Part shown: positions 1 to 64,000 of the stretch, piece after piece | How the letters are laid out: every line of letters starts with the position of its first letter | How positions within the stretch are numbered: the first letter of the stretch is position 1 | Origin: Rebecca billardiae RCC1528 | Taxonomy: Eukaryota; Protista; Haptophyta | DNA: 64,000 nt | Direction of reading: 5' to 3' | NCBI GenBank assembly: GCA_965240325.2 | Contig: OZ251231.1 | Coordinates: 2,547,988 to 2,611,987, forward strand | Made by a program: the position numbers and the translations under genes | The notes under the pieces: generated by a model | What the model was told of the DNA's origin: nothing | Database searches by the model: none | Seen by the model: only the letters and a program-made list of their open reading frames with translations

Positions 1-824
1 AGCCCAAGATGAGTATTGCGTAAGGGGGATCAGACGTGTGCCGCCGGCCAACCAGCGCTCGCGGACGGCTGCGCTTCTCGGAAACTACAGATTCTGGCAA
101 AACTCGGGGGGCACGCCCCCTTCTGTCTGGCTAGTCGACCGGCCGGCACGCGGCACGCGAGCAGTGTGTGTGGGGAGGAGTGTGACATGGCAGGCTGTGG
201 CGAGGTGGATGGCCGTGCAGGTCTACGCTAGGAAGGGCCGCTCCCGCGCTCGCGCGGTGCCTCGCGCACGCCTCGTCGAGGACGAGCGTGTTTGAATGGC
301 TCCGGAGAAGGCTTACGATCGCTCGTTGATGGGCAGCGCGCGACACGTGCACACGACGAAGGTGACGACCAGGCACTCCGGCGAGGGCGGCTGTGCTGGT
401 AGCAGACTGCATTCGGAGTAAGATGCGCCATCTTACGCGCCGCTTCGCCTCGCTGCATCGCCGCACTGAGCAGCAGGGCTCCACGCTCACGAATGGCTCA
501 CCACGAGCTACGTGACCGGCCAGCCGCGTGCAACCCGGCGAGGCAGAGAGGGGCGGAGGGATGGGGAGGCTGGGTGGGATGTTGCAGTCCCATGCCCGGG
601 GCACTCGCCAGGCGCCTGCGCGACCACCGTAGCGCCGTCTGTGCGCTCGTGCGGCCCGCGCGAGAAATTCCCCGAAAATCGGCTCGTGTCGGACGGCGGG
701 TGTCGTTAGAATGGGTAACGATAATCCCGTTTTTCGTGTTCACTGTGATAGTTATTGACGATATGATGTGCGCATGATGAATGCTGATGCTATATACTTC
801 CAAGGTGTCGACGATCGATCGTCA

Positions 825-3800
825 TCATGAAAAATGGCTGCCCGCGGCGGGACCTGCCGGCTGTGCATCGATGGCGTCGTCGTCATCGAGCAGGAACGAG
901 TTCGTGCGCTGTGGGCTGTGGTCCGACGCGGCGTGCGAGCCGGGCCCGGCGGCCGGGTGTCGCAGCAGCCCGCCCACGCCGCGCCCCGCCTTGCCCAGGG
1001 CGCCCTTTGCCGAGGAGACAGCCTGCGGCGCGCGCTCGCCCGCCGTGTCGACCGCCTTCTCGACAGCGTCCACCATCCGGTCGACTGACGAGTCGACGGA
1101 GCTCCACGCGTCGCCCACGCGCGAGGCGAGCTTGCCGCCCGCGTCGCCGAGCTTGCGCACGAAGCCGAGGCGCGGGGGCAGGGATTGCCGCCGCATCTCG
1201 TCCGCGGACGCGCCCGCGCCGTGGCCGTTGCCGTTGGCGGCTTGGCCGCCGCGCCCGCCGCCGCCGAGCGCAGAGGCGGTGCCGCGCGCGGGCTCGGAGA
1301 GCGCCGGCGAGGGCAGGCCGCCGGTCGCGGGCGTGGGCGGCTCGGAGGGCTCGAATCCGTTCGCGCCGTCGTGCCGCGCGTGCTGCATCGCCGCGCCGGC
1401 GGACAGCGGCCCGCCGCCTCCGCCGCCGCCGCCCACGTCGACGAGCAGCTCAGCAAAGCCGCCGCTGTCCAGCCCGGCGCCGGCGCCGCCCGCGGCCGCC
1501 TGCTGCGCGGTCGGCGGCGTCACCACCGCACTGAACGCGGCCATGAAGTCGTAGTCGCTCACGACGCCTGCGGCTGAGGTCGGCGGCGGCGGCGAGGCGA
1601 AGGTGGGCGGCGGCAGGGCTGCGACCGCCGCGCCCCCGCTCCCGAGCGTGCCCCACGCATGCGCGCCGTTCGTCTGCCCAGGCGGCGCGCCGCACTGGCC
1701 GCGGCCGTGGCCGTGCGCGCCCGACTCGGGCGCCGCCCCAAACCCGGCCAAGGGCGCGTCACCACGCGCGCCACCGAGCGCGCCACCGAGCGCGCCACCG
1801 AGCGCGCCACCGAGCGCGTGGGCCGAGCCGCTCGGGCTGACGCCGAGAGCGCCGCTGGCGCAGGGCGAGGGCTGCGGGGAGAGCGGCGCGCTCTGCGGCG
1901 GCGGCGGCGGCGCGAGCATCGGCGGCGGCGGCGCATCAGCAAACAGCGGCGGCTGCGGCGGCGGCTGCGGCGGCGGCTGCTGCGGCTGCGGCGGCTGCGG
2001 CTGCGGCGACTGCTGCGGCGGCGGCTGCTGCGGCTGCTGCTGCTGCGGCGGCGCGCTCATCAGCGCGTCGAGCCCGCCCAGCCCCGACGAGGCGGAGGGC
2101 GAAGGCGATGCGCCGCCGCTGCCGCCGCAGCCACCGCCGCCGCCGCCGCCGCCCGCCGAGCCGCGGCGCGCGGCCGCCGCCTCGTGCTGCGCGCGCGAGG
2201 CGGCCGCGCGCGCCTCGTCTCGCTCCGCGCTGAGCGATGCGCACGCGTGCCGCAGCTGCGCGCACTGCGCGCTCGCGGCGTCGGCGCGCTTGGCGGCGGC
2301 GGCGGCGGCGTGCTGCGCCTCGGCGCGCGCGCGCGCCTCCGCCTCCGCCTGCGCCTCGCGCTGCGCGAGCTGCGCGCGCGCCGCCTCCGCCTCGGCGCGC
2401 GCCGCCTCCGCGTCCGCGGCCGCCGCCCTCACCGCCTGCGCCGCGCCCGCCATCGCGCCGTCGTCCGCGTCCGCCGCGCGGCGCGCGGCGGACGCGGCCT
2501 CGCTCGCGCGGCGCTCGGCCTCGTCGCGCGCGTCGCGCGCGGCCTGCACCTCCCTCCGCAGCTCCGCGCCGCCCTCCCGCTCCGCCGCCAGCTCCGCCGC
2601 CAGCGCCGCGAGCTTGGCCTTGGCCGCAGCCTTGAGCCGGGCGACACCGGCCGACGCCTCGGCCTTGAGGGCGGCGGCGCGCGAGGCGGCGTCGTCGGCG
2701 CGCGAGGCGGCGTCGGCGGCGCGCTCGCGCTCGGCGGCGAGCTCGGCGGCGAGCTCGGCCGCGCGCGCCTCCGCCGCCGCGAGCGCGCCCGACGCCGACG
2801 CGCCCGCGGCGGCCGCCGCCGCGTCGGCCGCGCGCGCCGCCTCCGCGCGCGCCGCGCCCAGCGCGGCGCGCGCCTCGGCCGCGGCCGCCTCCGCGCGCTG
2901 CGCGCGCTCGGCGGCGGCGGCGAGCGCCTCCTCGGCGCCGACGCGCGCGGCCTCGGCGGTGTCCGCGCGGCTCGCCTCGCTCTTGATCTCCGCGACCAGC
3001 TCGCCCATCTTGGCGCGCGCCTTGGCCTTGAGCGAGTCGGCGCGCGCCTCCGCAGCGGCGCGCGCGTCGGCGAGCTCGGCGCGCGCGGCGGCCGTTTCGG
3101 CGCGCGCGGCGGCGGCGGCGGCGGCGAGCTCGTCGGCGGAGGCGGCGCGCTCGTCGGTCGCGGCCTGGAGCGCGGCCTCGAGCTCCGCCACGCGCGCGCC
3201 GCGCGCCTCCGCGCGCCGCGCCGCCTCCGCCGCCTCGTCGCGCGCGTCGGCGAGCGCGGCCGCGGCGCCGTGCGCGCGCGCCGCGCGCGCCTCCGCCGCC
3301 GCGCCGAGCTCGGCGTCGGCGGAGGCGAGCTCGGCGCCGAGGGTGGCGACGAGCGCCTCGGCGGCGGCGGTGGTTCGCGCGCCGCGCTCGCGCTCCGCGT
3401 CGATCTTCGCCAGCACGCGCTTCTTCCACTCGCGGAAGTGCCCGACCTTGTCCTCGTGCGCGCGCACGGCCGCGCACAGCGCGCGCGCGTCGCCGTCCGC
3501 GTCGCCGAGCGCGGACGCGAGGAGGGCGGCGTGCGCGCGCGCCTCGGCGGTGGCGAGGGCGGCGGCGGCGAGGTCCTCCTCGTGCGCCTCGAGCGCCGCG
3601 CCGAACTGCGAGACCACCTGCGCCTTGCTCGCCTCCGCGCCCTCCAGCCGCCGCGCCGCCTCCGCCGCGGCCGCGGCCGCGTCCGCGGCCGCGTCGGCGC
3701 GCGCGCGCTCGAGCGCCGCCGCCGCCTCGTCGGCGCGCGCGCGCTCGGCGTCGAGCGCGGCGAGCGCGTCGTCGCGCTCGCGCTCGAGCGCCTCCACCGC

Positions 3801-4589
3801 GCTCGCGCCGCGCTCCTCCACCTCGCGCAGCCGCGCGCGCAGCTCGTCGTCGAGAGCGCCCATCTTGCGCTTGGCGCGCGAGCGCGCGTCGAGCAGCGCG
3901 TCGCGCAGCGCGACGCACGACTCGTCGGCGAGGGCGAGCTCGGCGGAGAGCGCGTTCACGGCGGCGCGCACCTGGGTGCGCGTCAGCTCCGCCTCGTACT
4001 CGTCGCGCGCCACCTCCGTCATCAGCACGAGCGCGCGCGCGCGCGCGCGCGCCTCGCCCGCGCGCGCGTCGTCGGCTCGCGCCGCCGCCTCGTCCGCGGC
4101 GGCGAGCGCGTCGTCGGCCGTGTCGGTGGCGGCGCGCGCGGTGATCGAGGCGCCCACCAGCTCGTCGTCGAGCTGCAGCACCTCGCGCCCGAGCGCCGCC
4201 TCGCGCACGCGGCCCTCCGCCTCGAGGCTCTCCCTCTCGCGCGTCGCCTCCATCAGCGCGTCCTGGCTCTCATCGAGCTGCTCTCGCGCGGCCGCCTCGC
4301 GCGCGGCGCACGCGTCGAGCTCGGCGCGAGCGGCGGCCGCGGCGTCGGCGGCGTCGGAGGCGCGACGTTCCGCCGCCTCCGCCTGCGTCTTGAGCTTGAG
4401 CGCGCCCCGCCCCACGATCTGCTCGAGGCCGAGCATCTTGCGCTGCGTGCGGTGCAGCATCGCGTCTCGCTCGTTCACCTGCTCGTACAGCGCGGCGACG
4501 GTGCGGCGGAGGGCCTTGGCCTCCTCGAGGGTGAGCCGCTCCTGCGCCTCGTCCTCGCCATCGCCCACGATGGCCTGCAGCCAGTCCAT
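825..4589 (-). CDS. Large Ala/Glu/Arg-rich coiled-coil protein (~1250 aa) with a Pro/Gln/Gly low-complexity C-terminal region
   Basis: Single long ORF with coding-like codon bias; likely start MDWLQAIVG (ATG 4589); heptad-like helical sequence over roughly the first 800 aa; TA-rich patch just past the stop. Confidence 0.75.
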   Translation of the reverse strand: MDWLQAIVGDGEDEAQERLTLEEAKALRRTVAALYEQVNERDAMLHRTQRKMLGLEQIVGRGALKLKTQAEAAERRASDAADAAAAARAELDACAAREAAAREQLDESQDALMEATRERESLEAEGRVREAALGREVLQLDDELVGASITARAATDTADDALAAADEAAARADDARAGEARARARALVLMTEVARDEYEAELTRTQVRAAVNALSAELALADESCVALRDALLDARSRAKRKMGALDDELRARLREVEERGASAVEALERERDDALAALDAERARADEAAAALERARADAAADAAAAAAEAARRLEGAEASKAQVVSQFGAALEAHEEDLAAAALATAEARAHAALLASALGDADGDARALCAAVRAHEDKVGHFREWKKRVLAKIDAERERGARTTAAAEALVATLGAELASADAELGAAAEARAARAHGAAAALADARDEAAEAARRAEARGARVAELEAALQAATDERAASADELAAAAAAARAETAAARAELADARAAAEARADSLKAKARAKMGELVAEIKSEASRADTAEAARVGAEEALAAAAERAQRAEAAAAEARAALGAARAEAARAADAAAAAAGASASGALAAAEARAAELAAELAAERERAADAASRADDAASRAAALKAEASAGVARLKAAAKAKLAALAAELAAEREGGAELRREVQAARDARDEAERRASEAASAARRAADADDGAMAGAAQAVRAAAADAEAARAEAEAARAQLAQREAQAEAEARARAEAQHAAAAAAKRADAASAQCAQLRHACASLSAERDEARAAASRAQHEAAAARRGSAGGGGGGGGCGGSGGASPSPSASSGLGGLDALMSAPPQQQQPQQPPPQQSPQPQPPQPQQPPPQPPPQPPLFADAPPPPMLAPPPPPQSAPLSPQPSPCASGALGVSPSGSAHALGGALGGALGGALGGARGDAPLAGFGAAPESGAHGHGRGQCGAPPGQTNGAHAWGTLGSGGAAVAALPPPTFASPPPPTSAAGVVSDYDFMAAFSAVVTPPTAQQAAAGGAGAGLDSGGFAELLVDVGGGGGGGGPLSAGAAMQHARHDGANGFEPSEPPTPATGGLPSPALSEPARGTASALGGGGRGGQAANGNGHGAGASADEMRRQSLPPRLGFVRKLGDAGGKLASRVGDAWSSVDSSVDRMVDAVEKAVDTAGERAPQAVSSAKGALGKAGRGVGGLLRHPAAGPGSHAASDHSPQRTNSFLLDDDDAIDAQPAGPAAGSHFS

Positions 4590-5046
4590 CCAGCCGGCGG
4601 CCGCGCGAGGCGGCGCCGCCCTCGCAAAAGCGCGGCTCCGGCGTTGGGGCTCGGCGGTGGCGCGCACCCCTTGCTCGCGGCCGCCCGTCACGCGGTGAGG
4701 GCTCGGGCGGCCGCCCGCGGATCACGCCCATTTTGACGGCGAAGCAGGGCCGCGCGCATTTTTTATTCTTCGTCTGCTTTTCTAATTCGGACCCCCGATT
4801 GCCCGAGAGGAGAGGAGTCGCCAGTCGGGGCGGAGCCCGAGGTGTTTCGGTGCTGTCAATGTCACGGCGGTGACGGCGCTCGGCTCCGCGAGGACGATCA
4901 CGACTGCGTCCACGTGCCGCGTGCATGACAGCAACACGCAGGCTCCGATGGGCGGCTGGCCCTCCCACTGCCGCTCGCCGCCCCGCGCAGCTGGTGAGCC
5001 GTGCCACACGCGGCACGCGCCCTGCTCTGCCGCGTCGGAGCCAGGC

Positions 5047-6289
5047 TCAGTCGCGCCACTTGGTGCAGAGGGCGCCGATCGCAGTCAGGGCGACCGCACG
5101 CGCCCAGAGCGGCACGCCTGCGCCCGCGGCGATCCCGAGCAGATGGCGCAGCCCCATCGCGCCGTAGTAGAAGGCGAGCAGCGTGCCGAGCAGCCCCAGG
5201 TAGCACGCGTACTGCGTCGGCACTGGCAACGTCCTGCCGCGGGGGGCGCGGCACGCGGGCGGGTCGGCGCGCGCGCGCGTGCCCGCAGCTGAGTGCGCCT
5301 CGCTCGCGCGCTCCGCGCGGCTCAGCGCGGCGCAGCGCCGTGGCGCACCAGTCGAGGAAGAAGTATGGCTGCCACGCGCGCGCGCGCGCCGCGGGCGGGA
5401 GGGCGGGCGAGGGCGGGTGAGCCGGCGCCCCGCGTGGCGCGGCGCGCGCGCTCGGTGCGTGTGCGTGCGCGCACGGCCGCACGGCCGCACGGCCGCACGG
5501 CCGCACACGCACAAAGTTGCCGCCATTGCCCTTCCACTTGCCCACGCTGCCCGGCGCCGGCTGCTTGGCGAGCCGAGCGAGCTCGGGCGCGTGCGCCCAG
5601 GAGAAGCCGATGAAGGCGACCCCCCAGAGCATGCCGATCGCGGCGTGCTCGTACGAGAGCGGCAGCGCGCCGACGAGCAGCTCGGCCAGAATCTCGAAGA
5701 GGTTCATGTTGTGCATCGTCAGGTTCCACGGCTCGTGCAGGTCGTGCGGCGCGCGCTTGCGCACGAGCTCGGGCCAGATCACGTACGCGGTGACGACGCT
5801 GACGACGCAGCCGCAGCCCGCGGTCATCTCGAAGAGGTAGTGCGCCAGCCGCACCACCCCCGCGCCCGCCAGCCCGGGCCTGCCGAACGCCAGCGCCGCC
5901 GAGCAGAGCGCGCCGAGCGCGAAGAAGAGCCCCTGCGCCGAGTACGTCCAGATCGTGAAGAACGTGTACATGCGCTTTGCGCCGTGGAGGGAGAGCGTCT
6001 CGTCCTGCAGCAGCGAGCCCATGCCGCGGTTGTACTTGACGTTGAACTCGAAGGTGGGCAGGTTGTACATGTACGCCAGCATGCCCAGGTGGATGAGCGC
6101 AAAGCACGCGCGCAGGCCGAGCATCGTCACCGCCGACACCTCCGGCACGCTCGAGCCGCCGGCCTGCTCGAGCGTGAGCGGGATGGAGCGGTCGATCGCG
6201 AGGCACCACAGCGCGACGAGCACGAACACCACCGCGAGCGCCACGCACGCGAGCGGCGGCGCCGTCTGCGCCTGCGAGCGCGTCGCCAT
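5047..6289 (-). CDS. Multi-pass membrane protein, rolling stone (Rost)/FAR-17a-AIG1-like; exons 6289-5513, 5368-5349, 5233-5047
   Basis: Several hydrophobic helices; FFTIWT, LTMHNMN and PYFFLDW motifs; GT-AG introns keep the frame (GGNF|PYFFLDW|TLPVP). Confidence 0.7.
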
Positions 6290-6643
6290 CGGGCCAGCGA
6301 AGTTTCCGGAAAAGTCGCCCGCCGACCAGCGCGACCTGCTGCTCGTGGCGACGGCGGACGCGGCGCTCTCCGCGCTGCGCTCGGCCGAGCTCGGCGAGTC
6401 GCTCGCGCTCGGCCGGGCGGGCGGCGCGCACGACTGGAGAAATCGGCACCACACGTCTGGGCCCAGCGGCAGTGGCAGCTACCGGACCGGCCCTCCCAGC
6501 CGGAATATGCCTTGTCACTGGCCACCCGAGCGACCACAGCCACTGGCTTGCTCACTGGTCGCTCGGCTTACTGGTCGCCCGCGCTCGCCGGCGGGCGCGC
6601 GTCGTTCGAGTGGCGCTTCCCCTCCGAGCGTCGAGGCGAGGCG

Positions 6644-9566
6644 ATGGCGACGCGCGCGTCGGCTCGGGTGGAGGCGCGCGCCGCGCAGGCGGCGGACGAG
6701 TCCGACACCGCGAGCTCGGCCTCCTCGGCCGACGAGCACGAGGGCGCGGGCGCGCGCGGACGCGCGCGCGGGCCGCCGCGCTCGAGCGCGCGGCGGCGCA
6801 GCGGCGCGCGAGAGGCGGGCTCGGCGGGCGGCGCGGCGGCGGAGGAGAGCCCGGCGCGCGCGCAGCCGCCCGCCAAGCGCGCGCGCGGCGCCGATCCCGC
6901 GCCCGCGCCGCCTGAGCCGGCCGAGCCCGGCGCGGAGCGCTGGGGCATTCGGCCGGGCGTGGCGGTCGAGGTGCGCATGAGCGACGAGGGGTGGGAGGGC
7001 AGCTGGTACGCGGCGACGGTGCTCGGCTCGCGCGGCGCGCGCGTGCGCATCAAGTGGGATGCCGCCAGCCACCCCGACGACGAGGAGGAGGCGATGGTCG
7101 ACGCGCCCGCGCTGCGGCCCGTGCAGCCGAGCGCGCCCGCAGACTTTGCGCGAGCGCTCGCGCCCGGCGCGCGCGTCGAGCTGCGGCACGACGAGGGCTG
7201 GTGGGAGGTGGACGTGCTGAGCGCGGGGCGGCGCAGCTACACCGTCAGCTCCGAGCTGTACGGCGTGACGCACGAGCACGTCGACCCGCGCCGGCTGCGC
7301 CCGCGCTGGGTGTGGGAGCCGCAAGGCGGGCACGCGCGCGAGGGCTGCTGGCGCGACGCGTCCGAGCCGGCCAACAAGTACAAGCGCGACGGCACCGAGC
7401 TCGGCCCGCCGCCGCCGCCGCCGGGCGCGGCGGGCGCGGCGGGCGCGCAGCAGGGGCTGCCGCACGCCGCGTCCGCGGGCGCCGCCACGCGCCGCGCGAG
7501 CGCGCCGCCCGCGCCCTCGGCGGCGGGCGGCGCGCAGCTCGGCGCCGCGCGCGCCGCGCTCGAGAGTGCGCACGCGGCGCTGGCTGCATACCGCCCGCCG
7601 TCGGCGCGCGCGAACGCGTTCCAGGAGGGCACGCTGCGCACGGGCGAGGACGGCGCGAGCTGGGAGGTCGCCATCGCGGACAACGGCTCGAGCGTCTGGG
7701 CCCTCGAGGGCGACGTGCCGCGCTTCCTCGCGCTGCACAACGCGCTGCACGCCAAGAGCGCGGCGGTGCGCAGGCTCGAGCGCGCGCTGCCGAGCGCTGG
7801 CGCGGGCGGCGGCGGCGGGGGCGGCGGGGGGCGCGGGGAGCGGAGCGCGGCGGCGGCGGAGGCGGAGGCCGCCGCCGAGGCCGCCGACGCCGAGCAGCGC
7901 TACGCCGACGCCCTCGCCGCGTGGCGCTCCGAGCTGGAGGGCCGCGTGGAGAGCGAGCTGCGCGCGCTGTGCGAGCAGGCGCGCGCGCGCTCGGGCGCGG
8001 AGCGCCGCCGTCTCAACGACGAGCTCGAGACGTCGGCGGCGTGGGAGTTCGAGTACGTCGGCGTGCGCCGCGCGCCGACGGACCTCGACGCGCCGACCTC
8101 GCGCGCCGAGCAGTACGAGGCCGTGCTCGACGACGGCACCTCCGCCGGGCTCGCGCCGACCGCGCGCGACGCCGCGCTCCGCCGCCACTTCCACGCGGCC
8201 GCGCACGCCGCCGCGCGCGCCGCGCTGCCGCAGCCCGACCGCGAGGGCGTGGAGGCGCGGCACGCGGAGCGGGAGGGGCCGGCCCGCCGCGCGGCGCGCA
8301 AGTACGCGTACGACGACGACGACGACGACGACGACGACTACTCGGAGAACATGTGGACCAAGCGGAAGGGCGGCGGCGGCTCGGGCGTGCGCACGCGCCG
8401 GTGCAACGCTTGCGCGGGCTGCACGCGCGACAACTGCGGCAAGTGCGCGCACTGCCTCAACATGGTGCAGTACGGCGGCAGCGGCCGGTCGAAGCAGGCG
8501 TGCAAGCTGCGCAAGTGCCAGAACCCCTTCCTCCCCGACGACGCCGACGCCGCCGCCGCCGCCGCCAAGGCTCGGCGCGCGGGCGCGGGCGAGGAGGAGG
8601 AGGCACCAGACCGCTGGGGGCTCGGCCTCTCAGCGTATGGCCTCCCGGACTGCGAGATCCCGCAGCGTCCGGTGCGCGTGCGGCTGCTGGTGCGCGACCC
8701 GGAGGGCGGCGTGCTCGTCGAGGCGCCCGCGCCCGAGGGCTGGAGGCCCGGCGGCGGCGGCCGGCTCGACGCGCCCGCCGCCGAGGGCGGCGCGTCGGGC
8801 GCGCCGCGCGCGGCCGCGCCGCTCGGCGACGCGGACGCCGAGGCGGCCGCGCCGATGGAGCTGGCCGACGAGCCGCCCGCCGAGGCGGCGGCGGTGCTGA
8901 AGGCGGAGCCGCCCGCCGACGCGCCCTCGCCGATGGAGACGGAGCCGCCCGCCGACGCGCCCTCGCCGATGGAGTCGGAGCCGCCCGCCGGCGCGCCGCC
9001 AGCGCGCGCGGCCGAGCCGGCGGCCGCGCCAGAGGGCGGCGCGCGGACCGCGGCGCACGAGGCCGCGCCCCCGCCCGCCGCCGCCGCGGCGGCGCCCGCG
9101 CAGCCGCCCGCCGCCGCGGCGCGCGCGCCGGCGGACGCGGACGCGCCCGCGCGCCGCGCCGCGGCCGAGCCGAGCGCTGCGGAGGGCGCGCCCTCGCTGG
9201 AGGCCACAGCCGGGGCCGCGGCGGCCGGGGCCGCAGCGGGTGCAGAGCTGGCGGAGGTGACACCGGAGGTGACGCCGCCGCTCGCGCAGCGCCCCGCCGC
9301 GCCGATGCGCACGCCGAGCGCGCCCACCGCCGCCTCCGCCGCCGAGCCGCCCGCCGCCGAGCCGCCCGCCGCGGCGACGGCTCTTGCGCCCGGCGCCGCC
9401 GCGCCGCCGGCGTCGGCGCGCGCCGCGCCGCCCGCCGCGGCCGACAAGGGCGAGGGCGAGGGCGAGGGCGCTCCGCTCGCGGCGCTCGCGCCCACGCCCG
9501 CGCCGCGCCGCTCCGCGCGCGCCGCCGCCGCCAGTGCCGCCGCCGCCTCGCCGCCCGCCGCGGACG

Positions 9567-9616
<50 letters not shown>

Positions 9617-10499
9617 GCGCCCGCGCCGCCGCTCCCCGCGTGGGCGCCGCGCACGCTGGACGGAGTGGAGGTGCGCATGAGCGGCGAGGGCCAGCACGGC
9701 TCGTGGTACGCGGCCACGGTGCTGCACGTGCGCGGCGGCCGCGCGCGCGTGCGCTACGCCGAGCTGCGCGAGGAGTACGACGCGAAGCGGCTGCAGGAGG
9801 CGTGGGTGGACGTGGCCGAGCTAAGGCCCACGCCGCCGAGCGCGCCGCCCGGCTGGGTGCGCGAGCTCCGCGTCGGCGCGCCGCTCGAGCTGCGCGTGCT
9901 CGACGGCTGGTGGGAGGTCGACCTGGTGCGCACCGCGCGCACGCGCGCGGGCCGCGGCCCGAGCTACACGCTCGTCGCGCCGCTGTACGGCATCGTGCAC
10001 GCGGACGTGCCGGCGGCGCGGCTGCGGCCCGCGTGGCTCTTTGAGCCTGCGCGCCCGCCGTGGGGCGCGCTCTGGACGCTCGCCTCCTCCGGCCAGCGGT
10101 ACACGTGGCGCGGGGACGAGCTGCCGCGCGCGGAGCCGCTGAGCGGGCCCGCGGCGCGCGGCCGCGCGCCGAGCGCCGGCCCGAGCGGCTCGCGCCCCGC
10201 CGACGCCTCGGGCTCGGAGGGCGGCGGCAGCGGCAGCTCGTCGGAGGACGAGGGCATGGCCGTGCTGCGAGCGCTCGCGGGCGCGCGCGCGCGCGGCGGC
10301 GCGCACGACGCCGGCGCCGAGGCGGACGGCGAGGAGGAGGCGGGGGACGCGGAGGCGGACGCGTGCGCCGTGTGCGCCGCGCGCCGGGCCAAGAAGCGCG
10401 GCCGGTGCGCGCGCCACCGCGCCGCGACGACCATCACGCTCGGCGGCGCGCGCCGCGGCGAGGGCGGCGCGTCAGAGGCGGGGCGCTCCGCCGGCCGCT

Positions 10500-10548
<49 letters not shown>

Positions 10549-11764
10549 GGCGGAGCGCGTCGCGGCGGAGCGCGCGGCGCGTCGGCGCGCGCGGCTGCTG
10601 CAGCTGCCGCCCACCTGCGTGCTCGACCGCGTCGTCACCCCGCGCGACTTCCTGTACGACCAGGTGGTCGAGTCGGCGCGCTCCTCCACGGGCTACCGCG
10701 GCGTGTACGGCCACCTGTCCGAGGACGGCCGCTCCGTCAAGTACTACGAGGCGCAGGTGAGCGTGCGCGGCGCGTCGCTCGCGGTCGGGCGCGCGCAGAG
10801 CGCGCACGAGGCCGCGCTGCTGCGCGCCGAGTGGATCGCCGGGCTCGAGACCGTCGGCGGGCTGCCGCGCGTCGGCGGCAAGGCGGAGCGCGACGCCCTC
10901 ACCGAGCAGCCCGCGCGCGCGTCCAAGCGCGAGCGCAAGGCCACGCGCGCGCCCGCCTCGCCCTCCTCCTCCGAGGCGTCGTCGTCCGAGTCGGAGGTGG
11001 AGCTGCAGATCGGCGACCTCGTCGAGGTGCGCGTGCAGGACGAGGGCTTCGAGGGCAGCTGGTACGGCGCCACCATCGCGCGGCTCGACGGGCTGCGCGC
11101 GCTCGTGCGGTACACACACCTGATGGAGGCGGACGGATCGGAGGTGCCGCTCGAGGAGTGGATCGTGCTGCCGCACCTGAGGCCGCCGCCGCCGAAGCGC
11201 CACCCGCCGGGCTTCCCCGAGAGCGTCGCGCCGCGCGAGGCGCTCGAGCTCTGGCACGACGACGGCTGGTGGGCGGTGCAGAAGGTCGAGGAGCCCGCGG
11301 ACGAGCTGGCGGCGGGCGCGGCGCGCGCCGCGGCCGCGGCCGCGCCCGCCGCCGACGCGGCGGCGCCCGCCGACGCCGACGTGCCCCGCTACCTGGTGCG
11401 CGCGCTCAACTTCAAGGCAGAGCACCGCGCGCGCGCGGACGAGCTGCGCCCGATGTGGCAGTGGCTCGGCGGGCACGAGTGGAAGGTGCTGCGCCACCAG
11501 CCCAGGCGCAAGTCGATGCTGCTCGGCGGCACCGCGCTCGCGCGCGCCGCCGAGAGCGTGTACGGAGCGGCGGGCGCGCGCGACTCGATCGGCGCGGGCG
11601 GCAAGGTCGCGCTGGCCGCGGTCGAGGCGCTCGGCACGCCCGCCGCGTGGGAGGTCGGCGCGTTCGCCGAGGTGGCCTTCGAGGTGGTCACGTTCCTCTG
11701 CCGCCGCCGCGAGCTGTGCGCCGCGCTGCGCGCGCGCCGCGCGCACCGCCTCGCCAACGCCGCC

Positions 11765-11795
<31 letters not shown>

Positions 11796-14115
11796 ACGCC
11801 GCGCCCGCGGCGGACGCGGCGGCACCCGCGGCCGCGGCCGCGCCCGCGGCCGCCGAGGCCGAGGCGAAGGACGTGGGCGCCGCGAGCGCGAGCGCGGCGA
11901 GCGAGCTCGCCGTGCCCTTCCAGCCGATCGCGCTGCCGCCCGCGCTGCCGCCCGCGCGCGGGCTCGTCTGCTTCGACGCGGGCGGCGCGTCCTCGCGCGG
12001 AGGCGGCAAGGCGGCCGCGGCCGCGGCCGCCGCCGCGACGGTCGCCGCGGCGGCGGCCGCGCTCGCGCACGCGCCGCCGCCGAGCGCCGAGCCGCCGGCG
12101 GCCCCGCCGCCGCCGCCGCCCCACGCCGCGCCGCCGCCGCCCCACCAGATCAACCTCGTCGTGCCCGCGGGCAAGGGCCCGGGCGACGTGCTGGCGGTGA
12201 GCACGCCCGCGGGCGGGATGGTGCACGTGCGGCTGCCGGCGGGCGTGGCCGCGGGCCAGCTGTGCCGCTTCGATCTGCCCGTGCAGCGGCCGCACGGCGG
12301 GTGGCAGCCGGCGGCTGCGGCGCAGCACGCGCCGCCGCCGCAGCACGCGCCGCAGCACGCGGGGCACGCGTGCGCGCAGCCGCAGCTGCGCGCGCAGCAC
12401 GCGCCGGGCGCGGGCGCGCAGCAGCACGCGCCGCCCGTGCACACGGCGCCGCACGGCGCGTGGCCGCCGATGGCGCCGCCCTACTCGCAGCCGCCGCCGC
12501 AGCAGATGATGGCGCACGGGCAGATGGTGCCGACGCAGGCGCAGCCCATGCAGCCCATGCAGCCCATGCAGCCCATGCAGCCCATGCAGCCCATGCAGCC
12601 CATGCAGCCCATGCAGCTGCCGCCGCCGCCGGGCGGCGGCGCCGTCGTCGCGCCGGGCGCGCCTGGCCGGGGCGGCGGCGCGCCCCCGCCCTACCACCCG
12701 CCGCCGCCGTCCAGCGGCGACGGCGGCGGCATGGCGGTCGGCGACGGGCTCGCTCGGCCGGGCGCGCCGCTCGGCCCGTCGCAGCACGCGCCGCCGCCCG
12801 CGCCCGCGGCAGGCGCGGCGGCCGCGCCGCCCGCGCCGCCGCCCGCCGCGCCCGCGCCCGCAACCGACGCCTACCCAAACCCCGCGAGCGCCGAGTTGCG
12901 CCACGGCGCGCTCGTGCGCGCGCTCGCCGAGCTCGGCCCGCACGAGGCGGTGCGGCTCGCCGTCTCCAGCCCGATGCCGCAGCCGGGCCACGGCAGCGGC
13001 GGCAAGTGGGCGCGCGGCGCCGAGCTGGTCGTGGCCAAGAACCACTTCAGCGTGCTCACCAACCTGACGGAGGGCGGGCCGTACGGCACGGCGACGCTGC
13101 TGGTCGAGCACGCGGGCACGCGCGCGCTGCACGTGCTGCGGCTGGCGCAGGGCGTGCCCGTCGGGCTGGGCTTCGCGATGGCGGCGCACGCCGCGGCGCG
13201 GCTGCGCGCCCTCGCGCCCGAGCTCGGCGCGGAGTGCGCCGAGCACGGCGCGGTGCGCGTGCCCTCGCGCCTCGTCTGCTTCCACAACGGGTACGGCTCG
13301 CTCGCACCGTACAGGCAGTGCGTCACGCTGGCCGAGCTGAACGCCGCCTTCTCCGAGTCGCACCGCCGCGTGGACGAGGTGCTCACGATGGCGTACACCG
13401 TCGAGCTCCTCCGCCTCGTCGAGCAGCTGCACCGCGCGGGCGTGGTGCACGGCCAGCTCGCGGCCGAGCACGTGCTGCTCACGATGGCGGAGGGCGCGGA
13501 CGAGGAGGGCGCGGAGGGCGAGGCGGAGGGGCGGGCGCCGCACCGCGCGGCGGCGGCGGCGAGCGTGGAGCCGCCGCCCGTGAAGCGGCGCGGCCCGGGC
13601 CGGCCCAAGAACAGCGAGCTCGCCGTCGAGCTCGCCGCGAAGGCGGCGGCCGCGGCCGAGCGCGCGGAGGCCGCGCCAGCCCCGGAGCCGGGCTCCTACA
13701 AGCCGCGCGTGCGCCTGCAGCTGATCGGCACGTCCAAGGCCCTCGACCTCAAGCAGCACCCACACGTGTGCGCAACAGCCGCGCACCGCGCGCACCGCGC
13801 GCACCGCACGCACCGCACGCGCGGCTCTGAGCGCGCGCCGCCCTGCCCCGCGCGCGCGCGCCGCGCTTGCTTCGCCTCGTTGCGCGCGCTGTGCGCCGCA
13901 GGGCGTGCTCTTCAAGCTGCCGCCCGTGCACCCGAAGGAGGCGCGGTGCGTGGAGCAGCTGGACGGCAGCCCGTGGTCGTGGCACGTGGACACGTTCGGG
14001 CTGTGCTCGGTCGTGCACATGCTGCTGTTCAACGAGCCGCTCAACCTCGAGCTGGTGAGACGCGCGGCAGCGCACCCGTGTGTGCGCGCGCGCGTGTGCG
14101 TGTGCGTGTGTGCGC

Positions 14116-14146
<31 letters not shown>

Positions 14147-15658
14147 TGTGCGTGTGCGTGTGCGTGCGTGTGCGTGCGCGTGCGTGCGCGTGTGTGTGTG
14201 TGTGTGTGCGTGTGCGTGTGCATGCGTGCGTGTGCGTGTGTGTGCGTGTGCGTGCGTGTGCGTGCGCGTGTGTGCGCGCGCAGGCGGGGGCCGGGGCGCG
14301 CGTCTCGGGGACGCCAGTGCGCGCTTGTGACAGCGCGCGTGCCTCTGACGCCCGCACGCGCCCACGCGCGGCGCGCGCTCGCGCCCGGCTGCGCGCCAGG
14401 CGATGGCCGACCTGAAGAAGGTGCACGCCGAGAAGGAGAAGGAGCAGCGGCTGCAGCGCAAGGCTGCCAAGCTCGCGGCGGCGGGCGGCAGCGGCGCGGC
14501 CGCGCCCGCCGCCGCGCCCGCCGCCGCCGCGGCGGACGGCGGCGCGCAGCCGGCCGCGCCTGCCGCCGCCCCGTCCGAGCCCGCGCCCGCTGCCGAGTCC
14601 GAGCAGCCCGCCCTCTCCGCGTACGAGCAGGCGCGCCGGGAGACGATGGAGCGCAACCGCCAGATGATGGAGCAGCTGGGGCTGCTCAAGGTGCGGAGTG
14701 CGCACGCGCCGCGCTGCCCGGCACGCAGCGGCAAGCGAGCGCACGGCGGGCGGGCCGGCGCCGAGGGCCGGCGGCCGAGGGCCTTCGCCGCTCACGCCAG
14801 CGCGCGCGCCCCTCCCCCGCCCCGTCCCTGCGCCCCCGCCGCCCCGCGCGCGCAGGCGGCCAAGGAGGTGAAGGAGAACGGCGGCGCGGAGCACGCGCCC
14901 GCGCAGCGCAAGCGCGGCCGTCCGCGCAAGAGCGACGCGCCGCGCGACGAGGAGGAGGAGCTGGACGAGGGCGCGGAGGAGCGGCGCAAGAAGCGGCTGC
15001 TGCAGCGCTCCTCTGTGGGCGAGGACGGCATCTGGCGGCCGCACTTGCCGCTCAAGCGGTGCGCACCGGCCCCGCGCGCTGCGGCCTCGCGCGCGCGCGA
15101 GTGGCTGTGGCTGTGGCTGGGTTGGGACGCCGGCCAGCTGAGCGCGAGGCGCGCGGCCGCCCTCCTCGCGCCCCGCCCCGCCCGCCGTGACCGAGCAGGT
15201 ACTGGCAGGTCGAGCTGTGGCAGTCGCTCTTCTCGCGGCTGATCCACGTGCCGCCCGGGCAGCCGTGCCCCGCGCTCGCGCAGATCCGAGCCGAGTTCGA
15301 GGCGCACCTGGCCGCGCCCGCGCAGCAGGCAGAGCTGCGCTCCGCGCTCGCGCGGCAGCGCTCGGTGATCGACTCGCGCGCGGAGCGCTCGCAGCGGCTG
15401 CTGCTCAACCGCAAGATCCACGTCGACGCGCTGCGCAAGGCGCTCGCCGCCGTCGCGGCCGACATCGTGCCCAACCCGGTCGAGCAGCCGGCCGCAGAGC
15501 CCGAGCTGCGCGTGCCGGTGGGCGTGGTGCAGGAGGCGCTCGTCGAGATCTTTGGCGAGTGCGCGGAGGCCGAGCTGGTGGGCGCGCTCAACAAGGCGGT
15601 GCACACGGGCAAGCTGAGCGTCGCGGGCGGCGACTTCCAGCCCGCGCTGCTCCAGTGA
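6644..15658 (+). CDS. Giant chromatin protein: 3 tandem Agenet/Tudor pairs, zf-CXXC, AP2-like domain, AT-hooks, C-terminal Bub1-like pseudokinase; exons 6644-13765, 13902-14054, 14400-14690, 14856-15058, 15199-15658
   Basis: [19 protein letters not shown]...DEGWWEV-type motif three times; [39 protein letters not shown]; GYRGVY...YYEAQV...AHEAALLR; KRRGPGRPK and RKRGRPRK; all four introns GT-AG and frame-consistent. Confidence 0.8.
12542..12613 (+). repeat. Coding 9-bp tandem repeat (CAGCCCATG)x8 encoding (QPM)8
   Basis: Directly visible perfect repeat. Confidence 0.95.
14077..14280. repeat. Intronic (GT)n/(GC)n alternating purine-pyrimidine microsatellite
   Basis: About 200 bp of gtgtgt/gcgcgc inside intron 14055-14399. 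Confidence 0.95.
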
Positions 15659-16009
15659 CGCCGCGCGCGCGCTCGCCACTGCTACACGTGCAGTGGAAGC
15701 GCTGACGGCTGAGCATGACGGAATGGGGTACGGTCGATGCTATTGCTAAGTCGTGCCAGTACGTTCGCGGACGCGGGCGCTACTGAGTGCGCGGCTGATG
15801 CGGTCGCGTCATCATATACATATATATCTGAGCGCATGGATTCCGCCCGCCGCCCGATGTGATATCGACGCTCACCAATATGTAGCAGCAGCAGCCTGCT
15901 GCGCTGACGATCGTCGTCATCAAGTATCGTCGACGATAGATACATATCATCGCGAAGCGACGACGACATCATGCCGTCGTCAGTCAGCCGAGACCGCGCC
16001 CGCCGCTTC

Positions 16010-16264
16010 TTACTGCTGCTTGCAGTCCGCCGCAGGCGCCGCGGTGGTCGGAGGCAGCGCCACTGGCTTGGCTTTGGGCGCCGCACCTGCGCCTGTCGCG
16101 TGACGCAGCGCCGTACAGTGCGGGGCAGCGCAGGTCAGATGCATGGGCGTGCGCAGCCCTGCGGCCGCGCGCAGCCATGCACTCTGCGCGGGGTGGGCGC
16201 GCGCGCTCTGGTTGCAGCAGGCGCACACGCACCTGGCTTTCCTCTCGCCTTCCCGCGCGGCGGG

Positions 16265-16354
<90 letters not shown>

Positions 16355-17805
16355 TCGTCCTCGTCGTCCTCGTCATCGTAGTCCTCGTCTGAGTCCGAGT
16401 CCTCGGCCTCGCCTGCAGCAGCGCGGCGCGCGAGCACACGCACATGCACACGCGCGCGTGTTGGGGGGGGCAGGTGGCCGTGTCAGCTGGGAACGCGCCG
16501 CGCGCCGCGCGCGCCCGTCCGCGCGCGCGCGCGCTGCACCCGCCCCGCCCCGCGCGCACCCGTGTACCACTGCACCGCGTTCGGTATGAGCTTGTCCTTG
16601 TACGCCTGCGCCATCTCGTAGTCGCCCTCGAGCGCGTCCTGCAGCGCCTCCGCCTCCATCTCGTCCAGCTCCGCGTCGTCGTCGGGCACCTCGGGCGGGG
16701 AGAAGAAAGTGAACCACGAGTCGAGCGGCTCGTTGACCGTGATCGTGCGCTCCTTCCCCTTCTTCTTCTGCTTCTTCGTCACGGTGCGCTTCGTCACGTC
16801 CTTGCCCGGCTTCCAGTGGATCTCGCAGCCGAGCACGTTGTCGAGCGTGTCCTCGTCCTCCTCGTCCATCACGTACGTCTTGCTCAGCGTGCCGTTCGAG
16901 AAGTACTCGTTGGGGGAGAACTCGAAGAGCAGCCGGAAGCCCTCGCGCCCGGGGTGCTCGGGCAGCTCGTTCGAGAGCGACACGTCGACGAGGTGCTTGA
17001 GGATCGGCGCGTCGGGCGGCATGATCTCGCGCTCGAGCATCCGGTGGTTCATCATCGCACTCAGCCAAAAGTGCGGGATGCCCGAGCCGCCCGCCGGGTC
17101 GCCCTCGACGGCGGTCGCGCCGGAGACGATGCCCTTGCGCTCGGCGGCGAGCGGCCCCGTGCGCGCCTGGTACTCGCGCTCGATCTCCTTCCGCTTGCGC
17201 TCGTACTCCGCCTTGGCCTCGTCCTGCTGCTGCTGCAGTGCCCGCAGCGCCTTGAGCCGCGCCTGCTCCGCCGCGCTCGTGCCGCCGCTCACGGTGAGCG
17301 CGCCGAGCTGCGCGCCCACGCCGGCGGTGCCGCCGCCGCCGCCACCGCCGCCCTTCGCGCCCTCGCCCTTCGCGCCGCGCGCCGCGTTGCGCCGCGGCTT
17401 GCCCTCGTCGTCGTCGTCCGCGTCGGCGGGCGGCGCGCCGACGTCAAAGTTGAACTTGAAGTTGGTCGGCGCGCCCGCGCCCGCGGCGAAGAGGTTGGCG
17501 GTGTCGCCGGCCGGGGTGAAGCTGAACTGCGCGTTGGAGCCGGCCGCCGCGCTGCCCGCCGGCTTGGGTTGCGGCGCGCCGCCGCCCGCCGTGCCCGGCT
17601 CGCTCGGCGCGGCGGACGCGCCGGTCGCCTGCTGGAACGCCTTGGCGATCGTGACGACCTGGTCCTTGGTGAGCTTCTCCCACGGCTTGGCGCTGCCGAT
17701 GCGGTGTTGCTCGACGAACTCGGGCGGGGCGACGGCCTGCATGTGCTGTATCAGCTGCTTCTTGCTATACCCATCGAGCTGCGCGTCGGTCGCGGGGGTG
17801 CTCAT
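16010..17805 (-). CDS. NAP1: Nucleosome assembly protein 1 (NAP family histone chaperone); exons 17805-16560, 16412-16233, 16092-16010
   Basis: GIPHFWLSAM, FEFSPNEYFSNGTLSKTY, GCEIHWKPGKDVT, SWFTFFSPP, KDKLIPNAVQWYTG; poly-Asp tail; terminal CKQQ. Confidence 0.93.
16266..16357 (-). repeat. (GAC)n trinucleotide repeat encoding the NAP1 poly-Asp tail
   Basis: About 30 near-perfect gtc units on the + strand. Confidence 0.95.
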
Positions 17806-17950
17806 GGCTGCCTCGGCGCGGCCTGACGCGTGCCCAGTCGGTCCTGTTTTGGCGCGTGAGCGTCGCGCGCGCCGGCGCGCGCTGGCTCCCTGGCCGGCCG
17901 CTTTCGTGAGTTGGGGAGAGTGACGGCCGCCGACGGACGCGCGCGTGACG
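17806..17950. promoter_or_regulatory. Putative compact bidirectional promoter (NAP1 / methyltransferase)
   Basis: Only 145 bp between divergent start codons. Confidence 0.55.
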
Positions 17951-18772
17951 ATGGACGCGGCACAAACGCCGTCGAGCGGAGAGTGGGTCGCCGTGGGCAT
18001 CGGTGGCGCGGTGTTGGCGGCCCTGGGCATGCTACGCTTCGTCCCGAGCGTGCGTCACCTCGTCTTCGCGCGCCTGTGGTCGGATGGGGGCGCCTCGGCG
18101 CGGATGGACGAGGCGACGCGCGAGGCGAAGCGCGAGCTCCTCTCGCACCCGCCTCTCTTTGGGCGCGTGCTCGACCTCGGGACGGGGGACGGGCACAACA
18201 TCAAGTACCTGTGCGGCGTGGCGGCCCCCGATGTGCGCGAGCTCGTGTGCGTCGAGCCCAATCGCTACCTGCAGGAGCGGCTGCGCACGGCAGCGGCGGC
18301 GGCGCAAGAGGAGGCCGCAGACGCTGGGATCGAGCTGCGGGTGAGCGTGTTCGAGGGGACGCTCGAGGAGTACGAGGCGCACGCGGGCAAGGACGGCGTC
18401 GGCTCGTTCGATACGATCACGTGCCTGCTCGTCCTCTGCTCCGTGCCCGACGTCCGCGAGGCGCTCGCCTCGTGCGCGCGCCTGCTCCGGCGCGCCGAGC
18501 GCTCGCGTCTGCTGTACCTCGAGCACGTGTGCGCGCTCTCCCTGCCCGCGCGCACGCTGCAGCGCGCGGTGCAGCCCGCGTGGGACTTTGTGGGCGACGG
18601 CTGCCAGCTGTGCCGCGATACCCTCGGCGAGATGGCGCGCGTCGGAGCCTCGACTGGCGCGTGGGAGGTGACGACGTGCAAGCGCGAGCTGCGCTTTGTC
18701 GGCGGGCTGGTGCCGGTCGTGCACGGCAGCTGCACGTGCCCCGGGCCCAGCCCGGCCGGCCGCCGCGCGTGA
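17951..18772 (+). CDS. Class I SAM-dependent methyltransferase, METTL7/TMT1-like, with N-terminal membrane anchor
   Basis: VLDLGTGDG motif I, CVEPN, SFDTITCLLVLCSVPD, YLEHV, GDGCQLCRD. Confidence 0.88.
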   Translation: MDAAQTPSSGEWVAVGIGGAVLAALGMLRFVPSVRHLVFARLWSDGGASARMDEATREAKRELLSHPPLFGRVLDLGTGDGHNIKYLCGVAAPDVRELVCVEPNRYLQERLRTAAAAAQEEAADAGIELRVSVFEGTLEEYEAHAGKDGVGSFDTITCLLVLCSVPDVREALASCARLLRRAERSRLLYLEHVCALSLPARTLQRAVQPAWDFVGDGCQLCRDTLGEMARVGASTGAWEVTTCKRELRFVGGLVPVVHGSCTCPGPSPAGRRA

Positions 18773-18960
18773 TGCCTCGCCATCGATTACTATTATATTC
18801 AAAAAAATCAACGTAGTTGACCGTTGCAACCTTGCGACGCTGATGAGGACCGAACTATGCTGGCTACGTCGTAAGAGTCCGTGTACTAATATTGATAAGC
18901 TACAGCGCTGCCAGTGGCAGTGCCACTGCCACGTGCCAGCGGCACTGCGGCCGCTGGCCG

Positions 18961-20725
18961 TCATGACGCGCCCGGGACGTCTGCAGACTCTGCTGCAGCA
19001 CCGCTCGACCTCGAGTGTTGAGCCGAGGCGGCTGATGCCGGCGTCGCCCCTGCCGCACCGCTGCTGCGAGGCGCATCCGTGGCCGCGCCCTCTCTGCTGA
19101 GCCTGAGCGTCGCAGTCGATTCGGTTACTCTCCGCGACGAGATGCCACCTGGGCTCCCATCGCCCTGCGCCGCGGCCGGTGCCGGCAGCTGTGGCGCTTG
19201 TGAGAGTGGCGGCAGCCTGCGCGGCCCTAGTGGCGAGGGCGGCGAGATGCCCTGCGCCGCACACAGCCGCTCCAGCATCGACTCCAGCCGGTCCATCCGC
19301 GCCGACAGCTGCGCGGCGCGCGGGCGGCGCGATGGCACGCGCCGCGCGGGAACGTGAGGCACGCAGCGTGTGCGCGCGGCAGCCGTCAGCGGCGGCGGCG
19401 GCGCGCGCGCACCGTGGCGTCCCGCTCCTCGGCCCTGTCCAGGCTCTTGAGCAGGTCCTGCGTGGTGGGCGGCCGCGTCTGCTCGTACGAGAGCGCGATC
19501 GAGGTGACGAGCCGCTTGAACTCCTCGCGGTTGAGGTAGCCTGCGCGGCGGTGGCGCGGGGGCGGCGTGAGCGCGGCGTCGGCGCGGCCGGCTGCCTGTG
19601 CGCGCTCGCTCGCGCGCGCGCGCGCGCTCACCCTTGCCGTCGAGGTCAAAGCGGATCATGAGCTGCGCGGCCGTCTGCTTGTACTCGTCAGAGATCAGCC
19701 CCTGCTGCCGCTTCGAGTACAGGAAGAAGCGCAGCTCGTCCTCGGTGACAGAGCCGGAGCCGTCGGTGTCGGCGGACTGGTACATGTCGAGCTCCTCCTC
19801 GTACATGTCCATCACCTTGGTGAAGTTGGAGCCGAGCACCGTGACAGGCAGCGCGATCGTGAGCAGGCCGAGGCACATGGTGAAGGTGGCGACAATCTTG
19901 CCGGGCGCGGTCGCCGGCACCGCGTCGCCGTACCCGACGGTGGTCATCGTGACGATCGACCACCACATGCAGTCGGGGATGGAGGCGAAGAGGTCGGGCC
20001 GCGCCTGCATCGGGTGCGGCGGGTCCTGGTTCTCGAACATGTACATGAGCGAGGAGGAGAGGATGATGAGGATGCACATGAAGAAGATCAGGATCGTGAA
20101 CGACGTCATCGACATCTTGATGGCCGCGAGGAAGATCTTGAAGCCAAAGGTGAGCTTGCCCACCTTGAAGATGCGGAAGACGCGGAAGAGGCGGAGCACG
20201 CGCACCCACGACAGGTTGATGTTCGCCTCGCCCTGCAGCACCGCCTGGATGAACATCTCCACCCTGCGCGGCGCCGCGGCACGCGCGCGATGCGCGCGAG
20301 GGCGCGGGAGGCGGCTCGTGAGCGCCGCGTGGCGCGCACGGCGTGCTCGCGCGAGGCGCACACCAGAAGGGGACGATGGCGACGAGGTCGATCACGCTGA
20401 GCGGCTGCTTCGCGAACTTGTACGGCGACGGCGCGAATATGACCTTCACCGTGTACTCGACGGTGAAGATGATGACCGCCACCACCTCGATCGTCCAGAA
20501 CGCCTCGTGCGCCACCGGGTCTTCGATGTACGTGTCGAGGATGTAGGTGAGGGTGGAGATGAAAATGGCGACCATCACGAAGAGGGTGAGCCGCGCGTCA
20601 TTGTCGAGGAAGTACCACACCTTCTCCTTGAACGTGTTCGGCACATGCGATGGTCGTCGCGGTGAACCGCTGAGCTGACCGAGCGTTCTTTCCGGCGACG
20701 AGGCAGGCATCACCGCTGCGCTCAT
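18961..20725 (-). CDS. Voltage-gated (Kv-like, 6TM) potassium channel with two C-terminal EF-hands; exons 20725-20364, 20263-19632, 19540-19413, 19308-18961
   Basis: TMTTVGYGD selectivity filter; S4 VRVLRLFRVFRIFK; IALPV; EF-hands DTDGSGSVTEDEL and DLDGKGYLNREEF. Confidence 0.92.
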
Positions 20726-21214
20726 GCCCGCCGCGCTGGCGCTGGACCGAGGCGGGCGAGCTCAGGTCGTTCCGACCCCCGAGGGTCTGGCGCGCGGGCT
20801 CACGCCCCTGCCTTCGGCGTCGCACGGGGCCCACCCGATGCGTCCACCGACAGGCTCGAGCAATGGCCGCCCCCCAAGCGAAGTCGCAACACCTTTGCAA
20901 CAGCATGCCGTGGGCCAGCGCTGGGTTCGTTACGGACCGTTCGCGATAGGTAAGCTACTGAGAGCAATAGCTTCTGAGCGGCGCGGCTTATCACGGCGGC
21001 TCACGCCGACTACTATAAAAAACGTCGCTTGACGCTTGGAGCTCGGTTTATTATCATAGGCCCTTTGATCATAGGCCGGTCGCTCGGCGAGCCATACTTT
21101 ATTTGGTTTGCAAAAGTACGTTGGTGACAATGGTTTGGCAAAAGTTTGGCGGATTTTTGAAAAGTGGCGCCCGCCCGCTGAGCAAGCGTGCACACGCGAG
21201 CGCGCGCCGCGGCG

Positions 21215-24200
21215 ATGTTTGGCAACCTCTTCGGCCGGGGGAAGCCGCCGCCATCGGGCGGCGGCGACGAGTCGGGCGGGGCGAGGGTGGAAGGCGGCGC
21301 GCTGCCGCGCCGCAACTCCGCGGCGAGCGCGCGCCTCTCGGCGCAGGGCTCGGCGGAGGGCTTGGACGGCGGCGGCGGCGGCGGCGGGCGCGTGCCCGAG
21401 CTGGGCGAGATCGACGACCTGCTGCCGTTCGTCGAGGCGCGGATGGGCGAGATCCGCGAGCGCGAGAATAGCAAGTACTTCGCCAACGGCAACATCTTCG
21501 CCGGCGTCGAGGCGTGGGAGGGCAACCGCGTGCGCGTCGCGGTGCGCGTGCGGCCGCCCGTCGGGCGCGAGGAGGAGGCGGACGCGCACACGCCCGCGGT
21601 GGTGGCGGAGCCCGAGGTCGCGACGGTGGCGGTGAACGAGGCGGCGATCGGCCGCTTCGACCAGCCGCGCCTCGGCTTCGACGCCGTCTTCGGCCCGCAC
21701 GCCACGCAGGAGGACGTGTACCGCTCGCTGTGCGCGCCGCTGCTGCGCGACGTGATGCTCGGCCGCAACGGCACGCTGATGTGCTACGGGCAGACGGGCA
21801 CGGGCAAGTCGTACACGATGGGCACCGACGTGTCCAAGTCGGCGGTCCGCGACGCCGGCGCGGGCGAGCCCGAGGGCCCGCTCGTCGGCCTGCTCCCGCG
21901 CGCGATCCGCCAGCTGTTTGCGGAGGCGGCCAAGGACGAGGGCGCCGAGTACGAGGTGGGGCTGTCGTACGTGCAGCTGTACCGCGAGAAGTTCCAGGAC
22001 CTGCTCAACCCGTCGGAGGCGGCGCTGCAGCTGCACGACGCGCAGGGCTCGGTCTTCATCGAGAACCTCACCGAGCACCGCGTCACCTCCGCCGAGCACG
22101 CGCTGCGGCTCGTGCGGCGCGGCGGCGAGTTCCTGCGGACGGGCGGCACGCGGATGAACGCGACCAGCTCGCGCGCGCACGTGATCCTGATCGTCACGGT
22201 GCGCCGCGCGCTGAGGGGCGGCGGCGGCGGCGGGGCCGGCGGCGCCGCGGCTGCCGCCGCGCTCCCCGCCGAGCCCGAGACGCTCGAGGGCATCGACGCG
22301 TACCTGCGCGGCGCGCAGGCGACCAGCGGCCGTCTGCTGCTGCTCGACCTGGCCGGCTCGGAGCGGCTCAAGAAGTCGGGCGCGGACGCGGACGGCGCGC
22401 TGGGGAGCGAGGCGCGCGCGACGAACCTGTCGCTGCTCGCGCTGGGCAACGTCGTGCAGACCCTCGCGGCGAACGCCGAGCTCGGCTCCGCCTCCGCCGA
22501 CCCCTCCGCCGCCGGCGGCACCGCGCGGCGCCACGTCCCGTATCGAGACTCGAGGCTCACGCAGCTGCTGCGCGACAGCTTCGGCGGCGAGTGCAAGACG
22601 ACGCTGTGCGTGTGCGTCGGGCCGGCGCGCGCGCACGCGGGCGAGACGCTGTCCTCGCTCAACTTCGCGCGGCGCGCGATGAGCATCCAGGCCGTGCCCG
22701 CCGAGCACCTCGAGCTGCAGCTCGACTACAAGCTGCTGGCAGCCAAGCAGCAGCGCGTGCTGGACGCGCTGGCCACGCGCATCTCGCGCGTGCAGGAGTA
22801 CGCGCAGGCGCACGCGCACATGGGCAGCGTGGGGCGGATGGTGGCGGAGGCGCGGCGCGGGGGGTCGGCCGAGGCGCGCGGCGCGGGCGCCGACGACGCC
22901 GCCCCGCCGCCCTCGCCCGCCGCCACCGTCTCCGAGCTCGGGCGGCTGCTTGCCGAGCTGGCCGACCTGAGGCACGCCCTCACCGAGCTGGGCGAGGGCG
23001 CTGCCGGCGGCGAGGGCGGCGGCGAGGGCGGCGCGCTGTGGGCGGCGGAGGGAGGGGCGGCGGAGCAGGGCGGCGCGGGGCGCGCGGCGGAGCCGCGCCG
23101 CGCCGCGCCGCCCGCGCGCGCGCGCCGCCCAGGCTCGGGCCGCGCCGCGCACGCCGCCGCAGACGGCTCGGCGCCGCCCGCGGCCGGCGGCGGCGGCGGC
23201 GGCGCCGACGGCGGCGGCTCGGCGCTGCCGGCCGCGCTGCGCGGCTTGCGCGCCGAGCTGGGCAGCACGCGCGCGCTGCTCGCCGAGTGGACGGGCGCGC
23301 GCACGCAGGAGGAGGCCCTCGAGCAGATGCGCGCCGACCGCGACGAGCTACTTGCGCTCAGGGCCGCCGCCGCCGCGCTCGAGGGCGGCGGCGCCACCGA
23401 GCTGCGGCGCGGCGCCGCCGTCGCGGCCGTGCGCTCGGTGGCCGAGGCGGCGCGCGCGGGCGCGGAGGCGGTGGGCGCGCTGCCCGGCGCGTCGGTGGCG
23501 AGCGTGATCCGCACGCTGACGGCGGAGCGCGCCGAGCTCGCCGCCGAGCGCGCGCGCGTACGCTTTGCCGCCGCGAGCGCGCGCGCGATCGCGCGCGCCT
23601 CCGCCGAGCTGGAGCACGCCACGCGGCCGCAGCAGCACGGCGCGCTCACGGCGGGCGCGGGCGCGGGCGCGGCCGCCGAGGCCGGCGGCGCCGGGCCGCT
23701 GGCGGCGGCGCGCGACGGGGCAGGCGGCGGCGGCGAGGGCGGCGCGGGCGCGGCGGCGCCCAAGGTGCCCGCGCTCGCGGGCGTGCCGAGCGCGCGCGGC
23801 GGCGCGCGCCCCGCGAGCGCCGCCAGCGGCGGCGGCGGCGGCGGCGGCGCGGGGCTGCGCGGCGCGGGCGCGGCGGCGCGCGGGCGCGCGCCCTCGCCCT
23901 CGCGCGCGCGCGCCGGCAGCCTCGGCGCCTGCGGCGCGGCGGCGCGGCCGGCGGCGGGGAGCGCGCGCGGCGCGGGCGGCACCGAGCGCAAGCCGTCGCC
24001 GGCGCGGCGCGCGCCGCCCTCGTCTCAGGTGCTCGCGCGGCTCACCGCGGGCCAGCCCACGCGCCCGGCCGACGCGGGCGCGGACGCGGACGCGCCGCCG
24101 GCGCGCGCCGCCGAGCCCGCCGCCGCGCCGCCGCCGCCGCCGCCGCCGGGCCCGCCGCCGCTGACGCCGGAGCAGCAGGCGCAGCTGCTCGAGCTCGCGA

Positions 24201-26021
24201 GCGCGCGCTCGCTCGCCGCGGCGCGCGCGACGCCCGCCCCCTCCGAGGGCAGCGCCATGCGCGCCGCGGAGGTCGAGGTGTACAAGGCGATGGCTCCGCG
24301 GCTGCTGCACATGGCACCGGCCGCGGCCGCGGCCGCGCTGCGAGCGCTGCACCCGCGCGGCGGCGGCCGCGGCGGCGACGGCGGCGGCGCGGACGAGGCG
24401 GAGCACGCGCCGGAGCAGCCGCAGCTCGAAGGCGCGCGGCCGGCGCGCGCGCTGGACAGTGCGTGGCGGCTGGGCGAGACCGTCGCGCGCGCGCCCTCCC
24501 ACGCCGTGCGGCTGGTCTCCAGCGTGGACGACGAGGACGAGCTGTGCGTGTGCCATTGCTTCGAGCACGGCGTGGCGCCCGAGCTGGCGAGGTGCGGCGC
24601 GCGCGCTGCGGGGATGGCGGCGGTGGCGGTGGTGGTGGGTGCTGGCGCGCGCTGCGGGGATGGTGGCGGTGGCGGTAGTGGTGGGTGCTGGCGGGCGCTG
24701 CGGGGATGGCGGCGGTGGCGGTGGTGGTGGGTGCTGGCGCGCGCTGCGGGGAGCGCGGGCGCGCGCGCGCGGGTGGGCGCGCGGCGTGGCTCACGCGCGC
24801 CGCGCCCCGTGCCCTCCGCCGCGCCAGCGCCGTCCTCGAGCTGCGCGCGCGTGTCGACGCGCTGATCGCCGCCCGCCCCCTCGGGCTCGTGCGCGCACAC
24901 GGCTGGCAAGCGCGCGCGCGCGCGCGCGCACGCGTGCGCGCCTGCGCGGGTGCGCGTCGCGGGCGCGCGTCGCGGGCGCGCCGCTTACCCGCCGCGCCGC
25001 GCATGCGTTCTCTCGCCGCGCCCCGCGCGCGGCGCAGGTACGTCTCCGACGCGTGGGTGCGCGGGGCGCGCGTCGAAACCACGCACGTCGTCGTCGAGAG
25101 GCTGGGCGGCGGCTCGCTCGCGTCCGCGGTGACGCACGCGCCGTGTGAGGAACACACACAGCCGCGCGCGCTGGCGTGGGTGCGCGCGCCGTTCGAGGCG
25201 CTGGCGACGCTGCACGCGCACGGGCTGCGCCTGCCCGCCGCGACGCCCTTCGACCTCCGCCTGCCGCACGCGGACGCGCTCTCCGCGCGGCTGAGCAACC
25301 TCGGCTGGTCGCTGTGCGGCCACTCGCCCCCGCCCCCCTCCCTGTCCGACCTGGTGCGGCCGGCGTTCGTGCCCCACGCGGCCGCGGGACTGGACGCGGA
25401 GGAGGCGGGCGAGTACGGCACGCTGAGCGCGGCCGCGCTGGCGTACAACATGGGCGCGGTGCTGCACTGCCTGCTCCTCGGCCAGCCGCCCTCCTCGCAG
25501 TCCGTCGGCGCGCTGCGCATGTTTTACGAGTCGGGCGAGCTCGCAGACCCGGCTGTGAACGATGCGACCGGCGCGCGCGGCCGACGGCGCTCGTCGACAG
25601 AGGCGGGGCTGGAGCGCGTGGGCGCGGACGAGATCGAGGTGCTCTCGCCCTCGGTCGTGCACCTGCTGCTCGTCGCGCTCGAGCCGGCGGAGGCGGAGCG
25701 CGCAAAGCCGCAGGTGCGAGCGCGCGCGCGCGCAGCGACGCCGCCGCTCGCCGCGCGCCGCCGCGGCGTCGCTCACGCGCGCGCCCGCGGCCCCATCGGC
25801 GCGTGCGCTGCGCCGCCGTGCGCGCCCGCGTGCAGGAGCTGCTCAACCACCCGGCGTGGGCAGAGGCGCTGCCGCCGCCGCACGCGCCCCTCACGGCGGC
25901 GCACAGGCTGCTCACGCGGTACCACGCGGCCACGGTGGCGCGCGCGCTCGAGCAGGACCTCGCGCAGGCCGGCGGCGCGCTCGGCGCGCTCAGCGAGCGC
26001 TTCCTGCGCGCGTACGACTGA
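21215..26021 (+). CDS. Kinesin motor protein with a degenerate kinase-like C-terminal domain; exons 21215-24591, 25038-25713, 25836-26021
   Basis: VAVRVRP, GQTGTGKSYT (P-loop), MNATSSRAH, DLAGSER, HVPYRDSRLT; frame-consistent GT-AG introns. Confidence 0.85.
24599..24751 (+). repeat. 46-bp G-rich minisatellite (~3.3 copies) in kinesin intron 1
   Basis: Unit gcgcgcgctgcggggatggcggcggtggcggtggtggtgggtgctg at 24599, 24645 and 24691, partial at 24737. Confidence 0.9.
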
Positions 26022-26318
26022 TGATGAGCTCAGAACGAACGCGCCCTCCACGCTTCAGCGCGAGACGACTGTGCGCGCGTTGTAGCCTACAGTGTCGTGT
26101 GCGGCCCCCTTGGTGCGGCAAGGCAAGGATTGGTCTGACATCCTTGCCATCATTCACATTGCCATCGCTCACGCTGTTGATCAGCCATCGTGCCGGCGAG
26201 CGCTTTTCCTCGTCAGCGCCGCGACGCGGCGGGCGCTGTTTTTTCTTTTTCCGCTGGTCGTCGGTTTGAGCGAGCAAGAAGCGCAGGCGGTCGTTTCGCG
26301 GCTTGGTGCTTTGCCGCC

Positions 26319-28339
26319 ATGTCGTCGTACGACTACTACGCGGTGCCGCAGGCGGAGGTGCCGTCGGTCGGGCCGCAGTTCCTGTACTCACGGCAGCAGC
26401 TCATGGGGTACAAGGGCTACCGCAGCGACACGCGCATCGGCAACTGGGCCGAGGACGAGTTCCGCCGCGACTCGGAGCTCGAGGCCTTCCAGAAGAAGCG
26501 CGCGAGCGGACAGCTGCTGCTCACCAAGCTGCACGCCAAGGTGGAGGCGGCGTGCACGCCGGCTGAGCTGTCCGCCATGCACGACGGCGGCGCGCTGCAC
26601 TACGGCGATACGCTCTGCCTGCAGTCCATGCTCACGGGCACGGTGCTCGCCGCCAACACGGACGTGACCAAGCCGCTCGCGCAGCTCGCGTACCAGGTGA
26701 GCGGCACCGCGCTCACCGAGCCGGTGGGGCGCAACGCGCTGACGCTGTACCGGCTGCGCCGCGACGGCAGCGTCGACGAGTCCGAGGGCGGCCCCGTGCG
26801 CTACGGCGAGCCCGTGCTCCTCGCGCTCCGCTCGTACGGCGGCGCGCCGACGCTCTTCATCCAGACGCAGACGCTCGGCGTGCCGCACATCGGCAAGTCC
26901 CAGTACTCGAAGCGCGACGAGGTGACCGCCGTGACGATGGCGACGTCGTACTGCCTGTGGTGCGCGCGCGGCCGATCGCGCGCCCCTTCCCGCGCGCGCG
27001 CCCCGCCGCGTGCCCTGCCGCCGCGCCGCCGCCGCCGCCGCCGCGCACTCTGGCGCTCACTCTGCGCGCACGTATGTCCGCGCGCGCACGGCCACGCGCG
27101 CGCCGCGTGCGCAGGAAGTTCGTCCACCCCGAGCCGAACCGGCAGCTGCCGTCGGAGGGCACGCCCGTGCCCGCCGGGGAGCCCGTCGCGCTGCAGCACC
27201 TCAAGACCCACCTGCTGCTCTTCACCGACCTCGCCAAGCTGAAGAACATCTTCGGGATGGAGTCTGACGTGTTTGCGCACCTGCCGCGCAACACGACGCT
27301 GCACGACCGCGCGCTGCACGCGCTCAAGGTGACCGTGCACGCGCCCGACGGCGCGCAGTGGTTCCCGTGCGTGGCGGGCGCGCCGCTGAGGCCGCAGCTC
27401 GAGGTCTCGGGGCAGGCGGCCCTCAGCGCCACGTCGGTCGCGCCGGCGGGCGCGGCGGGCGGCGCGCAGACCCGCGCCGCGCCGCTCGGCGCCTCGGCTG
27501 GTCCCTCGAGCGGTGCGCCACAGCCGCAGCAGCAGCCCGCGGCCGAGCCCGCGGCCGCGGCCGCGGCGACGAAGCCGCTCGAGCCCGCGGCCACCGCCGA
27601 CGACGACGGCTCGGCCGCCCCGCCGCCCGTCGAGTATCAGGCCGTCCTCTTCGGGCCGGGCGGCTCGATCCCCGGCTACATTGGCGGCCCCGCGGGCGGC
27701 GGTGCGCCCGCGGTGATCGTCGTGCAGGAGTGGTGGGGCGTGACGGAGGAGGTGCTCGGCCATGCCGCCCGGCTCGCGCAGGCCGGGTACCGCGTGCTCG
27801 TGCCCGACCTGTACAAGGGCGTGCGCACGGCGGAGGTGGAGGAGGCGCACCACCTCGCCACCAACCTCGACTACCCCGGCGCCATCGCCGAGCTCGCCCA
27901 CGCCGCGTCGACGCTGCGCGCGGAGGGCGCGCCGCGCGTTGGTGTGATGGGCTTCTGCATGGGCGGCGCGCTCGCGATGGGCGCGGCAGCGGCGTGCGCG
28001 GACATCGACGCGGCGGTGCTCTTCTACGGCGTCAACTTTGGCCTCTTCGACCCCGCCGCGTTCCGCAAGCCCGTGCAGGCGCACTTTGGCGCGCACGACA
28101 CGATGGAGGGCCTGTCCGACCCGGAGACCGCGCGCGCACTCGCGCACAGCCTCGCGCACAACGAGCACGCGAGCGTGCACACGTACGGGCGCGTCGGCCA
28201 CGCGTTCATGAACGAGAGCCCCGCGCCGTTCGAGTCGTTCGAGGCGCGCAAGGCGCAGATGGGGATGCCGCCATACGACGAGGGCGAGGCGCGGCTCGCG
28301 TGGTCGCGCGTGTTCGACTTCTTCCGCGCGCACCTCTAG
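26319..28339 (+). CDS. CFAP161-like N-terminal region fused to a dienelactone hydrolase domain; exons 26319-26959, 27115-28339
   Basis: N-terminal YRSDTRIGNWAEDE, LHYGDTL, EGTPVPAGEPVALQH; C-terminal VVQEWWG, VPDLY, GFCMGG (nucleophile Cys), FYG, HFGAHD, HAFMN. Confidence 0.78.
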
Positions 28340-29495
28340 CCTCTACTCTCTAGCCAGCGTGCACGCAGGCTCTGGCCACCGCGGGGCCAACGGTGTCAGA
28401 TGATCGCGTCGCGCCGTGCTGCACTCACGCACCGCCGTCCAGGCGAAGAAGCCTCGCCGTCGACGAGCGTGAGTGGCGCGTGCTGAAGGGCGAGACTTGG
28501 CGAGACCGCGAGACCGACTACCGAGGCAGGGAGCTCCCGAGACCCGAAAGTAACTCAGTCTCACAGTAAGTCGCCTGTCTGTCGCCTTGCCTGATGGCTG
28601 ATTTACAGGCGCGGCGACAGCGGGTTCCGAGCGGTCAGCGGTGCGTGCAATGCGCCCGTTACTAACAATAACATTAACGGTTCATGCGGCGCGTGAGTGC
28701 CGACGGCGACGGCTCCGAGCGGGCGCGGCACTCAGCGGCAATGTCCAAATGCAGGCACTGGTCACGGTGAGCAGAGCCTGCAGAGCGGAACACTGCCCGC
28801 CTCTCACTGAATACTGATTCTTTCTTGACTGATTGCTCAATACGAGCCGTCATAGTGCCAGCCAGCAGGACTCCTGTCTCACTCATCACGGTCCGTATCA
28901 GTGATTCGGAGACACAGGTACTAGGTAGGACGACGCGGCGGGTCTCCTGATTCGTCGGCGGCAGTGCCCGATCGTCGACACGAAGTCGGCGTTGGTGGCA
29001 GAGCATAGACTGCACCGCGATCGAAAAGCTTGAGCGCGGCCTTGAGCTGCTGAAGCGCGATCCACCTGCGCTGCGCGCGCGGCTCGCATGCGGACCTGCT
29101 GTGCCCCGAGCAAGGGCAAGGGTGCAGGTCCGGATGTCAGCTGGCAGTCTCAGCCGCTGGTAGCAGCTGGTCGAGCCTGCCCCGTGCTCCCCGGGCGGTC
29201 GCGTACACGCTTGCCGCGGCGGCGGCTGGCGCTGCGGCGACAGCGGCGTCGTCCAGGGTGCGCTTCGCCCGCTGCGGCGATGACTGAAAGTGAGTAAGTG
29301 ACAACGGATCCCAAACAATTCGTGAGTAAGTAAATGCAGTTCACTCATTATGACTGTACGACTTTCAACTTGATGATCATCCCGCCGCTCGCGAAATGAA
29401 AAGCAGGCGCGCCGCGTCCGCTGTGCCGCCGGCCGCCCATCGCCAACGTCCGCGATCGCTCGGCGCTCCGCGCCCCCTCTTCACAAGAACTGACG

Positions 29496-31719
29496 ATGCC
29501 GGCGCGCGGCGCACGCGCCCTGGCGCGCGGCGGACTGGCCGCCTCGGCGATCGGTCTGGCGCTCCTCGTGTGTGCTTTCGTGCGCGAGCACGCCGGCGCA
29601 CACGCCGACGCGCAGCCCCTCGCCCTCAGCCGCGCGGCGTTTGGCGCGCACCTGCGCCGCCTGCCCGCGCACGTGCCGCACCACGTGTGCGTGACGGGCT
29701 CGCACGCGGAGCAGACGGCGCGCGAGCTGCTCCTTCCCGAGGACGCCGAGCTGCGCGCGTTCGACATGCCCTCCCGCCTCAACCCGGAGAACGAGTGCAC
29801 CGCGCTCGAGGCGGCGGTCGGGCACACGCTCGTCACTGTCGCCGAGAAGATCGAGGACCGGTGCGCCGCGCGCTGGAAGGTGCACACGTCGACGTGCGAC
29901 GTGCTGGTGCACGCGGAGGAGGGCGCGGATTGCGAGCAGCTCTTCAAGCTCCGCGCCATCGCCGACCAGCCCCACGCGCCGCTCGTCGTGCTCGCCGCCG
30001 GCTGGTCGCACGACGCGGGCGCGTCGGCGGACGCGCCGCTGCTGCACTGCTACAAGGCGCGCGTGCGCCGCGCCGCGCAGCAGAATCTGGCGCCGCTCGA
30101 GGCGGAGGAGATGGTGCCGCACACGGCGCTGCCACTCCACGGTGGCGCGCGCACGGGCGTCGCGCTGCACGCGCTCATGCGCGAGCTGCTGGCGCAGACG
30201 GCCGGCGCGCGGCCGCACAGCCACGCGCACTGGCTGGCGCGCTCGGCGGCGCACGCGCAGCGCGACGACGCGCGCGCGCTGCGCGCGCGTCTGCTCGAGG
30301 GCAACCCGTCCGTGCGGGTGGTTGACGTGCACATTGAGATGATGAAGGCGTCACAGGGCCTGCCGCACCGTCTTGGCCACCTCGCGCCGCACGCGCCCGT
30401 GCCGGAGGCGGACACGCCGCCCGCCGCCGCGGAGCAGCCGGAGCAGCAGCAGGCGGAGGCGGGGCAGGAGCAGCCGCAGCAGCGCCGCCGCCGCGCGCAG
30501 GAGGATGTGCAGGCCCTCGTGATCGCGGCGGACGCTGGCATGGTCAGTGCCGGCTTCGCTGGCGATGACGCGCCGCGCACCGTCTTCCCCGCGATCGTCG
30601 GCCGCCCGCGGCACACCGGCGTGATGGTGGGCATGGGCCAGAAGGACGCGTACGTGGGCGAGGAGGCGCAGTCGAAGCGGGGCATCCTCACGCTCAAGTA
30701 CCCGATCGAGCACGGCATCGTGACCAACTGGGACGACATGGAGAAGATCTGGCACCACACCTTCTACAACGAGCTGCGCGTCGCGCCCGAGGAGCATAAG
30801 GTGCTGCACTCCGAGGCACCGCTCAACCCGAAGGCCAACCGCGAGAAGATGACGCAGATCATGTTCGAGACGTTCAATGTGCGCGGGTTCTACGTGTCGG
30901 TGGACGCGGTGCTCGCGATGTACGCGTCGGGGCGCACGACGGGCATCGTGCTCGAGGCGCGCGCTGGCGTGACCCATGTCGTCCCCATCTACGAGGGCTA
31001 CGTGCTGCCGCACGCGGTGCTGCGGCTCGACATGGGCGGGCGCGACCTGACAGAGTACATGATGAAGCTGCTCAGCGAGCGCGGCTACTCGTTCAGCACC
31101 TCCGCCGAGCGCGAGATCGTGCGCGACATCAAGCAGAAGCTCGGCTACGTCGCGATCGACTACGACGAGGAGCTCGAGAAGGCGGAGACCTCCTCTGAGC
31201 TCGAGCAGAACTACGAGTTGCCCGACGGCCAGATCATCACGGTCGGCAACGAGCGCTTCCGGGACACCGAGGCTCTGTTCAAGCCCAACTTGATCGGGCT
31301 GGAGCAGGAGGGCATCCACAAGCTGCTCTTCAACTCCATCATGAAGTGCGACGTCGACATCCGGAGGGACCTGTACAACAACATCGTGCTGGCGGGCTCC
31401 GAGACGATGTACACGGGGATCGCCGAGCGCGTGCAGAAGGAGATGAAGGGGCTCGCGCCCGAGTCGATGACCATCAAGATTGTGCGCGCACGCGCGCGCG
31501 CGCGTTCGTGTGTGCGTGCTTCACCGCGTGGGTGGCCGCGCTCACTCGTGCGGTGTCCGCCATCCCGCCGCATCGCAGATCGCGCCGCCTGAGCGCAAGT
31601 ACTCCACGTGGATCGGCGGCAGCATCCTCGCCTCGCTCAGCACCTTTGAGGAGATGTGGATCACGAAGGCCGAGTACGACGAGTCCGGCCCGGGCATCGT
31701 CCACCGCAAGTGCCGTTAG
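29496..31719 (+). CDS. Divergent actin with a ~335-aa N-terminal extension (hydrophobic leader, globular domain, RRRR); exons 29496-31481, 31579-31719
   Basis: From 30501: [65 protein letters not shown]; the upstream 335 codons are in frame, stop-free and coding-biased. Confidence 0.88.
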
Positions 31720-32178
31720 TCTCGTCAGCAGGTTGCTGTCCACAGCAGGCGCCGCCTCGAGTCCCGCCAGCGTGTGATTCATGATCAGGTGCACGGCCGA
31801 GGCCTCGCGCGCCGGCCGCCAGTTCACTACAGTTGAGAGTGACTCGGCGTGCCTCGGAAAGTTTGCGCACCGAACGCGCTCCGACCGTGTCACGCCGCCG
31901 GTGTCATGCCAGCCCGAAGTAGTACGTTCCCGGTCCGACAGAGCACGTGCTCGCCCGCCATCCAAATGCGTATGATGATTGATGCCGATGACGCAATGGC
32001 CGCGATCCGATCGGACGGATCGATTTCGACATCGTCATTCTCAGACTCTGTTGCGCCCGCCGGCCGCCGCCGCCCGCGGCCGCCCCCGGCCGGTGCTCAT
32101 CATAACCCCAAAATACCCGCCTTTATCAAGGCCCTGGCTTGGAGATTCTGATCATGAACCGCGATCCTTCCACCCCAT

Positions 32179-35100
32179 ATGAAGACCATCAAACAACCCT
32201 CAGCTGACGATGCAAGCTATCGGCGTCGCCGTGAAAGTTTGTCTCGCACCTTCGAAAGCCTTCTCGATTCCCTTGCTCGATTCCAAACTCCGCAACACGC
32301 AGTTCAGGTGAACCGACCCCGAGCCCGAGCGCTCCAGACGCACCCTGACGGGTACAACGTCCGACGCCATCGCAACATGCTGCGTGCCCACGGGGAGTCG
32401 CAGAAGCGTGTCGAGCCAGAGGGCTCTCGCCTGAGTCGCGTCCCGCTGTCGTCGCGCTCACGCGCGCTGCAGCGCATCCTGAACGGCAGGAGCGCGCCCC
32501 CCGAGCCGCTTCATTACGAGGAGCCGCTCACCTACCAGGGCCGGCTCATCCTGGGTGACGAGACGGAGCTCGCCCGCACTCGGCGGGAGCGCTTGGTGCT
32601 TCCCATGGTCCTTGTTGTGGTGCGTGCTGCGCGGAGCGCCAAGCCCCACGCCCGCCGCTCGAGCGCGCGTGCGCGCGCAGCGCACCCCGTCTCACGCGCT
32701 CGTCGAGCGTCGGTGTGCGCGCGCGCGCACACAGGTGGGCGTGCTCTCCGGGTGCGTGGCGAGCTCGGTGCACGCCATATCGAAGCGGCTGCTCAAGGAG
32801 CGCCTCAAGATTGTCTTCGCCGCGGAGGCGGCCTCGGGCCTCGCGGTCGGCGGCGTCGTGTACGTGTTGACGGGTGCCGCGTGCGCGCTGCTCGCTGCGC
32901 TCATCGTCGAGATGATCGCGCCGGCGGCGGCGGGGTCGGGCATGACGACGGTGCTGCTCTTTCTGAACGGCTGGCTCCTTCCCGACGCGTTCAGGATCGA
33001 GACGCTCCTCGTCAAGCTCGCCGGTCTGGCGCTCGTCTCCGCCTCGGGCCTCGCCGCGGGCGAGGTGTGCGCGCGCGCGCGCCACCCAGCGGCCGGCCGC
33101 GTGGCGCTCCGCGCGCGACCCGCGCGATGGCTCACGCTGCCGCTGCGGCTGCGCTCCCGCGCGTGCCGCCCTGGCCTCGCCCGCAGGAGGCTCCGCTCAT
33201 CCACGCGGGCACGATCGTCGGCAGCCTCGTGTGCGACGTCGCCTCGCGCACCGTGCTCACGCGCACCGTCGAGGTGCACGGCCGCGGCCGCTCGCTGATC
33301 GACCTCGCGGCGACGGGCGGCGGCGCGGCGCTGGCGGGCGCGTTCCTCGCGCCGGTGTCGGGCGTGCTCTTCGTGATGGAGGAGCTGGGCACCTTCTGGT
33401 CCAAGACCCTCCTCGTGCGCTGCTTCGTCGCCTCCGCCTCCGCCGCCATCGTGGGCTCGCTGTACACGTTCCTCGAGAGCCAGCCCGGCCTCAACCCGCT
33501 CACCACGCCGGTGGTGGCCGAGTCGCTGCTCGAGGCGGAGGTGGGCATCTCGTGCACGGGGAACAGCGGGCACGGCACCACGTTCCTCCCGATCGAGTAC
33601 ATCGCCTTCGCCGCGATCGGCGCGATCGGCGGCGTCGCGGGCTCAGGCTTCAACGCGGCCGCTGCCTTTGTGCTCGCGTTCCGCTCGGACTGGCTGCGGC
33701 GCAGCATGGCCGTGCGGATCGCTGACGTGGCGGTGGTCGCGACGATCACGGGCGTGCTCTTCTACACGATCGCCGCGTCGTGGCCGTGCACCACGCTCGA
33801 CTACGCCTCCGCGCCGCCCGTCATCCTCAACCACGTCTCGACGCTCGGCTGCCCCGCGCCGGGCGCGTGGGCGCCGTACCCGGGTGGGTTCAAGTACGGC
33901 AAGTACCCCAAGCAGTGGAACGAGCTCGCCTCGCTGCTCTTCGCGCAGCCGCTCGCCGCGGCGGGCATGCTGCTCTCGGTCGAGCACGTTGCGCTGTCCG
34001 CCGGCGCGTGCGCGGTGTACGCCACCACCTTCTGCGCGCTCGCCGTCTTCGCGCTCGGCATGGTCGTGCCGATGGGCCTGCTGCTGCCGAGCGTCGCGGT
34101 GGGCGCGGGCTTTGGGCGCGCGGCCGGCATCCTCGCCGGGCTGATCGCCGGGCAGCCGCGCGCGCAGGGCGTGTACGCGCTCATGGGCGCGGCCGCGTTT
34201 GTCAGCGGCACCTCGCACAACACGAGTGCGCGCCCGCGCGCCCGCGCGAGCGCGCGAGTGGCCCACCTCCTCCGTGCGCGGCCACGAGGCCTGCTGCCGC
34301 CGCGCGCCGTGGGCCGTCGCGCGCGCCCTCGCCGCGCGCCCGTCCGCGGCCGCCACGGCTCTGCAGTAGCTGACCGCCTGCTGCCCCCGCGGCGGTGCAC
34401 GTGCCGTGCGCGCGCGCAGTCGCATTCGTGATGATCCTGATCGAGCTGATGAACAACACGACGGTGTGCGCCGTCTCCCTCGCCATGCGCGCTCGCGCCG
34501 CGCTCCCCGCTCACGCGTGCGCACGCGCGCCCGCCCCGCCGCCCTGCCCTCTGGCGCGCAGTACATCCTGCCGTGCATCGTGACGATGCTGTGCGCGCTC
34601 TCCGTCTCGCAGGCGCTGGGCAAGCCCTTCTACGAGACGCAGCTCGACACGTCGGGCCACCCGTACCTGCGGCAGGCGGACGAGACGCTGCCGGAGCTCA
34701 ACCTGCTCACGGCCGCAGACGTGATGGCGCCAAACCCGACCTGCCTGCGCACGCGCGAGCGCGTCGGCACGCTCGCCAAGCTGCTCGCCGACCAGGTGGA
34801 CTGCTACGGCTTCCCGCTCATCGACGCGCTCGAGTCGAACCGGCCCGACGCCTCGCGCTCGCGGCTGAACAGCACGAACACGGCGGACGAGAACTGGGAC
34901 AAGGTGCTGCCGCTGCCGGGCAAGCGCACCTCGGCCGCGAGCGCCGCGGGCGGCGCCGACCCGCGCGCGCTCGGCGCGCGCGCGAGCTTCCGCGGCTTCG
35001 TCAAGCGCGACTCGATCATCGCGCTGCTGCTGCGCATGGCGGACGAGATCGCGGAGGACGAGCCGCGCCCGAAGCGGATGTCCAGGTTCGATGCGCTCAA

Positions 35101-36076
35101 GACGTCCGGCCAACGGCTCAGCGGCCGCACGCCGCCGCGCACGCCGCCGCGCTCGCCCGGCCGTTACCGCATGCGGCAGAAGTCTCTCAGAACGTTCGAC
35201 GTGGAGACGGGGCCCGGGAGCGCGGGCGCGGAGGCGGGCCCGCGGGTGCCGCCGGACGTGCGGCAGGCGCTCCAGGCGCTCGGCCTGGACAAGGGCCAGA
35301 CCGAGGCGCAGCTCCTCGCGCTCGCGCAGCAGCACGTGGAGCTGCGAGATGTGTCCGAGATTGTGCCGCACGTGCACACGGAGAGCGCGCCGATCCGCGT
35401 GCTGCTGCACACCTTCCTGCGGCTGGGCGCGCACACGGTCACGGTGGTGGACGCGCGGCAGCGCGTGGTGGGCATGGTGAGGCGCGAGCACGTCACGCAG
35501 GAGCTGCTCGAGGAGATGATGGGCGGCATCACGAAGGACGGCCGGCTGGCGCGCGCGCTCGCGCCGCACGAGTCGCTCGGCCGCGGCCTGTGGAACCAGA
35601 TCGGCCGCGTGCTCACCACCGACCGGCTGCACGAGCACCTCAAGGGCTCCAAGGAGAGCCAGCCCGCGGCGGACGAGGAGGCGCCGCCCGCCGCGGAGCG
35701 CGCGGCCGCGACGCCCGCGCCCGCGCCCACGCCCGCCGTCGACCCCTCGGGCGGCGCGCCCAACGCGCCGCTGCCGCCCATCGCGGACTCGCCGCCGCTG
35801 CCGCCGCACGCGCGCACGACGAGCGGCGGCGGCGCGATGGCGCTGCCTCCGATTGCGACTGCGCCCACCTCGCAGGGCGTGCAGTGGAGCAACGCGCCGC
35901 CGGTCGCCCCCGCCGGCCCGGAGCCAATCGAGCACGCGTCGCCTGCGCCGTCCGCGCCGTCCTCCTCGGGGCTGAGCAACCGGCCGCTCAACAAGCAGCC
36001 GCACCTGCCGCAGACGTTCAGCATGCTCGAGATGTCCAAGTACGACACCGCGCCGCCCGGCGACGAGCAGAAGTAG
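32179..36076 (+). CDS. CLC family chloride channel/antiporter with CBS domains; exons 32179-32619, 32735-33064, 33187-34225, 34420-34463, 34562-36076
   Basis: GSGMT, GE|EAPLIH, AFLAPVSGVLFVMEE, GLLLP, KPFYE, then CBS-like TAADVMA...GFPLI; start codon uncertain. Confidence 0.88.
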
Positions 36077-36455
36077 GGCCGCCGCTCACCTTACACCTGC
36101 CGCAGCCTGGGTGGCAGGCGTACGCGAAGCGCGCGCGGCAGCTACCATAAGTTTAACAAAGACGATGTTCTTGAGGCGGATGTTGATGCGACATCGTTTC
36201 GATCACCGGATGAATTGGAGAATGCCGCCGACGAAATGCCGCGGCCGGTTCTCGGCTGCGCACCCAGCCAGTCGGCCGTCAAGTTTCAAGTTTGGGCCGT
36301 GGCGAGCGCCGAGTCACCCGAGTGGAGTGGCGGCGGCGCGCGCTACTGCATCATCACGGACAGACCGACCGCAATCTCGACGGAGTATCGACCGTCCAGT
36401 ACCTCCCGTAGGATACACAGGAGACCGGCTTCCCCGCGCCCCCCATTCCCGCCTC

Positions 36456-37208
36456 ATGGCAGCTCCACCTCCGACACCACGTCCCTTTCCGCCCGCGCTG
36501 CCACACGGTGAGCTGCGTGAGGTCCTCCCCAGCGTCTTCATCGTGACCGGCTCTATCCGCATCACGCCCGTGCGCTTCAGTCGCAACATGACCGTCATCC
36601 GTCAGGGCGATGGCCTGGTGCTGGTCAACACGGTGCGCTTGGACGAAGCCGGCTTGGCCGCCCTGGACGCTCTGGGACAGGTTCGCCACATTCTGCGCAT
36701 CGGCGGCTGGCATGGCAGCGACGACGCCTTCTACAAGGACCGCTACGGCTGCCCAGTCACCGCGGTGAGGGGGCAGACGTACTTTGAAGGCGGCAATCCC
36801 AAGAAGGGCCGCGTCTACTTCGAGGCCGACCACCTGATCTCCGCCGGCGACGAGCTGCCGATCGAGGGCGCGTCGCTCCACGTGGTGCACTCTGAGCCGC
36901 CTGAGGCGATCCTTCGCATCCCAGCTGGAGGCGGCTCCCTGGTCACGGCCGACGCCCTGATGCACTGGCCCCACGCCGATCGCTACTTCAGCCGCATCAG
37001 CGGCGTCCTCATGAAGCTCGGGGGCTTCATGAAGCCGTACACGATGATGCCGCCCTGGATCGAAAAGTACCGGCCACCCCGGGAGGAGGTGCGCGCCATC
37101 CTCGAGCTGGACTTTGAGAACGTGCTGCCGGGGCACGGCGAGGTGGTGATGGGTGGCGCGCGCGAGCGCTTCCGGCCGGCGATCGAGGCCTACGCCGCGG
37201 GAGGCTGA
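36456..37208 (+). CDS. Metallo-beta-lactamase-fold protein (DUF4336-like), intronless
   Basis: RNMTVIR...LVLVN, GWHGSDD, LVTADAL, FENVLPGHG. Confidence 0.72.
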   Translation: MAAPPPTPRPFPPALPHGELREVLPSVFIVTGSIRITPVRFSRNMTVIRQGDGLVLVNTVRLDEAGLAALDALGQVRHILRIGGWHGSDDAFYKDRYGCPVTAVRGQTYFEGGNPKKGRVYFEADHLISAGDELPIEGASLHVVHSEPPEAILRIPAGGGSLVTADALMHWPHADRYFSRISGVLMKLGGFMKPYTMMPPWIEKYRPPREEVRAILELDFENVLPGHGEVVMGGARERFRPAIEAYAAGG

Positions 37209-37936
37209 AGGCGCTGGCCCTGCTGGGTGATGACATCCGGCATCATCAGCAAGCAGCAGCTCGTGCCTCTAATCACCGCGCCTGAAATATAAAGGGCGGA
37301 AACGACGCACGTCTGAAATGACTCAAAATGAGACGACCGGGACTGCTGCATGTTGACTAAAGCGTGCCGAGCGGTGCCGTCAATCACGGCAGACTCAGCA
37401 GAGCATCAAACTCCGTCTGCGCGGCAGGCGCAGAGAGTGCCGAGAGGCCAGAGCTCAGACTCGGTCCGTCTGCGGTCTGACTCTCTGTCTCGTCGGCAGG
37501 CTTGTCCTTGATGAGTACTGTCTACTGAGAGTCAGAGATCCACTTGATGATAGTATATGCAGACGACTCTGCTGCTGATGCTTGCTCAGTGCGTGCACGT
37601 AATGACGTATCTCGGCGGTATATAGCCTATAATTATAGCAGACTATAGTCCGTATCACACGGTCACGGTAAGTGTAACGGTTCAGTCGTCAGTGTTACAT
37701 CAATCGCTCATTCAATCGGCGTCACATTATATGACATACATATATATATTTGATATATATATTTCACATCGCGTGGCAGTCGCTCACATCCGCGGATGTG
37801 CGACGTCCGTGCGCTTTTGCCGACGAAGGGCGGCAGCATGGCCAGCACTGGCGCGCGCGCCTCGGCGCTGCGCCGCCCGGCCCCTGCCGCAGCCCGTCGA
37901 TGAGACGGACGACGCGGCCGCTGCCGCTCGCTAGGC

Positions 37937-39523
37937 TCAGCTGAGCACGCACCGCTCCTCCGCATCACCCGGTGGCACCTGCTGCGGCTCGCCCTCCCAC
38001 GCGGGCGGGCGGATGGTCGCGTGGCCCTCGCGCTCAGCCCGCTTCGCGCGCTCGGCGATGGGCTCGTCGAGGATGAGCAGCTCGAGCTTGGGCACGAGTT
38101 GCACGCCGATCAGCGTGAACTGCACGCCTCCGCAGAGCACGCCCGAGCACAGCCGCGCGGCGGGCGTGTTGGCGTGCGAGTAGGGCGAGTTGCGCGTCGG
38201 CAGCCGGTCCCACGACAGCGAGCGCAGGTCGAGGCGCACGAGCGCCTCGTCGCGCGAGATGCGCTCGTTGCCGTGCCCGCCGAACACCACGAGGTAGTTG
38301 CCGTACCGCTCCGCGGCGAAGCGCATGCGCGCGGCCGGCAGGTAGCTCCCGGGCCGCCCAGCGCGCCAGCTGAACGAGCCGAGGTCGAGCGCGTGCGGCA
38401 GGAACGGCGCGGCCGGGCCGGAGGAGAAGACCTCGGTGTGCTCCTCGGTGCCGCCGAGCACGACGAGCTGCTCGCGCCCGTCCACGAGCGACGTGTGCGT
38501 CACCGCCACGTGCAGCGAGCGCCACGTCGGCACCGAGCCGCTGGTGGGCACGCGCGCCCACGCCCTCTGCTCCAGCTCCAGCACGTACACGTGCGCCGCG
38601 CGCCGCTCGCGGATGTGCTCAAACTCGGGGTCGGACTCGGGCATGTCGCCGCCAAAGACGACGACGCGCGAGCCGCCCGCGAACGCGCCGCAGTCGTGGT
38701 GCCAAATCGCGCGCGGCGCCTCGCCGCTCGCGCTCGCCTCGTGCCACCGCACGCGCGCGCCGTCCGCGCTCGCGAGCGCAAGTACCGTGAGCGTGTGCAG
38801 ACCGCCGCCGACCGGCTCGCGCGAGCCGGCGGGGTCGTCGTCGCAGCCGCCGAGCACGAGCGCGCACGGCGCGCTCGACGGCTCGTCCGCCCGCCGCGCG
38901 AGCCACGACGGCCGCGCGATCGCGCACGCCGCCGCGCGGATGCGGCGCGCGGGCTGCGCCGAGCCGGGCGCCAGCGTCGGCTCGATCAGCTTCGGGCCAG
39001 ACACGTCGACGAGCGAGACGTGGAGGTGGGCGAGGTCGCAGTGGCGACGCCAGCCGCCGACGATGGCAACGAAGTGGCCCAGGCCCGTCGCCGTGTGCCC
39101 CGTCGTGCACAGCAGGCGCTCCACGTCGTCGCGCGAGAGGTGCGCGAGGGCGCGCGGCCGCAGCGCGTTTGCGTGCGCCAGCCGCGAGCACTCCGTCGCG
39201 GCGCGGAAGAGCACGCGGTAGAAGTCGGCGCTGTCGGCGTCCATCGGGTTCGCGACGGGCGCGCCGTCCCCATCGTCGCCCGCGAAGCCCCACGCCGCGC
39301 GGTGCAGCTCCACGAGCGGCTCGCCGAGGTGGGCGGTCACGAGCTCCCGCCACACGTGCGTCGACGAGCGCACGAGCTGGTGGAGCTCGCGGCACGTGCC
39401 GCCGAGGGCGACGAGGTCTCGGCCAGGAAGAAGCGTGCACAGGTACAAGAAGACCTCGTCCGTGAGCGCATCCACCAGCGGGTTGCTGGCACAGATCGGC
39501 ACGAGGGCGTCGGTCGTCGTCAT
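37937..39523 (-). CDS. F-box/Kelch-repeat protein
   Basis: LTDEVFLYLCTLLPGRDLVALGGTCRELHQL (F-box); repeated GHTAT..IVGG, VVVFGG, LVVLGG and LVVFGG blades. Confidence 0.85.
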   Translation of the reverse strand: MTTTDALVPICASNPLVDALTDEVFLYLCTLLPGRDLVALGGTCRELHQLVRSSTHVWRELVTAHLGEPLVELHRAAWGFAGDDGDGAPVANPMDADSADFYRVLFRAATECSRLAHANALRPRALAHLSRDDVERLLCTTGHTATGLGHFVAIVGGWRRHCDLAHLHVSLVDVSGPKLIEPTLAPGSAQPARRIRAAACAIARPSWLARRADEPSSAPCALVLGGCDDDPAGSREPVGGGLHTLTVLALASADGARVRWHEASASGEAPRAIWHHDCGAFAGGSRVVVFGGDMPESDPEFEHIRERRAAHVYVLELEQRAWARVPTSGSVPTWRSLHVAVTHTSLVDGREQLVVLGGTEEHTEVFSSGPAAPFLPHALDLGSFSWRAGRPGSYLPAARMRFAAERYGNYLVVFGGHGNERISRDEALVRLDLRSLSWDRLPTRNSPYSHANTPAARLCSGVLCGGVQFTLIGVQLVPKLELLILDEPIAERAKRAEREGHATIRPPAWEGEPQQVPPGDAEERCVLS

Positions 39524-39676
39524 CGAATGTCGTGCGGGACAGGCGGCGCGTGCTGGCCGGGTGGGAGACGCCGACCGGAACGACGAACCGTCGCGCAGCT
39601 ATCGGTGTACGGCTCACGACTCAGATTCGGCCGCCATCATTGGATTTCAGCCTTGTTCGCGCCGTCGTCGTGCACG
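39524..39676. promoter_or_regulatory. Putative compact bidirectional promoter (F-box/Kelch gene / SETD7-like gene)
   Basis: 153 bp between divergent start codons. Confidence 0.55.
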
Positions 39677-42052
39677 ATGCCGCGCGGCACGGTACATCTT
39701 GCGCCGGGCGCGCGGTACGAGGGCGGGATGGACGAGGAGGGGCGGCGGTGTGGGCGCGGCACGCTGATTGTGCACGACGACGAGGCAGGCGCCGACACGT
39801 ACCTCACGGGCCTCTGGCGCGACGACGAGCTCGACGGCCCGGCGGTGTACACGGCGGCGGACGGCTGCACGGTGCACGGCACGTACACGCGCGGAGAGCT
39901 GCGGGGGCACGTGGTCGAGCTCTTCGCGGATGGCACGCTACACTTTGCCGGCAGATACGTCGATGGGGCGCGAGAGGGCTACGGCATCGAGCTGCGCGCG
40001 GACGGCGGCTGCCTCGAGGGCGAGTGGCGAGCGGGCGTAGCGCACGGCATGCGCTGCTGCTACCACTACCCGTGTGCCGACGGCGGCGCGCTCGTCGGCG
40101 AGTGGCGCGACGGCCAGGTGTTGCGCGCGCGCTACGTGCTCGTACCGCCCAGACCAGCCCCGACCGAGCCGCCGCCGAAGCGCATGCGCCCTGCAGCCGC
40201 GTGCCCGGCAGAGCCGCCGCTGCCGCACGCGGCGCTGCTCAACCCGAGCGCGAGCGCGCGCGCGCGCGCGGCCGCGGCGGGCGAGTACCCGAGCTTGGAC
40301 GAGCTGCCGCGCGCGGACCCGCGCGCGCATGCGTATGCGTATGGCCCCGGCACGGACGACGCGCTCCCGCCGTGGCCCCGCGTGCGCGACCCGCACGAGG
40401 CGGCGCGCGTCGCGTGCGCGCCCTCCGCCATCGACGGCGCCGGCCTCGGCCTCTTCGCCGTGCGCCCGCTGCCGCCCGGGGAGGTGGTGGCGTTCTTCGC
40501 GGGGATGCGCGTGAGCGCGGCCGAGGCGGCCGCGTGCAAGCCCGACGCGGTGAGCCACGCGCTCGAGCTCGACGACGAGACCGGCGTCCTCGTGCCTCAC
40601 GGCGCGTGCGCGCCCAGCGCCGAGCACGCCGCCGCCGCAGACGGCGCCGCGCGCGCGCGCGCGGCCGCAGGCGCCGCCGTCGCGTACGCGGCCTCGAGCG
40701 GGCACTGGGCCAACTTCTGCTTCTCGTCCAACGCGGTGTACGAGCCGTTCGAACACCCGCGCTTCGGGCTCATCGCGTGCGTGCGCGTACGCCGCGCGCC
40801 CGAGGGCGAGTCGGCGGGCGGTGGAGGCGCGCGCCCCGGCGTGCGCGCGGGCGCGGAGGTGACCGTGGACTACCCGCTTTACCCGGAGCACGCGCCGGAC
40901 GGGCTGCCGGCGTGGTTCCGCGCGTACGCGCACAGCCGCACGGAGGACGGGTACTACTTCCACCTGCGCATGACGCCCCCGCGCGAGCTCGCCAGCGTGC
41001 GCTCGGCGCACGCGCTCCACTCCACCGTGCGCGCGCTCGCGCACGGCCCATGGCGCGTGCTCCACCTGGGGCGCGTCGAGCAGGGCATGACGTACGTGCT
41101 CGGCGCTCGCGCGGCGGAGGGGGGCGAGGCGGCGGGCGGGGCGGGCGCGGACGCGGGCTGGTGCGAGCCCGCGGTCGTGGGCTTCGAGTACGTGCGCACC
41201 GCCGCCGTGGGCGCGCTGGGCTGCGGCGCGCTGTGGCGCGCGCCGGCCGGCTCGGCCGTGCTCGCAGTCGGCCTTGGCGCGGGCTCCCTGCCGCTCTTCC
41301 TGGCGCACCACCTGCCCTCGCTGCACGTGAGCGCCGTCGAGCTGGACGACGCGGTGACGGACATCGCGCGGCGCTGGCTGCGCAACCCGCTCCCGTTCCC
41401 CGTGCACTCCGCGGACGGCGCCGCGCACCTCGCCTCGCTGCTGCGCGCGCGCTCGCAGCCGGAGTGGCGCGCGCTCGCAGCCATCGTGCTGGATGCGTAC
41501 GATGCGCGCGGGCGCGTGCCGGAGCACCTGTGCACGCGCGAGTTCCTGGCGACGTGCGGCGCGCTGCTCGCGCCCGCGGGGCGCGTGCACCCCGCCGCAC
41601 CGCCGCCCGGCGGGGGCGGGGGCACCACGGGCGCGCGCGCGGCGCACGGCGCAGCGGCCGAGCGCGGCGGCGTGCTTGTGGCCAACGTCTTCAACGGCGC
41701 GCCGGGCTCGGCGGCGTGGGCGCGGCTGTGCGCCTTCGCGGCGGCGCTCGAGGCATGCGTCGGGCCTGTGTGCTGCCTGCAGGTGCACGGGCAGGAGATG
41801 AACCTCGTCTTGCTCGCCCGCTCGCACACGCGCCTGCCCGCGTGCGCAACGGACGCGGATGCGCGCGCGTGCGAGGAGGAGGCCAGGCTCGCGCACGCGG
41901 CCGCCACGGCGGAGCTGGGCGGTGAGCGCGCGCTCGATCCCGCCGCCCTCGCACTGCTCGAACGGCTCTCGCGCCCTGGCGCGGCGAGGCCGTGGCCGGC
42001 GCTCCTGCGCGACGCGGCATGGGCGCCTTGGGTGGAGACTGCCCTCACGTGA
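39677..42052 (+). CDS. SETD7-like (MORN repeats + SET) protein fused to a spermidine-synthase/METTL13-C-like class I methyltransferase domain
   Basis: MORN-like YEG..GRG and GEWR repeats; GAGLGLFA, GHWANFCF, HPRFG, EVTVDY; then VLAVGLGAGSLP, AVELD, ADG, IVLDAYD, GGVLVANV. Confidence 0.82.
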   Translation: MPRGTVHLAPGARYEGGMDEEGRRCGRGTLIVHDDEAGADTYLTGLWRDDELDGPAVYTAADGCTVHGTYTRGELRGHVVELFADGTLHFAGRYVDGAREGYGIELRADGGCLEGEWRAGVAHGMRCCYHYPCADGGALVGEWRDGQVLRARYVLVPPRPAPTEPPPKRMRPAAACPAEPPLPHAALLNPSASARARAAAAGEYPSLDELPRADPRAHAYAYGPGTDDALPPWPRVRDPHEAARVACAPSAIDGAGLGLFAVRPLPPGEVVAFFAGMRVSAAEAAACKPDAVSHALELDDETGVLVPHGACAPSAEHAAAADGAARARAAAGAAVAYAASSGHWANFCFSSNAVYEPFEHPRFGLIACVRVRRAPEGESAGGGGARPGVRAGAEVTVDYPLYPEHAPDGLPAWFRAYAHSRTEDGYYFHLRMTPPRELASVRSAHALHSTVRALAHGPWRVLHLGRVEQGMTYVLGARAAEGGEAAGGAGADAGWCEPAVVGFEYVRTAAVGALGCGALWRAPAGSAVLAVGLGAGSLPLFLAHHLPSLHVSAVELDDAVTDIARRWLRNPLPFPVHSADGAAHLASLLRARSQPEWRALAAIVLDAYDARGRVPEHLCTREFLATCGALLAPAGRVHPAAPPPGGGGGTTGARAAHGAAAERGGVLVANVFNGAPGSAAWARLCAFAAALEACVGPVCCLQVHGQEMNLVLLARSHTRLPACATDADARACEEEARLAHAAATAELGGERALDPAALALLERLSRPGAARPWPALLRDAAWAPWVETALT

Positions 42053-42402
42053 ACGCTGATTGTGCACGCAATCATACTACATCGATATCGCGGCGTGATA
42101 TCGCGTCGTCACTGCGTGCACAGGTAATCGTATCGATCGTCGTCATCACATCTTCGTCGCCCGCAGCAGCAGCTTGAGGCCATGAGCGCGCTGGAGCAGA
42201 CAGCGACGCAGTGTCCGCCGGCGTCGCTGCGTTACGAGTCGGCATATCAGTTATTTAAGGCTGCTATATATACGGTCGTATAGTTCGTCAAGTCAGCTCA
42301 CTGAAGCCCGCGGCCGCATAAGGGGCAAGGCCATGCAAGGGTACCGTTGGGTACGGTCAACGGTAGTCGGTACGGTCAGACTCAGAGCTCCCGGACGAGC
42401 TA

Positions 42403-42595
<193 letters not shown>

Positions 42596-43789
42596 TATTG
42601 TCAAGAAATATTCGGATTACTAGCTGCTGCTCTAGTTTATGTGTCAACTCTTATTCGTGACTAATAATCCGTCTTTTCGCACTCCGCTGTTGATCATCAT
42701 CGCTCCGCCGTCCAGCTCGACATCCGCAGCACGGCACTGCGCCAAGTTTACTACGCGACTTCCCACTTTGGCATTTTGCACCTTTATTGACACTACAGAG
42801 TCGGACATTCCATTCGTCATGCTGATATGCAGCAAAGTTCATCACGTCCGAACCATATCCCCTTTCATTCCTTTGTCCGAACAGTCACACTCTTCCCTTT
42901 CGATTTTATATTCATCGTCTTTGTCGATTACCTTGGGCCTCCAAGTTTTGCCCGCCAGCAGTTTAAGCGTCACGACTTTCCAGCTTCTTATTCTTCGAGT
43001 TATTTCTCGTACCACATTTTAATTTGTTCGGTACGTCTTTCTCTCGGGCATGCCTACCACACCCGAGCTCTCGACCTAATGCCGAAGGACCTCCCTATTT
43101 GATTCATCGGTCAAGAAGCTTCCGCCGGACAATTCCTACTCGTCGTCACGTACATTCACGACGTATGTCGAGAATATATATCTGGTTCACCGTTCGTCAA
43201 CGTTCCCGAACGGCTTACGCGCAATTTATCCCGTTGTTATTACGCACGTCAATTCGTCAGTTTTGTGCTGCACACCTGTTTTTACTTTTTCAGCAGACGG
43301 TTCGCACCTTTCCGCGCCCGCCCGAGATGCCGCGTGTGGGCACTTCATCGTTATTGCCTTTCGCCTTTTGCGCCTCAGTCCCGACTCACTCACTACTCTT
43401 ATATGACCCGAGCAACCGCGCGAGCCGCCGCGAGCGGTTCATCAGTGCCCGCCATCAGGCATCACCGCCCGTCGGGCCGGCGTCCGCCGCGTGACCGCGT
43501 CGTCGCCGTCGTCCGGCCCGGACGCTGTCACGTGCCTGACGCGCGCGCTAACCGAGTATCTGACATCTATATATATATAAGCAGCGCGCGTCATTCACGA
43601 CGACGCACCTGTGACATGATACACTCCACACGGCCGCAGCTCTGGGAATCACAGGCGCCGTCACTTATTGAGGCGCGCGCATACGCATCGGATGTGCATG
43701 CCGAGCACGTGCCGGTGGCCGCACTCGCGAGCCCAGCCGCTCGCCAGCGCAGACCGCTCGCGAGCCCCGGGCGCACGCGCCCGTATGCC

Positions 43790-44842
43790 CTAGCCCGTGG
43801 ACGCGCCAAGCTCGTTCGCGGCTCGCTGTGCAAAGTCGGGCGCCTCCTGCTGCAGCGCGGCCAGCACCTCCGGCAGCGGCAGCGAGACCGAGCCGCCCGG
43901 CTGCGTGAAGTGGCGCACGCTGCGCAGCGCAGCCTCGAAGGGGGGCAAGGGCGGCGCCACGTCGGCGGCCGCCTCGGCCTCCGCCGCCGCGCTCTCGTCA
44001 CCGCTCGCTTCGCCCTCCTGCGCGGCCTCCGCCGCCTCCGCCGCCTCCGCCGCCTCCGCCGCCTCTCCGCCGCCCGCCCGTGCGAGGATGGCTCTCACGC
44101 CCAGCGCAAGCGCGCGCGCACTCGGCTGCTGCCCGAGGTGCTCGAGCTGGAACCAGGCGCGTCGGGCCTGCATGTGGTTCTCCGCGTCCAGGCACGCCGC
44201 GAGCACGCGCTCGTACCTCTCCGGCTGCACGTGCGCCGCCGTCGCCGCGTCACTCGGCGAGAGCAGCCGCGTGGCGGCGCGCAGCTGGCCGAGGCCGAGC
44301 TTGGCATCGAGCGCGAGCGAGAGCGACTCGGCGCTGGTGAGGCCGAGGTAGCGCTGCACCTTGTACAGGCGCACGGCGTCGTGCCATTGCTCGCGCTCCA
44401 CAAGCGCCGCCATGAGCCCGCGCAGCTGCGCCTCCGTCGGCTGCAGCCCCCACCACTTGGTGCGCTCCAGCATCCCCACCAGCGCGCCAAACTCGCCCGT
44501 CCGGAGGGTCGCGTTGACGAGGAGGCCGGTGAAGTCGCGCGGGAGCGGCGCGAGGTCTTTGCGCGCGTAGAGCGCGTACGCGTTCGCGGCCACCAGGCTG
44601 TGCTCGGGCTCGTGGCACGCCTCGAGCAGCTTCATGAGGCGGGAGCGCTTGGGCGGACGCGTGGTGCGCTGCCACACCTCCAGCATCTCCTCGTACGCGC
44701 GCAGCGGCGGTACGTTGAGCGGCTCGGGCCACGTGGCGAGCCCGCGCGACGCGCACGACGCGCTCGCGGGCGCGCCGAGTGCGAGCGCGCCCCGCCAACA
44801 CACCGAGCTCGCGTGGACCACGCGCCGAGTCGTCGCCAGCAT
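43790..44842 (-). CDS. Putative mitochondrion-targeted PPR-like helical repeat protein
   Basis: Arg/Ala/Ser-rich, acid-free N-terminus; GLQPTEAQLRGLMAAL...AVRLY and YERVLAAC resemble PPR motifs. Confidence 0.6.
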   Translation of the reverse strand: MLATTRRVVHASSVCWRGALALGAPASASCASRGLATWPEPLNVPPLRAYEEMLEVWQRTTRPPKRSRLMKLLEACHEPEHSLVAANAYALYARKDLAPLPRDFTGLLVNATLRTGEFGALVGMLERTKWWGLQPTEAQLRGLMAALVEREQWHDAVRLYKVQRYLGLTSAESLSLALDAKLGLGQLRAATRLLSPSDAATAAHVQPERYERVLAACLDAENHMQARRAWFQLEHLGQQPSARALALGVRAILARAGGGEAAEAAEAAEAAEAAQEGEASGDESAAAEAEAAADVAPPLPPFEAALRSVRHFTQPGGSVSLPLPEVLAALQQEAPDFAQRAANELGASTG

Positions 44843-45391
44843 GGCTGAATTGCACGCCGAGACCGCGCGCGTGGCGTGGCGGCGAAAATCATCGTCAAGC
44901 ATTTTCTGCATATTATTTTATCCGCGCCGCTATTTGATTATTGCTGCTGATTGTTCAGCAGGGATTTCAGGCGAGATTGTGTCTGATGAGATTGACGCTG
45001 CCAGTGCCAACTGTCGTCTGTCACTGGCACCCATGAAGCCGATGGTACCATGGCCCCGTCGGAGATTCATTCAGCCGTCCGCCTGCGAGGCCTGGATGAA
45101 GGCAGCGGCCGCCTCGCGGCGCGCCAGCGCACATCGCCCTTACGAGTGCCCGGCACCGTCGCGTCCACAAATCATCGTTACATCGTCCGGGCGGCCCGGA
45201 AGTACCGTCTCCCGCTCCGCCACTGTCGCAGCGACAAGGTAAAAGAGCGACGCCAGTACTGCACTGTCGCAGCACACAGCCCATGAGGCCCGTCGCCGAC
45301 AGGCCGTGGCGCGATTGAGCGACGAGCGAGCACCACAGCCCGCAGCCGGCTCAGGACGTTGAGAACGGAACGACGGTGGGGAGGCGCGGCG

Positions 45392-46255
45392 TCACAACTC
45401 AGAGAGGCTGAGGAGCTGCGTTGTCGCCAGACCCGCGAGCGCGTGCTCAATCCGATCGATCTGCTCGCGGAACTGCGTGCGCCACGTGTCGGTCGGCGCC
45501 CCGTCCGCAGCGGCGCGCGCGCTGTCCAGGCTAGCACGCATGCGCGCCAGGTGCGCGCTCGGCGCCGCAGCGTCCGCATCCTCGACGAGCCCGCCAAAGT
45601 CCCACGCGCGCGGCCTGCCCGCCACGTCGCGCGCGCTCGTGCGCTCCGTGCCCGTGCCATCGCCATGGCTGCCGTCCGCCGCGGGCGCGTGGACCTCGAG
45701 CGTGCGCGTGCTCTCGGCCAGCCGCGCCTCGCTCTGCAGCACGGCTTGCGCGGCGTCGCGCTCGCGCCACGCCAGCTCGAGGTCCCAGCGCATGAGCTGC
45801 TCGCGCTCGCGCGCGCGTGCGGCGGTCTCCTTGGCGCGCTGCTCGAGCGCTGCGCTTTGCCGGCGCAGCTCCGCCGCCTCCATCTCCGCCTCCCGACGCG
45901 TCGTATCGGCCGCGTTGTGCGCAGCCTCGAGCAGCGTCGAGCGGATTGTCTGCTGGCGGAGGACGACGAACGCGCGCTCCTGCTCGCGCTCGAGCGCGCG
46001 CGCGTGCGCGGATCTGCTTTCCTCGAGCTGGCGCGACACCCGCTCCTCGCGCTGGAGCGCTGCGCGCAGTTTGTCGCCCACCTCGCCCATGCGGCCGGCG
46101 AGCAGCTCCTCAGGCACGTGGCCACCGGCCGCGCGTGAGATGGCGCTCATCTCGTCGGCGGACGTCTTCGCCGCGCGCTGCGTCTCACGCAGGCGCGCGC
46201 GGAGAGAGGACATGCGTGCATCGAAATCATCCGCGGCGGACCACACCCTGAGCAT
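45392..46255 (-). CDS. Uncharacterised coiled-coil protein
   Basis: 287-aa ATG-initiated ORF, E/R/A-rich helical sequence, coding codon bias. Confidence 0.7.
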   Translation of the reverse strand: MLRVWSAADDFDARMSSLRARLRETQRAAKTSADEMSAISRAAGGHVPEELLAGRMGEVGDKLRAALQREERVSRQLEESRSAHARALEREQERAFVVLRQQTIRSTLLEAAHNAADTTRREAEMEAAELRRQSAALEQRAKETAARAREREQLMRWDLELAWRERDAAQAVLQSEARLAESTRTLEVHAPAADGSHGDGTGTERTSARDVAGRPRAWDFGGLVEDADAAAPSAHLARMRASLDSARAAADGAPTDTWRTQFREQIDRIEHALAGLATTQLLSLSEL

Positions 46256-46842
46256 GCCTGCGGCGAGGGCGTGTCCTAGCGACGCGCGAGGCGACAGCCC
46301 AGCGTGGTGGAGGCGGCCGTGAGGTCCCGCTCCAAGAATTGTCGCGCCCAGAAGCGAGAAATCTGGCCCGGGCGGAGCGTTTCGCAGCGGCCGCGCCGAC
46401 AGAGTACTTCTGGCGGTTCACCGATCATTGCAATTCGTCGCGAATCCGCGAACTCGGATAGTGTTCGGAGGGGGGAAGATTCCATAGCCGCACATGATGA
46501 ATTGCAACTTCGCGGGCAGTCGCCGAGATCGAATAGCGAACTTGCTGAGATGAATAAGCGAAAAAGCCTGTGGACGATTCCCTTGATCCCATCGATCGCC
46601 TCCGGTCCGGGCCCACGCACGGCTCCGGGCCACTCGGCGAGCGCAGCATTTCGGGTGTGAGAAGGAGCGAAGTGGGCGATACGGGGGGCGCAAGCGCGCC
46701 TCTGGCCAGGAGCTGTTCACACGCGGGGCCTGGCTGCGCGTGGGCGGGTGTGTGAATCTGGGGGCTGTGCGAGCAGGTGAGACTGCGCCGCAGACGCTCC
46801 GCCTGCTCGCGTCCGACCAAGCGCAGCTCGCGCGGCGTCGCC

Positions 46843-48003
46843 ATGTCCTCTAGCAGCAAGCCGGCTCGGGACAAGCGGATGGACGCGTTCAGCAAGGAGT
46901 GCATGCGCTTCGGGGTGCTCACGCACTTCAAGCACTTCCGCCTCGAACTCCGCGGCCGCGAGGAGCTGCTCGTGAGGATACCGCGCGTCAATCCGCACGT
47001 GGTCGGCCCCGGCGACGACGACCCGGTGGGTGGGGTGGCGGACGCGCTCGAGGCGCTGCGCGTCAACCACGGCCTCGGCTCGAGCACGGAAGTCAGCGCG
47101 GCGGGCGGCGAGGCGGCGGAGGGATGGGGCTACACCCTCGACCCGGCCGACGACGGGTACGACCGCGCGCCCGCCAGCCCAGGCCAGCCCGCCGTGACCG
47201 CCGAGCTCGAGGACGAGGCCGTGTACCTGATTGGCTCGTACATGCACTACCGCCGGCCGTACGTGTGGGTGCGCTCGGGCTTCTCGTTCCTGCCGGCGTT
47301 CAACAGCCCGGGCGGCGTGCGCGAGGCGCGCGCGTTCGACGTGGACACGCCCGTGCGCCTGCGCTCCACCGACTCGTGGAGCGAGCACGGCTCGGCGTCC
47401 GCGCCGCACGTGCACGTGTGGGACGTGGTGGGCGACATCGTGCGCGTCTCGCGCGCGCGGCCGCCGAGGAACCCGTTCGAGGTGGACTTGGACGCGCTGC
47501 GCGCGGCGCAGCCGCTCGAGCGGCTCCACGCCACCGCCGCGCTGCTCCACTTCCTCCGCGAGCTGCACCTGTCGGACGCGCACGCCGAGCTGGTCGAGCG
47601 CGACTACCTGCACGTGCTCACCGCGCACTACGCGGCGCTGGCAGACGTCGCCAGCCCGCCCTCGCCGAGCGGGCTGGCGCGGAGCGCGCGCGCGTCGGCG
47701 GCGAGCAGCGGGAGCGCGGCGAGCCTCCTGACGCTGTCGCCCACGCCGCTCCGCGGCGGGCCGCGATGGCAGCAGATGCCGGCCTCGCCAACCGACGGGC
47801 TGAGCCCAACGACACCCGAGTGGCTGCCCGCGCCGCCGCCGGCGCACAGGCGACCTCCGCGCTCGCCCGCGCCCAGCCTGACGCAGCTGCAGTCCCTGCA
47901 GTCCGTGCCGGCAACGCCGCCGCCGCCGCGCTCGCCCGCGCCGGGCTCTCAGCCGCAGTCCGTGCCGCCGACGCCACCACCGCCTCCATCGTGTGGCCGC
48001 TAG
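46843..48003 (+). CDS. Uncharacterised eukaryotic protein with a Pro/Ser-rich tail
   Basis: Motifs LRGREELL, YRRPYVWVRS, VWDVVGDIV and PRNPFEVD look like a conserved globular domain; coding bias. Confidence 0.7.
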   Translation: MSSSSKPARDKRMDAFSKECMRFGVLTHFKHFRLELRGREELLVRIPRVNPHVVGPGDDDPVGGVADALEALRVNHGLGSSTEVSAAGGEAAEGWGYTLDPADDGYDRAPASPGQPAVTAELEDEAVYLIGSYMHYRRPYVWVRSGFSFLPAFNSPGGVREARAFDVDTPVRLRSTDSWSEHGSASAPHVHVWDVVGDIVRVSRARPPRNPFEVDLDALRAAQPLERLHATAALLHFLRELHLSDAHAELVERDYLHVLTAHYAALADVASPPSPSGLARSARASAASSGSAASLLTLSPTPLRGGPRWQQMPASPTDGLSPTTPEWLPAPPPAHRRPPRSPAPSLTQLQSLQSVPATPPPPRSPAPGSQPQSVPPTPPPPPSCGR

Positions 48004-48721
48004 CAGCGGGCCGCGCCGGCTGGCGCTGACGGCGCAAGGCCCGCGCCGGGTTGAGAGGCGCCCGCGCGACGGGGCAGGCAGGCTTTTCGCGTCCAGCTCG
48101 GGACGGCTGGCAGCGGTGGTGCGCGACCGCCCACTCGCACTTGTCATCTCTGGCAACGGGTTGCCGCGCAGCCTTCACCGTGCGGTCCGCCCGTCCCGCG
48201 GTGGAGTCTCCGATTTTCCCGCCGCCGCCGTTATTTGCGTCGCGCTGTGGCGGCCGGCGCTGGCGGTGTGACGCTTGCCACCACCCGGGGCAAGGAACAG
48301 TCCGCCAGTGTCGACGCTCCTCAGCGGCCCGGGCGCCGCAGACGCCCCATGAAGCCGTGCGATTCTGCGCGCTCGGGCTCGACTGAGTCTACTACACATG
48401 CCACCGCTAAGCAGTCCGAGTACTCAGTATTGAGCTATCATAGTAGCACGAAGCCCTGGCGGCAGTCAACTGATCAAGACCTGATGAAGACAACAGTGTC
48501 ATCAGCACGGTAGCTCAAAAAGGGCCCCAGCCCCCATGCTGAAAACCGCTCAGCAGGCGGCGGACAAGGGAGCTGGCCAGCTCAGCAGCCACGCGGCGAG
48601 CGCCAACGCCCGCCGCCGCCGGCCTTGGTGCGCACGCCTGCCGTGGGCGTCTTCCGCTCAGCGCGCGGGCAGCAGCGCAAGCGCTCCGAGTGCGGCCGTC
48701 TAGGAGCGGCTGCACGGCGCC

Positions 48722-50236
48722 ATGTGCGGGATCGTGGCCTACATGGGTGACGACGACGCCACGCCCTTCCTCGTCGGCGGCCTCAAGCGCCTCGAGTACC
48801 GCGGATACGACTCGGCCGGCATCGCGCTGCTCGTGCGGCCGGGCGACGACGGCAGCTCGCACTTCGAGGTGGTGAAGCGCGCGGGCAAGGTGGCCAACTT
48901 GGAGGGCGTCCTGCCCACGCGCACGAATGGCAGCCGCCCGACGCTCGGCATCGCGCACACGCGCTGGGCGACGCACGGCGCGCCCAACGATGTGAACGCA
49001 CACCCGCACCTCAGCCAGAGCGGCCGGATCGCCGTCGTGCACAACGGCGTGATCGAGAACTTCTCGGCGCTGCGCGAGGAGCTCACGCGGAAGGGGTACG
49101 CGCCCATCTCGCAGACGGACACCGAGCTCTTCGCGCACCTCATCGAGGACGTGCAGCGCGAGGGCGGGCTGCCGCTCGACGCGGCGGTGCGGCAGGCGCT
49201 CACGCAGGTCGAGGGCGCGTTCGGCATCGCCGTGCTCTCGCTCGACGACCCGGACACGCTGATCGGCGCGCGGCGCGGCTCGCCGCTGATCATGGGCATC
49301 ACCGACCCCACCGCCGACTCGCACGGCGCCGCCTTCTTCCTCGCGAGCGACGCGTCCGCCGTGGTGGAGCACACGCGGCACGTGCTCTACTTTGAGGACT
49401 CGGAGATGGTCGTGATCCGCCGGGGCAAGGGGTACGAGCTGATGACGCTGGCGAACGTCACGCTCTCGCGCGAGGTGCAGCAGCTGGAGCTCTCGCTCGC
49501 GCAGATCCAGAAGGGCTCGTACAAGCACTTCATGCTTAAGGAGATCTCCGAGCAGCCGGACGCGCTGCAGACGACGATGCGCGGCCGCATCAGCCTCGAG
49601 GGCGGGCACGCGAGCATCATGTTCGGCGGCCTCGAGCCGCTGATGCCGCGGCTGGCGAGCGCGCGGCGCTTCGTCTTCTGCGCGTGCGGCACGTCGTGGC
49701 ACGCCGCGCTCGTCGGCGAGTACCTCATCGAGCAGCTCGCCGGCATCAACGTCGAGGTCGAGTACGCGTCCGAGTTCCGGTACCGCCACCCGATCCTCGC
49801 CAAGCGGCAGGCGGAGGAGGATGTCGTCTTCGTGATCTCGCAGTCGGGCGAGACGGCGGACACGCTGGCGGCGGCGCAGTACGCGCGGCGGAAGGGGCTG
49901 CTCGCGCTGGGCATCTGCAACGTCGTCGGCTCCTCCATCGCGCGCGAGACCGACGCGGGCATCTACCTGCACGCCGGCCCAGAGATCGGCGTCGCCTCGA
50001 CCAAGGCGTTCACCGCGCAGATCACCGTGCTCACGATGCTCGCGCTCAAGCTCGGCCGCTACCGCGAGGAGATCTCGCAGGAGCGGTACGACGAGCACGT
50101 GCGCGAGCTGCTCGGCCTGCCCGAGAAGATGCGCGACATCTTTGCGCAGTGCGACAAGATCTACGAGATGTCGCGCGTGTACAGGTACGCGCACAACTTC
50201 CTGTACCTCGGGCGCGGCTACTGCTTCCCGGTCGCG

Positions 50237-50274
<38 letters not shown>

Positions 50275-50874
50275 TCATGCGGAGGGGTGCGCGCGCGCTC
50301 GCGCGCGGGCGGGCGGGCGGCGCCGGCGGCGCGGGGCGGCGCGGATCGGGGGCCTCGTCCCGCGCGCCGAGCCGCGAGCGCGCACCCCTCCGCACCCCTC
50401 CGCGCACCTCGCGCACCCCGCACACGGCAGGTACGCGGCCGCTGAGATGAAGCACGGCCCGATCGCGCTGATCGATGAGTTCATGCCGGTCGTGGTGATC
50501 GCGCCGCGCTCGGACGCCACCTACGACAAGCTGCGCTCGAACATACAGGCATGCGCGCGCGCTCGCACCCCGCGCCCTGACGCGGGCCCAAGACGTGCTC
50601 ACGCCCGCTGCCGCCGCCCGCGCCATGCCCGCGGCCGGCCCGCTCGCAGGAGGTGCTTGCCCGGCGCGGCTCTGTGATCGCCATCACCGAGGTGGGCAAC
50701 AACGACCTGGACGCAGACTGCGAGTACGTGATCAAGATTCCGCACGTGTCGGACTTCCTCACGCCCATCCTCACCGTGCTGCCGCTGCAGCTGCTCAGCT
50801 ACTACATCGCCGACATGCGAGGGTGCAACGTTGACCAACCGCGCAACCTGGCCAAGAGCGTCACTGTGGAGTGA
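48722..50874 (+). CDS. glmS: Glutamine:fructose-6-phosphate aminotransferase (isomerizing), bacterial-type; exons 48722-50286, 50431-50548, 50650-50874
   Basis: MCGIV (catalytic Cys), LEYRGYDSAG, HTRWATHG, SQSGETADT, AGPEIGVASTK, EMKHGP, DQPRNLAKSVTVE. Confidence 0.96.
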
Positions 50875-51552
50875 GTGAGTGAGTTGGCAACTCCGACTAC
50901 GAACTCTGAGGTAGTCTACAATGATGTTCGGCGCATTATTTAATTAATAAATATATATTATTATTATTACAGTTTACTTCAGTGCTGATGATGCACTGGA
51001 CGCTCGGACGGCCGGCGCCGGCGTTCGGGCTCGGCAGAGACCCTGGCCGACGGCGACTGACGACTCTGACAGTCAGTGACAGTCTGAGAATAATCGTTAT
51101 AGCAGCTCCGTAGCCTAGTAGCAGAGTCTAACCCGCAATGCCGGGCGTGGCCCGCCGGCGTGCGCGGTGCGCTGGTCGGCGGCGTCGTCATCGATCATGT
51201 AGGTTTTAGTCGCGCGTCACTTTCGCACTGCCTGCCTAGTGCCTGAGCTCGGTGTGCGCGTCTCTAGTATTCTTAGTAAACTGTAGTACTGTACGTATCT
51301 CGCCTGCTGCCTGAGCTGATGTGTGCGTCTGCTCTTATTCATAGTAAACTGTACTGTGCGATGAAGGATGGCGCGGCAACCTGCCACCGTGGGCGTGAGC
51401 CTTACGCACGTTACGGTTAAAACAAATAAACTGTAGTTACCCGCGTGCGTCACTTTTCGTCAGCGTCGCCTTTTTCGTCGCGCATCAAAAAGAAACTCCA
51501 ACGGCAATATGATGGCGGCGAGTGCGGCGACGACGCTCCACGCAGCGAACTG

Positions 51553-54291
51553 ATGGGGGCGTCGAGGCGCGTCATCACGCTCCTGGCGGGGCTGGCCATC
51601 GTCGCGCAGCTTGCCTTCGTGCTGCAAGCACCGGGCTCTAAGACGCACGCCGTCGACAGCGCGCGCTTCGCCCAGGGCGTGTCGCACGCGGCAGCGCCTC
51701 GCGTCGCGGCGCTACAGGCATCGGCGGGCCGCGGGCGCGATGGCGGGACCGCTGTGTCGAGCGATGGCGATGCGAGCGGTGGCGCGGCCGACGATGCGCA
51801 CATCGCCCCTTCTGCCTCAGCTGCCCTCCCCACGCAGCCGCAGCCACGCGCGCCGAGGCCGGCTCAGCTCAACATCGCGACGGAGGGCGTGCAGTTTGGC
51901 TCTGTGAAGCTGCCGCCCGCGCCGGCGCGGCTGACGGTGGCGTTCTCGAATGTGGGTATGAAGGCGTACGCCCTGAACTGGCTGCTGCACGCGCGCGCCG
52001 TGCCCGCCCTGTGGCCGTACCTGCTCGTCTCGCTCGACGCGCAGATGCACGCCGAGGCGGAGCGGCTGGGCGAGCCGTCTGTGCCGGCCGAGCTGCTGCA
52101 CAAGAACTCGTCCCTCGTGCTCAAGCGGCAGAACTCGTGGATCCGCAACGACGTGGTGGAGTTCAAGAAGCTGGGCAAGGTGAAGGCCCTGTTCACCGAG
52201 CAGCTGCTCACGCTGGGCTACGACGTGCTGCTCTCCGACGTCGACTCCGTCTTCCTCGCCGATCCGGGTCCGTACCTGGGCGGCGCCATGACGCCCCACC
52301 TGGCGGAGGCGGACTTGCTCGTCACCAACGACTACGCCGACGCGGCGCGCGACCTGGACCAGTCGACGGTGTTCAACACGGGCGCGCTGATGCTGCGCGC
52401 CGGCCCGCGCGCCATCGCGTTCGTCCGCGAGTGGGCGGTGCGCACCGAGCGCACCGGCCTGATCGGCAACGACCAGACCGAGCTGAACCGGCTGCTGGTC
52501 GGGCAGTACCGGGACGACGACTACTCGTGCACGACGCCAGAGTGCCTGCAGCCGCGCAAGGAGTCGGTGCGCGCGCTGGCGGTGTACGCGGCCGTGGGGC
52601 CCGACGCGACGCCGTGCCCCGAGCCCGCCGCCGCAGCGCGGGCCGACGGCGGCACGCCCCAGCCGCCGCCGTGCGTGTGGAGCGCCGAGCCCGCGGAGGC
52701 GGACGGCAGCACCGGCCTCACGCGCGTGGACGTGCGCACGGCGCGCGGCGCGCTCGCCGACTTCGAGGCGCGGCAGCGGGAGCTGCGGCGCGAGGTGCCG
52801 GCGGGCGCGCGGCGCGTGCCGTACTGGATGTGGGGCGGGCGCGTGCGCGTCGGGCTGCTCTCAATGGGCCACTTCATGCAGGGCCACACCTTCTTTGTGC
52901 AGCACCTGCACGAGCAGTGGGCCACGCAGCCTGTGCACGTGCACGTCACGTACACGCAGTCCGGCGACTTTGGCAAGAAGCTCAGGCTGCGCTCGGCGGG
53001 GCTGTGGCAGGCGGAGAGCGCGGAGTACTACTCGAGCGGCGACTTTGTGCACGTGGTCGGCATGCGCGAGGCGCTGCTCGCGCTGCTGCAGGCGCAGCCC
53101 TTCGCCCCCGGCGTGTGGGCGTGCGCGCCTGGCGAGAGGCCATCGCGCTTCTTTGACGGCCTGGCGCTCGACGGGCCCGAGCTGCGCTTCGCTCGGCCTG
53201 CGCCGCACGCGAGCGCCGCGCAGCCGTGCTACCACCCGTCGCGGCTCGTGCCCGAGGTGTCGACCGGCCCGCTCGCGCTCTCCACCCCGTTCGAGACGCT
53301 CACCGACCCCGCGGCGGCGCACGTGCGCTCGCAGCACCTCACGAGGCTCGTGCTGCGCAACGCGCTCGCGCTCAGCTCCGCGCTCGGCCGCCGTCTGGTG
53401 CTGCCCGCGCTCTGGTGCCTGTGCGATCGGTACTGGTGGCAGCTGCGCGACTGCCGCATGCCGGGCGCGCTGTCGCTCCCGCTGCCCTTCGAGTGCCCCC
53501 TGGACAACGCGCTCAACATCGACGACTGGGAGCGGCTGCCGCCGAGCACCGTGCGCTTTGTGGAGGCAGCCTTCCTGCGCAACAAGCGCACGCACGCGCA
53601 GATCAGTGCGGAGACGAGCGCCGCCACGCTGCGCGTCGCGCGCGACGGGGCGACGCGCGCGGCTGACCCACTGCCCGACGCGGAGGGCATGTGGCCCCCG
53701 GACGGCGGTGGCGCGACGCTCCCCGACGCGCCAGTGGTGAGCGCGCCCTCGGGCGCCACCATCGAGAGCCTCGTCGACGCGCTGGCCGCGAATCCGCGCG
53801 CACGCGCGTCGCGTGTGCTGCGCGTGAGCGCAGCCTCGCTGCTGCGCATCGCGCCGTGCGGCTTCGCCGAGCCCAAGGCGCGCACCGAGTTCGAGCGTGC
53901 CGTGCTGCAGCACGCCTTCGGCGGGCAGCACTCCTACTGCTCGTCCGAGCGCAACCCCAACCTCGGGCTGGTGATGGCGGAGGCGAAGCGCGCCGGGCTG
54001 ACGGAGGAGCACGGGCTGCTCACGCGGCGCAACTGCACGGGCAACCCCGCCAACGCGTTCAACAAGCCGAAGGTCGACCTCGGGCCGGACGCGCTCAAGT
54101 TCGCGCCGGAGTGCGCGCCTGCCGGTGGCAGCGGCGCGGGCGGCGCTGTGCGCTCGGTGGCTGCCCACGTGTTCGACACAGTGCTCCGCAATGTATCGGG
54201 CTGGGAGGAGCGCGTGCTCGCAAACGCACTGCCAGCAGTCTCAGCCGCCAGCGGGACTGGGAGCGCGGCGGCGCAGGCCACCGTCGCCTAG
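51553..54291 (+). CDS. GT77 nucleotide-diphospho-sugar transferase, XEG113-like type II membrane glycosyltransferase
   Basis: N-terminal TM; YDVLLSDVDSVF (DxD), FNTG, NDQTELN, FMQGHTFFVQ, GKKLRLRSAGLW, LVLPALWCLCDRYW, LPFECPLD. Confidence 0.85.
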   Translation: MGASRRVITLLAGLAIVAQLAFVLQAPGSKTHAVDSARFAQGVSHAAAPRVAALQASAGRGRDGGTAVSSDGDASGGAADDAHIAPSASAALPTQPQPRAPRPAQLNIATEGVQFGSVKLPPAPARLTVAFSNVGMKAYALNWLLHARAVPALWPYLLVSLDAQMHAEAERLGEPSVPAELLHKNSSLVLKRQNSWIRNDVVEFKKLGKVKALFTEQLLTLGYDVLLSDVDSVFLADPGPYLGGAMTPHLAEADLLVTNDYADAARDLDQSTVFNTGALMLRAGPRAIAFVREWAVRTERTGLIGNDQTELNRLLVGQYRDDDYSCTTPECLQPRKESVRALAVYAAVGPDATPCPEPAAAARADGGTPQPPPCVWSAEPAEADGSTGLTRVDVRTARGALADFEARQRELRREVPAGARRVPYWMWGGRVRVGLLSMGHFMQGHTFFVQHLHEQWATQPVHVHVTYTQSGDFGKKLRLRSAGLWQAESAEYYSSGDFVHVVGMREALLALLQAQPFAPGVWACAPGERPSRFFDGLALDGPELRFARPAPHASAAQPCYHPSRLVPEVSTGPLALSTPFETLTDPAAAHVRSQHLTRLVLRNALALSSALGRRLVLPALWCLCDRYWWQLRDCRMPGALSLPLPFECPLDNALNIDDWERLPPSTVRFVEAAFLRNKRTHAQISAETSAATLRVARDGATRAADPLPDAEGMWPPDGGGATLPDAPVVSAPSGATIESLVDALAANPRARASRVLRVSAASLLRIAPCGFAEPKARTEFERAVLQHAFGGQHSYCSSERNPNLGLVMAEAKRAGLTEEHGLLTRRNCTGNPANAFNKPKVDLGPDALKFAPECAPAGGSGAGGAVRSVAAHVFDTVLRNVSGWEERVLANALPAVSAASGTGSAAAQATVA

Positions 54292-54541
54292 CAGTCAGTG
54301 GACAGTCACAGTGCCATCAGAGACATGCAGGCTACGAGCAGCACTCGCGACTCGGCAAGCGCGGTCTGCAGCTTAGCAGGCCATGAAGTAGCCATCAAGT
54401 AGGGGCCAAGTCGGGTCGACGCCATCGTTGATCGTAGATCGTTCGCCGAATCGCCGGTGATCGTTGATGGACGTTGGTTGATTTTGGGGCCTAAAAAGTT
54501 GATAAGTCCGTGACGTGGCCGGCTTCTGAGTTGAGGAGCTC

Positions 54542-56508
54542 ATGACGATGCACGGCGTCCTCACGGCCCTAGCGGCGCTGCTGCTCTTCGCCGGCTGCGC
54601 GCAGTGCGGCGAGGCCGACGCGCCCTACGCGTGCCCCGTGCGGCCACCTGCCTCCGTCGCCCCTGGCACCGACGCGTACAAGCGCAAGCCCGTCGTGGAC
54701 GGCGCGATCAAGTTCATCGGCGGCAAGAAGGCGCCATATGCCGGCAAGTCAATCGACGTCACGAGCCCGATCTTTGACGAGAAGACGGGCGCGCGCGCAG
54801 TGCTCGGGAAGCTCGCGCAGCTCGAAGAGGAGGACGCCGTCGCCGCCGTGCGCGCCGCGGCGGACGCGTGGGACCGCGGGCAGGGCGTGTGGCCGCAGAT
54901 GTCGCTGGGCGAGCGCATCGCTGCCGTCGAGAGGCTGATCGTCGAGCTCACCAAGAAGCGCGAGGACATCATCGAGCTGCTCATGTGGGAGATCTGGTGT
55001 GCTTTTGGGGTGGCACGCCCGTCCGCCGCCGGCGCGCGCGTCATGGCCGCGCGCAACACGCTGCGCGGCGGCCCTTACAGATCTCCCTTCCCCGCGCGCA
55101 CGCCCGTCTGCCCATCCGCCCTTCGCAGCAAGACGACCTCCGACGCGGCGAAGGAGTTTGACCGCACGATCGATTTCGTGCGCGCGGCGATCGAGGAGGT
55201 GCGCAGGGACCCCTCGATGTGCGCCGGTCTCGCCGAGTGGACGGAGCTCAGCGGCACGCGCGTGCGCGCGCGCCGCGGCCCGGTCGGCGTGGTGCTCGGC
55301 CTCGCGCCCTTCAACTACCCGCTCAACGAGATGTACGCGATGCTGATGCCCGCGCTGCTCATGGGCAACACGGCGGTGATCAAGCTGCCGGCGACAGGCG
55401 GGTGCGCGCGCGCGCGCGCGCGCGCGGCCCCACGAGCCGAGGGAGAGTGCGCCCGCGCTGCGCGAGGCCGCGCGCGCGAGCGAAGACGCGCTGGCCAACG
55501 GCCGGTGCGCACTCTGCGATGCGCCGCGGCCGCAGGCTGGTACACATCTTGACGGTGGACGCGTTCGCCAAGGCGCTCCCGCCCGGCGTGGTCAACTTTG
55601 TGAGCGGCTCGGGGCGCAAGACGATGCCCCCCATCATGAGCACCGGCCTCGTCGACGTGCTCGGCTTCATCGGCGGCACGTCGGCGATGGACGCGGTGGT
55701 GAAGCAGCACCCCGAGCCTCACAGGCTCAAGGTGTTTGCGCAGCTTGCGGGCAAGAACATGGCGATCGTGCTGCCCGACGCGGACGTGGAGGTGGCGGCG
55801 GAGCAGGTGGCGCTGGGCTCGACCTCGTACAACGGCCAGCGCTGCACCGCGATCAAGCTGATCATGGTCCACGACTCGATCGCCGCCGAGTTTGTCGCCG
55901 CGCTCTCGGAGCGCGTGGCCGCGCTGCGCGCCGGCCTGCCGTGGGAGCCCAAGGTGGCGATCACGCCGCTGCCAGAGCCGGGCAAGCCCAAGTACCTGGA
56001 GGAGCTGATCGGGGACGCGCTGGGCAAGGGCGCCGTGCTGGCGAACGCGGAGCGCGGCGGCGGCGAGCTCGCGGGCGCGCTGATGACCCCCGCCATCGTC
56101 GATTTTGTCAGCCCGCAGATGCGGCTCTTCCACGAGGAGCAGTTTGGGCCGGTCGTGCCCGTGTCGCGCTTCTCGGACGTGGCGCAGGTGCACGCGGCGC
56201 TCAAGGCGTCGTGGAACGGGCAGCAGGCGAGCGTGTTCACGGTGGACCCGCGCGCCGCGGGCGCGCTCGTCGACGCCCTCTCCTCCACCGTCGGCCGCAT
56301 CAACTTCAACGCGCAGTGCAGCCGCGGGCCGGACATGGTGCCGTTCGCGGGCCGGCGCTCGTCCGCGATGGGCACGATGAGCATCAGCGAGGCGCTGCGC
56401 GCCTTCAGCATCGAGACGGTGGTCGCGCACCCCGCCGCCGACGAGGCGGCCACCGCACTCACCGACCAGCTCGAACGCCACTCCAAGTTCCTCGCGCCGC
56501 TGTCCTGA
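54542..56508 (+). CDS. gapN: NADP-dependent non-phosphorylating GAPDH-like aldehyde dehydrogenase with signal peptide; exons 54542-54996, 55129-55401, 55536-56508
   Basis: WEICK...KEFDRT, PFNYPLNE, YNGQRCTAIK (catalytic Cys), EEQFGP, RGPDMVPF. Confidence 0.85.
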
Positions 56509-57017
56509 GCTGGGCGCCGCGCGTTGGCCGGCGGCTGACTATCAGGCACCGGCCAGGGGAGAGAGGTTAGGGTTCTTCAACTAGTAGATACGCGCGCCGT
56601 TTTTCGGAGTAATGCTAGTATGGGGGTCTATCTCGGCCAATCGATCGGTTTGATGAATTCGAGCATCATGTGATGGTCTCGTCAAGTCGTCAGCACTCGT
56701 CAAACCGGTTTTGACCCCCGTTGACATTTTTCCCGCCACTTGATGGCCCCACTCCTCATCATTCACTAGGCTTAGGAGTTGAGTAGCGTTTTCGAGGCGA
56801 ACCGACGAGATCACGAGATCCGGGCGCAATATTCATCAGTGAGTTACTTGAGTTCATCACCCGAGTGGTGGGACGATGGTGGGCTGGAAGTTGCCATGAG
56901 GCGTTAATTGGCGGGTAATTGCCCACAGAGCAAATGGGCAATCATCGACGATTCCCAAGGATTCCGTTCCGCAAAGTGGACACCCTTGGACCCGGCATCC
57001 ACACTTGACCACCGGCT

Positions 57018-58513
57018 ATGGCGAAGGTATCAACGACTTTACCCCCTATCGCGTCCGACCTGCTGCGCGCGCTCCACACCGCGCTCGTCGGGCTCGATGA
57101 GAAGAGCCAAGGCGCAGTGCAGGCCGACTCCTTTCTGAAGGTCTTCACCGCGGTGCGCGCGCACCCCGATGCGTGCGCGTGATGCGGCGTGGGCGCATGC
57201 GGCGAGCTCACGCCGGCCTCGTGCGGCTGACTCGCGCGCGTGCCGCCAATGTGCAGGTGCACCCAAGCGCTTCCGCGATCGAGGCGCAGGCAGCATGGGC
57301 CGCGATTGATCCTGATGGGAACGGGATCGTCAGCTATGAGGCGCTCGCCGCCCGCTTCGGCCTCCGCGCGCAGACGGCGCGCAACGTGGGGAGCAGCAGC
57401 AGCGACGACGAGGATGAGACCGAGGCGGACGGGGAGCCAGAGGACCTGACGCTCGATGCAGTGAGCGTCGAGCAGCAAGCCGAGCTCTTGCACTTTGCTG
57501 GCTACGCGCAGGAGCGGGCGATCACCGAGAAGCGCCACCGTGACCGCAGCCGCGCCATGGCGCTTGCCGCGCGATTCGCCGCAGGCGACCTGCGAGCGCG
57601 GATGAGCACGCACGAGGAGCGCCGCCGGTCGAGCCCGGCGGTTTTGGGCGCGGCCACGCTTCGCTCACGAGTGGGCTTGCTTCCCGGCGTGAGCGAGGTG
57701 CCGATCCCCGCGGACACGCCCGCCGCGGCCTTCTTGCTCGCGTGCGCCGAGGCGCGGCACGAAAACATCAAAGCGGCGCTGCATGCGGGCCGCGTGGACG
57801 TGGACTGCCGGGACGGGCGTGGCGAGACCGCCCTGCACAAGCTGGCGCGCGCCGCCGGAACTGGTGGGCTGCGTACCGTGCGTACGCTCGCGCTGCTCCA
57901 CCAGCACGGCGCAGACATGGACGCGCGCGACATGCACGGCCGCACGGCCGCGCACGTCGCCGCGGCAGCGGGCAGCCCGCTCGCGCTCTGCTTCCTGCTC
58001 TCGAACGGCGCCGACCCGCGGCTGGTCGACCTGCACGGCGCGTCGCTGCTGCACGTGGCCGCATCGCACGCGCGGCCCACCTGCGTTCGCGTCGTGCTCG
58101 AGGCCGACCGCCGCGTCGACGTGAACAGCCAGGACGCGATGGGGCGCACCGCGCTGCACGTCGCCGCGTGCCGCTGCCCGGTCAGCGTCCTCGCCGCATT
58201 GTGCGCGCCCGCGCCCCGTCGCCGCTCGCGACGCGCGCCCGCTCGCGCACCTCGCGCTGAGGCACTCTGCTTCCCTGCCACGCCGCGCGCGATCGGCAGG
58301 ATACGCCGAGGAGCGACGCCGTCGATCGCCGACGCGCGAGGCCTCACCCCCGCGCACCTCGCCAGCATCCACGGCTCGGCCGAGGCCCGCGCGTACCTGG
58401 AGCGCATCCCGCCAGCCGACCTCGCCGCGGCGTCTGAGCAGCTCGAGCTCTCCTCCGCTGTGAGCGACACGCAGCTGCCACCGCACATGTGGCGCCGACG
58501 CGTGACGGTGTGA
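57018..58513 (+). CDS. EF-hand plus ankyrin-repeat protein; exons 57018-57152, 57257-58200, 58300-58513
   Basis: DPDGNGIVSYEAL; GETALHKLA, GRTAAHVAA, GASLLHVAA, GRTALHVAA, GLTPAHLA. Confidence 0.82.
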
Positions 58514-58966
58514 AATCGTCGCACGTCATCGCGGCGGGCATCACCTAGTGCTGTAGTCGACCGGTCCGCGCCGGTGCACTGGCTATAGGCTAATGCTATA
58601 GGCGGCAATTCTGACGTAAGGTACTATGCCATCGCGCCGGGCTTATCAGCTGGCCAATGACGAGTTCTGTCGTCCGCCGCAGCGCCATTGCTCAGGCTTC
58701 ATCATCATCACTTGCATCATCATCGCGTCAAAGTTCGATCAGCCGTTGTGACCCTTATCACAGCGGTTCACTCAAGGCGGTGACTCCGAAACGGCACGTA
58801 GCTGGTCTGCTGGACGGCTGGACCGTCGCCAGGTGCGCCGTCCCGCTCTCTCGGGATGGCGTCCCGCTCTCTCTTCTATATTCCTTTGATAGAACCCCCT
58901 TGCGATGGGACATGACGCCACCGGACTGCGCTGGAGCCGCTGGACGGAACTTCATCATCGGATCGA

Positions 58967-58998
58967 ATATACATATATATATATGTATATATACATAT

Positions 58999-59040
<42 letters not shown>
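58967..59040. repeat. (TA)n/(CA)n microsatellite between convergent genes
   Basis: Directly visible. Confidence 0.95.
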
Positions 59041-59043
<3 letters not shown>

Positions 59044-59062
59044 ATATGCGCTTTGTTCTTCG

Positions 59063-60379
59063 TTAGAGCCGAGATGATCTCACTTGGCGGCACGACGTGT
59101 GACGGAGGATGGCAGCGACGTGCTCGCCGGCGAACTTGCCTGCTGGGTCTTCGTGGCAGAGCAGCTCGGCGAGGGCACGCACGCGAGCACCACTGGGACC
59201 ACTCATATAGGCGTCGGCAAGGCTGCCTGGGGTCATTGACGTGAGCTTGCCCCAGTGCGGGAGCATGCCGAGAGGTCGCAGCGCCGCCTCGACGGTCGGG
59301 AGAGCGGCGCGCACGGCCGCCTCGTCCGGCTTCCACGTGAAGTTGACGGCGACGCACGCTCGGCCACAGCATGGGCTCAAGCACAGGTCGTCCGCGTCCA
59401 CGGTGCGGATCTCGCTCACCCACAGCAACGGGCTGACGAGGCCGTGCATGGCGCGTAGTGCGCGGAGCATCGCGACGGCGTTCTCCACGGGCACAAACCA
59501 CTCCGACTGGAGCTCAGCCCCCTCCGAGCTCGGCGGGCGGTCAGCCCGGAAGTGCGCAAGCCGCTCGTGCCAGGGCCCTGGAGGGCCCTGTGGCGTGCAA
59601 TTGGTGCCGTCGAGGTTGGCGGGGTGCACCTGGCCGCCGTCCGCGTCTGGGCCGACGATACGCGGGAGGCCGAACAGGGTGGCAGGCAGGGCCGGCCCGC
59701 CAACTGCGGGCACACGCTGCTTGAGCCATAGCTGGTGGCAGCCCTCTGCGCCGTACTGCGTGAAGAGGCTCACACTGTACGCGGCGTGCATGATCTCGTG
59801 AAAGCGGCCGTCCACCACAGACCACGGCACGGGGCCGTAGACCGCCTGCTGGATGTCGAAGGTGGGCACGACCCTCAGTGTCACGCTCACGATCGCTCCC
59901 ACCGCGCCAAGGATCAGGCCGTCGAGAGCGGCGCTGCCCGGGCCGGCAGTCAGCAGGGCGCCGTCGCCGGAGACGTAGGTGAAGGAATGCACGGCGCCTG
60001 CGAGGATGGGCTGGCCCGTGCCGCTACCGTGGGTCGCCGTGCACATGGCTCCACAGATGCTGATCTGCGGGAGCGACGGCAGGTTGGTCAGGGCAAACCC
60101 CTGCGCGTGCAGCGTGTCACCCACCTCCGCAAAGGTCATTTGCGAGCTGCACGTTGCCGTGCGCGCCATCGTGTCGACCGTCACCGATGCGGGCATGCGC
60201 CGGAGGGATATCAACGTCCCTGACGTGACAGCCACCGTCGAGAACGAGTGGCGCGTGCCGATCACACGGCACGCGGTCGCCTCGTGGACCAGGCGCCGCA
60301 GCTCATCGACTGAGGAGGGCTCCGCAAAGCGCCTTGGCGTGAACGTGATATTGGCCGCCCAGTTCCTGAGGTCTGGCAT
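59063..60379 (-). CDS. FAD-linked alditol/xylitol oxidase-like flavoprotein (VAO family), intronless
   Basis: RNWAAN, GTRHSFS (flavinylated His), ATHGSG, GPWHERLAHF, ELQSEWF, SEIRTV, PHWGK, DPAGKF. Confidence 0.88.
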   Translation of the reverse strand: MPDLRNWAANITFTPRRFAEPSSVDELRRLVHEATACRVIGTRHSFSTVAVTSGTLISLRRMPASVTVDTMARTATCSSQMTFAEVGDTLHAQGFALTNLPSLPQISICGAMCTATHGSGTGQPILAGAVHSFTYVSGDGALLTAGPGSAALDGLILGAVGAIVSVTLRVVPTFDIQQAVYGPVPWSVVDGRFHEIMHAAYSVSLFTQYGAEGCHQLWLKQRVPAVGGPALPATLFGLPRIVGPDADGGQVHPANLDGTNCTPQGPPGPWHERLAHFRADRPPSSEGAELQSEWFVPVENAVAMLRALRAMHGLVSPLLWVSEIRTVDADDLCLSPCCGRACVAVNFTWKPDEAAVRAALPTVEAALRPLGMLPHWGKLTSMTPGSLADAYMSGPSGARVRALAELLCHEDPAGKFAGEHVAAILRHTSCRQVRSSRL

Positions 60380-60986
60380 CACCGTCCGCGCCGCCACTCA
60401 GAGACTCCGACCTGAAGCGTGCTCTTGATGACCGCGTGGGTCGAGATGACGGACACTCCACGGGAGCGCTTCGAGCCCTCGATCATTTTCTGCATGCGCG
60501 TTTCCACTGGTCCTCGCGCATCATTGTTCATCACTCATGAACACTGCGTGCCGACAACGGAGTCGGGGCCTCGGTACAGTATGTATCATATAGCTAGAAC
60601 GGCCCTTGCTAGAACGGCATTGCTAGACGCAGTAACAGGCAGCTCTTCCTCTGGACCTTGGCCACAACGTCCGACAGTAATGTCACGCGAGGCCGCCGGG
60701 TCATTTCAAGGTCGATGACGATTGTGTCGATTGTCGCCCGCCGCCGCGACACGACCCGGCCCCTTGCTCAGCCGACTTGTCCACAAGACCGGGGTCCAGC
60801 CTCAGCGCCCGACGCGGGCCGCGCATCCTGGCGCAGGTCGGCACAGCCTAAGAGGCTAACCGCGCGCCGACCACCGCGCGTGCACGAGCTTGGCCGGGCC
60901 GTCAGGCCACCGCACGCCGCCCCTCGTGCGCGCGAGTCGGCATTGCCGTCTGGCAAGGCCCACGCCGAGCGGCCGCAGCGGCCGGC

Positions 60987-63900
60987 TCAGGCATTGCCCA
61001 GCAGCGTCTGCTCGACCGAGTCGCAGATGGCAGTGGTGTACTGCCCGCTGCTGCTGGTGCGCACGCTCACCTTGCACTGGCCGGTGCCCGCGGTCGCCAC
61101 CTCGATGAGGTAGCCCTCGCCGGAGAAGGTCACCATCGAGAAGTAGTAGTAGTTCTTGCCGTCGGCCGCGCGGTTGGCCACAAAGAACATGTTGGCCTGC
61201 GCGCACGGCCCCGCGCACGCGCGCGCGCGGCACGGCGGCTCAGCGCGCGCGAGCGCGCGCGCAGCGGCGGGCGAGCAGCACGCGCGCGCGCGCACACCTG
61301 CTCGAGCGCCGCCTGGATGTGCTGCATCGACTCGTTCTGCAGCCCCTGGAACATGTGCGCGGTCTCGCGCTCGTTGGGGATCGACTTCCACGTGTTGAGG
61401 AACTGCTCGCGCTCGAGCCGCCCGCTCGGCGAGAGGACGGTCTTGATGTGCATCGTGTCCTGGAAGTAGAACACCTTGATGTTGTTCTTCACCGCGATCT
61501 GCACCCGCAGCACCGCCGCGTGCGCGCACCGGTGCGGTGAGCGCGCGCTCTCGCGCCGTCCGCCGCGCGCGGCGCGCAGGCGCGGAGTCGGGCGCGTCGC
61601 GCGGAGCCGTCGCGCGGCCGCAGCGCACCTGGACGGTGTTGCGCATGTCCTGCACCTGGCCGCCGGGGACGAGCGTGAACGTGGCCACGTGCGACTGCCC
61701 CGGCATCAGCTGCGGCGGCATCACCGCGCCGAGCGCGTTGGGCGACTCGGGCGCCAGCCCGTACGAGTTCTTATTGAGCTGGATGGCGAAGCCCGACATG
61801 GGCGTGTTGGTGCCGCTCTGGTTGGTCAGGTTCTCGACGGTGAACTCGCAGCTCACGCGGCCGGCGCCGGCGCTGATGAAGCGCGAGCTGATCTGCAGGC
61901 CCTCGCCGCGCTCCTTGGGCAGCACCATCCGCTTCGGCGTCGCCAGCCCGCTCGGCGTGCCGGCCATGCCGCCGCCGCCACCGCCGCCGCCCATCAGGTC
62001 GACGAGGCCGCCGCCGCTGCCGCCGCCGCCGCCCACGGCGCCGCCGCCGCCGCCCAGGAGGTCCATCACGCCGCCGCCGCCGCCGCCGGGCGGCGCGGCG
62101 GGCGTGGGCCCGCCGCCGAGGTCGCCCATGAGATCGCCGAGCAGGTCGGCCATTCCGCCGCCGCCGCCGCCGCCGCCACCGCCACCGCCCGCGTCGGGCA
62201 TGTCGGAGCGCATCGCGCCGCCGTCGTCGTCGTCGGCCAGGATGTCGCGCGAGGCGTCGCGGTACGACTGCACGGGCGCGCGGCCCTTGGCCTGGAAGGA
62301 GGCGGGCGGCTTGTGGTAGATGGAGGCGAGCGTGGACAGGTTGGCGATCAGCTCGTCCAGCACGTGCGGGTCCAGCGCCGAGATGTCGTCCGTGATCGTC
62401 GGCTTGTCGGCGAGCACGACCTGCTTGGCCGCCTCCGGGTCGGTCGAGAGCAGCCGCCAGTAGATGTAGCCGCGGTCGCGCAGGTCGGGGTCGTCCGACT
62501 CCTGCGTGGCGAGGTTGAGCACGTCCTGCACCATCTTCTGCGTGTCCTGCGGCCGCTTGAGGAAGAGCTTCACCGTCGCGGTGAGCAGCTGCAGCTGCAC
62601 CGTCGGCGGCTCCTCGCCGAACGTCTCGAGGAAGGTCTCGAGCAGCTCGTCCGCGTTGTCGATGCGCTCCGCGTACTCGCCGATGATCCACACCATCGAC
62701 GCCTTCGCCTCGGGCTCGTCGAGCGTGTCGAGGTTCTCGCACAGCGTGCCGATGATCGACTCGTACCGGTTGGGGTACTTGCGGAAGATGTCCTTGATCA
62801 CGATCACCGCCTCCTGCACCACGTAGTTCACCTTGGTCTGGATGAGCTCGAGCAGCGCGTTGATGCACCGCTCGGCCGCCTTCTCGAGCTTGATCGCGCA
62901 CCGGCCGATGCAGCGCACCGCGCGCCGCACAAACTCGATGTCGACCTCGGTGGCGTACTCCTTGAGCTCCATCAGCTCCTGGTCGATGTTCCGCTCCGAC
63001 GCGAGCTTCACCATGATCTCGAGCTTCTCCATCTTCACGTAGATCGGGTCGTTGTACTTGCAGAAGAAGACCTTGACCTCGTGCGCGAGGATCTGCGGCC
63101 GCCGCTGCACGATCAGGTTGATGTTGCGCAGCGCCACGTACTGGATCTCCGACTCGGCGGAGAGCAGCGTGACGAGCGGCGGCGCCATCTTCTTGTACAG
63201 CGCCTTGAGCGACTCCTGGTTGTCGATCGCGTCCATGTACCGCATCATCACCTTGACGGCCGAGAGCACCACCGCCGAGTTTGCGTGCTGCAGCCGCGGC
63301 GTCACGCGCTCGATGATGGACTCGGCCTCGCGCGCGTCCTGCGGCACGTAGTTGGCGAGCGAGTCGAGGATGAAGACCTGCCCCCACTCGGTGCACTCGT
63401 TCACCGCGGCGAGCAGCTTCTGCAGCGTCCCCGCCGTGATGCGGAAGATGCTCGCGCCCTTCTCCGACGTCTCCGAGATCTCGCTCAGCGCCGCGACCGC
63501 GTTGGAGACGACCATCGGGTTGGAGTCGCCCAGCAGGTCGTGCACCATGTCGAGGAAGCCCTGGTCCTCGACCAGCTCGCCGTTGATGTCGTACAGCTTG
63601 GCCACGCACACGGCGGCGGTCTTGCGCACGTACGGGTCCTCGTCCTGCGCGCGCGCGTGCACGCGCGGTGCGCGGGCGGCCCAAGGCGCGCTCAGCGACG
63701 GGCCGCGCCGCGCTCGCGAGGGGCGGTGGCCGCGTGCGGCCGAGGCGGCGCGCGCGAGCGCGCGCGCGCGCATCCACACACACGCACACACACGACATGC
63801 GCACACGCACGCACACACGCACGCGCACGCACCTTGAGGCACTTGCGCAGCGGCTCGCACAGGTACTCGGTGATCTTGTCCACGCGGATGCAGCCCATCG

Positions 63901-64000
63901 TGCGCACGGCGAGCGCGCGCACGAGCGGGTTCTGGTCCTGCGAGTCCTTCACAAACGTGTTCACGGCGAGGATGGCGAGGTCGGGCTGCGACTTGGCGTA
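60987..64000 (-). CDS. AP1B1: AP-1/AP-2 complex beta subunit (beta-adaptin), 5'-truncated by the window; exons >64000-63833, 63644-61629, 61498-61298, 61196-60987
   Basis: [66 protein letters not shown], hinge DLL motifs, appendage QIAVKNN. Confidence 0.95.

What the first reader, a model, noticed from the sequence alone, without database searches (positions are those of the whole stretch)
12900..15330. Bub1-like pseudokinase at the end of a chromatin-reader protein
The spliced sequence has Bub1-type kinase signatures: [46 protein letters not shown] and [14 protein letters not shown]. However, the catalytic HGDxKxxN reads HGQLAAEH and IDFG reads IGTS. No Mad3/Bub1 TPR domain is visible; Agenet, CXXC and AP2 modules sit upstream instead. 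Known: Bub1 phosphorylates histone H2A, and BubR1-type paralogues have repeatedly lost kinase activity. Inference: a dead Bub1 fold reused as a nucleosome-binding module.
Basis: partly seen in the sequence, partly recalled or inferred. Interest (0 to 1): 0.8.

Follow-up and report, generated by a model that had tools for sequence, protein, structure and literature searches.

The report
Dead Bub1-type kinase on chromatin reader
A very GC-rich haptophyte alga has one 2,742-residue gene that joins histone- and DNA-reading modules to a Bub1-family kinase domain in which every catalytic residue I could place has been replaced, an arrangement I did not find described.

Summary
A five-exon gene (6644-15658, + strand, all introns GT-AG) encodes 2,742 residues.

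**One reading frame.** Exon 1 (7.1 kb) has third-codon-position GC of 0.83-1.0 in every 90-nt bin and no GC dip. The Agenet/CXXC region and the kinase N-lobe therefore share one coding frame.

**Splicing.** Exons 1-5 are supported by a transcript of Pavlovales sp. CCMP2436. It aligns in one frame to residues 2080-2736 (44% identity, E 1e-149).

**Family.**
- Exon 2 alone matches only Bub1 kinases in the PDB (E 5e-6).
- The orthologue scores 2e-15 to 2e-12 against Bub1/BubR1; the next kinase scores 0.34.
- A profile built from 22 Bub1 kinase domains gives the window protein 120 bits; shuffled copies reach at most 2.7.
- The six best matches to the orthologue's predicted fold are all Bub1/BubR1.

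**Dead enzyme.** In both species the β3 Lys, αC Glu, HGD Asp, catalytic Lys and Asn, and DFG Asp are replaced.

**Other modules.** There is no Mad3/Bub1 TPR. Agenet and CXXC are confirmed; AP2 is not.

**Function.** The nucleosome-binding idea is untested. Of four known H2A-recognition residues, two are kept and two lost.

I rate it a new variant of a known kind.

The parts
6644..13765 (+). Exon 1 (2,374 codons): reader array, low-complexity linker and the pseudokinase from the N-lobe to the DFG-equivalent
   Evidence: GC3 is 0.94-1.0 per 300 nt and at least 0.83 in every 90-nt bin, in one frame. No 100-nt window is below 68% GC. GT donor at 13766.
6959..7129 (+). Agenet module 1 (best Pfam stretch; a second stretch lies in the same 499-aa piece)
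   Evidence: PF05641, E 1.4e-12, two stretches in window:6644-8140
8384..8518 (+). zf-CXXC zinc finger with eight Cys and a YGG...KQ motif
   Evidence: PF02008, E 1.9e-11, above the gathering score
9665..9838 (+). Agenet module 2
   Evidence: PF05641, E 3e-12
10694..10850 (+). Candidate AP2-like segment (YRGVYG...), unconfirmed
   Evidence: No Pfam or PDB hit. Atlas lead at 0.90 to a cluster where 15% of members carry AP2. Low-confidence model with three strands then a helix.
11012..11194 (+). Agenet module 3
   Evidence: PF05641, E 2.2e-16
11564..12880 (+). Ala/Pro/Gly/Gln-rich linker (aa 1641-2079) including the QPM repeats; coding in frame
   Evidence: Composition; GC3 0.95-1.0 in the ORF frame
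12881..13765 (+). Pseudokinase part 1: N-terminal extension, N-lobe, alphaD/alphaE, dead catalytic loop, insert, dead DFG
   Evidence: 55% identical to the CCMP2436 orthologue. Best PDB hit is Bub1/BubR1 6jkk at the colinear place. The Bub1 profile aligns from aa 2205.
13124..13144 (+). Beta3 strand ALHVLRL: no lysine where Bub1 has (V/A)(A/L)(I/L)K
   Evidence: Alignment A2: the Lys column holds His here and Phe in the orthologue; an Arg lies three residues later
13448..13471 (+). Catalytic loop HGQLAAEH. Compared with Bub1 HGDxKxDN: Asp to Gln, Lys to Ala, Asn to His
   Evidence: Alignments A1 and A2. The orthologue reads HTQLTAEH.
13490..13700 (+). Insert of about 57 residues specific to the window species, between the catalytic loop and the DFG-equivalent; carries an AT-hook-like RRGPGRPK (GRP at 13598-13606)
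   Evidence: Pairwise alignment A3; motif scan
13724..13735 (+). DFG-equivalent IGTS (Asp to Gly, Phe to Thr, Gly to Ser)
   Evidence: Alignment A3 against the orthologue's LGLS; Bub1 has IDFG
13902..14054 (+). Exon 2: activation-segment end, P+1 loop and alphaF ([19 protein letters not shown]...MLLFNEP); the best-conserved piece
   Evidence: Hits only Bub1 kinases in the PDB, E 4.8e-6. 71% identical to the orthologue.
14080..14270 (.). GT/GC-rich microsatellite inside intron 2
   Evidence: Read directly
14400..14690 (+). Exon 3: insert between alphaF and alphaG, ending in a conserved helix ([24 protein letters not shown])
   Evidence: Colinear with the orthologous transcript. GC3 0.94 in its own frame.
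14856..15058 (+). Exon 4: AT-hook KRGRPRK (14910-14930), an acidic stretch, then [12 protein letters not shown](R), where the Bub1 likeness resumes
   Evidence: Pfam AT_hook E 0.029, below threshold. KRGRPS is conserved in the orthologue. The Bub1 profile aligns from aa 2580.
15199..15658 (+). Exon 5: Bub1-type C-terminal helices ([11 protein letters not shown]...), a conserved tail of about 100 residues with unknown fold, and the stop codon at 15656-15658
   Evidence: 55% identical to the orthologue. The KRYWQxELWxxLF column is shared with Bub1 kinases. The tail has no Pfam or Atlas match.

Best explanation
One five-exon gene (6644-15658, + strand) encodes a 2,742-residue chromatin-associated protein. 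Its N-terminal two thirds carry three Agenet (Tudor-like) modules and one CXXC zinc finger. By analogy with those families, these would read histone marks and CpG DNA.

After a low-complexity linker comes a kinase domain of the Bub1/BubR1 family. It has no lysine in beta3, no alphaC glutamate, Gln for the HGD aspartate, Ala and His for the catalytic-loop Lys and Asn, and GTS for DFG. It therefore cannot transfer phosphate in the canonical way.

The same substitutions occur in Pavlovales sp. CCMP2436. The domain thus died before the two lineages split and has been kept since. The best-conserved part is the P+1 loop and alphaF.

Shown: the gene model, the family assignment and the loss of the catalytic residues.

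Inferred: the dead domain acts as a non-catalytic docking module on chromatin. My favoured target is the nucleosome or the H2A C-terminal tail, helped by the AT-hooks inserted in its loops (about 0.3). The alternative is a protein partner inherited from Bub1 (about 0.3).
For: Gene model:
- GT-AG at all four introns.
- GC3 of at least 0.83 in every 90-nt bin of exon 1, and no GC dip.
- Transcript contig L002 of CCMP2436 is 100% identical to that genome. It aligns in a single frame to aa 2080-2736, 44% identity, E 1.45e-149.

Family:
- Exon 2 hits only Bub1 in the PDB.
- The orthologue P0013 scores 2.2e-15 to 2.3e-12 against Bub1/BubR1; the next kinase scores 0.34.
- The exhaustive HMMER search returned 12 hits. 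The named ones are the Salpingoeca BUB kinase (Pfam finds Mad3_BUB1_I in it) and Balamuthia BUB1.
- The spliced domain scores 2.6e-16 against Balamuthia BUB1.
- The Bub1-only profile gives 120.5 bits; shuffled copies reach at most 2.7.
- For the AlphaFold model of P0013 (pLDDT 69), the six best Foldseek hits are all Bub1/BubR1. They score E 3e-15 to 8e-11 and TM 0.64-0.71 over about 460 columns. Generic kinases score 1.7e-8 over about 240 columns.

Dead catalytic residues in both species.

Readers: Agenet E 3e-41, CXXC E 1.7e-10.

Background: the human Bub1 kinase domain binds DNA and nucleosomes in EMSA and uses L875/N879 for H2A recognition (PMC4675524). Both residues are kept here.
Against: - No RNA of this species was found; the listed runs hold only 5-6% of the sampled words. 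The single-transcript claim therefore rests on coding statistics and an orthologous mRNA.
- The 5' 744 nt of the CCMP2436 transcript code in a different frame from the kinase exons, and the genome there is full of N runs. Conservation of the fusion is therefore unproven.
- Pfam's general kinase models do not reach threshold on the window pieces.
- The structure was predicted for the orthologue, not the window protein. Its alignment consisted mostly of Bub1 kinases, which may bias the model towards Bub1.
- The alphaF G-x-Y pair that human Bub1 needs to phosphorylate H2A is replaced by N-E-P. This weakens the H2A-tail docking idea.
Confidence: 0.8

Rival explanations
1. The protein is this lineage's divergent MadBub orthologue rather than an extra paralogue. 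It would work at centromeres or kinetochores, with the Agenet/CXXC array replacing the TPR-KNL1 route of recruitment. The pseudokinase would serve as a scaffold, as in BubR1 or kinetoplastid KKT14.
For: - Bub1-like pseudokinases that work without catalysis are known: BubR1 (PMC4675524) and KKT14, described as a divergent Bub1/BubR1 orthologue whose Bub1 likeness lies in its C-terminal pseudokinase domain (PMC11286163).
- Degenerate catalytic motifs also occur in a TPR-bearing MadBub, Salpingoeca P0005.
- No canonical Bub1 of this genome turned up in the scan's notes.
Against: - No TPR was found.
- The single KEN (aa 2528) and the single ABBA-like match (aa 2705) are not conserved in the orthologue.
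- No GLEBS-like Bub3-binding motif was recognised.
- Absence of a canonical Bub1 in the genome was not actually tested.
Confidence: 0.2
2. Two genes: the kinase exons belong to a separate, shorter transcript. It would start at an internal ATG (12731 or 12974), and the long open frame would be an accident of 80% GC.
For: - At this GC content other frames also stay open for more than 1,000 codons.
- In-frame ATGs exist at 12731 and 12974.
- The MMETSP ORF call for the orthologue starts at an internal Met.
- The CCMP2436 transcript changes frame upstream of the kinase exons.
Against: - Codon-position GC (GC3 0.95-1.0, GC2 low) stays in the same frame through 11444-12944. There is no GC dip like the one after the stop codon at 15658.
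- In CCMP2436 the first kinase exon is spliced at a genomic AG acceptor to upstream coding sequence. There too the kinase exons are not a stand-alone 5' end.
Confidence: 0.07
3. The domain still catalyses something by a non-canonical mechanism, such as nucleotide binding with an alternative catalytic residue or another transfer reaction, as in some former pseudokinases.
For: - Part of the glycine-rich loop survives (TEGGPYG).
- A conserved Arg sits in beta3 and a conserved Glu-His in the catalytic loop, in both species.
- The BubR1 pseudokinase still binds nucleotide (PMC4675524).
Against: All six canonical catalytic positions are replaced at once, including both metal-binding residues (Asn and the DFG Asp). 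No precedent is known within the Bub1 family.
Confidence: 0.05
4. The likeness to Bub1 is chance or convergence, and the domain belongs to another kinase family.
For: - Pfam gives only sub-threshold Kdo and Kinase-like hits.
- The N-lobe is not aligned by the Bub1 profile.
Against: - There is a gap of eleven or more orders of magnitude between Bub1 and any other kinase in the PDB.
- The Bub1-specific KRYWQxELW and CxExxxxxPW motifs are present.
- The six best fold matches are all Bub1/BubR1.
Confidence: 0.02

Closest known systems
Bub1 kinase domain (human BUB1 4R8Q/4QPM/5DMZ; MadBub family)
   Same: Colinear kinase fold with the family-specific P+1 loop/alphaF motif (CxE....PW..Q.D.FG) and the C-terminal KRYWQxELWxxLF helix. 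The alphaD residues equivalent to L875 and N879 are kept. Significant sequence and predicted-fold matches go only to this family.
   Different: All catalytic residues are replaced. Two large inserts carry AT-hook-like motifs. A conserved C-terminal tail of about 100 residues is added. The G1001/Y1003 equivalents are lost. No TPR or GLEBS was found, and the lone KEN and ABBA-like matches are not conserved. Agenet and CXXC modules lie upstream.
Vertebrate BubR1 pseudokinase
   Same: A Bub1-family kinase fold kept without catalysis (PMC4675524; PMC5204127).
   Different: BubR1 keeps the MadBub architecture (TPR, KEN, GLEBS). By my recollection it also keeps most catalytic-motif residues; I did not check this here. 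The protein in the window has lost all of them and has a chromatin-reader N-terminus.
Kinetoplastid KKT14
   Same: A divergent pseudokinase whose structure is closest to Bub1, in a protein outside the usual MadBub architecture (PMC11286163, abstract).
   Different: KKT14 has an ABBA motif and binds the Bub3-like KKT15 at kinetochores. Here there is no conserved ABBA, and the partner domains are Agenet, CXXC and AT-hook.
Agenet and CXXC chromatin readers (plant Agenet-domain proteins; CFP1/KDM2/MLL-type CXXC)
   Same: Pfam-significant Agenet modules and a CXXC finger with eight cysteines and the KQ motif. The binding functions are taken from knowledge of those families.
   Different: None of those I know of carries a kinase-like domain. 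No paper in the searchable library joins Agenet and Bub1 in one protein.

Membership tests
Bub1/BubR1 kinase-domain family | Significant sequence similarity specific to Bub1/BubR1 kinase domains rather than to kinases in general | tested here: met
   PDB: only Bub1/BubR1 at E<=0.01. Exon 2 scores 4.8e-6 and the orthologue 2.2e-15; the next kinase scores 0.34. The Bub1-only profile gives 120.5 bits; shuffled copies reach at most 2.7.
Bub1/BubR1 kinase-domain family | Family-specific motifs: CxE....PW..Q.D.FG in the P+1 loop/alphaF, and KRYWQxELWxxLF after alphaG | tested here: met
   Both are present in the window and in the orthologue (alignment A2).
Bub1/BubR1 kinase-domain family | Bub1-like three-dimensional fold including the C-terminal extension | tested here: met
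   Tested on the orthologue P0013 only. The six best Foldseek hits are Bub1/BubR1, TM 0.64-0.71 over about 460 columns. The alignment used was mostly Bub1, so some bias is possible.
Active protein kinase | Beta3 Lys, alphaC Glu, HRD/HGD Asp, catalytic-loop Lys and Asn, DFG Asp | tested here: not met
   All six are replaced in both species: ALHVLRL, no alphaC acid at the aligned column, [12 protein letters not shown].
MadBub protein (Bub1/BubR1/Mad3 architecture) | N-terminal Mad3/BUB1 homology region 1 (TPR) | tested here: not met
   No PF08311 hit at E<=1 in the 2,374-residue exon 1, or at E<=5 in its pieces. The same model scores 1.9e-34 on Salpingoeca Bub1.
MadBub protein (Bub1/BubR1/Mad3 architecture) | Short motifs: KEN, ABBA, GLEBS (Bub3 binding) | tested here: inconclusive
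   A regex scan finds one KEN (aa 2528) and one ABBA-like match (aa 2705), neither conserved in the orthologue, and one loose GLEBS-like match. Degenerate motifs cannot be excluded by regex.
Agenet (Tudor-like) domain proteins | Match to PF05641 above the gathering score | tested here: met
   E 3.3e-41 overall. Modules at 6959-7129, 9665-9838 and 11012-11194.
zf-CXXC proteins | Match to PF02008 above the gathering score, with eight Cys | tested here: met
   E 1.7e-10 to 1.9e-11 at 8384-8518. The cysteines were read directly in the translation.
AP2/ERF DNA-binding domain | Match to PF00847, or an AP2 fold | tested here: inconclusive
   No Pfam or PDB sequence hit. Atlas lead only. The single-sequence model has pLDDT 46 and shows three strands then a helix.
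Nucleosome/H2A-docking Bub1 surface | Residues that human Bub1 needs to recognise H2A: L875, N879, G1001, Y1003 (PMC4675524) | tested here: inconclusive
   The L and N are kept (TLAELN here, TLGEIN in the orthologue). G and Y are replaced (FNEP) in both species.

The most novel reading that the evidence does not exclude
The Bub1 kinase fold normally recognises nucleosomal H2A in order to phosphorylate it. Here it may have been stripped of catalysis and reused as a reader of the nucleosome or the H2A tail, inside a multivalent chromatin reader (Agenet + CXXC + AT-hooks). That would be a new class of histone-binding module derived from a histone kinase.
Probability: 0.25. Interest if true: 0.75.

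Novelty: new variant of a known kind. Interest (0 to 1): 0.6.

Why it matters
Bub1-family kinase domains are known almost only as the C-terminal part of MadBub spindle-checkpoint proteins. Their dead versions (BubR1, KKT14) still work at kinetochores.

Here a fully dead Bub1 fold has been kept since before two Pavlovales lineages split, and in this genome it sits on a histone- and DNA-reading protein. Bub1's own substrate is nucleosomal H2A. The fusion therefore gives a concrete, testable case of a substrate-binding kinase scaffold turned into a chromatin-binding module. Alternatively, it may show a new way of bringing a Bub1-like scaffold to chromatin without KNL1.

It also adds a haptophyte data point to the recurrent loss of kinase activity in this family.

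Tried and rejected
- **Word-index protein searches.** Candidates were swamped by low-complexity words, so no long orthologue was recovered.
- **Metagenome scans.** Two scans with conserved peptides of the pseudokinase clade found no relatives.
- **RNA evidence.** The run search listed only runs holding 5-6% of the words, including tick and viral metagenomes. This is most likely the intron microsatellite. I therefore did not spend read laying, and no read-level evidence exists.
- **CCMP2436 genomic locus (L001).** It was meant to show whether the Agenet/CXXC exons lie upstream. It is riddled with N runs, including 4712-8031 just upstream of the first mapped exon.
- **CCMP2436 transcripts.** L002, L003 and L004 share the same 5' 744 nt, which code in another frame. 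I could not find a splice choice that restores the frame.
- **General and tail searches.** Pfam and NCBIfam kinase models were sub-threshold. The C-terminal tail has no Pfam or Atlas match.
- **AP2.** See the observation check.
- **Kinome tree.** I did not build a rooted tree because no outgroup kinase sequences were available as references. The PDB-wide E-value gap serves in its place.
- **Fold.** The spliced window domain could not be folded because it has no single reference; the orthologue was folded instead.
Full report
**Setting.** The window is 67-84% GC over most of its length. Earlier notes of this scan call the genome a very GC-rich, Pavlovales-type haptophyte. That fits what I found: the only close relative of the domain comes from Pavlovales sp. 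CCMP2436.

**Gene model.** Reading 12700-15800 and checking the junctions gives five exons:
- 6644-13765
- 13902-14054
- 14400-14690
- 14856-15058
- 15199-15658

All introns are GT-AG. The spliced frame has 2,742 codons and a single terminal stop.

At 80% GC, long open frames are cheap; other frames here stay open for more than 1,000 codons. I therefore tested coding by codon-position composition instead.
- In the frame of the ATG at 6644, third-position GC is 0.94-1.0 in every 300-nt block from 6644 to 13765, and second-position GC is lowest.
- Every 90-nt bin has GC3 of at least 0.83, and only one bin is below 0.9.
- No 100-nt window between 6100 and 13900 falls below 68% GC. After the stop codon, GC drops to 52-63%.

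Exons 3 and 4 show the same periodicity in their own phase.

**Support from a relative's mRNA.** The exhaustive HMMER search with the exon-1 tail gave only 12 hits. The best is P0001, an MMETSP transcript ORF. Its cluster mates P0013 and P0014 lie on JGI transcript contigs L002-L004. L002 is 100% identical to the genome of Pavlovales sp. CCMP2436 across at least 12 exons.

The window's spliced protein aligns to L002 in one frame over aa 2080-2736, with 44% identity and E 1.45e-149. The alignment runs through all four of my junctions, and exons 3 and 4 have clear counterparts. So the splicing of exons 1-5 is backed by an orthologous mRNA. No RNA of the window species itself was found.

**What the domain is.**
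- Pfam's general kinase models are below threshold on the pieces.
- The 51-residue exon 2 hits six PDB sequences at E 4.8e-6 to 1.8e-4. All are Bub1 kinase domains.
- The exon-1 tail has the same top entry at the colinear position.
- The orthologue P0013 scores 2.2e-15 to 2.3e-12 against Bub1/BubR1. The next kinase in the whole PDB scores 0.34.
- Named hits of the exhaustive search are the Salpingoeca BUB kinase, in which Pfam finds Mad3_BUB1_I, and Balamuthia BUB1.
- Run locally, the spliced window domain scores 2.6e-16 against Balamuthia BUB1 and 1e-14 to 1e-6 against more than 30 Bub1 kinases. The matches fall in three colinear stretches, and the E-values are scaled to 1.8e9 sequences.
- A profile of 22 Bub1 kinase domains, with no Pavlovales sequence in it, gives the full protein 120.5 bits. 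It aligns aa 2205-2446 and 2580-2643. Two hundred shuffled copies reach at most 2.7 bits.
- An AlphaFold model of P0013 (27-sequence alignment, pLDDT 69, pTM 0.61) has the kinase strand-and-helix order.
- Its six best Foldseek matches are all Bub1/BubR1 kinase domains, at E 3e-15 to 8e-11 and TM 0.64-0.71 over about 460 columns. Generic kinases follow at 1.7e-8 over about 240 columns.
- The language-model search also put a BUB1 cluster second, with the most shared features.

**Pseudokinase status** (alignments A1-A3).

| Position | Active Bub1 | Window | CCMP2436 |
|---|---|---|---|
| Beta3 | (V/A)(A/L)(I/L)K | ALHVLRL | ALFVLRL |
| AlphaC | WE(F/W) | no acid at the aligned column | no acid at the aligned column |
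| Catalytic loop | HGDxKxDN | HGQLAAEH | HTQLTAEH |
| DFG | IDFG | IGTS | LGLS |

- The first glycine of the Gly-rich loop is Thr.
- The same losses occur in both species. Inactivation therefore predates their split, and the domain has been kept since: 55% identity in the N-terminal part and in exon 5, and 71% in exon 2.
- Positions nearly invariant across the whole alignment are core residues of alphaE, alphaF and the C-terminal helices.

**Surroundings.**
- Pfam confirms Agenet (E 3e-41; modules at 6959-7129, 9665-9838 and 11012-11194) and zf-CXXC (8384-8518).
- No Mad3_BUB1_I is found.
- The AP2 module is not confirmed.
- Two AT-hook-like GRP cores sit in loops of the pseudokinase. One lies in a 57-residue insert found only in the window species. 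The other (KRGRPRK, 14910-14930) is conserved in CCMP2436.
- A conserved helix ([24 protein letters not shown]) and a conserved C-terminal tail of about 100 residues have no match.

**Function.** No catalysis by the canonical mechanism is expected. A published study shows three relevant things about the human Bub1 kinase domain (PMC4675524):
- It binds DNA and nucleosomes in EMSA.
- It prefers nucleosomal H2A as substrate.
- It needs L875/N879 (alphaD) and G1001/Y1003 (alphaF) to phosphorylate H2A.

I mapped these residues through the 4R8Q alignment, taking residue number as chain index + 720. This offset is checked by Q972 and by the paper's L875 and N879. The L and N are kept in both algal proteins, whereas G-x-Y is N-E-P. 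The nucleosome-reader idea is therefore plausible but only half supported. A scaffold role with a protein partner, as for BubR1 or KKT14 (PMC11286163), is equally possible.

**Open points.**
- The CCMP2436 transcript's first 744 nt code in a different frame from the kinase exons, although they are joined at a genuine genomic acceptor. That genome is also gapped just upstream. Whether the fusion is conserved is therefore unknown.
- I could not search the window's genome for a canonical Bub1.
- No paper in the library links Agenet and Bub1 in one protein, or Bub1 and haptophytes beyond a passing mention.

**Verdict.** The functional inference is untested. I rate it a new variant of a known kind, of moderate to high interest for kinetochore and chromatin evolution.

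Noticed in passing
L002:1-930 (transcript of Pavlovales sp. CCMP2436): The 5' 744 nt code for a Pro/Gln/Glu-rich peptide in frame 3, shown by codon-position GC. The kinase exons code in frame 2. The switch lies at a real splice junction with a genomic AG acceptor. It may be an exon-skipped or mis-spliced isoform; three contigs share it.
   Followed up: partly
window 14080-14270: A long GT/GC-rich microsatellite fills most of intron 2. It is probably the source of the 5-6% word shares seen in unrelated RNA runs.
   Followed up: no
window 14610-14690 and P0013:296-320: A conserved helical motif, S-x-Y-E-x-A-R-R-E-x-M-E-x-N-R-x-M-M-E-x-L-G-L-L, sits inside the pseudokinase insert next to an AT-hook. 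It has no family match, and it resembles a motif I recall near DNA-binding domains in plant proteins (from memory only).
   Followed up: no
window 15335-15655: The C-terminal tail of about 100 residues after the kinase fold is 55% conserved with CCMP2436 ([13 protein letters not shown]...[10 protein letters not shown]). It has no Pfam or Atlas match, and its predicted helices have low confidence.
   Followed up: partly
window 12540-12615: A roughly eightfold QPM tripeptide repeat in the linker; the opposite strand reads as an MGC repeat ORF.
   Followed up: no
window 8310-8350: A run of about nine Asp codons lies just upstream of the CXXC finger.
   Followed up: no
P0005 (Salpingoeca rosetta BUB kinase): This TPR-bearing MadBub also has degenerate catalytic motifs (AGNFQPEN, and NFA for DFG). 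It is another apparent Bub1-family pseudokinase.
   Followed up: no
P0003: A 2,179-residue PDS5-domain protein whose middle holds many tandem copies of a kinase alphaE/catalytic-loop fragment. It looks like an assembly or annotation oddity.
   Followed up: no
window 16483-18030 (- strand): The neighbouring gene looks like a nucleosome assembly protein (NAP1-like), with an acidic tail encoded by the GAC/GAT-rich repeat near 16200-16400. Another reader of the scan had noted it.
   Followed up: no

Follow-up and report, generated by a model that had tools for sequence, protein, structure and literature searches.

A Putative Secretory-Pathway Pro-Actin: One Gene Encoding a Secretion-Type Leader, a Pseudo-Arf Domain, a Conserved Basic Site and an Actin

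Results

The 64,000-nucleotide stretch of DNA analyzed here (the window) has a GC content of 72%, and many reading frames are open around positions 29496–31719, where we delineated a gene on the plus strand. Coding exon 1 (29496–31481) encodes a leader, an N-terminal domain (N-domain), a linker, a basic site and most of an actin, while the last exon (31579–31719) provides the actin C-terminus in 46 codons ending in IVHRKCR, followed by a TAG stop. Both exons are separated by a phase 0 GT..AG intron of 97 nt (31482–31578) located between IKI and IAPPERKYS: Spliced translation gives back the continuous 12-residue sequence, and a paralogue (L001) carries an intron at the equivalent position. After splicing, the protein comprises 708 aa. 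In the first-pass annotation of this locus, a single stop-free frame had been proposed to lead from the leader to a complete actin. This frame, open from ATG 29496 to 31592, indeed passes through RRRRAQ into the actin, but it does not continue uninterrupted to the end of the actin owing to the intron. Translation also confirmed that RRRRAQ (30483–30500) corresponds to codons 330–335 and that the actin begins with E336 (30501), as had been stated.

We then considered the base composition by codon position. GC3 values of 0.86–1.00 (about 0.96) combined with GC2 values of 0.29–0.63 extend unbroken from 29496 to 31445, in a single frame only and across the junction of N-domain and actin, and the same scan revealed no codon periodicity in the 600 nt upstream of 29496 or in the 3′ flank. 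The open frame from 29496 onwards is not a GC artefact. Because GC3 remains at ~0.96 in one frame across the junction, no intron is needed at 30500; splicing into the acceptor-like sequence at this position, which had been named beforehand as a possible refutation of the fusion, is not supported. With regard to RNA data, three marine metatranscriptomes contain about 5% of the words of 29300–31900, and no RNA runs matching 29496–30640 are listed. Taken together, one protein is encoded here, in which a secretion-type leader and a putatively disulfide-rich pseudo-Arf domain are followed by a conserved basic site of the cleavage type and by an actin.

The leader (residues 1–29; 29496–29582, plus strand) consists of an 11-residue n-region with a charge of +4 and a hydrophobic core of 18 residues (12–29), so that the basic N-terminus and the hydrophobic stretch noted at first sight are both present; the charge of the N-flank is +3, not counting the free N-terminus, and that of the C-flank is −1. 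Leaders were classified by hydrophobic length, flanking charge and the −3/−1 rule, which predicts for the window copy a type II signal anchor or else a signal peptide that could be cleaved between VCA and F or between AHA and D. An equivalent leader precedes all N-terminally complete homologues examined (17/17). Clade A leaders form an 18–26-residue anchor with basic residues immediately N-terminal, and six members of the other clades have a hydrophobic core of 9–17 residues, typical of cleavable signal peptides. One relative (P0024) has a signal peptide and two TM segments, which is predicted to place the domain again on the luminal side. N-glycosylation sequons do not occur in the 708-aa protein; Asn is an infrequent residue in a coding sequence this rich in GC, and we conclude nothing from this finding.

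The conserved N-domain (residues 44–290, ~250 aa; 29625–30365, plus strand) had initially been described as globular. It is a folded domain, and its nature can be specified as an Arf-like G-domain fold without P-loop: Searches of three fold libraries with the predicted model all returned GTPases, the β2–β3 hairpin topology matches that of the G domain, and structural comparison of the model identified the G-domain fold, including the N-terminal helix, as that of the Arf family. A methyltransferase/Rossmann reading, for which there were weak language-model leads (0.71–0.78), was rejected on account of the fold-library results and the β2–β3 hairpin. The loop after strand 1 comprises only three residues (VTG-SHA; family consensus HHxCxTG-x-x-A), and the motifs G1 (GxxxxGK[S/T]), G3 (DxxG) and G4 (NKxD) are absent from the family alignment and from the predicted model. 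Because it lacks a P-loop, the Arf-shaped N-domain is predicted to be unable to bind GTP. At the level of sequence profiles, Pfam Arf/Ras matched none of 28 members at E ≤ 10, Pfam searches with the N-domain, singly and with the 28 members at E ≤ 10, gave nothing consistent, a PDB sequence profile search with the N-domain returned nothing relevant, and Pfam found no ubiquitin domain in the N-terminal 335 aa.

Six cysteines are conserved in the N-domain (C65, C101, C123, C134, C146 and C185), and the cysteines of this domain behave as pairs: The two members of an extra pair are both present in 15 sequences and both missing in 14, C146 and C185 are lost jointly in P0020, and additional stem cysteines also come in twos. 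We read these pairs as putative disulfides; alternatively, four invariant cysteines and the conserved histidines could bind a metal.

The N-domain is followed by a Pro/Gln/Glu-rich linker (30366–30482, plus strand), which is predicted to be disordered (pLDDT 47–67) and varies in length between homologues; compared to L001 it shows indels of 9, 6 and 1 codons, all in frame. At the boundary to the actin lies the basic site RRRR-AQ (30483–30500, plus strand), whose RRRR (30483–30494) sits in linker of pLDDT about 50. Of 20 homologues, 17 have a dibasic motif 11–15 residues ahead of the actin D11 position, compared to 3.6 expected from shuffled linkers, and P0006 and P0007 are without it at the usual place. 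The pattern R-X-K/R-R is matched by RRRR in the window, RARR in P0003, RMKR in P0017 and RSRR in P0047. RRL, the form that the motif takes in most relatives, is present in ten of them, and four relatives have RRLxD (P0002, P0003/P0044, P0029 and P0049), a match to RxLxE/Q/D. The consensus of ASP5 is RRLxx, and the cut end of the RxLxE/Q/D site is acetylated (PMC4764566). With its sequence RRRRAQE, the window site has no Leu and does not match the PEXEL/TEXEL motif (RxLxE/Q/D or RRLxx). The kexin/furin consensus invoked in the first-pass annotation describes the window site well, as RRRR fits R-X-K/R-R, but it is not the sole fit for the family, since the RRL of most relatives suits PEXEL/TEXEL aspartyl-protease sites equally (PMC4764566).

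Most of the actin is encoded in exon 1 (residues 336–662; 30501–31481, plus strand; Pfam PF00022, 3.7e-102), with no initiator Met. Pfam Actin matches 30501–31486 at 342 (342.4) bits and, in the last exon, 31579–31716 at 73 (72.8) bits (cut-off 27). The designation as a complete actin holds for its length but not for a normal actin, as the phosphate-binding loops and Q137 are replaced (all features plus strand): The P1 loop reads AADAGMVS (30525–30548) in place of DNGSG, the P2 loop reads EARAGVTH (30954–30977) in place of DSGDG, the Q137 position (within 30897–30920) is occupied by D, and the adenine-side loop contains GSET for GGTT (31392–31412). H161, an intact D-loop (30612–30647), the hydrophobic-plug region and the C-terminus are kept. 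Judging from these motif comparisons, the ATP-binding loops are lost in the window actin and its nucleotide pocket is replaced. Among 11 distinct full-length members compared, Q137 is lost in eight, and N12, part of an NGS sequon in the first phosphate loop, is likewise replaced in eight; the sequon is kept in P0002 and in P0015, which retains canonical nucleotide motifs. The D-loop is shortened in six distinct relatives, and P0003 and P0044 have a C-terminal Pfam Thymosin domain directly after the actin. Docking of the P0003 thymosin tail is not supported by the AF2 model, in which the tail has a pLDDT of about 33. The erased ATP pocket in the window copy, the deleted D-loop in several relatives and the thymosin-β tail in cis in another point to selection for an actin module that does not polymerise. 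The initiator Met is missing from the start of the actin in every family member, and the actin can therefore not be made alone. The window actin shares 73% identity with the actin of P0002, which is near-canonical, and its branch in the actin tree has a length of 0.12 versus 1.13 for P0001.

For the homologue searches, 29496–30500 or relatives from other sources served as query. The N-domain profile retrieved 30 cluster representatives at E ≤ 1e-3, every long one of which contains Pfam Actin, and no stand-alone full-length N-domain protein was seen among the matches. The architecture recurs in dinoflagellates and in many marine protist transcripts. Examining related transcriptomes for the fusion, a check that had been recommended, was successful: An MMETSP transcript of the dinoflagellate Effrenium voratum (P0042) joins, in frame and across a ~98-nt intron, the N-domain and actin ORFs of the genomic contig L004. 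Moreover, the P0017 cluster contains 8 full-length members of 681 aa on ~2.2-kb contigs. No viral relatives that would indicate a giant-virus or viral origin were found in viral contigs. Sister pairs agree between the N-domain tree and the actin tree, which fits one old fusion. In the paralogue L001, insertions are present, the D-loop is shortened and the C-terminus is broken. Measured against L001, dN/dS values of 0.38 (N-domain) and 0.59 (actin; 0.81 for its first half) indicate purifying selection on both modules. By these sequence comparisons, the succession of leader, N-domain, basic site and actin defines a real conserved family. In literature searches on signal-peptide, secreted, luminal or fused actins, we came across no paper describing such an architecture, in agreement with the initial assessment.

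Discussion

Actin is a textbook cytosolic protein: It has no signal peptide, uses ATP and, in its conventional form, requires the cytosolic chaperonin CCT for folding. Both modules of the present protein derive from archetypal cytosolic proteins, which speaks against a pro-actin. In a survey of a whole actinome, a signal peptide or TM helix was found in no actin or Arp (PMC2441452).

We nevertheless regard the gene product as a probable secretory-pathway pro-actin belonging to a conserved but undescribed family, and we infer its translocation, disulfide formation, cleavage and final location as follows. The leader would function as a signal peptide that is cleaved or as a type II anchor whose N-terminus stays in the cytosol, and in either role it would bring the chain into the ER. 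In the lumen, the Arf-shaped N-domain would fold with disulfide bonds and would probably pack against the actin domain. A basic-site protease would cut the exposed linker at RRRR; this protease would be kexin/furin-like for the window copy and could be plasmepsin V/ASP5-like in RRL relatives. The cut would release an actin-fold module of about 373 aa with an almost natural acidic N-terminus. Because the ATP pocket is replaced in the window copy, the released module is probably nucleotide-independent and would serve as a luminal or extracellular binding or structural protein, not as a dynamic filament former. More tentatively, the family may represent a dedicated extracytosolic actin system, in which the pseudo-Arf pro-domain acts as an intramolecular chaperone that replaces CCT and keeps the actin monomeric, and in which the basic-site protease frees the actin for the lumen, the surface or the outside.

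SR-β is a TM-anchored Arf-like GTPase facing the cytosol. In the same manner, the leader could serve as an N-terminal anchor with pseudo-Arf domain and actin both exposed to the cytosol, where a non-hydrolysing monomer would provide a docking or nucleation site and the RR motif would be structural. Such a membrane-tethered cytosolic actin would be compatible with an N-domain that is structurally an Arf-family G domain down to its N-terminal helix, with the cytosolic nature of actin and of the thymosin-β in the P0003 tail, and with the cytosolic location of the CCT needed for actin folding; furthermore, AF2 models the two-domain protein with a pTM of 0.78, which points to a fixed assembly for which a cut is not required. 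We regard it as unlikely, however, because the short cores of the six members outside clade A do not span a bilayer and are typical of cleaved signal peptides, the basic residues N-terminal to the anchor predict an N-in/C-out topology, cysteines are gained and lost in pairs, and the dibasic motif is conserved within a disordered linker.

The possible cut after VCA leaves Phe at +1, and the corresponding cut in the paralogue (after VAA) leaves Leu; in algae with red complex plastids, F/Y/W/L at +1 is used as the rule for import into the stroma (PMC12136025), and plastid-bearing dinoflagellates are among the family members. The leader might accordingly serve as the signal peptide within a bipartite presequence, which would bring an actin-like component into a sub-compartment of a complex plastid or into its periplastidal space. 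This destination is quite improbable: Unlike transit peptides, the post-leader segment is short and contains acidic residues (11 residues in the window; net negative in P0001), the dinoflagellate members have long acidic stems or enter the fold directly after the leader, a disulfide-paired domain suits the ER or the exterior better, and a PPC-directed actin was not found in diatoms (PMC3101018).

There is very little to be said for the view that the fusion is real but the window copy a decaying relic, that is, a non-functional or neutrally drifting paralogue with a consequently ruined ATP pocket. The dN/dS of its actin is very high for an actin, most of all in the first half, and L001 is visibly altered; yet the ORF is intact across 708 codons with extreme codon bias, the actin branch is short and the identity to the P0002 actin high, the changes cluster in the nucleotide loops and spare the D-loop and most surfaces, and the N-domain has the lower dN/dS of the two modules. 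Finally, a mis-joined model of two genes, with the actin spliced in at gcgcag/GAG (30500) and the upstream frame representing another gene or a chance ORF, can practically be dismissed, since, despite the resemblance of 30491–30500 to an acceptor and the many open frames in DNA of such GC content, codon periodicity continues through 30500, the upstream part is a conserved and confidently folding domain fused to actin in every long homologue, transcripts included, the actin start has no Met, and all linker indels relative to the paralogue are in frame.

A conserved protist family with a leader, a pseudo-GTPase and a basic site before actin would challenge the textbook view of actin as a cytosolic protein. 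Such a pro-actin family would offer a natural test of whether maturation of an actin fold is possible in the absence of CCT. It would also add a new, luminal function to those of the Arf fold and would point to an extracellular or luminal actin-like role in ecologically important plankton, including coral-symbiont relatives.

Comparison with Known Systems

With conventional actin (PF00022) the window protein shares the full-length fold, as reflected in the 342-bit match, as well as the D-loop, the plug and the C-terminus; it differs in that its actin stands behind 335 residues with an ER-type leader and in the exchanges AADAG for DNGSG, EARAG for DSGDG, D for Q137 and GSET for GGTT. The N-domain has the G-domain fold and the N-terminal helix of the Arf/Arl/Sar1 small GTPases, whereas the window family lacks GxxxxGK[S/T], DxxG and NKxD, contains 6–8 conserved cysteines and is predicted to reside in the lumen.

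Other actins with N-terminal partners are known. In the ubiquitin–actin fusions of chlorarachniophytes (Archibald et al. 2003; PMC6332867), a natural actin likewise forms the C-terminal part of a precursor whose N-terminal partner is expected to be removed, thereby exposing the actin N-terminus; there, however, the partner is ubiquitin, is cut off by cytosolic deubiquitinases and has no leader, and the fusions are known solely from Bigelowiella and relatives. In Dictyostelium filactin (PMC2441452), too, a long N-terminal extension precedes an actin domain of the conventional type, but filactin is cytosolic or nuclear, has neither signal peptide nor TM helix, and its extension is unrelated. The domain order of P0003/P0044 is that of an engineered actin–thymosin β4 construct, whose tail prevents polymerisation in cis (PMC5976186); the fusion in P0003/P0044 is natural, its tail was left undocked by AF2, and the window copy has no tail.

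With respect to processing, the PEXEL/TEXEL proteins of apicomplexans and the kexin/furin proproteins provide a parallel in layout. In those proteins, a signal sequence is followed by a basic motif that is cut in the ER or Golgi, an order that the putative leader and the basic site of the present family would share, and the RRL of ten relatives equals the ASP5 consensus RRLxx. What sets the present family apart is the distance of about 300 residues between leader and motif, the missing Leu in the window site, and an actin as cargo.

Gene structure and reading frame

The frame that opens at the ATG at 29496 (+ strand) is free of stops up to 31592. After a basic N-terminus, its translation contains an 18-residue hydrophobic core (residues 12–29), about 250 non-repetitive residues, a stretch rich in Pro, Gln and Glu, the motif RRRRAQ (codons 330–335, 30483–30500) and an actin that starts with E336 at 30501. 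Pfam Actin matches at 30501–31486 (3.7e-102) and 31579–31716 (2.7e-20); the same search matched no family in the first 335 residues. The first-pass annotation had outlined the frame, RRRRAQ and the actin start correctly, while a 97-nt phase-0 GT..AG intron at 31482–31578 (+) had gone unmentioned: Its removal brings back the canonical actin junction, and the resulting protein has 708 aa and ends in IVHRKCR. An alternating purine-pyrimidine GC tract (gtgcgcgcacgcgcgcgcgcgcg…) opens this intron (31482–31525) as well as that of the probable paralogue on contig L001 (L001:2251–2290).

Because the window has a GC content of 72% and multiple overlapping frames are open at the locus, an open frame alone does not prove coding. 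In the frame of 29496, each 150-nt block of 29496–31445, including the block across 30500, has a GC3 of 0.86–1.00 and a GC2 of 0.29–0.63, and no codon periodicity was seen in the 600 nt upstream or in the 3′ flank. Translation-level selection therefore sets in at about 29496 and continues without a break into actin. The single stop-free frame originally proposed is confirmed. A run look-up listed no RNA runs matching the N-domain of the window, the conserved ~250-aa region between leader and linker.

Distribution and history of the family

With residues 1–335 as query, we retrieved three proteins of 666–705 aa whose N-terminal region is 44–68% identical and followed by Pfam Actin. A profile of the N-domain only, scored against 1.84 billion cluster representatives, returned 30 proteins at E ≤ 1e-3 (26 at ≤ 1e-10), and an additional search yielded four more proteins with N-domain and actin. 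All sufficiently long profile matches (476–820 aa) carry an actin domain directly C-terminal of the N-domain. Since the shorter matches lie on contigs of about 1 kb or are metatranscriptome peptides, most of them look like fragments; no convincing stand-alone N-domain protein occurs among the profile matches, and the search of viral contigs found no relatives. The same fusion, for which a search of related transcriptomes had been proposed, was indeed found there: One family cluster includes P0042, a EukProt/MMETSP1110 protein of the dinoflagellate Effrenium voratum (Symbiodiniaceae). Other members come from marine metatranscriptome catalogues, Logan or JGI assemblies, and members bear no source names other than "actin beta/gamma 1" and "hypothetical protein".

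On L004, a 76-kb genomic ENA contig of dinoflagellate type, an N-domain ORF (8001–9194) adjoins an actin ORF (9199–10470), with a stop codon between the two in the genomic sequence. The transcript product P0042 continues in frame across this junction (…EYMR/HLQGY…), so about 98 nt are removed as a GC..AG-type intron; about 98 nt bounded by repeated GAGGC lie between the two ORFs (L004:9178–9280), which implies an intron within the N-domain's last helix. The P0017 cluster has eight full-length members of 681 aa on contigs of 2.2–2.3 kb, and two further contigs of 2.2 kb (L002, L003) are nearly filled by the fused ORF, leaving short flanks.

The sister pairs window and P0001 (the product of L001), P0042 and P0049, and P0015 and P0017 are common to the N-domain and actin trees, in keeping with a single ancient fusion that was passed on whole. 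L001 has its intron at the same position as the window gene and is GC-rich in the same style; it is probably a paralogue of that gene, not an orthologue. In the L001 actin, 21 residues are inserted and the D-loop is shortened. The last L001 exon ends early (…WITN, stop) and is followed, in another frame, by what looks like a remnant of the absent C-terminal actin sequence (SKAEHPPGLGIV…; L001:2384–2560), pointing to a frameshift, an assembly error or a very small, unusual intron.

Fold and cysteines of the N-domain

AlphaFold2, run with a 28-sequence alignment, modelled residues about 50–230 at pLDDT above 90 in the order helix, β1, α1, short strand, β2-β3 hairpin, α2, β4, α3, β5, α4, β6, α5, which in this model is G-domain topology. 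Foldseek against the PDB gave small GTPases only (E about 1e-4), and GTPase families were also matched in AFDB clusters and the ESM Atlas. Where GTPases have GxxxxGK[S/T] after strand 1, the N-domain has a three-residue loop (VTG-SHA); neither DxxG nor NKxD was found in alignment or model, and none of 28 members matched Pfam Arf or Ras even at E = 10. The nucleotide machinery is thus absent: The N-domain is Arf-shaped yet no Arf GTPase by the defining motifs of that family, and we call it the pseudo-Arf domain. Weak language-model leads toward a methyltransferase were not borne out by the fold searches, which give GTPases. The full-length model of P0003 (product of L003) has a pTM of 0.78 with 131 of 705 residues disordered, a value that is hard to reach without confident mutual placement of the domains; the N-domain may thus bind actin, and the model suggests a defined interface between the two.

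C65, C101, C123 and C134 are invariant wherever sequence covers them, and the variable cysteines come and go pairwise: C146 and C185 are both substituted in P0020, an extra pair ahead of strands 5 and 6 is complete in 15 sequences and wholly absent in 14, and the stems of P0012 and P0042 likewise add cysteines in twos. Disulfides produce such pairwise gain and loss, which, though seen in few independent events, points to an oxidising compartment. Alternatively, the four invariant cysteines might bind metal together with conserved histidines.

A basic site at the junction

The RRRR that had been read as a convertase site lies at a conserved position: A dibasic pair occurs 11–15 residues before the actin D11 position, that is, 1–4 residues ahead of the natural first residue of actin, in 17 of the 20 sequences, as against 3.6 for shuffled linkers. 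Ten sequences read RRL and others KKKR-G, RMKR-G, RSRR-G or NKRK, next to RRRR-AQ in the window and RR-AL in its paralogue, and several of these motifs fit the R-X-K/R-R consensus. RRL equals the consensus of ASP5, a Golgi aspartyl protease that cuts RRLxx behind the Leu, and the RRLxD of four distinct relatives fits RxLxE/Q/D, the motif of plasmepsin V, which yields an N-acetylated product (PMC4764566). The actin start lacks a Met in every member, and both models show a disordered linker (pLDDT 47–67 in the window; below 50 for residues 289–300 of P0003). We infer cleavage at this junction; in P0002, a relative with near-canonical actin, a cut after RRL would leave EDDIAAIVID…, essentially the mature actin N-terminus, and in the window a cut behind RRRR would leave a chain that opens with AQEDV.

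The actin module

The window actin is 73% identical to that of P0002, on a short branch (0.12), and retains D-loop, plug region and C-terminus. Its nucleotide-binding loops are rewritten specifically (G13 to D, G156 to R, others), while most of the remainder is near-canonical: On the + strand, the P1 loop reads AADAGMVS (canonical DNGSG..K; 30525–30548), Q137 is D (within 30897–30920), the P2 loop reads EARAG (canonical DSGDG; 30954–30977) and GSET replaces GGTT (31392–31412). As a speculation, the Asp and Arg gained here might take the nucleotide's place in bridging the cleft. Among 11 distinct members compared, eight lack Q137 and eight have substituted N12, the Asn of an NGS sequon for glycosylation in the first phosphate loop; the latter would suit a luminal protein but is only suggestive. 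Six family members have a shortened D-loop and the P0004 actin is barely recognisable. Since P0015 retains all the canonical motifs, the family probably descends from a normal actin. In P0003 (L003:22–2139) and P0044, Pfam Thymosin (PF01290; 28.7 and 25.8 bits, cut-off 24.8) directly follows actin at residues ~670–705, a natural version of the laboratory fusion that stops actin polymerising in cis (PMC5976186); AlphaFold2 did not dock the tail of P0003 (pLDDT about 33). The overall picture is of an actin fold retained as a monomeric module and not as a filament former.

Leader, topology and alternative readings

By manual reading, a hydrophobic leader begins all 17 N-terminally complete members examined, in two types whose distribution matches the N-domain tree. 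In the clade of the window, which includes the dinoflagellate proteins, the segment spans 18–26 residues and is immediately preceded by Arg or Lys, the arrangement of type II (N-in) signal anchors; some of these leaders have a tail of 15–40 residues before it and, after it, a stem that can reach about 150 residues. In the other clades, the core lies at the very N-terminus, measures 9–17 residues and precedes small residues; cleavable signal peptides typically look like this, and such a core is too short for a bilayer span. P0024 combines such a short-core signal peptide with two TM segments, a topology that would again make the N-domain luminal. The window leader (n-region charge +4) could be cut, with VCA↓F and AHA↓D as the candidate sites; alternatively, it could be retained as an anchor.

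The most economical reading, which we consider somewhat better than an even bet, is the secretory-pathway pro-actin first proposed, with three refinements: The pro-region would be a disulfide-patterned, GTP-blind Arf-like domain, the junction would be processed by a kexin/furin-type or PMV/ASP5-type protease depending on lineage, and the cargo would be an ATP-independent actin module. A membrane tether facing the cytosol is the strongest competitor, if an unlikely one: It would suit the cytosolic ancestry of every module and the dependence of actin on CCT, but the pairwise gain and loss of cysteines speaks against it. Plastid or periplastidal targeting, to which the Phe or Leu at the possible +1 position would correspond (PMC12136025), we regard as distinctly improbable, as the leader is followed by an acidic segment and diatoms have no known PPC actin (PMC3101018). 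Slimmer still is the chance of a decaying gene copy; against L001/P0001, the N-domain has a dN/dS of 0.38, the linker one of 0.52 and actin one of 0.59, and all length differences in the linker are in frame. A wrongly joined gene model is very unlikely: Codon periodicity runs through the acceptor-like gcgcag/GAG at 30500, the splice site named at the outset as the refuting alternative, and the gene model does not need this acceptor.

Comparison with known actins

Full-text literature searches found no description of a signal sequence or an Arf-like domain placed ahead of an actin, in line with the novelty claimed in the first-pass annotation, and a survey of the Dictyostelium actinome reports no actin or Arp with a signal peptide or TM helix (PMC2441452). 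Two natural actin fusions are known, ubiquitin-actin of chlorarachniophytes (PMC6332867) and filactin of Dictyostelium (PMC2441452); both are cytosolic. The protein in the window combines an actin fold with an architecture and a predicted compartment that are without precedent, and if translocation and processing are confirmed, it would deserve the rank of a new kind of system.

Follow-up and report, generated by a model that had tools for sequence, protein, structure and literature searches.

The actin sequence described here is probably the C-terminal module of a real and selectively maintained fusion protein of 708 residues, a reading to which a rough probability of 0.7 is assigned. The predicted protein was composed of a hydrophobic leader, an Arf-like pseudo-GTPase domain, a linker ending in RRRR, and an actin in which the nucleotide site was dismantled.

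The gene lay on the forward strand of the window, the whole stretch of 64,000 nucleotides that was analysed, and contained two exons. Exon 1 (29496–31481, 662 codons) encoded the leader, the pseudo-GTPase domain, the linker and most of the actin, and exon 2 (31579–31719) encoded the last 46 actin residues and a TAG stop codon (31717–31719). The phase-0 GT..AG intron between them (31482–31578, 97 nt) restored the sequence ...TIKI/IAPPERKYS... upon splicing, and the introns of the window were of the spliceosomal type, which marks the window as nuclear DNA of a eukaryote. The leader was an uncharged run of 18 residues (aa 12–29; 29529–29582), followed by the Cys/His-rich pseudo-GTPase domain with a predicted Arf/Sar-like fold (aa 44–296; 29625–30383). 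A low-complexity P/Q/E/A linker (30384–30500) closed with the RRRR motif (30483–30494), two residues before the start of actin. The exon-1 part of the actin module (30501–31481) covered actin residues from about 3 to 328 and contained all five altered nucleotide motifs. The Pfam Actin family (PF00022) matched the exon-1 part with E = 3.7e-102 and exon 2 with E = 2.7e-20. The initial annotation had assigned the span 30501–31719 to actin; this span was indeed actin, but it contained the 97-nt intron and was only a part of the 708-residue fusion. Its statement that stops and frameshifts were lacking was confirmed.

The 708 codons began at the ATG at 29496, and actin formed the last 373 of the 708 residues, starting from aa 336. 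GC3 was 0.86–1.0 in a single open frame from 29496 to 31445, with a value of about 0.95 over 2 kb. Upstream of 29496 it went down to 0.6–0.7, and an in-frame stop was located at 29397. The one reading frame of high GC3 from this ATG indicates that actin is only the C-terminal module and not a stand-alone protein. The GC content of the window was 57–84% per 2 kb, and long chance ORFs were numerous in all frames. The highest values, 80–84%, were found at window positions 2001–4000, 8001–14000, and 22001–26000, with 65–72% in adjoining coding regions. Among public sequencing runs, none contained more than 11% of the words of the gene, and its own protein was absent from the protein collections searched.

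The leader was judged by simple hydrophobicity and charge rules. Its N-terminal flank carried a charge of +4 and its C-terminal flank a charge of −1. An N-terminal hydrophobic run was also present in 21 of the 22 family members that started with Met, and the leaders of several members were short and resembled cleavable signal peptides. The N-domain was modelled by AlphaFold (AF2) from a 22-sequence alignment with a pLDDT of 90 and a pTM of 0.89. When the model was compared with known structures by VIA-align, the best match was an Asgard Arf with a Z score of 12.2 over 166 residues, followed by Arf1, Arl10B, RagD, and Sar1, and SR-beta was among the fold matches with a Z score of 8.7. Foldseek gave Ras/Rho matches at about 1e-4, and a structure search of the ESM Atlas returned generic GTPase folds only. 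A Pfam match to the N-domain was sought and none was found, and an ESM Atlas feature search gave nothing.

Although the fold was shared with the Arf/Sar/Arl GTPases including SR-beta (Z 12.2 to 8.7), the N-domain differed from them in lacking the G1 (GxxxxGK[ST]), G3, and G4 motifs as well as a Pfam match. The Walker A and NKxD motifs were found in none of the 22 members, and a conserved DxxG was also absent. Where a GTPase has its P-loop, switch II, and G4, the family had conserved Cys and His residues instead, in the motifs HHVCVTG, DRC, and the family consensus HAHxGxDC, the last of which was HAEEGADC in the present protein. A small-GTPase fold in the model combined with the loss of the G motifs indicates that the N-domain is a pseudo-GTPase. 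SR-beta shared a further feature with the present protein, as its domain is also located behind an N-terminal hydrophobic segment. A Rossmann methyltransferase reading of the pro-region was rejected since the fold searches return small GTPases.

The N-domain contained 6–8 conserved cysteines. Two of them, one after DQ... and one in PLxxxC, were both present in 15 members and both absent in 8, and neither occurred singly in any member. This co-occurrence had been considered as evidence of a disulfide bond, and it was downgraded because those members without both cysteines that were in the N-domain tree belonged to one supported clade, which included the present protein, and may represent one event. 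In about 17 of the 20 full-length members, a basic motif preceded the first strand of actin by 5–12 residues. It was RRL in most of them, with the variants RARR, KKKR, RMKR, and KR, and RRRR in the present protein. Judged from the sequence, a cut at this motif would give actin an acidic N-terminus resembling the native one.

The N-terminal 335 residues were used in an exhaustive HMMER search against 1.84 billion representatives, which returned 25–26 proteins with phmmer E values of 1e-113 to 1e-10. Many of these relatives were 600–820 aa in length and carried actin behind the same domain. Further members were obtained from a word-indexed search and from metagenome contigs, and about 30 relatives, drawn from transcriptomes and metatranscriptomes of marine protists, had the same architecture. 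P0275 originated from the transcriptome MMETSP1110 of the cultured dinoflagellate Effrenium voratum, and other members from Tara and JGI data. Most members were mRNA-like contigs of 2.0–2.6 kb with one complete uninterrupted ORF each, which indicates that the fusion is real and expressed in the relatives. The present protein contained the N-domain motifs that define the family, HHVCVTG, DRCAAR, and TCDVLxHA, followed by actin in one ORF. A metagenome scan with a six-sequence N-domain alignment detected 10 loci, all with an identity of 48% or less, and a scan with a single N-domain protein gave no match. No orthologue with the phosphate loop 1 of the present protein was found among proteins of 180–574 aa and 239–761 aa, and P0238 was the sole close relative found. 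The literature was searched for signal-leader or GTPase-fused actins, and no report was found, the 2024 actin-evolution review included; the family of leader, pseudo-GTPase, and actin fusions was thus undescribed in the literature searched.

Complete ORFs of 279–344 residues that encoded the leader and N-domain and ended before any actin were also observed (L006, L010 / P0244, P0249), which indicates that the pseudo-GTPase domain also exists as a stand-alone protein.

The initial annotation had described an ATP pocket substituted in five motifs, and alignment to conventional actins located every one of them. Phosphate loop 1 (30525–30548) was AADAGMVS instead of the canonical DNGSGMVK, phosphate loop 2 (30954–30968) was EARAG instead of D(S/A)GDG, and the adenine loop (31392–31403) was AGSE instead of SGG(T/S), with S300A as an additional change. 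The Q137D codon was at 30903–30905 and the E214Q codon at 31134–31136. The positions changed among the invariant columns, defined as those with the same residue in all compared conventional actins, were D11A, N12A, G13D, S14A, K18S, Q137D, D154E, G156R, D157A, E214Q, S300A, G302S, and T303E. Invariant columns adjoining the pocket were also changed, namely L105H, T106S, S141A, L142M, T162V, L180M, A181G, and V339T. The cation ligands Asp11, Gln137, and Asp154 and the phosphate-binding Lys18 were gone, the obligatory glycines Gly13, Gly156, and Gly302 bore side chains, and the ribose and adenine contacts Glu214 and Thr303 were altered. The nucleotide and cation site was dismantled, and by its sequence canonical ATP/Mg binding and hydrolysis should therefore be impossible.

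The changes were concentrated at ligand contacts, as had been claimed. Among the 22 pocket positions that were invariant in 105 conventional actins, 11 were changed, against 18 of the 248 invariant positions elsewhere (odds ratio 12.8, Fisher p = 1e-6). The pocket was represented here by a list of nucleotide and cation contacts in actin structures.

The rest of the module remained close to conventional actin (PF00022). The full-length fold was retained, and the module was 82% identical to the closest conventional actin, P0058, in an alignment with 104–105 conventional actins. The alignment also bore out the near-canonical state of the D-loop and His73, and these, together with the hydrophobic plug region and the barbed-end cleft residues, were canonical for the clade. 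Lys213, Arg210, and Lys336 were kept, and insertions relative to actin were absent. The differences from conventional actin were the replacement of all five motifs, the fusion of about 335 residues in front, and the CR end. In place of the stand-alone protein of about 375 residues with an intact nucleotide and cation site (DNGSG..K18, Q137, DxGDG, E214, GG(T/S)) that characterizes conventional actin, a fused module with an altered site was found. The C-terminus had been described as a change from CF to CR; CR was present, but CT, not CF, was the end of the nearest conventional actins, which makes the change one from T/F to R.

In the actin tree, from which Arp sequences were left out, the present actin was placed among the nine conventional actins of a clade with a support of 99, whereas the other family members were placed elsewhere. 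These placements hint at past homogenisation with the host actin. The nearest conventional actin proteins, P0058 and P0059 (L012, L013), had a GC3 of 0.11–0.18 while that of the present gene was 0.95. Their organisms and that of the present gene were thus opposite in base composition, yet clade-specific actin residues were common to both.

The pocket was not uniform in the family. The motifs DNGSG, Q137, and DxGDG were intact in 6 of 20 full-length members (P0251, P0280, P0315, P0316, L004, and L005), of which P0315 and P0280 were essentially conventional actins. In the other 14 members the pocket was altered in various ways, most extremely in the present protein and P0238. On the N-domain tree, the altered pocket needed four changes, and at least two of them were forced by well-supported branches. 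Pocket loss that was repeated at least 2–4 times indicates that the family context relaxes the need for a nucleotide site. Residue Asn12, with which the only N-glycosylation sequon of actin (Asn12-Gly-Ser14) begins, was replaced in 12 of 20 members. Its loss would fit exposure to a lumen, and it would equally fit simple decay of the pocket.

P0238 was encoded on the 3-kb Logan contig L001 (gene span L001:280–2476), with an intron at the same codon as in the present gene. The two proteins were 70% identical in the N-domain and 49–55% identical in actin, and the actin C-terminus of P0238 was truncated (…WITN stop). The two were sisters in the N-domain tree with a support of 100. For actin, the tree constrained to the sister pair was better than the result of the free search by 12 lnL, with a p-AU of 0.72. 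The present actin had 41 non-canonical residues in total, of which 17 were identical in P0238: D11A, N12A, S33A, T106S, A131G, Q137D, S141A, D154E, T162V, C170V, L180M, A181G, I192L, T201S, V260A, S300A, and V339T. These shared derived residues indicate that the loss of the pocket is older than the divergence of the two genes. A further 13 of the 41 were changed in both proteins to different residues, and 7 of these 13 were in the pocket (positions 13, 18, 156, 157, 214, 302, and 303), where P0238 had F13, Q18, D156, E157, K214, T302, and N303. The initial annotation had proposed that Asp13, Arg156, and Glu303 could fill or bridge the empty cleft; at these three positions the sister thus differed from the present protein.

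The two sister actins differed in rate. Unique changes numbered 9–11 in the present actin and 129 in P0238. In a three-taxon comparison with a conventional-actin outgroup, dN was 0.031 on the branch of the present gene and 0.335 on that of P0238, with a pairwise dS of 0.66. The corresponding omega was about 0.1 for the present actin and about 1 for that of P0238 if dS was shared equally between the branches, dS being unpolarised between the two genes because the outgroups P0058 and P0059 had a GC3 of 0.11–0.18 against 0.95. The change of actin about ten times slower than in the sister, with an omega near 0.1, indicates selection and not decay. The same distinction had been proposed in the initial annotation, and the clustering in the pocket, the loss shared with P0238, and the dN of about 0.03 against 0.33 all upheld it. 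The remainder of the actin was accordingly under strong purifying selection, and this applied to the D-loop and the barbed-end cleft as well as to the surfaces for polymer contacts and ligands. Gene conversion from the conventional actin of the genome could mimic such selection at actin residues 34–105 and 202–259, which were the stretches without shared derived sites. However, if conversion had left all pocket motifs untouched, this would in turn imply selection for the dead pocket. In P0238, actin evolved near the neutral rate and the N-domain was constrained, with a pairwise omega of 0.37.

With such a pocket, the module would most likely function as a nucleotide-independent binding or assembly unit with the actin fold rather than as an ATPase. 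As for its location, the positive-inside leader and the conserved basic motif give roughly even odds that the leader targets the body of the protein into the secretory pathway, where actin may then be released with a near-native N-terminus. The chance that the body is luminal or secreted is correspondingly about one half. An extracellular or luminal role was supported circumstantially by the leader, which is fused and family-conserved, and by the likewise conserved basic motif ahead of actin. That a leader is combined with a dead Arf-like domain and a basic site in many marine protists also suggests that actin is put to use outside the cytosol.

A more far-reaching reading, which is less likely than not, is that of a marine protist family in which actin is routed to the secretory pathway as a pro-protein. 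It would consist of a leader, a pseudo-GTPase domain stabilised by disulfides or metal, a basic cleavage site, and the actin, and in the present lineage it would release an actin that has become nucleotide-free, with its filament and ligand surfaces all kept, and that acts outside the cytosol. If this is true, the secreted nucleotide-free actin could polymerise in a lumen or outside the cell, it could serve actin-binding proteins or nucleases of the DNase I type as a decoy, or it could be delivered to other cells and poison their filaments.

The main rival, which is possible but rather unlikely, takes the leader for a reverse signal anchor, so that the pseudo-GTPase and the actin face the cytosol; the tethered, non-hydrolysing actin would then seed, anchor or cap normal filaments at the membrane. 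The near-conventional surfaces of the actin argue against a luminal location and for this rival, as conservation to such a degree is usually credited to many cytosolic partners. The essentially conventional P0315 and P0280 with intact pockets point in the same direction, as does the membrane-anchored SR-beta among the fold matches of the N-domain (Z 8.7). Furthermore, three relatives carried a beta-thymosin/WH2-like tail after actin, which is a cytosolic actin-ligand motif. It was located at the C-termini of P0239 and P0264 and at the ORF end of L002, examples of the motif being FDKTNLQETE..NPLP and FDKSLLKHAKT..NPLPTKE. Such a tail would sequester the actin to which it is fused and keep it monomeric. 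The orientation required by a cytosol-facing anchor, however, is opposed by the charge distribution, since the N-flank was more positive than the C-flank both in the present protein and in most members. Several leaders resembled cleavable signal peptides and were too short to span a membrane, and the 6–8 conserved cysteines of the N-domain also stand against a cytosolic location. Repeated pocket loss, in addition, would be easier away from cytosolic ATP and the actin cycle.

It is improbable that the pocket was remodelled for another ligand or a non-canonical nucleotide, bound for example by Arg156, Lys336, and Arg210, and that the protein is still a regulated switch. The new residues were polar or charged (Asp13, Arg156, Asp137, and Glu303) and Lys213, Arg210, and Lys336 were retained, as such a site would need. 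But the glycines of phosphate access were filled, and P0238 had other residues at the same positions, which looks more like a loosened constraint than like a new site under conservation. Slightly less probable still is that the leader forms the signal-peptide part of a two-part presequence that directs the protein to a complex plastid or the periplastid space. At least one host was a dinoflagellate with a complex plastid, but the conserved domain began just 15–40 residues past the leader, and neither a transit-peptide-like region nor an aromatic +1 motif was seen by eye. A decaying or unexpressed actin duplicate, by chance in frame with an upstream ORF of a GC-rich genome, is very improbable: the long chance ORFs on all frames, the small share of the gene's words in any public run, and a sister copy with a near-neutral and truncated actin would suit a pseudogene, but the GC3 of 0.95 over 2 kb of one frame, the conserved and spliceable intron, the same fusion in about 20 transcript-derived relatives, the dN ten times below that of the sister, and changes clustered in the pocket instead of scattered all speak against it.

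Few eukaryotic proteins are as conserved as actin, and its bound nucleotide is regarded as essential for monomer stability and filament dynamics. The present protein represents a natural actin with conventional surfaces under purifying selection despite the loss of the whole nucleotide site. It could therefore reveal how the fold is stabilised in the absence of ATP and which functions of actin are nucleotide-independent, and the range from intact to dead pockets among the members is a ready comparative series. Degenerate-site Arps such as yeast Arp7 and Arp9 likewise employ the actin fold for structure or binding, their ATPase site being non-functional. The Arps form old, separate clades with insertions and an identity to actin of roughly 20–50%, whereas the present actin was placed within the conventional actins, kept their surfaces, and had no insertions.

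The nearest precedent for a fused actin was the ubiquitin-actin gene of chlorarachniophytes, in which actin is the C-terminal part (PMC6332867). In both cases, loss of the N-terminal partner would bare a native-like acidic actin N-terminus. The present protein differed in that the partner was a leader with a pseudo-GTPase, cleavage was deduced from the basic motif, and the pocket was lost. Chlamydomonas NAP1 is a stand-alone, polymerising, ATP-binding actin with an identity of about 65%. It is a divergent, lineage-specific algal paralogue present beside conventional actin (PMC6789165, PMC12050087). When compared with NAP1, the present actin was more conventional overall, but its pocket was dead and it was fused.

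Downstream of the gene, an ORF at window positions 32179–34431 had a hydrophobic, membrane-protein-like middle and possibly encodes a channel or transporter.
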